Assembly (NCBI GenBank): GCA_040954595.2
Contig: CM082587.2
Location: 4,730,093-4,794,092, forward strand
Direction of reading: 5' to 3'
DNA from: Balanoglossus misakiensis
Lineage: Eukaryota; Animalia; Hemichordata
Length of the DNA stretch: 64,000 nucleotides
Shown: one piece after another, positions 1 through 64,000 of the stretch
Layout of the letters: each line of letters begins with the position of its first letter
How positions within the stretch are numbered: position 1 is the first letter of the stretch
Program-made: the position numbers and the translations under genes
Notes under the pieces: generated by a model
What the model saw: the letters and a program-made list of their open reading frames with translations, nothing else
Told to the model about the DNA's origin: nothing
The model's database searches: none

Positions 1-242
1 TGCGACCAACTTTGATTGATACCTCCGGCATGCATCGTTTCAGTACTCCTTCATCGTTCATTGTTTCGCGATAAAAGATTTGCAAACACAACAGAGTGGA
101 ACTGCACCGGTTCTCGGTAATCAACTACTGAGCCGTCCGCCGATTTCAGAAAGACTGCACTTAACAACCTCAACCAAGGGTGTCGATAGTGTTTCTCGCC
201 TTCCATGTCTTAAATGGGAAACATCTGAAATACAGATCTTAC

Positions 243-299
243 CTTGCTCAGAGTAATGGACAGATACAATAAAACCAAACAACAACGAATCACTTCCAT
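243..299 (-). CDS. Candidate first exon A encoding a signal peptide (MEVIRCCLVLLYLSITLSK); rest of gene lies left of the window
   Basis: ATG at 299, 19 codons with a hydrophobic core, phase-0 donor AAG|GTAAGA; two similar exons lie further upstream. Confidence 0.55.
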
Positions 300-1319
300 A
301 GTGGTCTTTGTCGAAATTTTGGCCGATGTTCCGTCACACACTTATAGGGCCCGTATTTGTGTGATCAGTCCTTTTGTTCAGAATCCGCGTATAAGAATGA
401 ATGCGGTATGTTTTAGTACGCAAGAGATGATTTCAGTAATTGTATTTTTGTAGATTATCGAAGTCCTACCCCCACAAACGAATACATAATTACATTAGTT
501 GTGCAGTGATCACGTGACAGGCATTTCCACGAACCTTCGAAAAAAAAACAATTTTGTCAAATCTTGATAAACCCTCCATTAATGTACTTTTGATGTATGC
601 GCCCAAAGTCATATTTAGATAGTTTTGACGATTCTACAGGCTTGTTCAGGGAGAGTGTCATGGCTTCGAGGGTTGTGGGTACGGTACGTGTGCTGTCAAA
701 CGTACGCGGGGTGTCAGAGTTGTCAAATGCGACTACGAGAGTTGTGAAAGTGCGATTCCAAATAAACAACGGGAGGTCGTGAGATGAAAATGCGGGTACA
801 CTGACCTTGATAAATCGCCATCTAATTACAAATTATCGTCTTTAGTAGGAAAGTACGCCATTGACTTCGATTGTCAAATTACGTTCAAAAGGTCCAGTGT
901 CGCTCAAAGCACAAAGGTGTGTTCTTCTCTTGTTATTCCGATAATTTACAGTTAAACATGTTGGCTTATAGCCGATCCAAGTTAAGTGGACAATGTACTT
1001 GGCCCCTGAGAGAGCGCGTTTTGATTACAAATTAAAGGAGTATTAAGATGGCAAACAGGCAATTGTCATTCTCGATTTTTACTGTAAAAAGGATGATATC
1101 GCATCTATGACCAGTCACCTCTTCAATCAGATTTGGTTGTGATAGCCCGGCCGCAAAATTCCCGTTCCGCACAAGTAACGCGCATTGCACTAATCGTCCG
1201 ATGAGTTACCGTTCTCACAAGAGTTCAGTCATCATGTATCCGGCAGCGTCCATGCAAATGACCAGCATCAGTAGTAAGCGCTTGCATTAATTAAGGAAAG
1301 TCTAAAATCCAAGTCTTAC

Positions 1320-1385
1320 CTTGCACGGGGCAAATAACAAACTCAGCTGGAGCAGAATTAAACCAAATATTGCACGTTTACCCAT
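1320..1385 (-). CDS. Candidate first exon B encoding a signal peptide (MGKRAIFGLILLQLSLLFAPCK)
   Basis: ATG at 1385, 22 codons, basic n-region then Leu-rich h-region, phase-0 donor AAG|GTAAGA. Confidence 0.6.
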
Positions 1386-4357
1386 GCTAATTTCTGCCCA
1401 TGTTCATCTTTGAAATCATTCCCAGGCCCGACTTTGCGCAGACTTTATAGAGCGACAGGTTAGTCTGCAATAATAGTCGCAGGTGGTAAATTATGGAATG
1501 TACGGTCGAATAGGCTGACGAAAATACCCCTGGGTGTTATTTGAAGAGCGCATTGAGAGACCATCTTTGCAGTAATACCTTGCTATTTGTTACATATTTC
1601 ACGCAAGTGGGTATTAACGAAAGCACACGCCTCCAGATATGTTGTTCACAAGTGCTTTGATAGATTTTTTTCGCTCGAAGGAATAACGCACTCTCCATTC
1701 GACATATCATTCACAAAATGTTGTTGCCGAATATTGGTCAACCCACGTATGTAGAGCCAACAAAAGCACTTATGTTGTTTTGAGATTACAGTTTTTCGAG
1801 GAATAGTATATTTTGTACATTTTTGCCAAAGGGTCTATTCGTAAGATAATAATTACCGCTTTCTCTGCTTCGTATCGCACAAAGCTCGACCGATTCTTTG
1901 TAAGCTATATTTGTGACACCATAGTGCATTTTATTCGAGTTGTGTTGCCCGCCCCCCTCCCCCTCTCCCCCGTTCATCCCAAAGTATACGGTAAACCTGA
2001 TATGACACAATTGGTACCGGCATAGTCGTCGTAGAACGTTTTTGGCAAAACTTAAAGTTTGTCAAGTCTTGAAGTCTGCCGAAGGGGAGGGGGCGATTTC
2101 CGGCATGGCATGAGACAGACACGCGCATATATCGTGACGGATTGATTCCTGGATTTTCACCGCACGGTTTCGCGGAAAATGCCACGGTCGCGTGTTGCTC
2201 ATTTGCATACTTGTCACATAATCACATTGTTTGATACTAAGAAAATATCCCCTTAACGATTCCAGGTGTGTTTACATGCAGCGTGGGTGTGATCAAATTC
2301 ATTAATAATAAATTTCCATTACACTGACTAATGCTAATTTGCCTCCATGCATAGTCTAAGCAATTAAGCTAATTGGATTTCGGGCGTATTGTAAAGGCCA
2401 CGCCTAAGCTTACATCTCGCAACTCATCGCACGCTTTCTACCAGCAACGCTTGAAATACACCCTATCTATTGTTAATGATCAATTGACTGTCAAATTATG
2501 ACCAAATGAGATTTTAACTATGAAAACACTGGTCTAAAATTGCTTAGTTTGAAATTGTCATTTGCGTGTTTTATCATAGTTTTACAATGATTAAGAAGGT
2601 AGTTAAAGAGCCTACAATCCCGCAAAAACACGATTAAAAAACTAATTGCCAATTCATGATAAAATACACGTATATAAATCTATTACAAAAATAAAGGCAA
2701 AATAAGCAAGAATATTGAATGCAGCTAAATACAAAATCATAATAGTGATAAAGATGACGTAATCAAGCGATGGTAACATATTGATAAAATGGCATAAAAT
2801 AAACAATCGATGATCATCAAGACATCATTATGGTGAAATTGAACAAAATTATTGCGTATGTAACTATTTTTGTTTCGGTGGTGATCTAACCGCACAAACG
2901 GGAATTTATGTTTTGCTGTGTTGCTTCACAATTAAAATGCCAGGGGTTGTTGCAGCGTTTGAAACGCGTACGCTAAGTTCGTTGTCAGAATAAACCAACA
3001 GAATATGCGACAGAGACAGATATTCGCCTTTTTTCACATTTATCTTGTCTTGTCAGACCATGGTTGTACCACGTGCCCCAGCCTATAGACCTAAACTGCA
3101 GCCTATCACCAAATCTTGGAAGTCTAACCGAAGATTTCATCAGAATCTTCAGCAGTTATAATTCAATTAACAGATTAATTCCCAGAATCGGGCACGTTCT
3201 TCCAACAAGGCCACAACACTGATAAGAACGTGAATTATTCAAAATAATCACCTTCAACCAAAACTGCCGCAAGGAAATTTTAGAGTTTGTGTTTTGTGGG
3301 GTGTTCGCGAGATAACGCGAGGCTATTGTTGGGATTCTACGTGATTTGGGTAACCCCCAGCACTCTTACATCTGAATCAGCACACCTTTCCTGCGGCGAG
3401 TGTTGGGGAGATAATGGCAGCCCCACTGTTTACCAGCATATCAGAGCAACCAGCATCTTCTGCACAGCAACAGTTCAACCAGACCGCGATCTATGACTTC
3501 AGTGATTGCTACACGCCATGCGGTCGATCAAAACGACGCCAACAAACTAACTATTTCTTTTTCATTGCCAGTCGTTAGCCAAGGACTTAGTTCAAGTCCG
3601 TGATTTGTGTTTTTTGTTTCCATTTGGGACATTGTAAGTCAGGCGTTAAACTGTGTGTGATGCTCCTAAAAAAGTGATTTTCATGGTTTCAGGGAATCGT
3701 GGAAATTTTACCGTTGTGAGTCGAGCTTGGGAACTCATCATGCGGGCAACTAACCCCTATTTATACAGAAATCCGGTACCCTGAAAAAACAACTGAATCA
3801 TCTACAGCATACCAAGGCTACCTGCGTGGGGTATGTGACTATGGGGGCTCAATGTTGGATGTTTGTGCCAAATTGAATTTGCCCGCATAACGAGTTCTCT
3901 AGGGCACACAGCCCATTCTAACAATAGAAATCCACAAGATCAATAGGATTAATTTTCCCCACTTAATCATATTTAAACACCATTAGCGTTACATTTTTGA
4001 ATGACAACTCTGCGCACTTTCTTCCGTTATGGCAGATGAAAAGCAATCACAATCTCCATGATATGGTACACACGATATTACAGAATCATTCACGCTATAT
4101 TTGATCTCTAAAAAGGCCACTGGCTTATTTAAATGCTAATTAATCTCTAATTAGCCAATTGCACAGTGAAATGTGGCAGATGAGTCGGAGGGTGAAGAAC
4201 AATTACATTACAGGCCAACTGCCGCACACACGACGCAGCCGTCACGTCACGTAAATAGAATTCTCGCTTTCGCGGAAATAAATGTGGAAACGCACACTTA
4301 GAGTACACCGGAGAGTGCGGAGAATGGGATCGATCGGTGATAACGATATCGGTGTTA

Positions 4358-5090
4358 GGCTGCATTCACAAACACCTCTGGAGGGGGGGGGGCAGGAGAA
4401 TTGAGGGGGGGGGATTTGAAAAAATTGAGGGTATGTAAGGGGGGGGATTTGAAATAATTTAGGGACTGAAAGGGGGGGACTTGAAAACTTTGACGACTAA
4501 ATATTTATTTTGAGTCCACAAACATGCAGTTTCGCGCCCTTTATTTTACACCCACCCCCTCCATTCATCAACACCTTTCAATCATTGACTGGTTTATCTA
4601 GTGTCCCAGGTCAGGGGACTTGCCCCCACCCCATGATAACTTTGAGCGGCGACGTTAATTTGCTTTTGCCGGGTTCATTAAAATGCAGCTTTGAGCTCTG
4701 TATTTTATAAAATTTTCTTACGTGGGAGGGGGCCACCCCCTCCCAAACCCACCCCCTTCAATTCTCGGTTTACAATGTCTCCCAACACAGAATAAAAAGA
4801 CTTCAAAAATAAAAACAATGTTCAGTTTTACTACCCACAGATGAGGGGAAACATCGGTTTCAAATTCTTTTCATGGGAGCGCTGTTTTTCTTTTTTTTAC
4901 AAGATATATAGGTGACGTGTTTTGCTCTGTGAAAGAAAATGGGGGGGGATTTCAAAATTTTGGCAGTTCGGAAGGGGGGGATTTGAAAATATTTCGGGTT
5001 GTATAGGGGGGCATGTGAAAATTAGCGGTAAAAAAAATTGAATTCTCCCGCCCCCCCCCCCCCCCTCCAGAGGTGTTTGTGAATGCAGCC
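4358..5090. mobile_element. Non-autonomous DNA transposon (MITE), PIF/Harbinger (Tourist)-like
   Basis: ~45-bp terminal inverted repeats GGCTGCATTCACAAACACCTCTGGAG-G(n) / C(n)-CTCCAGAGGTGTTTGTGAATGCAGCC, TTA on both flanks (4355-4357, 5091-5093), no ORF, internal GGGGGGATTTGAAA-type repeats. Confidence 0.85.
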
Positions 5091-5575
5091 TTACACTTAA
5101 TGATTTCGTCTTGTCATTATTCTAATGGTTTTTCATTGTTGACGTGACAGGCAACTGTTGAAACTCGAGCAGGGAGAAGTGCAGTTGCTTACCAACTCAG
5201 TCATTTAACGTCAATGTGAAAAATTTCACGTTCTGTACGGGCTCATGTTGCGTCAACACTCGAGTACCTACGCAGCTTTCGCCGTGTATCACAGCTGCAG
5301 CGCGCACTGTCGGTATCAATATCACAAATTACGTACACTCAGAGAACCCTACTTACTGGGCATTACCCGATGCGCCATCGCTACGAATTAGGCCCAATTG
5401 TCTAAACTCGTTCGGGCCGTGCATCACAATGCTGATGGTGGAAATACCATTCATTGAACGCGCCAACGGGCCGAAGAGCGCAACTTCCCCCCCCCCCCCC
5501 CCCCACGCTCAGTGTAATGTCACACCATTACAGGGCCTGATCTCGGTGGGTAAATTACAACAAGACGGATCTTAC

Positions 5576-5644
5576 CTCGTATGAAGGCAGCCACAAACAC
5601 AGCAGAACAAGGCATAAACGGTAGCGGACTTGTCCCGTCCCCAT
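5576..5644 (-). CDS. Candidate first exon C encoding a signal peptide (MGTGQVRYRLCLVLLCLWLPSYE)
   Basis: ATG at 5644, 23 codons, phase-0 donor GAG|GTAAGA, shares CLVLL core with exon A. Confidence 0.55.
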
Positions 5645-6328
5645 TGCAGCAACAAGTTATCTTTCTCAAAGTGAATTCATCCGTATCCAGTGGTTCGGTC
5701 GGCTTTCAATGTTAATTTAGTTAAAACCAAGTTATGTAACAACAAATTAAAGCCAATATTAAGGTTATTCTAATTCGAGTAATTAGTCCGAATGTTGCAC
5801 CATATCAGCGGGAAGCGTATGGTTCGTGAAATTTAACGGCACATTCATTCATTCCTACATTGATTAACTGCGTTATTATCTGAAACAGACGGCATTCTTT
5901 TGTGATCGAACTGATTCTTTTGACAGGATATAATATGTTTCCTGCTCTAATGGAACTCAATTTCTCTTCAAACGGATATTGCTGCTATCATACAGTTTAT
6001 CGCCTCTGCAGACACGAGAGGATGAAAATATAGCAAAACACGACACCATAGGCCAATACACAATAGCTCAGTCAATACTGCAATAGTGTAGATGCGTGTG
6101 GCGGAGTTAAGTTTTATAGTTCAACGTGCGCCGTGCGGTGGCGTGTTATGAAACCAGACACTGAAAACTCGATGCATAGGCCTAGGGGCGTTTAGTTTAC
6201 TGTAACTTTCGTCGACAGGCACTCGGTCTATAAGTACGGGCATGTAGTCCATGTGGAAATGGGGTGCGCAGTGGTTCACGGGAGAAGGCGCTCGCATGAT
6301 TCGCGATCTCGATGCGGGCGCTGTTCAA

Positions 6329-6340
6329 CAAAATGGCGGC
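6329..6340 (+). promoter_or_regulatory. YY1-type motif upstream of ZGPAT
   Basis: CAAAATGGCGGC in a CpG-rich stretch ~110 bp before the ZGPAT ATG. Confidence 0.5.
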
Positions 6341-6444
6341 GCCCATGTCAAATGAGAACCTTTGATTGTGTTCAGTTGATATTGGTATATATTTCCCATT
6401 ATTCTTGTTTAGACAGTTGCTAATGGCATTGCATTGAATTTACT

Positions 6445-9400
6445 ATGGATGAACAACAGATTGAAACGTCACTAGCTACTTATAAACAGCAGGTATGTGT
6501 GGTGATACTATCTTTATGCTACCATAGCAGTGATACATGTGATACTGATAGCATTAGCACGACGCCATCGATATTGACATGTACATGTATGCAATGCACT
6601 GTATCGGGCTCAACAGTCTGAAAAAATGTCTTGTGTACAGTTTGATAACGCACACAAGAACCAGACATTTCAAACCCTCTCTTTATTTCACCTTTGTATA
6701 TACGCAGCTGAATCAGGTGGAACAGGTTCTACAGAGTGCAGGCAGTGAGGGACAGGATGACCTGGTACAACTGAAGAATGATTTGACGGAGTTAGTGCAG
6801 CTAACTGAAGGTATGTTGTGTGAGAGAGCACGTGATGACAGCTCGTTATTTTGAAAGTGAAATACTTCAACTGAGACTGAAGTCACTCTGCGTTTTGTGC
6901 CTATTTAAAAGCCAAAATGTGAATGTAGTTTCAGTTTCATCATCTTTTATTGTGCTTTTCCCCCCTCCTTCAAATTCTGTCGTTCATTCAGCAAGTCTGT
7001 TGTCGGTGAAGAAAAGCAAGCTGATGAGTCTCCTTGACAACTACGAAACTGGCAGTGTCGGTCAGCAGGCTGGCCACAGTGGCACTGGTCAAGGAGTTTT
7101 CACAGATGGAAACAGTGATGCAGAAGATGAAGATGAGACTGCGGATGATGATGATGATGAGGATGATGATGATGAGGATGAACTTCAGGAACTGATCGGT
7201 ACAAAGTGTCGAGTGCCGTACCATCCAGGCTGGGGCGCAGTTCACTATCACAATGCAGTTATACTTCATGTAGAATCAGTAGCAGAGACAGATGATGAAC
7301 AGGTATGTACAGTTTTCTTTTGGGCAAGTCATGTTATGCTGTTTCTGAAGATGTCAAAACACTTCTGTCTATTTATTCACTGAACAACTTAATTTTATCT
7401 TCATTATTCCAGTCGCAGGTACGAGTGTTGTTCTGCAATCCAACAGACAGGTCAATGCTGCCATGTCCATACTTTCTAGATGGCAAGTGCAGATTTGAAG
7501 AAAACTGCAGGTGTGTTACCTCTGACTTGTTTCATAATTTTGCAGTATCTTGTGCATTTATCAGTAATGTCACAATTGCATGATTATCAACCTCTCTCAT
7601 ATATACATGTATGATTCATTTGTAGGTTTTCTCACGGCTATATTGTAAATGTAGATGATATTGAACCTTTCAAAAATCCAGATTTCAGGTGAGTACTGAT
7701 CATTACATGTAAAAGATGTATTAGTCATATCAAGATTTTGAACAAAAGGCAAAAATTTGAATCTAGTAAAAGACAGTATGTATAAAAGTTGTTGCCTCAT
7801 CTCCAATATCATAAAAATGACTCCATTGATTCCTGTATAGCATTAAACTTACCCAAACATTTTTTCTCTATCTCTAGTTTACTTACTTCAGGTAGCAGGT
7901 GCCTAGCTCTACAGGAGAATGGTATTTGGTGGAAGGGAAAAATTGAAACTGTCGACTCAGAGGCTCATCTCTACTGTGTCCAAATCGGTTCATCCAATCA
8001 GATTGTCACTCTGGGTATCGACGCACTTTTGCCAATAGGTAAGCGAGGGTGGAAAGATGAGGGGAAAGCCACTGTGCATGGAGTAGGTTAATTAACCCTT
8101 CCACCCCTCAGGTCCCTCTTAAGAGGTCCAACTTTACCTTTCAATTTTCAGAAGAAGATGATTCAGATAGTGATGAGGACATCTCACACCATGACGACGA
8201 CGACGATGATGAGGAAGACGAGGAGAATGTGGAGACAGAATGGAAGGCAACGGGAGCCAACAGAGCACTGGGAGACTGGGAGGCACATACAAGGGGCATT
8301 GGTTCCAAGCTTATGGCCAAGATGGGATACAAAGTGGGGTAAGTGAGTGGGTAGTGCCTCTCTTTTTTTGTGAGAAACCCCAAATCTTCATTGACATAAT
8401 TTCTGGCAAATGAATGTGACTGGTATTTTGTTTGATCATAGATCATGCAACTACGGCTGCCGCCCATGACTAAGTGAAAAACTGATGACTGACTCTGTGA
8501 TATGCGTTTTTTTTTTTTTTTTGCTCAGGGAAGGTCTCGGCAAGCGCAGTCAGGGGAGAGTAGAGCCCGTTGAAGCAGTTCTTTTACCGGCAGGTAAGTT
8601 GAGTTGAGCTGAATTAAATGCACTGCACTGTTTCCAAGGCAGGGTGTTGTACCATTGACAGACTGTCACTTTTCTCTCTGGGGTTAGGGGGGGGGGGGTC
8701 GGTTTTTGTTGCCATAGCACTGGACACAAGAGGCCTTAGAGTCAGGTTTTGACTGCAGTGAGATGCGTAGCACAGTCCAAGCCCTGGTCCATATCTGCAA
8801 CTTACTGTGAGGTGTGGCTTGGCATGGGCCAGTATGTAAATAATGCAACAAAGATACCTGCAGAACATACAGATATATTCTGGTCACTGATTTTTTAGGC
8901 AGATCGCTGGATGTGTGTGCTGAACTGAAAGAAAAGAAGAAACTTGGAATCCTGAAGACAATGAAGAAAAAGAAGAGGAAAATGGTGAAAAGACTTGGAA
9001 ACAATCACGAGAGGAGGGCTCATAATGTGTTTGATTTCCTCAATAGAAAGTTGGGTGGTGAAAGTGGTAAGATATATATTGTAGTTATCTGACTCTGCAT
9101 ATATGTACATGGTTTCTGTGAAATCACATATACAGATATCCTCACAAATAATATGCCTACAACTCATAGTTGTGATTGAGGTGATTTTAGCATGGTCACC
9201 GTAAGAATAGTACAGCCAGTTGTTTTCATTTCAGCAAATACAGATATACAGCTGAGTAAAGATTCCAGTACAAGGAATCGAAATGAACAATCAGACGATG
9301 AGAAAGAAAGTAAAAAGTCCAGCAGAAATCTGAATATTCAGGTGAGATGGAGTGTGTTGATCTTACCATATTATTTCATCCCAGACATCCACCACATAAA

Positions 9401-9898
9401 AATAAAGTTGGGTTTCTTACATTGGACACATATGATCACAGTTTTCAAATCTGGGACAAAATTTGTTTTGTTTCAGCTGATGAAAACACATGAAGATATA
9501 AAGAGTCTGGAAAGGGATCTTGCAAGATTGAAAGAAGCAAGGCTGAGAAATGTGGGAAAGTGAGTAGTGTTTCATGTAAATCTGGTGACGGCGTGTGCTG
9601 TCCATGGAACAATTCTCCCAGTATTGTGTAGACCAGCTGTCAAGTTTGTGTAGACCAGGGGGTTTGACATTCTCAGATGCAAGTTACATTTACGTACACG
9701 TACTCTATTGTTCCGTTGTGTGCAGGTTTTTTGTAAACACTTGATTTTTACACTTTCAGAGACAAAGCCATGACAGCGCACGTCGACGAGAAAATAGCAG
9801 CGACTGAACAATTAATGGTGTCCCTCAGCGAGAGGGAGAAAAAAATTACCAAGCAACAACACACAAGGAAGGAACACCGAAAATTAACTATATTTTAG
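6445..9898 (+). CDS. ZGPAT: Zinc finger CCCH-type with G-patch domain protein (about 12 exons)
   Basis: N-terminus MDEQQIETSLATYKQQ|LNQVEQVL...LKNDLTELVQLTE|ASLLSVKKS; CCCH finger CPYFLDGKCRFEENCR|FSHG; Tudor-like segment; G-patch WEAHTRGIGSKLMAKMGYKVG|EGLGKRSQGRVEPVEA; C-terminus HRKLTIF*; GT-AG junctions keep frame. Confidence 0.95.
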
Positions 9899-10385
9899 AG
9901 TACAAGGGAGGCCATTTTCTTTTTTTTTCAGGGGGGGGGGGGTGACTGTTCGGATTTTGCAAATACTTGCACGTAAGATCCAGAGTCAAATATTGTGTGT
10001 TTACTTCTGTGTGTTGGATAAGCTGATGTCAAGTCCAGATATATGGACTTCCAGCAAAAACGACCAGGATGTGTTATAAAAAAATGTAACATTTATTCCA
10101 AATCTGTGTAGTCACCGATAAAAAGTTCTGCTATACAGTACGAATGGAATCAAGTGTAAAAATCATTGTCACCGACAAAAAAACTATTACAGGCTACTGC
10201 CTAGTACATTCTTGCCAGCTGTTCTCATCAGCAATTGGCCGCTCTGCTTATTTTAATAGATGCATAGTGTATCATTTTCGTCCATCGCGAACTTCGACAA
10301 ACGTGTATTTTCTCACGGGAGGTGATGAAGTCCCACCCCTCCGCTCTACCTTCGAAAGTTTTAAGAATTGAAAATCGTTCCTCCG

Positions 10386-12946
10386 CTAGTCCGAACCTTC
10401 TTTGATGACGGGTCGCATCTTGATTTCCGTTCGCTTCAGCGAGTACTTCATGTCCAGCCAGTCGTACCAGACGATCCCGCGACCCCACGCGTTGTTCGGT
10501 CCGCGGAGGTACTGGCCGTTCAGGTTGGACATGCTGCAGCTGCTGAACCACCAGGCGCCGGTGAAGCGCTGGGCGCAGTTGTGGTTGCCGCTGCGGTCGT
10601 TGTCGTTGTCCCGGGTGGTGAACTGTCTGCCTTTGTCGAATTTCATGGCGTCGCCTGCAACGATCAGGGAGAGGTGTGATATCAAAGGTGGATGAACAAA
10701 CTCCTGAGTCCGACTCATTTGCGAAATGTTCACATATAACCCTATAGTGTCCACCCCCATCACGAATCTGTAGCCCTCGCGTTTCTACGGGCCATCGTTA
10801 ATTGTGAATGATTCATTAGTAAAATGACCTCACCTGCATCTCCGCTATAGGACCCCAGTGTCAGTCTGTATTTGTCGCCCTCATCGCTGATGGCAAAATC
10901 ATCGTACTTGGCGTATCTCGTTTCATTTTCAAAGTTCTCCAAATCCACCCTGAGTTCGTACTGACGGCCCTGGTTGGTCAGACGGTGAATCTTGTCGTTG
11001 CCCAGCCAGAACTCTCCGTTCAGATCTCCGAATCCGTTCTTGTAGTCGTCCCAAGATCGATAGAAATCTTCAGACCCGTCCTGCCTTCTTTGCACGATCT
11101 GTAAGCACACGTGCTCCTTGTCAAAATGTGAACTTACACGAGATAAACTAGTATTTCGTATGTACTGTATAAGGGCGATTTGGTTGCAAAAACGGGGAAA
11201 ACTGAGTAATAAAACGTACACAACAAAAACTAAAAAACTTCAAAGTTCATTTCGGGTCAAGAACATTCATCTTGTTCAGTTGTCACGTGCAATTGCTTGT
11301 CAACAAGTTCAACTGAACGGTTCACGAACACTTTATGCTTATACGTGTACCACGTCCCCATTAAAGTACACCAGCTTACCGTCCAACCTCCTGAATCCGT
11401 TTGCATGTCACAATAGACTTGGAACGGTTTGGTATCGTTGTGAGACTGAATCGTGTACACACCACTCCGCTGTACGTCACGGCAATCCTCGACGCTTTCG
11501 TAAACCTTTCCTGTGAGAGAAAGTAAAACGGATCGGTTATAGGGGGTGTACGTGTAGACTAGTCCTCAACACAAGCACTGTTAGAAAAAAAGTGAAAAGC
11601 GGGGAATTAAATGATACTTTTGAACTGAAATATCCCAAGTGTTACCTGTATATGTCGCCTTACCTTCGACAGTTGTCGTTACTGGTAATACTGCAGCAGC
11701 AGTCGGGATAACTCTTTGAACACCTTTCGTCGCGGACTCGCAATTCCCACGTCTTAGTTCTTCCATGGCCGAGTTCAGCTCCTCAACTAGTGTAGCATAT
11801 CTGTCATTATCTTTCTGGAGTTCGACTATCTGGCTTTCCCGCTCCGACATCTGACCTTGGAGATGTCGCACATGGGTTCGAAGTTCTTCGGAACTGCCTG
11901 TCTCTTTGCGCAGCGCTTCTTTTGTGTCATTTAACTCTGGAATTAATTAAAACGACTACATTTGATGTACATAAATTCGAGAACATGGCAAATGTTATCT
12001 CATAATTTGTTTCAGAGAGCAGAAAATGACTAAATCAGGCTTGTGGCATCAAAGAAAGACTGCTAGATACATTTTCGGCAGTTTTCATTTAGCAGTACAT
12101 ATACTGTATTGTATTTTTACAAATACATCTTGCCAGTGATGAGTTGCTTTTTTTTCTTGTGACAAAATACTTATCCCGAGTTTCAGTCTTACCATTCAGG
12201 CAGCCGTTGACGTCATTTTGAAATTCTGTTGCTTGATTGGTCAATATGTGCAGCGTGTTGCGGAGTCTGTCTATTTCTGCCTGATGTCTGTGGTTATTGG
12301 TGTGAAGCCTGGCCTCCTCTCTTCGCCTCCCTCTCTCGCCTTCTTCCACCTGGTTTCTGTTCTGCACTTTAATCATCTGCTCCATGAAGTCATACTTTTC
12401 CGTTTCCAGGGCGTGCTTCTGACGCTCCAGCTCGTCGGCCCGCGCCAGGAGTTGCAGGATCATCGACTTCAGCCGTTCGTTTTCCCCGCCGAGGCCGAGT
12501 ATCCACTGGCGCAGCTCGCTGACCGTGTCGTCGGCGACGCAGATGTCGCTGACCGCGGTGCAGATCTCCGGGCAGTCGTCGCCGCTTTCGTTGGGGCCGA
12601 TCGGCTGCGAGAACACGTAGGTGCAGCTGTCGCCGTGCTTGAAGACCGATGCCTGGTCTTTCCGGCTGCCGCAGTGAGAGATCTTTGTCTGCAGTTGCAG
12701 TATCAGGTCATTCACAGCGCTGTCGTCCCAGCACAATTGTTCGTAGGTCTCACAAAGCTCGCGGCAATCCTCGCCTCTGATATGCGGGATCAACAAAGTA
12801 TAAACGCACCGGTCCCCTTGTCTCAGTACGCCATGTTGGCCCTCGAATTCAGCTGCTGTCGCCAGCAATGTGCAAACACACAGTACCATGTACACAAACA
12901 TAGAGCAATAACAAGTCCGGAGATAAGGTAAACCCCGCAACGCCAT
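10386..12946 (-). CDS. Secreted fibrinogen-related (angiopoietin-like) protein, paralog 1; exons ~12946-12193, 11936-11664, 11511-11380, 11098-10834, 10654-10386
   Basis: Signal peptide, two CxYxF/L motifs, coiled coil, fibrinogen C-terminal domain motifs VYCDMQTDSGGWT, QRRQDGSEDFYRSWDDYKNGFGDLNGEFWLGNDKIH, FTTRDNDND, GAWWFSSCSMSNLNG. Confidence 0.93.
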
Positions 12947-13125
12947 TTCAACAGGTGGCTACTAGATTTTTCGACGTTAACTTGGATCTATGGGACTTCG
13001 TGATTATATGACCCTCTTTGCTTACGCGCAAGAAGACTTTGTCATCGGAATGACACGACGAAACGTGATGTGTTGACTTCTTGGTGGCACAGTCTTATTA
13101 TGCAAATGCGATAAATCGGTGAATA

Positions 13126-13143
13126 AGTGACGTATAAGGTCAT
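13126..13143. promoter_or_regulatory. Upstream element shared with fibrinogen-related paralog 2 (TGACG + AAGGTCA half-sites)
   Basis: AGTGACGTATAAGGTCAT, 17/18 identical to 20955-20972, 180 bp upstream of the ATG. Confidence 0.55.
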
Positions 13144-14249
13144 AAAAGAGTGTGATGTGTAATCAAAAACGTCTTTGTATGGTAAACCACGGGTAAACCT
13201 TTCTGATCTGAAGCTCTCAAAACTTATCGGCCGACTGAGGGCGCGAACACGTGCTGATTACGCCTGTGCGGGTGTTCTACTATACATGTATATACATGTA
13301 TTGCGCAAGTCAATAATAATATACATGTACTAATTTACTCTGTTGGTTTTACGACTAATTAAAGTTCCACTGTTTGCATTATAATTTGCTAAATAATGTT
13401 TGCATTATAAATATATATATTTAAAAGAACGCGACGCGTTCATTTGGTCCTAGGCCTAGCTTGCCAGTCGACAGCGCTGTGCCAGGCCTCGCTCCAGGGT
13501 CAATCTATTCATGGTCTATTCTATTCGTAAAAAGTGAATGACCTGTTTATCCATTCCGACTTTCCTGCTTGCATATTCATGAGATGCACCACCATGGTAT
13601 AATCAATAGGGCAGAAAAAATTTCCGTCGTTTTTTTCAAGGGGGGGGGGGGGCGGAGAAACAGAAGCGGCGACCAATTAAAAACTATTTCTTGTCTGACC
13701 TCTCAAATTCCGTAGCAGCACCATTACACCATGGACGTCCGAACTATTGCTATATACCAAACACAAAATAAGGTTTCTGTTGATTTACTGGAAATGAAAA
13801 AAATGCCATGGTTCAAGTACGAACACGTACAGAAATATGAATACGTTTTAAGTGACCTTTTCACCCAGGAAATCAAAATTGAAAGAACTAGAAGCGATAC
13901 TTTTGTTCTCTTTCTGGCATGGTGCTTTTAATATACATATTACATATACACTGTACGATATTATAATATTACGTGAGTATTATTTTAACGTGACGCCCAG
14001 GCAGCATTGAATCGTGACTTCGACTAATAAATATGCATGGTTTACTGGACGCCAGACATGCGCACCGCCGAGCGAGTATGCGTAGACGATGGGGATTTTT
14101 CTAGCACATTCTTTTGAATGTGGGTTTTTTCCATAACACATCCGATGTAATAAAACTAGGTCATGTAGCCTAGGTTAGGCTTTAATACTGCCGTGCTATT
14201 CTGATCAGTCAGTGTCGCGTTGCGCAGTTGAAAACAGAGTCAGGGAACG

Positions 14250-17055
14250 ATGGCCGCGTCAACACAGAGATCGGAGTTTCATGAGTTCTTTCGCGGGTCT
14301 GAAATGGCCGGCTCCTACAAGAGGTTCCGTCCATCGTATCCACCAGACATCGCCAAGAAAATCACCAATTTCGTGCAGAAAACTGTAAGTTTTGCTCGTA
14401 GATTGTCTCGCTGCAATACCAGCATATCGACCAATCTGTTTAAAATCAGATGTAGGGAACGGCGACTTGTTTTTTTTATGCTGTCGCCTCACACTACGAC
14501 AGCATAAAAAAAACAAGTCGCCGTTCCCTACATCTGATTTTAATCAGATTGCATATCGACGTGCCCACGTAGGCATACTCCGTAGCACATGCGCAGAAGT
14601 TTAAATACCGTGACCCCGCATTGCGACCTCTTTTTACAACTGAATGTACACTTTTATTTTTTCAAAGTCAATCATGACCAACTTCTGAGTAAGTTATGAG
14701 ATTTATACATGTAGAAACAAAGGAAGTTCGAGCTTACACTTGAAGTTGACCTCTTTTTTAGTGCACGTCATTTGTATATGCAAATCGTTTGTTTTTTGTG
14801 CGTGTTTGCGATGCTCCGAATGGCTTCGTTTTATGATTATGGAAACATGCAGCGATCTTAGCCACTGAGCTTCTACGCCAGAATGGCCAAAACGCCGGGA
14901 CACGCGAAAACGTTCACGCAATGTCATTCACATGCAGTCATGTCGTCACGAGCAAATATGTTCCAAAAATGTTCAACGGGTTATTAATAAAGGGAAATAC
15001 ACGTACTTTCCCCCCTCGCAGCCAGGGCCACTGAAATTTGCTGTCGACGTGGGATGCGGCTCGGGACAGAGTACAATCATCTTGGCCGAACACGTGGACC
15101 GAGTTCTGGGCGTGGACATCAGCTCCGACCAGATAGAACACGCGAAGAAGTCAAACACCAATAAAAATGTCGATTTCAAGTAAGTTGACTAGCGCTACGT
15201 TGGCTGGGCGTGGTTACTATCACATTCCATATAGCCGTACATGTAAAATGTCAGAGAAAACAGCATTACGATATTGTCATTTTCTTGAATTTTTCACAAA
15301 AGTTGGTGTACTTGGACTTAGCTTGGCAGTTTCACTTTGAACCACACACACAACCCGGCTCTCCGAAAATGCACCGAATCTCGCTGCGTTTCACTGGTTT
15401 GGTTGGGTGCATCTACCTCTAAGCTATTACTCGTCGGTCATTCGCTGGTACGTTCGACCTTCATCATTGACTTTCATTGGTGTATTGGTGATGATCTTTG
15501 ACAGGGTTGGTAGCTGCGGCGACATCCCGGTGGAATCGGGCAGCGTGGATCTGATCACAGTCGGCACGGCCATTCACTGGTTCGACCTTCAGAAGTTCTT
15601 CCCGGAAGTGGACCGCATTCTTCGGCCCGGCGGCTGCCTGGCCATATACTCTTACCAGGAGACCGAGGTGGAACATGACGAACACGAGAAGGGCGAGAAA
15701 ATCAACCAGATGATTAAAGAGGTATAGACAACTTTTTATATATATTTTTCAGTGTTTTTATTGGGTGTGCATAGTCATTTATAATATACATCCATGATGA
15801 TTATCATATTCTTTTTTGACAAAGCAGGAATATATGCTTACAATTTTTATTACTATTTTTCGTTCGTTAGGTCGAAGGTGACATCATGCCAAACAACCGG
15901 CCGGACCAGTGGTCGGTGTCGTGGGACGTCATCAAGAGTAAATTCCGTGACCTTGAACTTCCGTACAAGGACAGCGAAAAGTAAGCTTGACTATGATGTT
16001 TGCTCACACGGGGTTTCTGGCGCGGTGATTTTGAAGCGAAGTGGTCGTACCAAAATGAACCACCCGACGCGTGACCGGTTCCCTACAGAAATTGTCGATT
16101 CGGTTTCACGTTCACTTTCAGTGGGAGTTCTCCAGCCTAGTCCAATTCAAATTATTCCACAGTTACGTAATCCGTCTGAGCATGCAGGGACACGCTTTTC
16201 AAATGCTCGTGGCGATATGTTTGACATTTATATTGAAATAAATCGACGTCGAAAGCGTTATTGTCATTCAAAGAGTCAACATGTACATCCGGCGAAGCTC
16301 TTTCACGTGGTCCTGAGAATATCAAGTATATACATACACAAACACTCGGGAAGTCTTGACTGTGGTCTCTCGCATTGCACGTTGAAACTCGCATACATCA
16401 CGTCATTGCGACGAGCATGTTGAAGCTTGTATTGCAGGGCTTATTGTCTGTTTGCATGTGTGCCCGGCGAGAGGTTCACTGCACAACGCCCCGATGGTGG
16501 CTTCTGCAGTGTGCTGAACGGTTGAGGTTGCGTCAGTGTCAGAGCCTTGTAGCGAACCATGGGCTGTGAGAGAGTCATTCTATAAAAGTTTTTTTCTTTC
16601 TTTCAGGGGTGCAATGTTTTCTATTAAAAATGTTACCACAGTGTCTGACCTGATTGGTCTGATGAAATCTTATTCAGAAAGTAAAGAATTCATCAAACGC
16701 TACCCCGCCAAGGAGGGCGTGTTTGACGAACTGGGAAACCGGTAAGATTTGTTAGTAATTTTCCAAGTACAATAACGCAAAAATTAACATGAATATAGTA
16801 TGCGCTTCGGAACAGATTGTCAGAAAACGGAAAGTCCACCAAATCCAATATTTTCTTTTCATCCAGTCTTGACTGTCCAATATCTCTCCGTTTTGCATCT
16901 TTACAACAACAACAAAACCAACCCCCTTTTTTCTTGTCTTTCCCCACAGCATAATGTCCGTCTTGGATGGCACGGGCTCTCCTGCGACAACAGACATTAA
17001 ATTTGTCTTGCCTGTTTTCATGGCCCTGGCCCGGAAACCCGTCGGCGAAGAGTAG
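14250..17055 (+). CDS. Class I SAM-dependent methyltransferase (Methyltransf_11, DDB_G0268948-like); exons ~14250-14384, 15022-15179, 15505-15721, 15871-15979, 16607-16741, 16950-17055
   Basis: YKRFRPSYP, motif I AVDVGCGSGQST, VLGVDIS, SVDLITVGTAIHWFD, RILRPGGCLAIYSY, C-terminal MALARKP; junctions keep frame. Confidence 0.92.
14432..14551. mobile_element. 120-bp foldback MITE in methyltransferase intron 1
   Basis: Near-perfect ~55-bp inverted arms CAATCTG...CAGATTG around a 10-nt loop; 9-bp direct repeat CATATCGAC at 14423-14431 and 14552-14560. Confidence 0.88.
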
Positions 17056-18094
17056 ACATTACCGGTGGCGTGTTTGAGATTTTTTTCCCATGGAATCCAT
17101 GGAACTATTGTTGGGATATATGCATGCATACTAATCAAGATGGTGGGGGACGTGCCTGGGCAGTATTTACAGTTTTCTACGTGGGGGAGAATATCGATCT
17201 TTTGTCATTGACTGAGCAAATTAAAATGACAAAAACAGCGACCGGGAGCGAAGCACGTGCATCACGTGTATATGGAACTGTTCATAATCTGCCGTTGATG
17301 CGGTAGGTCTTGGTTCGAATCCTGTAAATACGAGTTGATTTTAAAAACGATCAGAATGAATAAAGTGTTTTATATTTCAGTATGCGAATGTCGGTGCAAT
17401 CGTGGATTAATATGAGTGGTAGGTTTTATGACGTGCGCACATGTGCATATTTTTTCCTCCCAACTGTTGTTTGATGGCCTATAAGTTTGTGTCCTCTCAA
17501 AATAGGACAACCGAAGTGGCAATTGAAAAAGACTTTATGCTGGTACTGTCAGGGGATATGCGCATGTGTTGTTATTAATAACGTGCCTCCGAACATTTCA
17601 AATATGTATTAAATTTAAACAGTCGTTTGCACTTTATGGATCTCTGATAAAAGATGGCGGCAGTACAGTGCCAGTGGTCAGCTAATTTTATTGGTAGCAA
17701 TTTAAATAGGTTTTCACTTTGTGCTAGGGGATCAATTCACATTATAATAATTGCATTCTGGGTAAAGGGACGACAATTCACTGTAATAAGAAATATGTTG
17801 ACTGTATTTCATGACTTCCTTCGGTCATTTTTTACTTTGTAGTAAGCATACTAAACTCGTGCAACTTTTTTTCTTACACTTTGTTATTTTTTCTGTTAAA
17901 AAAGTTTCAGAATGACTGAATATCATTTTTGCTTATGAACTTCCGTTTCTTAAACATGGCAAAGGTCAGCCATCTTGAAAGTACGTCGACCATATGAGAT
18001 TTTCACCATTCACCTAGGTAGACAAAAACCTATTTCAGGTAGCGAGAATTATGATTAGGCTTTTCTGCTGCTGCTTCTCCTCGTCAGTCATCGT

Positions 18095-18228
18095 CTGACG
18101 TTCGTTTTCAACGACGAGCTTGTGGACCCAGTCGCGCAACTTGCGGGCCGTCTCGAATTTCATCAGTACCGTGACCACGTCTTTCACTAAAAGGCGCTGC
18201 AGACTTCGCGACGATCACCTCTCTCTCG
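18095..18228 (-). pseudogene. Degenerate fragment of a fibrinogen-related gene first exon
   Basis: Minus strand reads ...ERGDRREVCSAF* then ETARKLRDWVHKLVVENER, similar to EGDHCPEVCDAV...DTVGELREWVHNLGGENER of paralog 2; contains a stop and no ATG or signal peptide. Confidence 0.65.
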
Positions 18229-18245
18229 TATCATACATCGCATTC

Positions 18246-20783
18246 TTATTTCCAGGTGGGTCTTATCTTGATTTCTGTTCGCTTCATAGAATACTGCATG
18301 TCCAGCCAGTCGTACCACACGATACCCCGACCCCAAGCGCTGTGGGCGCCGGCGAGGTAGCGCCCGTTCAGGTTGGACAGACTGCAGCCGTTGAACCACC
18401 AGGCGCCGGTGAAACGCACGGCACAGTTGTGGTTGAACGAGTTGTCGTTGTCGTGGTCTTTGGTGGTGAATTGTTGACCGTCGTTAAATCTCAGTGAATT
18501 GCCTGTAATGATCAGTGAAAATACATGTTTAATGCTGGGACAAAGATGGTAGATATAAAACGTAATACAAACATTGGATCATTTGGTTCAATATCCACGT
18601 GCAACAGAAAAGCGCTTGCTTCAGAATCTAATCCTGCCTCCTATTCAATGTTCTTGCTTTATTGAACAAACCTGCATCTCCGCTATAGGACCCCAGTGTC
18701 AGCCTGTATTTGTCGCCCTCATCGCCGATGGCAAAAGTATCGTACTTGGCGTATCTCGTTTCATTTTCAAAGTTATCCAAGTCCACCCTGAGTTCGTAAC
18801 GGCGTTCCTGATTGGTCAGGCGATGGATCTTGTCGTTGCCCAGCCAAAACTCTCCGTTCAGATCTCCAAATCCGTTCTTGTAGTCATCCCAAGATCGATA
18901 GAAATCTTCAGACCCGTCCTGTCTTCTCTGCAGAACCTAGGTGCACGGGGCAAATACGTCGAACGTATCATTATGGAGAAATACCAGTGGTGGTAATGTC
19001 ATATCCGAAAACTGTTAAAACTACCCGGCATGCATTTTATTGCACAGTGCACAAATTCTCCTTAGGCTTTGGATAAGGCGTAAATTCCGCCCATTGTCTA
19101 TAAATCATATCTTACTATGGTCGAGAAACGACCATCTCTTAGACACGGAGCGATATGAACAGCATCAGCGCTTGGACATCATCTTACCGTCCAACCTCCC
19201 GAATCGGTCTCCATGTCGCAATAGACTTGGAACGGTTTGCCTTCGTCATCCGGGTGAACTTGGTACACTCCACTCCACTGTACGTCATAGCAATCCTTCA
19301 AGTTCTCGTAAACAGATCCTGCGCGGAGATTGATGTTTTTATCATTACAGTGGCAAACAGAATGACAAATTACAGGAAAAATGCAATCGGATGTGAGATG
19401 ATTATCAAATGATTTATCAAAAGGCGTACAAGTGATATTTGAAGACTCGGCCGCAATTAAGTTTGCTGGTTCTTTTAATTACTATATTTTCTAGAATTGA
19501 ACAATTAAGAATAAACATTTACCGGTCGCCTTACCTACAGTTGTTGTTGAAGCCCTGGTCGAGCTCCCCGTCGGACTAACTGTGCGCGCGGTTTTTGTCA
19601 TTTCTATATCGGCATCCTTAACATTTGCTGTAGGCCTAACAGAATTCAAATCTTCAATGCATTTTTCGTGTAATTTCTGAAGCTCGGCCATCTGCCCACC
19701 GATCTCCGACATTTGATCTTGAAGATGACGCATCTCGGCTCGAAATTCTTCGACATTCTGTAGTTCTTGCCTAAGGTTTCCTTGGGTTTCGTTCAATTCT
19801 GCAATTAATCGATAGTACCGGTCTCAGTGCAGAAAATGATAATTATGTAAATTTGATTTTCCTCCGTTGTAAAGTTGAGAAAGACAAGCGAAGGTCTGTT
19901 GTGTCAAACAAGACAACGTTGTTGTGTCCTCAATGGAAGGTCATCATTCAAGTTCATGACTTAATCGTGTCCTCTCCTACAAATACAATGCATGATAGTG
20001 ACCGTGTTTCGCGTCATTCAAAGCCATGTACGGCATATTTCAGGGACTCGCAGCGCATTTATTCTTACCGTTCATACAGCTATCAATGTCACTCCGATAC
20101 TCCAACGTCTGGTTTGTCAATGCGCTCACCGTGTTACGGAGTCTTTCTATCTCCGACTGGTGTCTTTCGTTCATCGTTTGAGCTCTGGACTCTTCTCGTC
20201 GGAGGCGTTCTTCCAGTATTTGATTCCTGATCTGCAGTTTCTTGGCTGTTACGTTGTACTGTATTTCCATCTCAGCGGCCCGTGTGTAATACTGCGCTAT
20301 TCTGCTCTTCAGGCGTTCGTTCTCCCCGCCCAGGTTGTGGACCCACTCCCGCAGTTCGCCGACTGTGTCGTCGGGCACGCAGACCTCGGCCACGGCATCA
20401 CAGACCTCGGGGCAGTGGTCGCCCTCCTTCGGTCTCCGCTGCGAGAACACGTACGTGCAGCTGTCCCCTTGCTTGAACGTAGTCAGCTGGGTTTCCCGGT
20501 TGCTGCAGCGGGAGAGCTTGGTCCGCAGCCGCCGCACAAGCTCGTTCACCGCGTCGTCCTCCGAGCACAGGCGCGCGTAGATCGCGCACAGTTCCCGGCA
20601 CTCCTCGCCCGGGTCGTGCGTGATCAGCAGCGTGTGCACACACCTGTCCCCTTGTCTCAATACGCCATGTTGGCTCTCGAGCTTGGCCGATGTCAACGGC
20701 GTACACACAGCCAACACCAGGCAAACAACGAACCAGCGACAACAAATCAAATTCCGTGCGCAAGACGATTCCCCAGTCTTCAT
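18246..20783 (-). CDS. Secreted fibrinogen-related (angiopoietin-like) protein, paralog 2; five exons
   Basis: Same exon layout as paralog 1; GDRCVHTLLI and GDSCTYVFSQ motifs, coiled coil, VYCDMETDSGGWT, GAWWFNGCSLSNLNG, ends EIKIRPTWK* at 18246. Confidence 0.92.
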
Positions 20784-20954
20784 TCCAACAGGTGTCTGTT
20801 GTCAGACGTTCCACGTTCGACCTTCATGAATCTGCCAGCACCAGCGAGCCCCGGTGTCGATACGAACAGTGATCGGGGAGGTTATATTTGATGTGTACGC
20901 TTATTTACACCTTCTTTAAGTACCCAATCCAATAAAACCAATTATCGCCCAATC

Positions 20955-20972
20955 AGTGACGCATAAGGTCAT
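20955..20972. promoter_or_regulatory. Upstream element shared with fibrinogen-related paralog 1
   Basis: AGTGACGCATAAGGTCAT, 172 bp upstream of the ATG; surrounding DNA otherwise poorly alignable by eye. Confidence 0.55.
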
Positions 20973-23900
20973 CAACTATGTAAAAGAGATACAGCTCTCG
21001 TTACGTCGAAGCTGTTGCTAGGGAATCGGTTGCTGCAGGGTCTATGGGTTGAACTGAATGAAGACATTATTGATGCATACGTTCTGTTCTAAGACTTTTT
21101 CAGTTTCCCATTTATCTCGGCTAGACAGGGAAACTCATCAGGCGAAGAATTTATGCTCAGTAAACAGTCGTGTATAGTACACGACTAGTACGAGTTCTTA
21201 CCTCCAAAATACATTTTCAGCTAGTATTCTTTATTTTACGTTTCGTGGTGCCGTTATGGAAAAATAGGTATAAGTAATTAACTAAGCCGTCACACAGACA
21301 CCAAAATAATGTACATCCGACAAAGAGGGCGTTTTCCATGAGAACTGGTTTGAAAGGAGGCTGTAAAATCAACAGTGGAACTGTGTGTCAGATTTGTTTG
21401 GCGTCGTAACAAGCAAACAGCTGACCTTTGATCCCGAGGTTCGTGTCCTGACTTGCACCTGAAAGAAAAATACAATATCTTCATTGACGGTAAATCCGCC
21501 ACTCTATTGTGCCACTAACGACATTTACGGCAACGTCCCAGGCGCTTTGTTACGGCCAAGCAAACGAGATCATCGCATTTCTACATCTGCTTTTAGTCGT
21601 CAATTAATAATGAGCTCCAAGAAGCAATTTCTCCGTAGCTTTACAAAGATATCAGTGTACATTGGGAGTGGAATGTAAAAGTAGGCAGAAAATAGATGTT
21701 CTACATTTTTACATTCTTACACAAACATTTATTAGAGATTTTGAGATTTCGAGTATCGGAAGGTAGCGTCCGAGTTCTTGCACTTCGGGTAGTTTTAATA
21801 CGATAAACACAAATTGAAATGCCCCCGCACCCTGAGGCCGAACGAGAACAATTGTTTCTCTTTGCGGGTTTTGGCTGGCTGCCAGCGTTAATAAGAATGC
21901 ACACTCATGCAGTTCGCCAGCCGCGCCAATCACCGTGTCTTTCTAACTAAATTAGTAAATCGCGAATTTGCAAATTTCCTCTTGGATAATTGAATATCTC
22001 GACTCCCCTTGAAAAGTCGATGGGAATGGTAGTTGATGGGGGCGGCGTTGCTACGTTACACGTGCGCGTCAGTTGAGTGTGTGGTGATTTTTATTCTCTC
22101 GGTATCGCGGAGTGGAATGCACTGACTTTAGATTGCAAAGCCCGAGAAGTGACATATCTGTGTGTATCGATGCAGGCTGACACAAATGAATACCTTGCAG
22201 CGGGGCACGCAATCAGATTGGAAGACCTAGGCACCGAGCCAAGTTTTTTTTTGCCTGCTGGTCATTGCATTTACGAGATTTGATTGGAAACAAAAGAGCT
22301 GGCTGGGCTCTGTCTTCGGGGCGGAAAGCGAAGCCTGCATTGAACTCTGCAAGCAGGCGGAGGCGACCAGTCGTCGGATTCTGAACACGGGGAGACGCAG
22401 CCGTGTGCAGCGTGGTACACTTGTATCGTTCAAGTCTGTTTGCGAGCGCCCGCCGTGAGATTTCACTGGCTGGGAGACTGTGGCGTTGTTTGCGACTTGC
22501 CACAGGCCACCCCTGGATACAAAAGATTTTAATTGTAAATAGAGAGAGACGGGCTTTCAAAGGTAAATAGACACTGGCCGTAAACAAGCGTACGGACATT
22601 TTTAAAAGCGCGTCCCCCCACAAAGTGGGCTGGTCTCGTGGTTGCGAGGGACGCCATCTCCAGCGGTCGACGTAATCGGCGACGCAGTTGTGAACAGGAA
22701 ATTCCTACCTTGGGAATTATTTTTCTGGGCTTGCTTTCTTGAGATTTCCGCCTTACAGGTAGGTTGAAGTCTTCTTTGTTTCGTCATATTAGCCTGATCG
22801 AGTTCCATTTTAGAGTGGTCGTGGTACACATGTAATCACACGTATAACCTACTTTCGGCTTACTATAAGACTGAGGGGGAAACTAATCATCGGTGGTCAC
22901 CTGAGCACGGTGGCATTTTAAGACGCGCAGCCTATCGCCCTTAACCTGATTCAGATAATTACGAATCTCGCGACAGATATCTCCGGAAAGTTTTTTTTTA
23001 AATATTAAATATGCGTGTCTTCGGATGTGCTAATTTTCTTGTACGTATTAAACATCTATCGCGTAACTTGAAACTACCTGTGTACAAGGGCGGTCTATCA
23101 ATAACCTTAATGTAACTTAAAACACACTCTGTAACATGCGTACAACAATTAAAGGGTCTAATAGGGCACGCTTGTTTGCATAACAGTGGGAGTATAACGG
23201 TTTGGTGCGTGCTTGATCGCCCAGTCTGTTCAGAAGACAATTCAACATTTCTATGTAACCCATTTTTGTGTGAGATCCGTAGTACAAGTAGCAAAGGGGT
23301 CTCAGGTATGACCCGTGCGTGCTGCACACCTCATTGGCTCAGCACTGGAGAGGCACGTATTGGACATTACACATGACCTTTGAAACGCTGGCCCCAACAA
23401 CTCATTGTGATTGGTCAACAATGCTATTGTTGACACGTGCATCAGTGCGGATTCTGTTTTAACCTCGGTATATTGACCTTTGGTGTCGCGAGGGGCTTTA
23501 AATCATTTCTGTGTGAGCCTGCGCAGTTCCTTTTAAATTATACGTATGGTACACGGCCTCCTTCAGTGGCCGGAGACTGGCCTTGCAAACGTGCTGGGTT
23601 GACCATTAGATCACGAATATGGCTGTGCCCAACAACAGAGACAGCAGGAACGTTACTATTTTACTCCACTGAGTAAATTCCATCCGTAATGACAGAAAAC
23701 GGTTAGCGGATATTGTAGATCGTTCAGATTAATCGTGTTGATTTAATTTTTATTCTTCGTGTCAACGCAAACACTCTGTGTAATGTAGAACGGCGAACTA
23801 AATTAATCGGTCGAGTAGTCAACTGATAGTGCTGGGGAATATGAAGTGTGGTCAGGAAAATGAACACAATTTGTTCGACAATAAGCCAAGATAAGAAAAG

Positions 23901-24257
23901 GAATCTCCAGAGAGGGGACACGGACAGACGGACATACAGACAGCCATGAATGAATGCATGCATGCAGACAGACAGACAGACAAATTCTCGACGTTAATCT
24001 GATCAACAGTGGCATTTCCTGGTTATCAATCACTCACCTGCCACACGATTGATCAATTAATCGATTATTTAAATACATGACCACATAGTACGGAATACAC
24101 ACATAATGAATACAAAAGACGAGCGCAAATTTATCGACCACGTGACCACCTGTTGATTCTGTGGGTATTTGTATCATGATAAAATCACGCATTTACCTTA
24201 AATTTTTAATATAGAATATAATTTTCTACTTTTTTGTTCTAGTTATAACCATCAACC

Positions 24258-27200
24258 ATGTCTTGGAGTAGTAATCCGGCTGCCGCTAACGTCAGCATTT
24301 TACGCGGAGAGCGAGTGTCGTTTCCGTTCGACTTGCCGGCGACTTCAATACACAGCACTCTGGAACATCTCGTCATCCCGTACTTCGGTGGCACGGCCGG
24401 CGAGAGAACGGCCATCATTGACGGCGAGAAGAGAGTCACTTTCAGCGAACTCAACGCCAGGGCGAACGCCCTCGCCAAGGCAATCAGGAAACGCCTGATC
24501 GTGAAAAGATGGCAGACCCCGGCGTGCATCGGGATTCACATGGAACCGTCGGACAATGTCATCGTTGCAATATTTGCCATCCTCAAGCTGGGACTCGCGT
24601 ATTTGCCGCTGGATACGACGTACCCCACCAAACGATTATCGCGAATGATTGAGCAGAGTAAGCCGGTGTGCGTCTTGACGACGGAGGGGGCGCTCAGCGA
24701 CGCCATGAACGCGGTGCTCAGGGACGTCTCTGCGGGCAGCGCACCGCAGGTGTTTCTGATCAACGAGCTTGAGAACGGGGATGAAAACAAGAATCTGTAC
24801 CGGTCGTACCGGCTGGACGAGCACGACAAACTCATGTCCAACGGCGACTCGGCGACCGCCTGTGTTTTGTATACGTCAGGATCCACCGGGTTGCCGAAGG
24901 GCGTCATCATCTCCCACAGGGCCATCCTGCACCGCGTCTCGGCTCTCTGGAACTCCTTCAATTTCACCAGCAAAGACGTGGGCTGCTTCAAGGCCTGTCT
25001 CAGCTACGTCGACGCCATCACTGAAATATTCGGCTTCCTGCTGCGCGGGAGCGCCGTCGTAGTCGCCCCGCGCTGCATCACCTCCACGCCGGCGAGATTC
25101 ATCGACCTGCTTGACAAGCACGACGTCACGTGGTTGCTGCTGACGCCCACTCTCCTGGACGACATTGTGAAATTCCTATCGCAGCAGCAGCAGCAGTCGG
25201 GTTCCGGAGTGCTGCAGCCGCTGAAATTCTGGGTCATGACCGGAGAAGTGCTGACGATTCCATTGGCGGAGAAATTCTTCGAGTTGTTTCCAGGCAGAAC
25301 ACTGTGTTACCTCTGGGGGGCAACCGAGCTCACCGGTGACGTCACTTTCTCCGAGTACACTAGTGACGACATAGAAAACTGCAAAAAGCTGGGTAAAATA
25401 CCCATAGGCACGCCGATTCAAAACACCAACATTTATGTGCTGGACGAGCAGATGCAACCGGTCGATATAAGCGAGCCTGGGATAGCATACGTCAGCGGGC
25501 CCAATTTGAGCGACGGCTACTTGAATGGCACGGCCAGCGACATCAACGGTGGGTTGTACAACGGCAACGGTGCGCGCGGAAAGGTGCGCAAGGAGCCCAA
25601 ACGATTCCGCTACAACCCGTTCGACTACCACCCGCAGCACGGCACGCTCTACAACACCGGCGACTACGTGCGAGCCATGAGGGGGGCACCCGGGACGGGG
25701 GACGTGCAGCTGGTGTTCGAGGGGCGGACCGACTCCCGTGTGAAGATCAGAGGCTTCGGGGTCGATTTGACCGAAATCGAAACGGGAGTGTACGAGGTGC
25801 CCGGTATCATGAGTTCACATGTCTTCTGTCACACGGATGAGGACGACAGCAGACTGGTGGTGGCTTACTACACAGCTCGCGATATGAGCCCTGGCAGTGA
25901 TCCAGAGACTGTCATAGACTACCTGCGCACAACCCTCCCATCCTTCAGCCTCCCTCAGGGCGTGTTACGAGTTTACAGCTTCCCCTTGTTACCAAATGGT
26001 GAGTTTGTAATCTATAGCTTTCTGTATTTTATATCAGCTTTGATTTTGAATCAACTATTTCCCCGGGTATTTCCTCTGGAAGTTTTGAAAACTCCCGAGA
26101 CAGAATAGTAAAGAATGGGCTTCAACAAACACTTGTCAAAACAAAAGAGGATAACACATACTCGGAACAACTTATCCAAGCATTCTTTAATCCTCCGAAC
26201 CCAGCTCAAGGATTTCTGAATGACATCATACGTCATCAGGGTTAAGGGTGCAAAAGGTTAAGCTACTGTAGACTTTATTTTGCTCGTCTGAATCGACAAA
26301 ACCCCAACCCTCACACAGAATGCAATTACAGCCAAACCTGTATATGTTGTTATTTTTCAGGCAAAATCGACGCGGATTCCTTATTTGAAATGTATAAGGA
26401 TTCATTGCTGACACCAGAAAAACTCGAAGAAAAGATGGAAGAAAGACGAGCCAGGGAAGCGGAGCAGCAGAGGCAACATGAAGAGGAGTTGGAGAGACGA
26501 GCAGAAGAGGAGAGACAGAGGGAGGAAGACATGGTCAAGAAAGCCGAAGAGAGGAGGAAACACTTGGAAGAGATGATGAAGAAAGTGCAGGAGGAAGAAG
26601 AGCGAAGGGCGGAGGAAAGAGAGAGGAGGCTGGAGCAGATGAGGAGAGACATGCAGGAGAGGGAGGAAGAGCTGGAGAGGATAAGAATGGAGGCGGAGCA
26701 GAGGAGGGAAGAAGAGGAAAGAGCTCTGGAAGAAGAACTGGACAAGGAGATACGAGAAGCATTTGCAATCTCAGAGGAGGAAGTGCACGTTGAGGAAGAC
26801 AGAACAGTGGATGCTGAAGCCAAGCAGGAAAGTGAGGGTGAAGAAGAAGAAGGTGAAGACAAAGAGGAAGAGACGCATGCTGAGGAAGTTGGGGAGGAAA
26901 TGAAAGAGGCTAGTGATGAAGAAAAGGGAGAGGATGCCGCAGAGGAGAAAGGGGAGGAAGAACAGGAGTCTGATGAAGAATCTTCAAAGAAGGATGGTGA
27001 CGATGATGATGATCAAGAATCTGACAAAGAGTCGGAGAAAACAAGCGAGGAAGAATCATCAGACAATGAGTCGGAGAAGAAGGATGAAGAGCAGGGGCCT
27101 GACCAAGAGACTGACAAGAAGGACGACGCAGAGGAGGAGGAGGAGGGAGCAGAGTCTGACGAGGATATCGTAGAAGCGGACCATCCGATCGAAGAAGCGT

Positions 27201-29157
27201 CAAAACCAGCCGTGATCAAACTGACGGAAGACCACGCGGCAGAGCAGGCAATGTTGGTAACCATGGAGGAAAAGCAGGAAAATGGACCAAAAGTGGATGA
27301 TGGTGGTGATGGTGTTGATGGTGGTAGTGACAAAGTGGATAAAAGCAAGGATGACCACTTGATAGAGGAGGTTGTTGAGGAACTCGTCAAACAAGCTGAA
27401 CTGAACGAAGAGATGAGGCAGGCCGAGGAACCGGAAGGTGCTGAGAAAAAGGAAGGAACGCCCGACTCTGACAGCTCTGTCGAGAAGAACGCAGACCAGC
27501 CTGCAAAGCAAAAGGCGCCGACACCTCCTAACACACCCACCGAGGAGATGAATGGAAATGATAAGTCTTCATCGTGGTCATCATCTCCGGAACGCTCATT
27601 ATCGCCATCGTCTTCATCATCATCATCATCATCCGACGATGAGGACGAGAAAGGCGTTGCCAAAGATGCGACGCCTGATGTATGCAGAGAAATAGAGGGC
27701 GAAGAAAATGGCGACACTGACACCAAGAGGGGCGATACAGAAAATGGCGATGTGAAGGAAGAGGCGGGCGAAACAGAAGTAAAGAAAGAGGTTGAATCTG
27801 AGACCATTGCGGAGAAGAAGGAAGAAGAAGAGGTCGAAGTAGTACCACCGGTTCCTGAAAAATCACCCGAAGAAAAACTTGTGTTATCTGTAGTCTCCGA
27901 CATCCTCAGATTAGGTGAAGATGATTTCACTCTGGAAGACAACTACTTTAAACTGGGAGGTGATTCCAGTAAGTAAGAATCTATTATGTGTGTGTTATTT
28001 CAAAATTAGGATAATTTGTTATTTTTATCAAAAGCGCCGCAAATATAAGGTCATCTTAGTGTAATTACTCTCAAATCGAACACTGTACCCTTGCCCATTG
28101 AAATTGATAAATGTTTTATTTTTTATTGCAGTTAACGCAGTAGAAACAGTGGAACATTTGAAAGGCGGCGGTCTGGAAATGAATATGCCCTACTTCTTCC
28201 AGGCCGACACCCTCGGAGATCTCACGAAGTGCGAGACTCCCGCAGAGAGTGAGTTAAGCGTCGAATTTGAAGTCCCCGGATACGAACTGGTCTCCATGCA
28301 CGACTCCACAGTCAGGGAGCTGGAGAGGGGCTGTCAGTTAGCGGTGGACGGGTTCGTGAGGACGGAGCCCCTGACGGCGGCGGTCGACATCCCCGAGGAG
28401 GAGAAGAAGGCGTTCCTGGACACCGGCATGAAGATGGTCGCCATCGACGGGAAGGACTACTCGTTCCTGTTGCGCCAGGCGGGAAACCGCAAGATCGTCG
28501 GCATGGTGATCAACATGGACTTCCACGAACGCAAAGTGGACGAGTCCGGCGCCACGGAACAGATACACATGCCCAAGCTGAAGGCGTTCGCGACGTACAG
28601 CGCTCACCTGGAGAAGACGGCGCGTGACTTGGTGGACGTGAAGGAGGCTAAGCAGTGGTTGATACGGTTGGCCACGGTTCTATCCGAGGATGTGGATATT
28701 GGTGTAAAAGCCTCCTTACAGAAACTGATGGAGACAGGTACGTTCGCCGTCCCTTATAAGAACGACTTGCTTTGATTTTCGGTTAGCCATGCCAGCTAAC
28801 CAAATGTCCTATTTGTATAGGTGCTATATGACTGAATCTTTGCCGTACAGGTTTGGGATCGGTGTTACCAGTGTGTCACTAAAGACTTGATAAAAGGTGT
28901 TGATTAATTGTGTTGATTAACACATTGTCTACTTTGGTCTATTTTCAGGTTCGTCGGAGGTTGCCAAAGCCAACAATTTCAAAGGCATCTGTGGAGTGTA
29001 TTCCCATCCCCTGACGACGGCGGTTGCAAGGGAAGCCGGCCTGGAAGTCAGAAGGGAGTTTGATCCGGTCAAGGACTTCGAACACGATGGCGAAAAGTGT
29101 TTTGAAGAAGTTAAACCACCGGATCTGAGATGTTACGTATTAGCTAAGGAAATTTAG
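24258..29157 (+). CDS. Ebony-like (beta-alanyl-bioamine type) non-ribosomal peptide synthetase, A - long charged insert - T - AANAT-like C-terminal domain, ~1387 aa; exons 24258-25998, 26361-27968, 28132-28737, 28949-29157
   Basis: A-domain cores TFSELNARAN, LKLGLAYLPLD, YTSGSTGLPKG, YVDAITEIFG, WGATELTGDV, YNTGDY, GRTDSRVKIRG, PLLPNG|KID; phosphopantetheine site NYFKLGGDS|INAV; C-terminal domain FVRTEPL...YSFLL...KIVGMVINMD...VAKANNFKGICGVYSHPLT...DGEKCF resembles insect Ebony; exon lengths sum to 4164 nt, open frame. Confidence 0.92.
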
Positions 29158-31130
29158 CTCTTCATTCTTTTAGTGATGGGAACTGAATAGGAAAATTCAC
29201 ACAATAATTTCCCACCCCGCTCAATGTATTTTGATTATCGATTATGTGTGTGAAAATTAATATATTTCGTTCTGATTGTATACAGTACGTAGCAAGTGTA
29301 TATAATGCAAATTACATTATTTTCTATGAAAAAATCCACAACGTATAATAATGTATATTAATTGCGCTCTCTTTAACTCTCCAATGAATTGCACTATATA
29401 AACACCACTGAAATGACATCATCACCCTATAAATGTGCTGATATAATTATTTCTTTTTGAATTATTGTTTTAGGTTAACCATTTTCTTGGCTTTTTGTCG
29501 TCCTTTTCAAACAGAAGTTTTTAATCATGACAAAAATTCTCGTGATGTCAACACTTCCTTATGTACCTTGTGACTGTCCCTCTTCGTTTCCAAGCGCGAT
29601 TGGCCGATTGTACCGGGCATGCGCATCAAGCTACGCGCATTTACTCAGGTATTATACAGTAGTTAGAAAATACGTCATCGATGTTTTTTAATCGTATGTA
29701 CATTTTTGTTTATACCTTGCGGTTGAACCCGCGTGCTCCGTGTTCGTCTTTACTATAAGGAGTGTTCAATGAAATTTCTGTACACAAAATATTAAATTAA
29801 TGCATTAATTTAATTCAAAACAGTATATAGCCATAACGCTGTGTTTTTACATAAATATTATATGAATGAAAAATTGCCGGAAAACATTAAAAACTAACAA
29901 GTTAATGTGTGCGAAAAATGAACTTGAATATTAATACTAACGGTGCTTTCATTTTGACAGCTCAGTTTGACCCCAAAGCGCTCATTAATGAATAGTTTAA
30001 GAGTACTAGTAAAGAAAACTTAATTGTAAGTTATTTGAAGTGATTATCGTAAATGTATAACATAGATAATATATAAGTTCCAGCAAATTAATTATGATCA
30101 ATATGACTACTTTGCATATGTAAGTGTTCCGAATGTTCGGCTTTTATGTTTTCTTCAGTACTTGAAAAAGATAAATCAGCATTTTTTGTGTGTGGGCCCC
30201 TTCTAGTATTTTGTTTTTGTTTCCCATTATGAGATATCTATGTCGAACTTCGTGGTGAAATATGGCGAATCTTACTGAGTTTTTGTAACTCCTCCACTGG
30301 GGGTATAAACCAGGTGTTTGTTAATCATTTACCTGAACTTCCATGCTCAACCACGCACCCGCTGTCGAGTGTGTCATTTCTGTCTCCCGTGAAGTGTTTG
30401 CTTTGGCGGAGTAGATTTTATTTTCAGCTTTTGACAACAGAAAAGTATTCAGAGAACAACACTTTTGGCTGCGTCACCCAGAAACGCCCGTTGTCGATGA
30501 ACCCGTTGCTTACCATCGCTGACACTTCACACTTATCCAGGGTCATATGTAACTGTGAACTGTACTTGAGTGAAATTTGGGTCGACATCGGACGTTATAC
30601 GTTAGAGTGTGTCTAAGGGACTCGATGCTACATTGACCGCGGAGCCTCACTCTCCGGGATATGTGTTGTCTCAAGTCGTTCAAAGTGCTGTTTTTTTGTA
30701 TAAAAATTAACTGTGGCTTTAATCTTTAATGTTGCCTTTTATGTGTGTGGATACGATTATGATTTTTGTAATTATTGTACTTTTTGTGATTTCCATAAAA
30801 TGGAGGTGGTGACATTCTATGCTTTACTCGGTAAAATACACTAAGCCATATCAGTACAAGCCCAGGCAACCGGAATCAACGTCGCATTCGTTTGTTTGTT
30901 TGTTTGTTTGTTTTTCGGGAATATCATAACTGAATATTGAATAACCGATCGCCACAAAATCATTGCCATTGATTGAAAATTGTAACGTAGATTTAATATA
31001 ATTTGAATAAAAGTTTAATTATATTTCAGTACTAGTATGCGATTTCCTGGTAATGTGCCCACAATATAGAAATGAGTCTACGGCATGAACGATCGCACGA
31101 TGCGCAGTACGTTACCCGGTTCACAGTGTA

Positions 31131-31480
31131 GCATTATGACAACATCTGTGATCTTAGCATGCTAAACAACCTCTCAATCACATTAACCAATCGCAAGCTT
31201 CGCGAAACCAGCGGAATTTGCCAGATGGTCAGTGAGGTGCCACGTTTTCATCATTCGGAACTCACAATGGACGTCTTTGACGTACACAAATCTTGGCTGA
31301 AAGAAGCGACGAGAACGACCGGCATATTCGTTGCTCTGAGCAATTTCCGACGCTCAAGTGAAGTGAAGGTCATGACTGTGACGATATGGACCGGAATTTT
31401 CGAAGATTGTGGTAGCTTCATTGAAGATAACGTACATAAACCGTCGGCAATGGCAAGTGACTTGACACAAATCAAGGGTG
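31131..31480 (+). repeat. Interspersed repeat copy 1, homologous to 62823-63195, probably a transposon 5' fragment
   Basis: Shared blocks ACATCTGTGATCTT, GGTCAGTGAGGTGCCACGTTT, GGCTGAAAGAAGCGACGAGAA, CATTGAAGATA, GTACATAAACC, AAGTGACTTGA in the same order. Confidence 0.8.
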
Positions 31481-32821
31481 CCTTCCATCCTGGCTTGCAG
31501 CCCCCATTGCGCACATGATCTACTGTAAGTAACATTTCTTGTCATTGTTTCTCGAAAATTTTTAATTTAAAGTTATTCTATAGATTATGAATTTTCGATT
31601 GTACGTCAGCAAGCTAAGGTACTTCAAGGAAGTTCTGCGCGTCGACAAAACCCCCGAAACGTTCAGGCAAAACTGCGTGCGCGGTAGAAATGAAACCCTA
31701 ACCAAAGGTCGAGTCCAGCGCAGTTAGTATGTACACCTGGAAGAAATTCTTCCCAAGAGAACACGAGTCTGGGCACGTGTAGTGTTGTAAATCGCCTTAT
31801 AAGATAAGAAAAAAAAATATCCGACTTCAAAATATACATTGAAATCCATGATTTTTACTGCCGATTTTAAGAAAATGACAATTCTACAATTATAATCGAA
31901 ATTTGAACACCGGTTAGAGTTTAGGCCGTGTGACTGTACATATTGAAAGATTCAGTCGTGTGCGGGCGCTCCGGCAATGCCTTAGTAGGAAGGGTCTTGG
32001 GCGGCGAGCCGAGCGCTACGGCACACAGGACTGAAGCTTTCAGTCTAGGTGTATGTACTACTATAGTATATAATTATTATACTAAGCATGTAAACCGCAT
32101 AGATTTCGGCCGGGCGCAGCGCGATTAAACGATTTACACATCACCTTGCTCCACAAGCAAATGCTACAGTCAGTTGTGAACACCCCATAAATAAACATTT
32201 TAGGGTAATTACAAGTGAGCCCAAGGCCCAACCTTAAAATTGATAAAATCATGAAATTTGATCATACAGAGGCTTTTGGCATGGTCTAATTTTAATCTGA
32301 ATGATTCCTATGAGTGACGCGACTTTGTTCCTCATCATACAAATTCCAAAAAGCTTCCCGTGATTTTTTTAAAAGAAAAAACATAAAACAGCTCCATAGT
32401 TTAAATATTTGGCTTAGTCAACACACCTTTGGATACTAACAACAACAAAAAACGTTGCTAAATCGCGACTTGAACAAATAAAACAAAAGTCATACATGTA
32501 GCTACAGCCCACGTAATAATCAAACAATTTACGATCAACATGTAAAGCATAAAACGTTGGTAAAAAATCGAATGTTCAGCGATTGTGAAGCTTGCTGCCC
32601 CTAATTTATTCAGCAGACATTTTTTTACATGATCTCATGATGAATTCGAACCAAGACGTAGTCTACCTGATAGACAGTAAAATATAGGAAGGCTTAGAAT
32701 AGAACACAAATTTGTTTCCCTGTGTACAGAGTTTTTCTCTCTCTCTCTTTTTGTGTAAATTACATTGACATGGACGGATGTTTTTTGGGGTTCGTTTCGA
32801 TGGTCTTTGGAGAACTGTTCT

Positions 32822-34897
32822 TTACAAGGTAGCCGACAGGAGGGATCCGCGTGGAAGTCTTCGCGCGTTCAGGGTGCTGTGTCCGAAAGTCGTACCATAC
32901 CGGAACTTCTGACCTGTAGGCAGGGAAAGAGACACAAAATTAAGCATTGGGGGCCTGTATTCCAATCTGAACGTAGCGAGTGGATGACGGTTGTCAGGTT
33001 GACAGGAGATGGTGGCTGTGTTTCGAATAGCGCCCCCAGCGCAAATCACTGAGGTGGACTGAACGTCCCCTTTAAATGCTACTGAGCCCATAGAATTTAT
33101 TGGTCAATACTGGTGTAGTTAATCTAACTTACCAGGTATATGCCCGGTATAATGCGGCACCAGACCGGATTGGATGGGATAGATGAGCTTGGTATCACGG
33201 ACCACCCTCTCCGGGCGCTCCAGGATCACAGGCTGGTTTCGACGTGCCTCGTTATTGGTGAATTCCGTCGTGAACTCATTCAGAGCGTCGTGGGTCAGAT
33301 CTGGGTAGCCCACTCCGAGCAGTCCTCTCGCCTTCGGGACGAAACCGGTGTAGCCTTGTTGAATGTAGAGGGGAATAATATACAAGAATGAGAAAATTAT
33401 GTACAATCTCCAAAATTGAGAATGTCCGCGGTACTTTCAATATGACCTCGGCCAGAAGTGGTCTCTCATCGATGTAGTGGTTGAAATGTAAACTTCTCTT
33501 ATTCGTGCCATTCATTTTTATTCCACATGTTTTTCATTCATTCATTCATTCATTCATTCATTCATTCATTCATTCATTCATTCATTCATTCATTCATTCA
33601 TTCATTCATTCACTCATTCATTCATTCACAGAATTACTATACAATAGATACCGGACATAAAACACTTCCTGGGGTTGTCGTTACTCATCCAATATGGCGA
33701 TGTACTATGTTGTTTGGAAAACTTCGACGAATACGGTTTGGCAGTAGGGGCGATGGCTTTCAGCGGCGATGGATATCGGGCTGTCAACAGCTGAAATTAC
33801 GAGCACAAAGAAACAACCGCATAATAAAGTTCTAAAGTTTAGTGTAAATTAATGCTGGTTATTCAGTTGCATAATGGACGATGTACATGCGTGTTGAGAA
33901 CAACCATGGCGGTACCACAGCACACGATTATTATTTCGGCTTACCTTTTTGGAAGCGGGATCTGTTATTCTACCAGACTGTATGGCGTTGATCGTGCGCA
34001 GCTCGTCCATCTTGCGGGAGTGGGCTCGTTGGTCGCGTTCGAAATCTGAGATGGCGTTGAGAGAACTGTCCGCGTACCTAGTGCCGAAGTAGTGTTGACC
34101 CTTGGGGATGTACCCTGTCAAGATGTTGGTAAAAATCAGAAATTGGTTAATATGAATACAAGTACACATGTATGGTGTCTGAGTCTTGTAGTGACCATAT
34201 GGTGGTGCATTTTTTTCCGCGTGTCCGCCCTAGTTAAAATCTTTAGTTGGCTAGATCTCAAATACCCATGGTAACTATGGCTACTGTCCTACCTTAATCC
34301 CGGCTCATAGCGCTTTCCTACCTCATTCTTGACACTAACAATTAGCACTATAACAAGGCTAACTAAAGTTCTTAATTTGCCTTAAAGAAATCAAGTCTTT
34401 AGGATATTAGGCAGCAGAATTGACCAGCGACAGCAAAAAGTCTCAAACTGCGTAGTTTCGAGCCCGTGATACTCAAAGTAATGTTTGTTAAGTGGAAAAA
34501 GTGGAGGGCACAAGCGTTTAGATTTACCACGTGTTTTGAACAAAAAATCCTGCTTATTGACTTTGCTAAAATTTGCGATAGGCAACTTCTTCAGGAGGGT
34601 GTCATTCTTACCTGTATATCCGGGTACCATGTTGGCCACCAACTTCTGGTCACCCCAGCTCTGGGTACGAGTTCTCAACAACTCCTCTCGGTGATCGACC
34701 TCGAATTCTGTGCTGGGACGAGGATAGGTCTCGGCCAGCACAGGGCGACCCGAGCTGGCCACTTCCGCATTGGTGAGCAGGCGCGAGGTGGTCTGACCGA
34801 AAGTCTCGCCAATCTGGTATTTGAACTGAGGGCAGAATCCGCAGTACCTGTTTTTGAGGAGGGTCAGAGATATCATATTGGATCATGATGATGACGA

Positions 34898-34993
<96 letters not shown>

Positions 34994-37002
34994 CATCCTC
35001 ATCCTCATCATCACCGTCATCGTCATACCCTTTCTGTGTCTGTCAGTCTCAGCTTATGCCAATGTCTGTTCGTGAAGTTCTTGCTTTGTTGCTTAGGAAC
35101 ATAAATTCAGAAAGCAACACAGTCATAATGTCGGTATACACTCTCTCTGTACTTGACCAATGTTTGTTTACGTGTCAACCGCAAACAGGTGGCCGGGATA
35201 CCTTAACGACAGGAGTACCGCAGGGGCCATCACGGTCTACGTCAAGAACACTCCGCTTGCAATCCTGTTTAAAGCGTAAAGCATCAATTTGTCCGAAATT
35301 ATTTCGGCTTAATTAAACGCGCATTGTGAAATGCCGAATATTTCCACTTTTAATCTTGCGTATATTTGAATCGGAAATCCGTTGCAAATGCGCAAATCCA
35401 ATCAAATTGAGGAAATTAGAAATATTATTCGGGTCAGAGGTCAAGCAGCCGGCCATTCATCAAAAAGAAGACAACCAATACTGCTTCTGTAACTGAAGTA
35501 AATACCCCATCATTTAAAACATTAGCATTTGACGAAGGAATTCTCGAAGAATAGTCTAAGAATTCGACAATTGGAATCTAGGCCCTATACGTTGACAAAT
35601 CCAAGGGAGAAAGCAATTCTCCGTTCAAATAAAGTTTCACACGCGTGGGGGGGGGGGGGAGTAAATCGGCGTTAATTTGAATACTAGTAGTCACTGTTGG
35701 GGACAATTTATCACACCGTGTTAATTAATAAATGTCCATTTCACCTGTCAACAATGGAAACAAAATAGCAACGTAGAGACATTTACAATGCACATTTCAC
35801 GGCCCGTTTCGGCAATTAAATCGCTTAGCCACGTTGCTTTTGTTAATTGATTGACGTTTTAAAAAATGTCCGCGCAAATGGAGCATGACAAAATCATGTT
35901 CGTCTATTTATTTGTACCAAAATGAGCAAGATCGCCGGGATAAACTGAGAACAGTTATGTTTGTATATATAAAGAAGGAGACGACGGAATGAAACGATGG
36001 TGTTCGGCGATCCTGGGACTCCGCGGAGGGACGGCAATAACCCGGCTCCGGCTGTAATCCCACTTTTTGTAATGGTCGTTTTTATTGTCGAATCTGTTAT
36101 GGTAAACTCGTTACAATAACAGACACGGGTAACCTAGCCCCGGTAACTGTGGCTAGAAATACGGTCACGAGGCTAACACCGAACAAACCCTCTTTTGTGA
36201 GAAAACTTAAGAGTTGGGTATAAACAAGTATTAGGTTGCGTCTGTGTCCGTCACACCTGTACGTGGTGGATGAAACGAGGGAGGTTGTTTTTTTATCGGC
36301 AATTTTACTCAAAACGGTGGTGATTTTCTTAATCGCTATCTGAAAACGGTCGTAACTCATTACCGGGATTGTTAAACCGATAAAAAGTGAAATCGACGAC
36401 TTCGTAATGAACTCCAAAGGGATTAACCTCTGAACCGAGACACTTGAAATGAGAAATTTATAATATGTTTTTTGCCGGGCGACCGAACTATGTGTAAATC
36501 ATATTTTTAAATGGTTGTCTCGACAAATTGCTTTTATTTGTGAGAATTAATAAACTGTCTAGTTCAGAAGGAAAGGGAACGCACCATTTTTTCATCTAAG
36601 AAGTAGGCCTAAACAAGAAAATGGGCAAGCGGTTTCTTAAAAGCGTATGTTGTGTCGGAAATGTGATACATCAGCCTCCTCGTATTACGTCGTCGGGATT
36701 TGGAAGTTGGAACAATATGCATAGTCCCATAGTTGTACCCATAACAGTAAAAAGATGGTTTGGTGTTGAAAATCACAACAGCCCCGAAATGTCATTTTGG
36801 GGGTTCGACTATAGCTGAAAATATAAGACTGGATGAGTGCTAGTGTGTCTCGATGATATTCTATATCTTTTAGGGGGTGAAAAACTTTGGGATGTTAGGG
36901 TACAGGTCTTTGGAAAACATGTCTGGAAAGTAACACTTACCCTGGTGTGTGGTAGGGATCAGGAGTCATCAATATACTCTTCCCGGGTCTTGGTAGGGGC
37001 AT
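32822..37002 (-). CDS. FAM166B: Ciliary microtubule inner protein 2 family (FAM166B-like); six exons
   Basis: MPLPRPGKSILMTPDPYHTPG|YCGFCPQFKYQIGETFGQTTSRLL, MVPGYT|GYIP, FMS|GYTGFVPKAR, GLVPHYTGHIP|GQKFRYGTTFG repeats typical of FAM166; exact vertebrate paralog not resolvable. Confidence 0.88.
33533..33628. repeat. (TTCA)n microsatellite, intronic
   Basis: About 24 tandem TTCA units. Confidence 0.95.
34898..35012. repeat. (CAT)n microsatellite, intronic
   Basis: More than 30 tandem CAT units degenerating to CCT/CGT. Confidence 0.95.
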
Positions 37003-37188
37003 CTTGGCAGAAAATTCCGTGTTCCCCCTCCAAAAATATGCCTTCACAGTAACTTTTTTCACTTCAGCGGGGAGTTCTAATCGTCTACATAGGGGACGTA
37101 CGGTAACAATGCGACGGACACAATCACAGACGGTGTGCCATTGAAGTCTGCGCGTTCTATCTGAACAATGGTGGTCGCGGCGCTGCCC

Positions 37189-37202
37189 GTTGCTAAGGAA
37201 GC
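37189..37202. promoter_or_regulatory. RFX X-box-like motif upstream of FAM166
   Basis: GTTGCTAAGGAAGC ~190 bp upstream of the ATG of a ciliary gene, resembling GTTGCCATGGCAAC. Confidence 0.5.
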
Positions 37203-39217
37203 CGGCCACACGGCCTCGCGATCGGACCCTGCGAGTCAGGTGGTTGCCAACTGGGACGTGCGGCGCGGGTTTAACTTTATGTCGGTGGTAAACAATTACG
37301 CGTGCTGTAATAATGTATTATTGATGGACAGGAAATGTACAAAGTGAAGTCTAGTAGAAGGCGCGTTTGGTGAATAAGCGCGCGGAAAACATAAAGCGTC
37401 GCGCGCAACGACGCGGACCCCTGACGGCTGATTTCACCTATGTTCACAATTAATTATTCCAATATTTCCAGTGTAATTTCGGATGGCTAAGTGGCTAAGC
37501 CTGCATATGCGCATGGCCAGTACGTGCTTAATGTATCAAATCATGGCTTTACTCAGTATTTTGTGGTCCGTTATGAATTATTTTGTGGTCCCATATTCTT
37601 GAATCATTAAACTTTATGTAGTATTAATATTGGTGTTTCACAGCCTAGCAATTTCAACCTGACAGTATCACCTTTAAAATTACACACAACACAATCGGCA
37701 TAATTGTAATATTTGGCATTTATTTTATTTTGAAAACCTGAACAAAACTTTCTGGCTGAAACAAGCAATAAACATAGACATGATACAAATACATTTCTGT
37801 GACGACAAATATACAAAATACTACACCTGCTGAAATACATCAAGGCATGTACAATTATTTACAATCAAACCCTAATATTCTTCTGAACTAAATATGCTCT
37901 TGGAAGTTTATATAAAACAATAAATTAAATAAATTACTAGTAGCTCGTAAAATCATGGTTATTCTGAAATATCTGATTTCTTTTTTTTTCTAAAAACCCC
38001 ACCCAACATTTTTTTTTGTACATGAAATATCGAAATTTCAATAAGGGTGGGTAGTGTGGGTGTCAGGTTGGCAGAGGGGTGGCGCAGGTAAGGGAAAATG
38101 ATATGTAGACATGGAGGACTCTAAAATGGAAAACTTTTTTTGAAATACCATATATAAAAATAAAATAATTTCATTAATTGTAATTTGATACTTTTTCAAA
38201 GACAACTGAACGGAATATTCATGCAAGACAATATTTTTACTGTGCTATATACTGTGGTCACTTTTGAATGACTGTTGTCTGTTGTCAAGTAATTCTGGCG
38301 TAAAATCAAAGCAACTACATTGAATAATTTTGCAGCCCCTTAAAATTCCCAGTAGATTTTGAAAATGGATTTCTCATAATGAAATCAAGTCGTTTACTTG
38401 ATGGAATGTATAAAAGTCAAAGCTTAATTAAGTAGCTTTTGCAATCTGTTTGTCAACTATATATAAAATAATAATATCCTTGATAAGGTTTTTTACAACG
38501 CTTTTTAAAACAAAAAAGTAAATAAGAAAATAAAATCATTTCTTCAGGGTGTGTGGTCAAGTCGAAGCAATAAAATCCTGAAAATATAAAGAACCACAGC
38601 GAAGACACTTACATACGCTTGTACTACACAGTACACTCTCGCAAATGTTTGTGCAATTTTTAAAAGGTAATTTGTGAAAGTCAAAACACAGGAAGATACA
38701 AGTTTGTTCTTTTTAAAAGCATAAAATTTAGTCTTATAAATTTAGTTTAATTCATTAACTTTTACAAAAAGCCGAAGATTAGGAATATCATGATGATTGT
38801 AACTTTTAAAATCCTATCTCTAATTACACCTAAATTTTAGAATCTCAATGATGAGATGGTAACACACTGTCTGTGAAAACATAACTACAATGTCACAAAG
38901 AAGTGCTTGTTAGGCTGTCAATGTAGTTCATACCCTTGGGAATAGTACCCCATGGTAGCGATGAAATGTAGGTGGCCTGGCAACCTCATTACCCTGTCAA
39001 TTTTCTTCAACTCTCACACCTGGTAAATGCTGAACATTTCCTTTCAATCAACCAATCAGCTTCTTCGATAGAAGTTGGGTGTGCCAAGCTTGTGCAATGA
39101 TGCAGTGCCTTATGGAAGATTCGGGATGACACTGGACCTGGGCATCCTTCCATTATGGTGGTTTGGTCATCTGTGGCCAAGCCACCGCTAGGCTAAACCT
39201 CCCCATGGAATGAGCAT

Positions 39218-42494
<3,277 letters not shown>

Positions 42495-42984
42495 GTTGTC
42501 AAACTTGGTAGCTCCGATGTATTTACAATCAATGATGTATCAAGAAGAGTCTGCCATACATCATCACCTGCTTCCTATGGAGTGACTTCGATTGATCGTC
42601 GCCATTTTGTTGCTAAAAATGTTTATGGAGTGATTGGGCATGCGCATCGGTAGATCTGCTAAAACATGAAATAGATTAAGATTCTCACTATCCCCACCAC
42701 TCGACTGACACTTCTTTTCGCCATAAGCGGAATTTGCGGATCCGTTAATTTAGTTCAATTTCAAAATAATGCGCTTTTTCAAAGCTGACATATGATATCG
42801 CCAGGGCGTAAGTGTGCGTAAACAGTGTTCACTTCTGTTGAAAAGATTCTGCCTTTTAGAATCCGAAAAGGCTGAATCTGAATCCACTGCCATTTTTCGA
42901 TTTGTACCTCGTTTTCGGTTATCGAGTGTAAGAGTGTGGCTTCTGGAAATCTCCGCAGTCACAATTTGAAAAATCATCGCAAAA
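42495..42984. promoter_or_regulatory. Bidirectional promoter between ATAT1 and FUBP
   Basis: Divergent ATGs 490 bp apart; GCCATTTT (YY1-like) near 42601 and 42889, GCATGCGCA (NRF1-like) near 42638. Confidence 0.65.
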
Positions 42985-45900
42985 ATGGCCGATTACAATG
43001 CCGTAGCTCCTCCTGGCCCACCGATAGACGCAAATGCTGCCTTTGCAGACGCCCTTCAAAGGGCGAGACAGGTAAGTTTCTTCGCATTTCGCTAAATTCA
43101 CAGCGTCTGTCCACGCACCTAGCGTGTCGGCCATTTTGTCCCTTTGTCACGTACGTGTATGGTATCAAGCGTGCTATGATCAGCCCAGGCGTGTTGGGCC
43201 AATGCGGTCTCTACTTGCTTGAAATAATAACAAATGTAAAATATTAGCAATGAAAAATATGTATGATAAATGATAATCGAAGTGTGCTTCCCTTCGATGA
43301 TCAATTTATTATCATACACACTACGTACATAAACGTTATTCAGTGCACATATTGCTTGGTTTGATTGTCACATGTGTTAGAATACACCACAACTACAGCT
43401 CGACCTGCAGCCACTTCCAATAAAATCTCGAACTCCAGAAGTGTCCATGGTAATGAGACTAGGATACCCAAGATAGTGTCCTTTCACTAGCAAAAACTAA
43501 GTTTGGGCAATGACACAGACAACTTTGTAAGTTCTGTAAATTTTCCTTCACAGATCGCAGCGAAAATTGGCGGGGCAGGCCCTGGACCCGCAGGCCCCAC
43601 CTCAAGCGCCCCGACACAACCGCCAATGCCGTCTCTTACACAGACGGGTTCTAACGACAATGGCATGGGCATGGGGATGCCGATGGGAATGCAAATGGGC
43701 ATGGGCATGGGGATGTCAATGAAAAGGCCGTTAGAAGATGGCAGTGAACCAGACGCCAAGAAACTTGCTGCTCAAAATGATCGTAAGTGACAATCAGGTT
43801 GATGGTCTTCTGTGTGTTAAATAGCTAAATAGAAGAAACCCTCAAACCAGAGCACAAGACCGAAGTTCGATCCTAACATGAATTATCACCATTTGATAGA
43901 AATGGAAAAGTTCAGGATTTACTGTTTGTTCACAATGTTACAGCTGCATGTGCTAAATTATCTCCTTTACTCTTTTTCAGCTATTGGTGCACAGTTAGCT
44001 GCTCTTGCTCAGCAGGCTAGGTAATTTTAATTTTTTTGTATAATAACATTGTGAATCATTTGCCCGCACTTTGATAACATTTCTGTGTGGAAAGTCAGTC
44101 TGTATTGATTCTGAAGTTTGTACGACCATAACCATTGTGAATTATGTTTGTTTCACAGAGTCGGACAAGGGGTGATGACTGAAGATTATAAGATTCCAGA
44201 CAAACTTGTTGGGCTTGGTAAATGAACAGCACAATTTCCATTTCACTCGCATCTCTTGCATTACATACACTACTAATAGCAAACGTAGCACACTCGTTTG
44301 CAAATGTAGCTTTGTAAGAGTATTTGTCGTACTATTACATTGTGTGTATGAATTTATCCAACTGTTTTACACAGCGTACACCACACACATTTGGATGTGT
44401 GTACATCCTTGTGTGGTGTATTGATAACTCTTCTTCTGTTTCAGCACCTTGGGCTTGTTTTAACCTTTGCTAGTGCAAGAGCACTGGCAGGTAATTTGAT
44501 GGACATGTTTTTCTTGCGTGTGTTTAGTAATAGGAAGGGGCGGAGAACAGATAACTAGGTTACAGGCCGACTCCGGATGTAAAATTCAGATTGCACAGGA
44601 CAGTGGTGGAATGCCGGACAGAGCATGTACTCTGACAGGGTCACCCCAGGCCATCAAGTAAGTAGGAATTACAGCAATCATAGATAGTGCAGGGATTAGG
44701 GTACTTACGAAGTGAATAGTGTTATATTTTGTCATGAATATGAATGCATGTTACTTGTTAAATTAGAAGTTGTCTGACGAGGTCAAACATATACAGCAAT
44801 GGAAATCCTGGTCCTTTAAATTTTGGAAGTATGCTTATGACGAGGCTTTTGTCGGGGTTCAAAATTAATCTTTATTGTATTGTCTGTTTCTCGACAGGAA
44901 TGCAAAGAACCTAATTGATTGCATCATAGACAAGGGACATGGACCGCCAGTTGGTTCAGATGGTGGACTGGGAGACGGAGCCACAACCATTGAAATTATG
45001 ATTCCAAGCAACAAGGTCGGCCTGGTCATTGGAAAGGGAGGAGAAATGATCAAGAAATTACAAGTAAGGACAACTTTGTTGGTTCCATCAGTCATGGCAT
45101 GTTCTGACGACAAGATTTAAAAATGATAACGCAACCAATTTCCTCTCGTGTCTCGTGTGTTGACAGGAGCGTGCTGGCGTGAAGATGGTGATGATTCAAG
45201 ACTCCACAACGTCATCATCTGTAAATAAACCTCTCAGGGTGTCTGGTGACCCTCACAAATGTCAGGTGAGTAACCCCCCCCCCCCCCTGGATTGTACAGA
45301 ATTGTGCCATGTTAATATCAAGCATGTTCATAATACCATACAGCCTAGAAGCACTTCCTCTTCATTCATTATGATTCTGTTTATTTTGCAGCTTGCGAGA
45401 GAGTATGTGGATGAACTCCTTGGAGACCACAGAGAGAAACCACCGGTAAGATTTCATCTTGTTTAAAACTCAGAAAAAGAGAAATAAACAGTGTACACCT
45501 AATGATAAATGTCACTGATATGATGCGAAGTGTTTACATCCTAATTATGGTGGAACATTCATGGCTTTGAAACTGTATCAATATGCTTTGTCTTGTCAGA
45601 TGAGAGCAGATAGCGTTGATAGTGACTTTGGCCCCCCTGGTGGTGGCAGCGATGGTGGAAGAAGTGAATATGGATCAAGAATGGACCGAGGTGGTGGTGG
45701 TGGAGGTGGCTTTGAGGTATGTGGGTTCATATGTAGTATCCACTACATTTAAGCTTTATCTTATTGAGATGCAGGAAATGTCTTATGTGTGGGTTAAACT
45801 GTCATAGTCCCTTAGCCTTGATGTGATATCTGATCTCTTGCACACAGATGAGAGTACCCAGATTTGCCGTGGGCATAGTGATTGGCCGTGGTGGAGACAT

Positions 45901-48900
45901 GATCAAGAAGATACAAACTGAAAGTGGTGCCAGAGTACAATTCAAACAGGGTAGGATATTATATGAATCACGTTGGACGGTAGTTTGCACACATTTGTCA
46001 TCTACATTGTTTGTTTTCATGTGGAAATCAGATGGTGTTTTCTCACAATGCTTTTCATATGTTTGTCAATACAGATGATGGCAGTACACCAGAACGACTA
46101 GCAATGATCACTGGTTCCCACGATAGAATTGACACTGCTGTCAGGATGATTGAAGATCTTATTAACAATGCTAGTGTAAGTAGGGCTTGTGAGTTATTTT
46201 TATTCCCTGATATCTGTGTTATTTTCATTCTAAGTTTCAACTTGAGTGTACTGCAATTGCTTACTTCATCATCCGGTTTCTGTCATTTTGACTCCATCAG
46301 CAAAGAGACGAGCAACGACGACAGCAAGGTGGAAGGGGTGAGCGTGGCGGATTTGGTGGTCCTCCTCCCCACAGAGGTGGTGGTGGTGGAGGAGGAGGAG
46401 AACACGGTGGTGGTGGTGGTGGCGGCGGCGGTGGATTCCGAGGTGGCCCACCAGAAAGAGTTGATACCGTCACCCACAACGTTCCAGCTAACAAGTGTGG
46501 ACTAGTGATCGGCAAAGGTGAGCCAACCAGTACTTCAATATATGATCAAAACTCCTGACTTGAAGGACTTCGTAAAATTGTGCACAGCTCTGAAACATGA
46601 TGCTTTGAAAATTTCCTGATTCTGATGTATATTTTCTGTTATTCGCTTTGCACACAGGGGGTGAGACTATAAGAGGCATAAAAGAGCAGACTGGAGCTCA
46701 TGTTGAACTGACGAGGAACCAAGGACCAATGGGTGACAAAGTGTTCACCATCCGAGGAAATCCATCCCAAATTCAGCATGCACAACAACTCATACATGAG
46801 AAGGTTACTGGGGTGAGTGTGATTTCTGTGTGGACATAAAATGTATATGATATCGTAAGGCCAATCATCTCAAATGGTTGGTGTTTCTTGGTTGTTGATG
46901 TGCGTGAAAATGAACAAATATATCACTTGAGATTTTCAGTTTCACATATTTATTTATTTTTGTTGTCATACACCTAGGTTCCAGGAGGACCAGGTGGACC
47001 CCCTGGTGGCCCAGGTGGTCCGGGAGGACCAGGTGGCCCAGGAGGACCTCATGGTGGTCCAGGTGGACCCGGCGGACCACCAGGTGGGCCAGGAGGCCCT
47101 GGTGGACCAGGTGGACCTGGCCCAGGTGGATTCAATCACCCACCTCAAGGGTAGGTCGATTTCATTGGCTTGTATGCAAAGAAGTGGTACTGTGTTTCTT
47201 GACATTGGCTTGAGAGAGCTGATCCAAAACAGTGTTTGTGTCGTGTAGCTGAAAGTTTTCTTGTATCTTGCAGTGGTCCTGGTCAGGGACCTCCAGGCCC
47301 TCCCCAAGCTTACACACCACAAGGATGGGGAAATGCTTACCAGCAGTGGCAACAACATGTAAGTGGTAATGTTTTCTGTACATTTCAAAGTATGTCTTGC
47401 AAAATTTATGGAAATATGGTATTATTGCTATATCTTGTGCCAAAAATTGGTGTCCTAATCATAAAAGATAATTCTACTTGGTACATGTACATAATCTGAC
47501 AGGATTTCAAATTCTATCATGTCTGGCAGAAGAAACATAACCGTTATGTCAGATTGGTTTTTAAAAAAGTTGATGATATATGTATTCTTGAACTTGCAGA
47601 ATCCACACGATCCAAGCAAGGCAGCTGCAGATGCCAACGCTGCAGCATGGGCCGCCTATTACCAGCAGTACTACCAGCAGCAGCAACAGCAGACCCAGCA
47701 ACCCACTCCACCAGGTCAGAGCCAACCGCAGCAGCAGCAACAACAGCCACCACAGAGTCAGAATCAGCAGCAGCAGCAACAACAACAGCAGCAGCCTCAA
47801 CAGTCGCAGTCACCCTCAACGCCGACCAGCAGCAGCACAAACGCTACCAGTCCAGCCAGTCAAGGTATAGTTTGATGAGCACTTGTCTCTCCAGCTTTGC
47901 AACAACCGTGTCTTATGTTTGAGCACTCACTGTCTTGCAGGTTTATACTGACAAATGAGACTGCCTTGTCATGTTGAAAATTGGCTAAAGGCAAACAGCT
48001 TTTCACTCGGGCAAATTTCATCAAAACATCATCTTGAAATTGCTTGTTCCTTGTGTGTGCACCAAGCTAGAACCCGACGATGAGGCTGCCAGAAACGGCC
48101 AATGAAAGTTGGGCGTAGAAAGTGTGCTATACTAAACCCAAGCAGGCTTTTCGCTAACGCCACTAGAACTTCTCGGAGTTCTGTGAGTGGAGTTTGATAG
48201 TAGGGCTTGCTACAAATTTAATCTAGATGCCTGCGAATGCAGGCAACAGATTCTCCGAAAATCCTGTTGAAATTTGTAATAACAGGTTCTGCTTCTTATC
48301 TAGCAGGTAACCAGTCACAAAAGACAGGCGATGCTCAACAGCCAGATTATAATGCCATGTGGGCTGAATATTACAGACAGCAAGGCAAGTGTTACTTCCT
48401 GTAGTATACTCTGATACTAAAGGATGTGTTAAATACACATATTTAAAAAAAATGGAAGTTTGTAATTTCCATGGCGTGAAGTTTCAAAGTCTTCTTTCAA
48501 GTTTAACCCTTCACCCTGAACTTTGAAATGCACCAAGCTAGAACCCGACGATGAGGCTGCCCAAAACGGCCAATGAAAGTTGGGCGTAGAAAGTGTGCTA
48601 CATTAACCCCAAGCAGGCTTTTCGCTAACGCCACTAGAACTTCTCGGAGTTCCGTGAGTGGAGTTTGATAGTAGGGCTTGCTACAAGTTGAATATTCAGA
48701 CAGTCATTTTAATGTTTTGGAGGGTTACAGTCATCATATACCGTGCACGTTTGTTTTGAATGGCCTTATGATTTTAGCTTTGTGATACAGGTGCGTGTGT
48801 TTTATGATATCAAACTCATTCGTACTAGGCATAACCATGTCAGCTATCCCCAATCCACAGGTATGCAGCCACAGGCTACCCCACAGGCAGGAGCTGGTGG

Positions 48901-50631
48901 CCAACCGGATTACAGTGCAGCCTGGGCTGAATACTACAGGCAGCAGCAGATGTATTACGGCCAGCAGACAGGCGGTCAGCAACAGCCAGCAGCGCCCCAG
49001 CAAGGTGGCGGGCAACAACCACCTCAACAGCAGCAGCAGGTAAGTGACTCCGCAACCACAAGATAGTGTCATAATTATAGTTATTATAATACAAAGTAAA
49101 CTGTTGGCATTGTCTCTGTTTGATGATTTCCATATATTATATCAGTATAAGATGTTCATAGTGCAGGTTTTGCATTTGTTCACTAACACAATGTCAATTG
49201 TTAACCTAAAGACATTTTTTTGTGTCCATGTTTGTTTGATAATTTGTGTATGTTTGAGTGATCATTGAAGTCCGTTGTGACTGTAGAATTGCAGAACCAC
49301 ATTTTTCGCATGTTGTTCCCCTTTATTACTTGCCGAGTTTCAGTATCAACTGTTTCATTCTAACAAGTGCCATGTTGCTACATGTATGCTGCCACCGTCT
49401 CTATTCAAATTTGGTAATTCTATGCATTTTCGAATGCGGTAGAGCAGTTCTTTGGGTAGTCGAATCAATTTTCAAGATATTTTTTTATGCTTCCAACATA
49501 AACATCTGCTGGCTCTCACCAAGAACACCACGAGCTACCATTGTGTGTAATGCCTTCAGCTTGCTTCAATGCCATGTTACATGTATGACTTCCTCCAGTC
49601 CTGTGTATGCTGATAATTGACTCTCTCAGCATTGTCACACAAGCTGCTTTCCGTCCAATATCATGTTTTATACACTTGTGTTTTCATTCACTTTATAATG
49701 GTTGTGACATTTGGCACTGCTTTCCTCCATCATGCATAGGGGCAGCCACAATACTGACTCCAGCAGAACACAAATCTTGGCTTATCATTCCACAGCTAAG
49801 GTGTGGGTTTTTTCTTTACATGTGTATGCCCAACCAGTAGTATGTCAGTAGATATGTTTTTATTGTTGCTAACTTAACTAACCACACCTTCCAGCCAATT
49901 GATGTGCTTCTATGTAATGTTGCTTATTCCATCGCTAAGGTGTGGGTTGTATCTTTATATGCCGAAACTGTATTGTGTTTTTGCTAGCTAACACACCTTT
50001 CAGCCAGTGGCTGTGTTTCTGTGTAAATTGCAAGCTTAACTTAGCTGTTCATATATTACCCATTTGTTGCCATTCAATATATAAACTGTTGCCTGTTGCA
50101 ATAGCCTGTTCGAAACAGGTTGGAAGGAACCACCTGGGAATTGATAACACCACACTAAGGGAGACACAACTGACCAAAATGCAGCATTGCAGTACAAATG
50201 CAGTTTAACATTTGAATGGCGTAAGAGTTTCGCTCACTACATTCTGCCAAAATTCATCTGCTTTAGTGTGGTGTAATCTGCCTGCAATTGGCTTCTTCCA
50301 ATCTGTCTTGTATGTATGTTCATAACTTTGCTTGTTCGTGTATTGTGGTTGATGGAGACCCTCTTCTCTCATCCCTAAAACGTACCCCGTCATGTGCATT
50401 ATTTGTAAAAGTGTCACTTGTGTTGTACTGAACGATAGTGTACCTTGTTTGCCATTAATCTTAAACATAAATCTTTAGTTGTTCAGTGTTCAGACTCAAG
50501 CGTCGGTACTATTTACTCTTGTTTGTCCTAACCAACAAGACCTTTGTTACAGCCCACTGAAGCCAAAATGGCAGGTTTCTGACATTAACACCATGCCCCT
50601 CTTATCGCCTTATTTTCTACAGGGTCAATAA
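42985..50631 (+). CDS. FUBP1: Far upstream element-binding protein (FUBP1/KHSRP/FUBP3 family), four KH domains plus Tyr-rich repeats, about 19 exons
   Basis: [10 protein letters not shown]...[11 protein letters not shown]|IAAKIGG; KH loops [31 protein letters not shown]|GGETI; AAWAAYY and two [14 protein letters not shown] repeats; terminal mini-exon GGT CAA TAA (50623-50631). Confidence 0.95.
43795..43937 (+). ncRNA. Candidate box H/ACA snoRNA in FUBP intron 2
   Basis: Hairpin, H box AGAGCA (43849-43854), second hairpin (ATCCT/AGGAT, CCATTT/AAATGG), ACA (43932-43934) plus 3 nt; ~143 nt; 5' pocket complementary to the 28S segment GGGUUUAGACCGUC. Confidence 0.6.
48056..48217 (+). ncRNA. SNORA62: Box H/ACA snoRNA E2 (SNORA62/SNORA6 family), copy 1
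   Basis: Shares TGTGCAC, AGTGTGCTA, TTTTCGCTAAC.CCAC, GAGTGGAGTTTGATAGTA, CTTGCTACAA with vertebrate E2 as recalled; H box ATACTA, ACA+3 nt; pockets pair with 28S CUACUAUCUAGCGAAA. Confidence 0.9.
48307..48384 (+). CDS. FUBP1: 78-nt FUBP exon ([26 protein letters not shown]) with GC donor
   Basis: Phase 1-1 symmetric exon encoding a Tyr-rich repeat; donor CAAG|GCAAGT. Confidence 0.85.
48527..48688 (+). ncRNA. SNORA62: Box H/ACA snoRNA E2 (SNORA62/SNORA6 family), copy 2
   Basis: Nearly identical to copy 1, in the next intron; H box ACATTA, ACA+3 nt. Confidence 0.9.
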
Positions 50632-53600
50632 GGAGCTATATTGCCCTCTTGTGCATTGCATATTGCCTTGTATGTCATGTGAATACTCTATATGGATTCT
50701 TGGATTGCCTAGTTTGATGTGAAGATATTGCCTTCCCCATCTACATTCATAGCTGATAAACCATCATTACCAAATGAAGATATTTTTTTTGTTCCCGTTA
50801 GATAGTTTGAAAGTAGTCCCAGTGAAATAAAGAGGAGCTTAGTTTAAAGGAACTTTGAAGTTTTCATGTAGAAGATATTAGGATTTGGTTATATATTTTT
50901 ATTGCTTCTTATATGACTTTGACTTCAACTTCCTGCACGAGAGACGTAACCAAGTGGTGTACACAAAATAAAAAAGCGTTTATGTCGTGATCATGTTATT
51001 CTATTATAGCCGAAAAAAATCACGAAGGTAAGGCAGGCACCTCATCTCACATAATCTTCCTATTTCGTACTATCATTAATTACACTTTGTTGCGAAAAGA
51101 ATTGCTTTATCATCATGTAATGTTTTTAATGTAAAAGTTGAATTGCCTATAATAAATATTCTTCCAGCTCGTGATATTAAGTAGTCACTTGCCTGTAAAG
51201 ACAGTGATCGTGAAATAATGTTGTCTATGAATGATTGTTGCTTTTACTGTGCTACATTGTATGAACTGTGCTTATTTTTGAATGACATTGACACTCATTT
51301 TATATGACAAGATTAACACACACAGTGTATCACATTGTAACTTCCAATTTACAAGGTTGATATGTTGCTTGCCATTGTTAAAGGCGTTAGGGATTTATAG
51401 CATATACTTGTGTTTCATCGACAGTATTTGTATCTCTTGTATTTTAATAAAACTTTGACCGTGTACTCATGTGCATTGCTGTGATACCGTGTTGCATTTT
51501 CTTTGGACATGTTCTGTTCTTATCCCATAGTAGTGAACACCCTCGGCTAGTGTGCACACGTTTGTCGCGGTGGTCGAGCCCAGACCAGGACCTGCCAGAG
51601 CTGGCTTTGTTTACTGGGGAAAAAAATATTCGTGTTTTTTTTTCTGAATTGCATATTTTTCGATTCATGCCCATGGTGTTTTTGTAATGATTCATAATGC
51701 TGTTTTCATTACTGTGGTATTTGACGAGCAAAATCGCACATGATTTACTCAGACGTGATTTCTTTGTGATAAAAAAATTGAATGAAATTGTGCTATTGCA
51801 TGTATTCTTGCAATGTTTTCGGAGTTCAGTTTCAGTGGTCGGAAAGCCTTAAGGGGGAACTACGCGGATGGCAGGTAGGGAATGCATTCTTTGAAAATGT
51901 GAGGATCGATCGCCTTTGCTTTCATGTATCAATTCCACTTTCTATTGTCTGTGGTTAGGTTATTCTCATTCTATAGCATTGTTAACATTATTTATCACTG
52001 ACTTTCATGACCACTCAGTATTGAGAATCCTGTATTGAGAAAAAAATAATAAAGATTGCATAAAATGTTAGGTGTAATAGAATGCTGTATATTGTGCGGG
52101 CATTGGGTTTTTGCCAGTTGTCCTTCCATTGTAGGGCTTGAAATAGCTGCCCACCATGAGGTAAACTAAAAATCTTGAACCAGTGACAATTTTTTTTTTT
52201 TTTTTTTGGGGGGGGGGGGAGCAAGTGATTGATTTCAGGTAGTTATAGTAATAATCCTACGTATTACATTTTAACTCAATGCTGGAAATTTTGGATTGAT
52301 TGAAATGATATGAAATCTAACACTGATGGATCACTCTGATTTAACCTGATCGACAAGTCCAAACCAAACCAAAAAAAACAACAACAAGAAAACAAAAAAA
52401 CAACAACACTGAGGATGCATGTTGTTTGTCCATTGGGCAAGCAGATAAAATTGCACACTTCCCAACTGGCGGCTAAAAAGTTCAAGCCCTGCATTTGTGT
52501 GGTTGAAGTGTGGGGTGAATGTAACTTCCAGAGGCGATGTAAACTGATATACGTGAACTTCTGTTCCCCCCTATGTATTTGAATATGTGAAATGTCCGAA
52601 GCAGTTCTTCAAGTTGGTTTACCAGTTGCTAATATTTTGTCTTTCTCCATGACCTGTGTATATGAACATCAATGTTGTATCTTGATGCACTATGATTTTA
52701 TGCTCACACATAATCCCATGATATTCATGATTTTAATCTGCTCTCTAAACTTTTCGGAAATGGTGTGTTTTTAACTATGCCTTTGACTTATGCATGTACA
52801 ATGTAGTTCTCATTGCGAGTGTTAGGAGTATACAAATGTTCAATTTTTGTCTCTCTTCTCCCTATTACATGAACATTTTGTGTTTAGTGTCCTATTTTGT
52901 CTTCTATTTTTGTGGGATCTCTCGTACTATGAAACTTACGCATTTGATATGTGTAGCATTGCTGTGTGCAAGTCGTTGAAAACTACCATACATGTAGATG
53001 TGGTCCATGATGTAATTTTCATGTAAATGTTCAATGTAAATGATCTGTTCTTGAACATTCATTACTTTATGTGATTTCAATGCTGTTGCGTTTGCCGTCT
53101 TTTTTTCTTCTCCCCAATCCTGCACGATTCCATGTTCATGATCAGTATCTTTTACGTGAAAGAGGCATCTAGGTCTACCTGAGGGACTGAGCTGGCCGTC
53201 TGTCAAATGTTATCTTGGCATTGAGGTTTTTCTGTAACGATGGGTCTCCATACGCAGGTCCCATGGACACTCAGGTAAAACAATGCTTTGACAGTTTGGT
53301 TCGTTGTTCCTTTCTGAGGGGTTGTTCATTGTTATACTGGTACATTGTATATGCAAAGGCTCAACCACAGAATGTTAGAAATTGCAGATGTGTTCAGATT
53401 GTATTCATGCCAGATTGTGTATTATGTGAATCTGTTTATTGAATGTCTTGCCTATTAGAGGTTAAATTGCTTTTGGTAACATTTAATTTTGATGCATTGT
53501 TTGGCTAACGTTTAATTGATGTGTGACTATCTGGTTATGGTAATAGGCTTAATTTGGTTGTATACTTGTTTAAAGTTGGTGATATACATGTGCGAGATGC

Positions 53601-54779
53601 GACTGTTCCAAACATCATTTAGTCATAGCTAAAATGGATTGATAGTTTAAACATGATTGGCTGAAGACCTTCCTTATTTTGAGTGTGTCAGCTGCCCCTT
53701 TTCACGGAACTGCAAAGCTTCAAACCCACGCGTCAGTGTTTGTAAAAGTTTTCTTCATTCAGTTCCTATGCCAAGCAGATTAGAAAGAGAGTGAAATTCA
53801 GGAAGTATTGCTGATAGTTTTTGTTTCAAAAAGTGTTACTGCTTTGATATGTTAATGCATTTTATGAGTAATGATTTCTGAATCAATTTTCAAGTGACTA
53901 TGTCTGTTTTCACAGATTGAGTAAAGTAAATTAAAATTCACAGATAACTGAAATTGATTGTGTGTGTGTCTGTCTGTTCTTAAAGATTGGCGAATGTCTT
54001 ATATGCATGTGCCAAACCAGAGGCTCTGGTTGCAAAAAACGTATTCAGCACCTTGAAGCAGTATGTTCTAACAACAGACAAGATGGCGGTGACTATAGTA
54101 TGTGTTGGAGATTGGGAAAAGACGGCGAATTGGGTGACAAAACTGAAGTCTACTTATATGGTATTGAGAATACCACAATTGATTAATTAACAGAAAACAT
54201 CGATCATTGCGTATCTCGTGTATACTGATACATTGTTTAACCACGGTGACACGCCCTCGCGAGAAAGGGAAAACACCTCGATCGAACAAGTGGATTATTC
54301 CTTCGTTTCTGTGTTATGTGGCGCTGTTTCGGAACTGACGCTGTGTGCCTTAGAACCAAGGCACTGGATGATCGACAGATCGTGACGTAGACTTCAAACT
54401 GTGGTTGAATGGACATGTAATTGTCGATTTATCAAACTTTGCGGTTAATGGGGGTGCGTTTACGTTACGTACTTTAGACCCGGAACAGTGCATTGTTATA
54501 AAATAAATGCATACAATAACACGGACGGATATTTTCTTGTGACCTCAAACTGACCCACTGCAAACAAGTTCAGCTAAAAATTGACGCAACAGACCAGTAC
54601 TGTCACGGACGTCTAATGGCAAAGTTAACTTGTGCTTGGTTGAAGTTCGATTTGATCGGAGTTTGGTTGGCTTCTTGAAGTGCGGAAACTAGCAGGTTCC
54701 TCGACCTCATTGTATTGTTAGCGTTACTCAATTTAGCAGAATAGAAGACTTCTCAGCTCAAACGAGTTTCGGACTTTCT

Positions 54780-57653
54780 ATGAAGGGCGCTTCTGTGTTT
54801 CTTGTACTGTCATGGCCACTGCTGTGGTTTCGACTGTCGTCTGGTGGGATCTCTGCATACGGTGGCACAACGCCAACGCAGAGAGAGTATTCCGCCCTGG
54901 ACGTTTTTTTGAATAAGGACGCCGATGACCACGGTCCCTGGGTCTGGCCTTTCTCCGACGAACAGAAACAAGCCGTCGTGGACGCTCACAATTCGCTGAG
55001 GAGGGACGCGTTTCCCGAAGCATCAGACATGATGAAAATGGTGAGGGAAGTTATATCTGTTAGTTCCTGTAAATGGACGAGATAGCTAGTCACGTTCACG
55101 TTTTGGATGCCCCGTGGTTCCAGGTGGCCCAAGTGGCTTCCTGACCATCTATTTAGTTCAGAGTCGCAATATTGCTCCATTGATTCTCTCTTCAGGTTTG
55201 GGACGAGGAGTTGGCCAACCTGGCACAGAATTGGTCCGAACAGTGCAATTTCCGACACCCAAGCGACATCGATTACGGACAAAATCTGGCCACACACGAT
55301 GAGTGAGTGTTGTAGATGTTGGTGTGTTTCCAAGACTGTTGATCAGGGTTGATTGTGAATTATGATCCATGATGCACATCGCTAGCTGCAAGATGATCAC
55401 GAGCAATTCGTTTATCGGGGAAAACATGCCCCAAGCAGCATAGAGGAAGCTTTCCATTCAAAAACTATTATTATAAGCTGTGTTATTTCTGCTTGTAAGA
55501 ATCAAATTAATATATTTTTAAATTAATTCACATGCATATATACAGTGTTCTAAGCGCAATCGGTGGATGGTACAGCGAGCACAGTGATTACAACTACGAG
55601 AACAACACGTGCCATAATTACGCCAATGTCTGTGGCCATTATAAGCAAGTAAGTGTGAGCTTTGCGACACAGGGGAAACTATATATATTTTGCATCCTGA
55701 TTTTAAGTATACACTGTACTTATGCGTCGTATGAAACTGTCAATCCTACTGATTTCAATTGGCCATTTTTGTTTGTTTGTTTCCAAGCTTGTTTGGGCGT
55801 CCTCGTATCAAGTTGGTTGTGGAATACACAAGTGCGGAGATCGTGATTATATCACCACGTGCAACTATCGTCCTCCGTAAGCTGAAGTTTGTTGAGACTT
55901 CTACCAATTGAAATTAATATTATCAACGTGTGAAACTGATTGGTGAAACGTTTTGTAGTCCCAAGTGAAGTAAAGATGTAATGTGTTCTCCTTATGTGGA
56001 CAATGCGATGTGTCACTCTTTCATGTTTCTACTTCCATATTCCAAAATGAGTAATTATGCAACATTTTTCTCCCTCGAATTCCGCTGCAGTGGGAACTAT
56101 CCGGGAACACGTCCCTACAAAAGTGGCCATTACTGCTCGCAGTGCCAGAACCCAAGTTGGTGTGAAGATAAACTATGTAGTAAGTCAAGTGTCCGTCCAC
56201 ACGTGGTCCTCTCCCTTTCAAAAATGTGCATGTATTACGCACTCAATGTCTTTCTACCTATACCTGTTTCTGCCTCACGCAATTAACCACTTTACTCTTA
56301 CTTTAAAGAGGATTTACGCTGTGTATTTTTCAATTTCAGATCCGAGCTGTACAGATGAAAATGAAAGTAATTGTGGTGAGTGTACAACGTTAAATCGTCT
56401 ATGTCAACTTTCACTTTTTAACTTTAAAGTGATAATGTAGTCACGAGGCGGGCAATGCAACTTTCACCAAAGCAGTGAAAATGTATGTGATATGATGTTG
56501 TTTAAAATATTGGTATTACTGTGTCGTTTATTTTACTTGCAGAGTGTCACTTGCTGTGCATGAACTGTGGCCTTAAAATGGAAGACACCTGTCGATGTTC
56601 CTGCCCGCCCGGATTGGTGGGAATCGATTGTACAGGTGAGGAATGCCAAAGCCATTTAGCATGAGACAGAACAACAAGATAGGGGGTCTGAGATTGTGAG
56701 ACGGCCAGAGACGGACAGACAGGCGAAAATACATAGCGTATGCGGTAAGTTTGTAGTCCAGAAATACATGGTATCCCTTGCATATTCTTTCTCACTAAGT
56801 CTATATCTTGGTGGCGTCTTTTTCAGAATTCTGCGAGGATAAGCACAGGCACTGTGGTGGAGGTTGGCCGCCAAGTGTATGTGATAACCCTGAGTGGGCG
56901 TTTGTTCCGCCAAGGTGTCCCCTTATGTGTGGTCTATGCGGTAAGTTCTGTTTTGGAGTTGGGTTCACGTACACACCTGAAACGCCTCTGAGAAATACGG
57001 GCTTTGAGGCTGCGTTCAAATAGATATACACACGTATAATTATGTAATCAGGCTTGTTGCATATATGCATTTCAAGCTCGAATTGCCTCAGATTTTGATA
57101 ATCTCGTATTTTTTCACCACAGAAAGGGGGCCATACGATCCCAGCATCCATTGCTGTAACGGTACACAGTGTGAACAAGGCCTGATTGACGGGCGAAGCT
57201 GCGAGTGTAGATGCCACACGGGTTACGGGGAAGAATATGAATGCGGTAAGTCGATACAAACGCTAACTGTGTATACCCTGGGTATCGACACAGTTGCTGC
57301 TTTCATTCATACTTGGAAAATAGAATTGTGTACATCACTTGTTGCGATGCGCTGTGTTGTGTTGTGTTGGGTTGGGTTGTGGTGTGGTGTGGTGTGGTGT
57401 GGTGTGGTGTGGTGTTGCGTGACGTGCTGTGATGTGTACAACCACACCAATCGTTGGAATATCTCTCAATATTTCAGACGAGCCTGTAATAAATACCACA
57501 GCCACCACAAGATCACCAACGACTGCTACCGACAGACCGGGCAAACCACCGGTCGTTGGGGGATGCAAGAGACATTTCATGACGGTGGAGGTCTTTGCAC
57601 TGGCGGCTGTAGTGGAGATGTTTACAAATCTTGACCCTAGACGATATTCTTGA
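54780..57653 (+). CDS. Secreted CAP (SCP/CRISP) + Cys-rich/EGF-like + ShKT + EGF-like protein, paralog 1; ten exons
   Basis: Signal peptide, VDAHNSLRR, KM|VWDEELA, YGQNL, CGHYKQ|LVWASSYQVGCG, CNYRP, ShKT CEDKHRHC...CPLMCGLC, Thr-rich stalk, hydrophobic tail. Confidence 0.9.
57378..57414. repeat. (GTGTG)n microsatellite, intronic
   Basis: Tandem GTGTG units. Confidence 0.85.
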
Positions 57654-58176
57654 AATTAAGTAGGCCTGTTTTAATCCACAGCGATGACAAATGCGTATGA
57701 GCGGGGTGTCGTTTATCTGTCGAGTTCTTTTGGCCTTTGTAAACTTCGTCAGAAAGTGCATTTGAGAATTATATCGTATTTGTAATAAACGACTGCAGAC
57801 TGTACAGTGGAGAGATAATGCATGTCCATCTTCTGCTCCTAGCCTCCTGTGCAGCTCGTATATATGTACACAGTTGAACTGTAATCCTTCAATCAAAACA
57901 AAGTACAGTATGCGACATCTCGAATGATGGTGACGTGAGTGATAGCGGATGTATAGTCGTGATACCGAAATGTATACGGGGAGAGGAAGTAGAATTCCCG
58001 GGTTCCTCGGTTATCTTAAATAATGAGGTGTTCGCGGTAAGAAGAAGCATGTCCCATAAATGACAGTCTAGCGGCGCCCTAATCATCTGTCACGTGTGTT
58101 GGGGAGAGGGGGTCAATTAGAACATGCCACTGCTCGCCAAATGACAACACACTTGTACAGCAAGCGCGGTGCCACC

Positions 58177-61100
58177 ATGGAGATTATTGTCCTGTTGAAA
58201 ATATTCTCCAGCGCTTGGATTTCGTTGTTAATTATTTCCACCCACCCAACGGCGACGCAGCGAGTGACCCATCAGAAAAGTTTAGAGAGGGAAGCTAGGA
58301 CCGGCGGGATACAGCGGACGGCGGAGGGTGACGACGGGACGTGGGAATGGCCGCTAACGGAGGAACAGATTCTAGCCGTAGTTGACACGCACAACAGTCT
58401 CAGGCGAGATGTTGAACCCGAGCCATCCGACATGATGAAAATGGTACGAAAGTATAACGGGAGGTTGTAAGCTCATATGATATGATGTTATATTTTCGCT
58501 TTGCTTTGTTGCGTGATCAACTATTGGTCATTACATGCCTATCGATATTTCTGCCAAAAGAGAAGATGAATTTACTTGACACGCAAAAGTTATTTCACTC
58601 ATAACTTAGTTATTTGTAATTCACCTGTGCATGCTGCAAGCCTAAACAGTAGAGACCCAGCGCTTTCAGGTGACCAGCAAGCAACCACGTTGTCCCAATA
58701 AGCAGAACAACTTGATATAGAACAGAATACATGCAAAATCATGACGCGAATTCTTTCTTTCATATCTCTGTCATAATTCATCATCAAATATAAATTGAAG
58801 ATCCCTTAATTTCAACCGCCAAACAAATCCGCGATGTGTACCTAAGGAATGTTACACTTCCACAATCCGATACGGTTGTCATCTGCACTTCACCATGGCA
58901 ACACGCGACAACATAGTCAGCAAAGGGGGTCTTTGAGATAATAATACAGTGGCGCTGAGATAATTTAAAAGCCTGCGTAGTTTTGGCTGCATGGAATCTA
59001 AAGACTTCTAACAAGCTATCAATAGCAATGTACGTTGTGCCTGTGGTTACAGCATATAATTTATGGTTGGTTTAATCGTTTCATTTAATAGGTTGTGTTT
59101 TTTTCTGCACCTGTGTGTAGAGTCGGTGCTGTAACGTTGATAGGTTTGTGAAATATAAATTTACCACAGGGTCGTAGGTCACGCGAGGTTAATATCGTGA
59201 TATCGTTAACAAACGAGCCGCCATGAGCTCATGGTCTTAATTAAATCTTACACATAACATTATTTCCTCGATGTTTAAAAATTATGTTTGTACTTCAAGT
59301 GGAGGTTCGGTCAGCGGGCGATAGGTCAATCAAATTATTTCATGAAAAATTGACTTGTAGCAAACTTCGTTACTCTATGTAGTCGGGCATTACATTTTAA
59401 CAGGAACGATTACGTCTTTCCCAAAATATGTAACAAACAACATAATACATATCTACATGTGCATAAATGATTTGCAATCACTATTTTACTTGGTTCAAGA
59501 ATATCTAAAAATCAATACGGTAGACTCGTCAGTTATCAAGCTTAATCGCGATCGATAGTTGAACAATGTCGTCCTCGATGTTTCTGGCCGGGTTAGTGTA
59601 CATGTACTTTGGAAAATTGCTCTTTAGCATAGCCTATAGTCTGTATACCAGTATGGCTTTTTGAGACAGTTGGGTATGAAATTATAGTGATGGCCCGAAA
59701 CTCAATGAATTCGACAGACATCTGTAATTTTTTGCGCGAGAGGTACAACGGTGTCGTGACGGCTTGTTGCCGTACATTCACATGTGCGTTTCGCAATTTC
59801 AACCTGGTAGGCCATTGCAGCTGTTTACAAAAACCGGTCCATAACTCGCACACGCATACTTATACAAATCGATCGATAATTTGCACAATTAATCAATTAA
59901 AGAAATGACAGCCGAGACTATAAAAATTTATTAACTCGTTTCAGAGTCAATATTATGTCGACGACAGAAAATCTTGCGTATTACAGGCAATAGAACTGCC
60001 AAAAATAAATCTTTGCGCGTAAACAAGACCTTTGCTATACTGAAGGATTAAATTATACACAGCAGACTCGTCTCCGAATTTCTTTCAGACTTGGAGTGAC
60101 TGGTTAGCGGGGGCGGCACAAAACTGGTCTGAAAACTGCGTATTCGAGCATCCGGACGACCCAGGTTACGGACAAAATCTTTACTTGGGAACAGAAGATA
60201 GGTATTATCCGCACCAAATTTCACCTTGAAATCTAAGCGATTTTTAATCAAGGGTTGGTTCTAGCCAAATGAACGCTACACTAATATTTCTACTGTGTTT
60301 CTAGTATCGTCAATGCCATCGAAGCCTGGTACTCCGAGGTCGAGTATTATGACTACGAAGAAGACACCTGTGAAGAAGGTAAAGCCTGTGGTCACTACAC
60401 GCAGGTGAGAGACTGAAACGTAATGGGGAACGTTGAATCATGGATTTCATGTAAATGCAGACTGACGGACTGGCTGAATAAACAAACAAATTAATTATGA
60501 GTTATGCGTCCGTTGATGGCGTTTTCGCTGCTCTTTCACCACGACTTAATTATTCATTTCACATTGAACACAGGTTGTCTGGGCAACGTCTGTCGAGGTT
60601 GGCTGTGGAATAGAAGAATGTGATAACAGCGGTAAAATTGGGTATTTGATCACGTGTAACTACAGCCCTGCGTAAGTATCTAACAACATCTCTGGGAATG
60701 GGTCTCAAATTCACACACGTATACCTGTGCCATATACGAACAATGCAATATTAATAATCGTTAATTTTGTTCAGTTCCATTCTGTTCTTATCTATTCTGT
60801 CTTTTAGTGGCAATGCTGTTGGTTCGAAACCCTATCAGAGTGGCCACAACTGCTCCCAGTGTTCAAATCCCAGCTGGTGTGACGATGGATTATGTGGCAA
60901 GTGTGCTTGTCGACGATTTTTTATTGTATCAAACTTTAAAGAATGGTATAGATTTTGTTCGTGTTGGCAATTTCTTACGCGAAACAGTCTTGATTTTAGA
61001 CAGATGCTTTGACTTGGTGGCAAGTGTGTTGTAAGGGATCCGGACCCACATATCTCGGCGCAGCCGCAGATGCCGGGGACGACACCCACACTTTGAATGG

Positions 61101-62388
61101 TTACACTTTTAAAATACGTGCTCTGTGTTATGGGATCAGAGTTTCGGCTGGGTACTTCTCAATACAACCTGATCCTCTTTTATCTTCTTCAGACCCTGAT
61201 TGTGTCGAGTCAGAACTAACCACTGACTGTGGTAAGTGTTTGTGTTTGTATACTAGTAGTCATCGTTGCAAAGTGTCTCGGCGAAATTCAACATTCCTCA
61301 TAAATAATTCGCATTTCTGATGGCTACAAAACATTGCACATCCTGGTTAAATGATACACCTCCCATTCACAGGTCTAATTTTCCCAAATGCCGTTTTGTC
61401 TCAACAGACTGTCATCTGCTGTGTTTGAACTGCGCCCTCAAGATGGAAAACAACTGTTCTTGCTCCTGCAAGCCCGGATTTACCGGCATTGACTGCGGCG
61501 GTAATTATTGCCAGATCATATCTTTCGAGTTACGAAGCGTGTAGACATACCAACAACATAGGCTTAATGTGCACGTGACACGGGTGGTAAAAACCTTAGA
61601 TCAATGTTAAGAATTCCTGGGTGCCTTTTTATGACCTGTATTGTCCTATGCGTGAAGAAATTGCAAGTGAAAAAAAAGATTCTGAATTGATATTACCGCT
61701 TGATTTTAGAAATTTGCGAGGATAAAGACAGCAAGTGCAACAATGGCTGGTATAAGGAACAATGCGGGAAGCCTGGGTTTGACTACGTTGATGACAAGTG
61801 TCCTCTTATGTGTGGTCATTGTGGTAAGAAAGTTTCTCCGGTTTTATCGCTTTTATGACAGTGCTGCCCTGCATTGAAGATCTGTGATCTCCCGCCTCGT
61901 GCAAGTTCTCTCATGGTATCCCAGCCTGTAATTAAAATGTGTGTTCTTTATCGTACCTGTGCATACCCTGACCATGTTAATTTTATCAGATGGCGGTCCC
62001 TACGTTCCCGAGGAACACTGTTGCGAGGGTAAACAGTGCGAGGAAGGCGTCATAAACGGAGAGACGTGCGAATGCGAATGTCACGAGGAATATGGGGAAG
62101 AGTATGGATGTGGTAAGCATTTCTTTCATTGACGTCATATGTGACGGCCATTTTGTCAAGCAGAGCGCAGCCAGCGGTCACAATTGGGGCGGACCACGTG
62201 CATGCATGTCTGCCTTACCCACCAGTACCATACTCACCTTTCTTTTGCTGAAGTTTCCAATTTTCGCCCGTCTTATTTACCGTCCGTCTTCTATTATACT
62301 CGCAGGAAGCCTGAAACCTTCCGTTGACGGCGCCCTTCTCGTAGCCGCAGTCTGGTTGACGATCGTCACCCTACGACCCAGCGAATGA
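58177..62388 (+). CDS. Secreted CAP + EGF-like + ShKT + EGF-like protein, paralog 2; ten exons
   Basis: Kozak GCCACCATGG, signal peptide, VDTHNSLRR, exon 2 at ~60089-60201 (YGQNL), CGHYTQ|VVWATSVEVGCG, CNYSP, ShKT CEDKDSKC...CPLMCGHC, tail ALLVAAVWLTIVTL. Confidence 0.9.
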
Positions 62389-62822
62389 TGGCATGTTTCA
62401 TAGAAAAGCACTTTGGCTGGTTAAAGTATTGACTAGCTGTCAGTGTTTACCAGATTATATATAAAAGGGACTCAACTTCTACAATGTCTTTACATCGTGG
62501 TAGGCCTACTTCTGTAAGACACGTGCGCCGCCTGTCAAAACTTGCCATTTGTTTTGCAATGACTCGACGTGCCGCATATTAAACTAATTTAAACCGAGCG
62601 CAAAAGTCGGGTTTCTTAGAATTACACGCACTTAGTGGGCCACTTAATGCGTCCTGCAATTAGCCAACTTTTTAAAAATAATGATTTAATATGGGATAAA
62701 ATCGACTTAACGAACACTATGCATATAAGTGTTACAATAAAATCTCTATATAACTACATTAACAAAGAGCGCCGTCACGTGTTCTTATAACACTAAAACA
62801 TTATCCGGCTTACAACACGTAC

Positions 62823-63195
62823 CATTATGACTACATCTGTGATCTTGATATGCTAAACAACTTCTCAATCACGCCAACCAATCACAAGCATCACAGCATA
62901 CACCTGGCGAATGGAAAATATCGATTGGATAGTTGTCAGCCAGCGCATTTGTCAGGTGGTCAGTGAGGTGCCACGTTTCCATCATTCAAAACTAAATTTT
63001 TGACGTGCAAACATCATGGCTGAAAGAAGCGACGAGAATGACCTATTCATTACCAAGAGCAATTCTCGACACCCAAGTGAAGGCGACGGTCATGACTGTG
63101 TCGATGTGGACTGGATTTTCCAGGATTCGGGTGGCCTCATTGAAGATATTGTACATAAACCACCGGCCATGGAAAGTGACTTGAAAATCGAGGGC
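62823..63195 (+). repeat. Interspersed repeat copy 2, homologous to 31131-31480
   Basis: Same ordered blocks as copy 1; retains short ORF MAERSDENDLFITKS... Confidence 0.8.
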
Positions 63196-64000
63196 GATTT
63201 GAGTGGTTCTTGAGAGGTGGGAGGCCCGACTAATAATCATTAATTTGTGACCATGAAAAGCGCAGAAGGGCGGGCTTTTCACTTCGACGTCACCGTGGTT
63301 ACGCGCTCACCTTCATGGCTTCAAGAATCCTGTCGACCTTTTTTCGCGAGGTAAACAAATTCCAGTTTTTTTATCACCAAGGTCAGGGGTCATAATACAA
63401 CTCCGGATAGTGCCACATGATAAATTTTGGAATGACAGTATATCCAATTTCACTTTAAAAAGGGTAATTAGTGTCCTGAATAGTGCGGATATATCTATTA
63501 TTCACGATGAAAAAAGAAACTGAATTGTTCGCAGTCGTTGCATCAAGTATCAGCTAGCTATTTTAATTACGTAACGATGTGGGTACGCGCTTGCGATGGA
63601 TACGATCAAAATGCTTATTGAAATCATAGTAGAAGGCGGTTGTATTTTCTTGCTTTGCTGATCGTGAACAAGAATGATACGTGACAAAATAAAGACTTCT
63701 TGCTCTGCGCGCCGTTCACTCAAATATTTCTGCTATTTTATCTACGCAGGTTTTTTCTCCTTTGTAGTTCATGGGCGGAAGTTGCCTTTAACTGGACGGG
63801 AGCACGCGTGCACATACATGTTGTATTGTTTTCTTGTTCTTTATTGTTCCCTATATATCCACTTTTGTTATTTGTACCGGCCCTCGTTGTAGCGTCAGTC
63901 TAGGATGGGCCGATGGCTGTTTGCTGGTGCCCGTCGGGTTATGACTGTTCGAAAAGCCTCGATGAATCCAACCCGACGAGAATTGACTACACCTGGCGCG

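Follow-up and report, generated by a model that had tools for sequence, protein, structure and literature searches.

A long acidic spacer with a predicted helical arm between the adenylation and thiolation domains of an Ebony-type enzyme in acorn worms

The 64,000-nucleotide stretch of Balanoglossus misakiensis DNA analysed here (the window) contains a gene of four coding exons whose predicted 1387-aa product is, by its sequence, an Ebony/SmNRPS-family A-T-CN enzyme, and in which exon 2 encodes an insert of 487 aa between the adenylation (A) and thiolation (T) domains. The insert combines an ER/K-type single-alpha-helix arm with an acidic, predicted disordered spacer, and it recurs in two other acorn worms. 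We give roughly even chances to the view, drawn from sequence comparison and modelling, that this spacer makes the hand-off from A to T loosely tethered and regulatable in an enzyme that is probably still active.

All features lie on the forward strand. Coding exon 1 (24258..25998) opens with an ATG at 24258, is delimited by splice sites and encodes Acore and most of Asub (Pfam AMP-binding, E 7e-69); its product shows 78% identity to P0001 from Ptychodera and 57% to P0002 from Saccoglossus. An acceptor-like site at 24243 suggests the presence of an upstream non-coding exon. Intron 1 (25999..26360, GT-AG, phase 1) interrupts the A10 motif LPN-G|K, and exon 2 (26361..27968; 1608 nt, AG|...|GT borders, phase 1-1) comprises 535 open codons that carry the end of Asub, the entire insert and the first half of the T domain. 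Within the insert, the helical arm occupies 26414..26833 (residues 599-738, with a charge-patterned core to about 26755) and the acidic spacer 26834..27862 (residues 739-1081). The T domain follows at 27863..28226 (residues 1082-1148, GGDS motif) and is cut by intron 2 (27969-28131) immediately past the Ser codon; its Pfam PP-binding match at the 3' end of exon 2 is weak (E 0.018), and it forms four helices in the AlphaFold model of P0001. Exons 3 (ending at 28737) and 4 (28949-29157, stop included) encode the Ebony-type aaNAT-fold CN domain (28260..29157).

The C-terminal domain, labelled C in the preliminary description of this DNA, is not a canonical condensation domain: profile and structure searches both identify an aaNAT/GNAT-fold Ebony domain, with Ebony 6dym as the best match of the CN profile search (E 2.8e-35) and as the top Foldseek match of the P0001 model (TM(target) 0.86). 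The domains follow the single-module order A-T-C-terminal domain, and the P-loop Thr, A5 Glu, A7 Asp, A8 Arg, hinge Asp, A10 Lys and T Ser are intact in the window protein, the same seven catalytic or carrier residues being kept in P0001 and P0002. The selectivity pocket, whose positions we assign by what we take to be the GrsA numbering, reads V-D-T-L-V-T-L-(W)-G-D-K, that is, VD...GDK as in arthropod-type Ebony relatives with differences at 3-4 other positions. Overall, the sequence is best taken for that of a probable beta-alanyl-type amine ligase that is likely active.

Drosophila Ebony is a beta-alanyl-biogenic-amine synthetase with a known CN structure (PDB 6DYM), and it shares the A-T-aaNAT-fold CN architecture with the window protein. 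However, its A-T linker measures about 10-25 aa against 487 aa here, the pocket of the window protein is changed (L/M, T, L, W), and the CN segment F-Y-N-K-A-D-L-E of Ebony corresponds to F-V-R-T-E-P-L-T in the window protein, so that its final Glu, presumably the amine-binding Glu696, is replaced by Thr. The Schistosoma SmNRPS and the planarian NRPS, which make beta-alanyl-tryptamine, belong to the same family. The Saccoglossus ortholog P0002 is XP_006818424.1, which appears as Sm-NRPS-like in Table S5 of PMC10531068, credited there to Chen et al. 2022; the text available to us makes no mention of a long A-T insert. We found no published description of an acorn-worm A-T insert, with a remark in Izore 2019 or Chen 2022 being possible.

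The length of the insert agrees with the approximately 490 aa first proposed and is far outside the range of related proteins. From the A10 Lys (K582, codon 26363-26365) to the carrier Ser (S1116, codon 27965-27967) there are 534 aa, compared with 60-68 in six of seven insert-less Ebony-type proteins, the seventh having no A10 Lys. The A-T gap is 406, 448 and 487 aa in the three orthologs; of the 72 relatives that could be measured, the remaining 69 have -6 to 44 aa. The T-to-CN spacing is unaltered in the insert-bearing proteins. Likewise, among multi-module NRPS (118 matches, including 14 A10 motifs with no T motif after them) the median Lys-to-Ser distance was 56 aa over 257 pairs, a canonical short linker (typically about 55-70 aa by this measure) that the window protein departs from, and the single outlier of 645 aa was a tandem A-A-T arrangement. 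Short A-T linkers, which had been taken as the norm, are near universal in the sets measured (69/72 Ebony-type proteins and 256/257 NRPS pairs).

An artefact, whether an overlooked intron, a mis-assembly or a pseudogene, is very improbable, since the Ptychodera and Saccoglossus orthologs share the insert and no clean internal intron is present. The insert sequence is low-complexity and purine-rich, and its 4-fold GC3 (0.40-0.52) is lower than that of A and CN (0.78-0.80), features that would be expected to raise this suspicion. Nevertheless, a corresponding insert recurs in two further species, a single Ptychodera protein matches all parts (A 463/593, helix 90/115, T 48/66, CN 171/228), and the window contains zero N. 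As had been claimed, the A10 Lys, the insert and the carrier Ser lie in one open exon (26361-27968): the remaining two forward frames of exon 2 have 21 and 48 stops, and an equally open frame arose in 0/2000 Markov simulations of matched composition at order 1 and 0/2000 at order 2. In exon 2, acceptor-like sites are confined to the vicinity of residue 600 and to residues 1092-1099, within the T domain, with 9-10 of 15 pyrimidines compared with 11-13 for true acceptors, and the donor-like sites fall past the helix, so that no GT-AG pair excises the insert cleanly. Skipping of the exon offers no escape either, since its loss would stay in frame but delete both K582 and S1116. Origins of the insert as a tandem repeat, a satellite or a mobile element were considered and rejected, its repeats being short and degenerate and mostly spaced in multiples of 3.

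The search for orthologs carrying the insert, which had been proposed as a check, recovered Ptychodera P0001 (448 aa) and Saccoglossus P0002 (406 aa), both RefSeq predictions, whereas the same search gave no insert-bearing ortholog from Glandiceps. The three insert-bearing proteins form one clade with support 99 in both the A-domain tree (37 rows; quick method, midpoint root) and the T-CN tree (70 rows; quick method), and its short branches are consistent with purifying selection. In the A-domain tree the sister group consists of insert-less acorn-worm paralogs (support 100), and the A domain falls inside a 29-row clade (100) of animal Ebony-type A domains, apart from six bacterial-type rows. 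Considering that the best 150 of 665 CN-profile matches were used and that about 8000 candidates were scored in each of the two A-domain searches, other long-linker cases could have been missed. The accessible text of PMC4729200 places the split of the Ptychodera and Saccoglossus lineages at ~373 Ma. A spacer of 400-490 residues kept for ~370 million years beside intact catalytic residues tests the need for proximity in carrier loading, and it offers a test, of interest to those who engineer NRPS enzymes, of whether tether length can tune their flux.

The helical arm has an E/K/R content of 66-69% across the three orthologs, with no Pro or Gly. Its i+3/i+4 salt-bridge score (z 4.9 in the window protein, 6.0 and 4.4 in the orthologs) was reached by 0/5000 shuffles, and its charges recur with a period of 7.0 residues in the window protein and 7.0-7.4 across the orthologs. 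AlphaFold predicts one uninterrupted helix (block pLDDT 91-98, model residues 11-140) with a contour of 17-21 nm, in agreement with the charge statistics and with the ER/K single helix suggested at the outset. The tract had been put at about 115 aa, which describes well the patterned core (~112 aa), but the predicted helix is longer, at 140 aa, and ends near residue 738. The sequence lends no support to a classical heptad coiled coil: no heptad was seen, and the hydrophobic fraction at a/d positions is at most 0.25 in every register. The helix does carry a hydrophobic stripe with a 3.6-residue period, and it may be either monomeric or oligomeric.

The conservation of the arm bears on a different explanation of the insert, in which the helix and the motifs bind a cellular structure or a partner and so place the enzyme, while the spacer loops out with little kinetic effect on the transfer from A to T. 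The arm is identical to that of P0001 at 90 of 115 positions (shuffle mean 24) and keeps 24 of 37 uncharged positions, with off-register controls at 15-34; it shows a hydrophobic periodicity of 3.6 residues in all three orthologs, and a second, amphipathic helix is present further along. Being 78% conserved, like the enzyme itself and more than a pure spacer requires, the helix may have binding as its main function. As an account of the whole insert, however, a scaffold or anchor seems unlikely: a localisation tag could occupy a terminus without parting A from T, and a local concentration lower by ~1000-fold, as modelled, ought to have an effect unless the affinity between A and T is unusually high.

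The acidic low-complexity spacer that had been noted after the helix was recovered at residues 739-1081, strongly negative (net charge -97 over residues 720-1081, with a single aromatic residue) and mostly disordered in the AlphaFold prediction. The ESM Atlas gave no usable match for the insert, and Foldseek with the exon-2 model returned nothing at E <= 0.001. Three motifs within the spacer are kept in 3/3 orthologs. They include the block SD[ED][ED][VI][VI] ... AVIKLT (27155..27226), whose two patterns arise in 7-33 of 5000 shuffles for each sequence, rates that are not blind p-values given that the patterns were chosen from the alignment itself; AVIKLT has pLDDT below 50 in a model containing Asub, T and CN, and a reading of it as a SUMO-interacting motif goes no further than a resemblance. 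An amphipathic helix, IEEVVEELVKQA (27353..27424, residues 908-935), is predicted with block pLDDT up to 82-84 and is retained in Ptychodera, but was not seen in the alignment of the Saccoglossus ortholog. An AKAP-like reading of this helix, by the pattern we assume for such anchors, was rejected as a weak match restricted to the window protein, with 131/3000 shuffles matching too.

The motif PTPPN[TS]P (PTPPNTP at 27518..27538) occurs in 3/3 orthologs and in 0/166 other proteins from these searches, and it fits [TS]PPx[TS]P, the simple form of the consensus for FBXW7 phosphodegrons (PMC8955265). The optimal FBXW7 pattern, [^R][PLIVMFY][PLIVM]TPP[^RG][ST], is matched by Saccoglossus, with one departure in the window protein and two in Ptychodera, and departures from it are described as mostly weak or negative (PMC8955265). 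Phosphorylation or proteolysis had been suggested as a control partly from SPERSLSPSSSS, which the orthologs do not share, nor is there conservation of the Ser-rich SPERSLSP; the part of the suggestion that stands is the conserved PTPPN[TS]P, through which phosphorylation or proteolysis is the only proposed control with sequence support, control by cations or by condensation having none that is specific.

Proteolysis could also act more drastically, if the protein were a precursor from which a protease cut, or alternative starts or ends, yielded A-helix and T-CN as two products. Proteases readily attack long acidic disordered chains, the spacer contains five in-frame Met codons, and free T-CN proteins occur in the lineage. 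We nonetheless hold such a precursor to be quite improbable, as no conserved cleavage motif was recognised and as no A-containing protein of 319-1015 aa exceeded 43% identity among 7996 scored candidates, which means that no short or A-only isoform of the ortholog is on record.

If the spacer instead loosens the hand-off within an intact enzyme, the A domain would adenylate a beta-alanine-like acid, and a compact T-CN unit at the far end would swing back along the disordered chain for loading. A simple polymer model with assumed parameters gives a local concentration of ~20-60 uM compared with ~20 mM, which would make the hand-off pseudo-intermolecular and A and T a tethered type II pair. The CN domain would then pass the acyl group to an amine, in a pocket that differs from that of insect Ebony. 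Besides, the spacer likely doubles as a control module, in which PTPPN[TS]P, once phosphorylated by proline-directed kinases or GSK3, would recruit SCF-FBXW7, while partners would dock on the AVIKLT block and on the strongly conserved helix.

Both halves of this arrangement have counterparts elsewhere. According to the portions of PMC10510592 at hand, free-standing bacterial A domains load separate carriers, and in EntE-EntB, ObiF2-ObiD and PltF-PltL, as would be the case here, A loads the carrier without a short covalent link; unlike those type II pairs, the acorn-worm A and T domains are one polypeptide on a long tether in an animal host. ER/K single-alpha-helix proteins and the engineered SPASM linkers, derived from myosin VI, likewise have an E/R/K-rich helix with period-7 charges and no heptad. 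ER/K helices set the effective concentration of flanking domains, which falls from 10 uM to 100 nM with engineered linkers of 10-30 nm (PMC5552854, in the parts available to us). The window helix, in contrast, is natural, lies inside an enzyme and is followed by ~340 disordered residues that would buffer it.

A further possibility, which we consider somewhat unlikely, is that the spacer frees A to charge separate T-CN or dead-A paralogs and so serve several amine acceptors, some activity in cis being compatible with this. A-less T-CN and T-CN-T*-CN proteins were found in three acorn worms (Glandiceps P0140 and P0201, Ptychodera P0141 and P0209, Saccoglossus P0195), on contigs that, by their lengths, differ from those of the A-containing genes in Ptychodera and Glandiceps. 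In the T-CN tree these five proteins cluster with support 94, just short of the 95 threshold, and a 15-row clade of acorn-worm sequences (95) unites them with those that bear the insert. Three of the five (P0140, P0141, P0201) retain the Ser of the first carrier, and with no A domain these would need loading in trans; its loss in the other two weighs against the idea and may mean that the clade is drifting to non-carrier roles. Ptychodera P0124, the one insert-less paralog found there, has a degenerate A domain, with no A10 Lys and a changed P-loop, although its T Ser is intact. In the insert clade, moreover, T is less conserved than expected: Ptychodera-Saccoglossus identity is 46% for T (65 columns) and 64% for Acore, a shortfall of T that exceeds those of all others in a set of 16 pairs, which suggests that the enzyme's own T could be under relaxed constraint; between the window protein and Ptychodera, T is 73% and A 78% identical. 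On the other hand, the T Ser and the CN domain of the insert-bearing protein itself are present in 3/3 orthologs, the orphans are gene predictions that may miss an unannotated A exon, and in Glandiceps the intact insert-less A-T-CN proteins P0121 and P0122, or the A-only models P0123 and P0125, could load them instead.

In flies the products of the Ebony family serve as neurotransmitter sinks, and in flatworms they are reproductive signals (bioRxiv 10.1101/2023.12.06.570471, in the text seen). A regulated and diversified deuterostome family with possible free carriers would extend this chemistry, and free carriers loaded separately would, if true, represent trans-acting NRPS logic in an animal. 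Its fullest form, which we put forward tentatively as possible, would be an animal type II-like NRPS network in which the slow-evolving paralog, its A domain on a ~17-20 nm helical arm and an acidic tether whose degron is gated by a kinase, charges its own carrier together with free T-CN and dead-A paralogs, and in which every one of these would join the activated beta-amino acid to an amine of its own. Searching for homologs of P0141 returned that protein alone, missing even P0140, a result that says nothing on fused forms. In the ESM Atlas, P0141 gave leads below 0.9 to bacterial carrier-GNAT didomains, and its structural matches were to Ebony and GNATs.

The NRPS gene of the window is composed of four exons on the + strand (24258-25998, 26361-27968, 28132-28737 and 28949-29157), joined across introns that are all GT-AG and in phase 1, and its product has 1387 aa. 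Exon 1 encodes an NRPS adenylation (A) domain (Pfam AMP-binding, E 7e-69; 179 solved relatives), while exon 2 begins within the A10 motif (Lys582), remains open for 535 codons and ends directly after the carrier serine (Ser1116), exactly as the preliminary description of an A-T insert in one open exon had proposed. The other + frames of this exon are interrupted by 21 and 48 stops, respectively, and open frames arose in none of 2000 Markov simulations, whichever of the two orders was used. The possibility that the insert is an internal intron is countered by the absence of any GT-AG pair able to excise it cleanly, since acceptor-like sites in exon 2 were found only near residue 600 and within the thiolation (T) domain. 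Furthermore, a screen of proteins 319-1015 aa long scored 7996 candidates, none of them above 43% identity, so that no short isoform of the window ortholog was on record there. At 4-fold sites, GC3 was 0.40-0.52 in the insert (26414-27862) versus 0.78-0.80 in the A domain and the C-terminal Ebony (CN) domain; this contrast suggests a different or later origin, and the lower synonymous GC is read as a later, low-complexity origin and not as non-coding DNA. A strong acceptor-like site at 24243, 15 nt 5' of the ATG, suggests a putative non-coding upstream exon.

Sequence comparison indicates that the insert is real and conserved across three acorn worms. The longer-protein search yielded two close matches within the 120 listed, P0001 from Ptychodera flava (1348 aa, 78%) and P0002 from Saccoglossus kowalevskii (1320 aa, 57%), both RefSeq predictions and both showing, at a position identical to that of the window insert, first an ER/K tract and then an acidic one. 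The split between these two lineages is placed at ~373 Ma in PMC4729200. The three insert-bearing proteins formed one clade in the A-domain tree and in the T-CN tree. An assembly chimera, named beforehand as a way in which the insert could prove artifactual, is argued against by the similar identity of all four parts to P0001 (A 463/593, helix 90/115, T 48/66, CN 171/228). The gap between the A subdomain (Asub) and T spans 406, 448 and 487 aa in the three orthologs versus -6 to 44 in the other 69 of the 72 measurable proteins, from a set of 168 to which the CN-profile search contributed its 150 best matches of 665. Likewise, the A10-Lys-to-Ser distance is 534 in the window protein versus a median of 56 for 257 pairs from 118 multi-module NRPS matches, in which the single outlier was a tandem A-A-T. 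A tandem A-A-T, with one A domain lacking a carrier after it, was seen in the bacterial NRPS P0048, and two Ebony-type proteins (P0216 and P0178) have 100-170-residue inserts, one being a tandem repeat, within the A core (Acore) and not between A and T.

The first part of the insert contains 66-69% E/K/R and neither Pro nor Gly in the three orthologs, with a charge period of 7.0-7.4 and an excess of opposite charges at i+3/i+4 (z 4.9, 6.0 and 4.4) that was reached by 0 of 5000 shuffles in each. It lacks a heptad yet has a 3.6-residue hydrophobic stripe. In agreement with the single-alpha-helix proposed earlier, AlphaFold predicted one unbroken helix (residues 599-738 in the window protein, 600-725 in P0001) with pLDDT mostly >90. 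The remainder of the insert has pLDDT <50 apart from two short helices, and its net charge is -71 to -97. An amphipathic helix at 27353-27424 within the predicted-disordered spacer is common to the window and Ptychodera only, and weakly resembles an AKAP-type pattern.

Conserved patterns in the spacer, picked post hoc from the alignment, comprise SD[ED][ED][VI][VI]...AVIKLT, PTPPN[TS]P and three ENG triplets, all kept in the three orthologs within poorly alignable surroundings. The triplets lie at residues 887, 1029 and 1041 of the window protein (spacer 26834-27862); shuffles gave a mean of ~0.15, and three were reached in 0-3 of 5000. Regarding the phosphorylation motifs suggested in the preliminary description, PTPPN[TS]P is conserved but the Ser-rich stretch is not. 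PTPPN[TS]P was found in 0 of 166 other proteins from the same searches and fits the simple FBXW7 consensus [TS]PPx[TS]P, being a candidate degron by sequence match, while the optimal pattern given in the same source is matched by the Saccoglossus copy only, with departures at one position in the window and two in Ptychodera (PMC8955265). The AVIKLT segment gained no confidence next to Asub, T or CN in the AlphaFold model of P0001.

The family of the window enzyme was already known, considering that a C-terminal domain profile (six sequences) matches the Drosophila Ebony C-terminal domain 6dym (E 2.8e-35), that 6dym is the best Foldseek match of an AlphaFold model of P0001 residues 493-1348 (TM 0.86 over target), ahead of insect aaNATs, that the A domain places within the animal Ebony-type clade, and that XP_006818424.1 (P0002) is entered as Sm-NRPS-like in Table S5 of PMC10531068. 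In a review, the domain order of Ebony is given as A-PCP-aaNAT (PMC10510592). No description of the A-T insert or of acorn-worm carriers without an A domain was found in the literature searched, available partly and with Izore 2019 and Chen 2022 outside its reach. The P-loop Thr, A5 Glu, A7 Asp, A8 Arg, hinge Asp, A10 Lys and T Ser are all intact, and the insert-bearing clade has short branches in the A-domain tree. The selectivity pocket, with positions assigned through GrsA numbering, departs from that of arthropod-type Ebony relatives by three to four substitutions but retains their VD...GDK pattern, which makes a beta-alanine-like substrate likely without making it certain. In the CN domain, E-P-L-T stands in place of the A-D-L-E of 6dym, and thus the acceptor amine may differ from the fly's.

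In bacteria, free-standing A domains use a similar interface to charge carriers that are separate proteins (PMC10510592), so a short A-T linker is not chemically required. A simple polymer model, assuming 1.5 A per helical residue, a persistence length of 150 A and a chain exponent of 0.5-0.65, gave a local T concentration of 18-57 uM for the three orthologs versus 17-27 mM when the linker has 15 residues. With engineered ER/K linkers 10-30 nm long, values run from 10 uM down to 100 nM (PMC5552854). These values point, with roughly even chances, to a pseudo-intermolecular hand-off from A to T, in which cis loading would still be possible, whatever compacts, binds or removes the spacer would affect transfer, and other carriers could compete. 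This reading builds on the observed architecture and residues and on the predicted helix and disorder, from which we infer the loading mode and regulation. Against it, T identity between Ptychodera and Saccoglossus is 46% versus 64% for Acore, the largest deficit among 16 pairs, and conservation of the helix equals that of the enzyme, suggesting that the helix serves in binding as well as in spacing. The lack of a confidence gain for AVIKLT and the lower synonymous GC of the insert also count on this side.

Candidate free carriers occur in acorn worms, as the best 150 of 665 CN-profile matches include T + CN proteins without an A domain, five of them from this group: P0140 (Glandiceps) and P0141 (Ptychodera) are T-CN-T-CN with a second T lacking Ser, P0201 (Glandiceps) is T-CN, and P0209 (Ptychodera) and P0195 (Saccoglossus) are T-CN without Ser. 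They cluster (support 94) inside the acorn-worm clade of the T-CN tree, and in Ptychodera and Glandiceps their contigs, judged by length, differ from those of A-containing genes. The first carrier Ser is intact in three of the five, and such carriers would need an A domain in trans, as would P0124, an insert-less Ptychodera paralog whose T Ser is intact but whose A domain has degenerated (its P-loop is altered, the A10 Lys is missing and the pocket ends in GYN). The tethered A domain would be a natural candidate to load them all, although we consider such a hub rather improbable: two of the five lack Ser, their gene models may be incomplete, they are known from Glandiceps, Ptychodera and Saccoglossus, and in Glandiceps ordinary intact paralogs and A-only models could do the loading instead. 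The A-only models, P0123 and P0125, share a contig with intact paralogs; P0123 stops at the position of the first intron of the window gene and may thus be truncated.

Upstream of the NRPS gene, 12089-12958, 20040-20801 and 10760-11239 (all -) hold two paralogous ORFs, both with a start resembling a signal peptide, a segment rich in Cys and a coiled coil, and one Fibrinogen_C exon (Pfam E 6e-38); together they are likely tandem secreted fibrinogen-related genes. Downstream, an exon at 34391-34882 (-) gives a Pfam match to CMI2B-like (ciliary microtubule inner protein 2B; E 1.8e-9).
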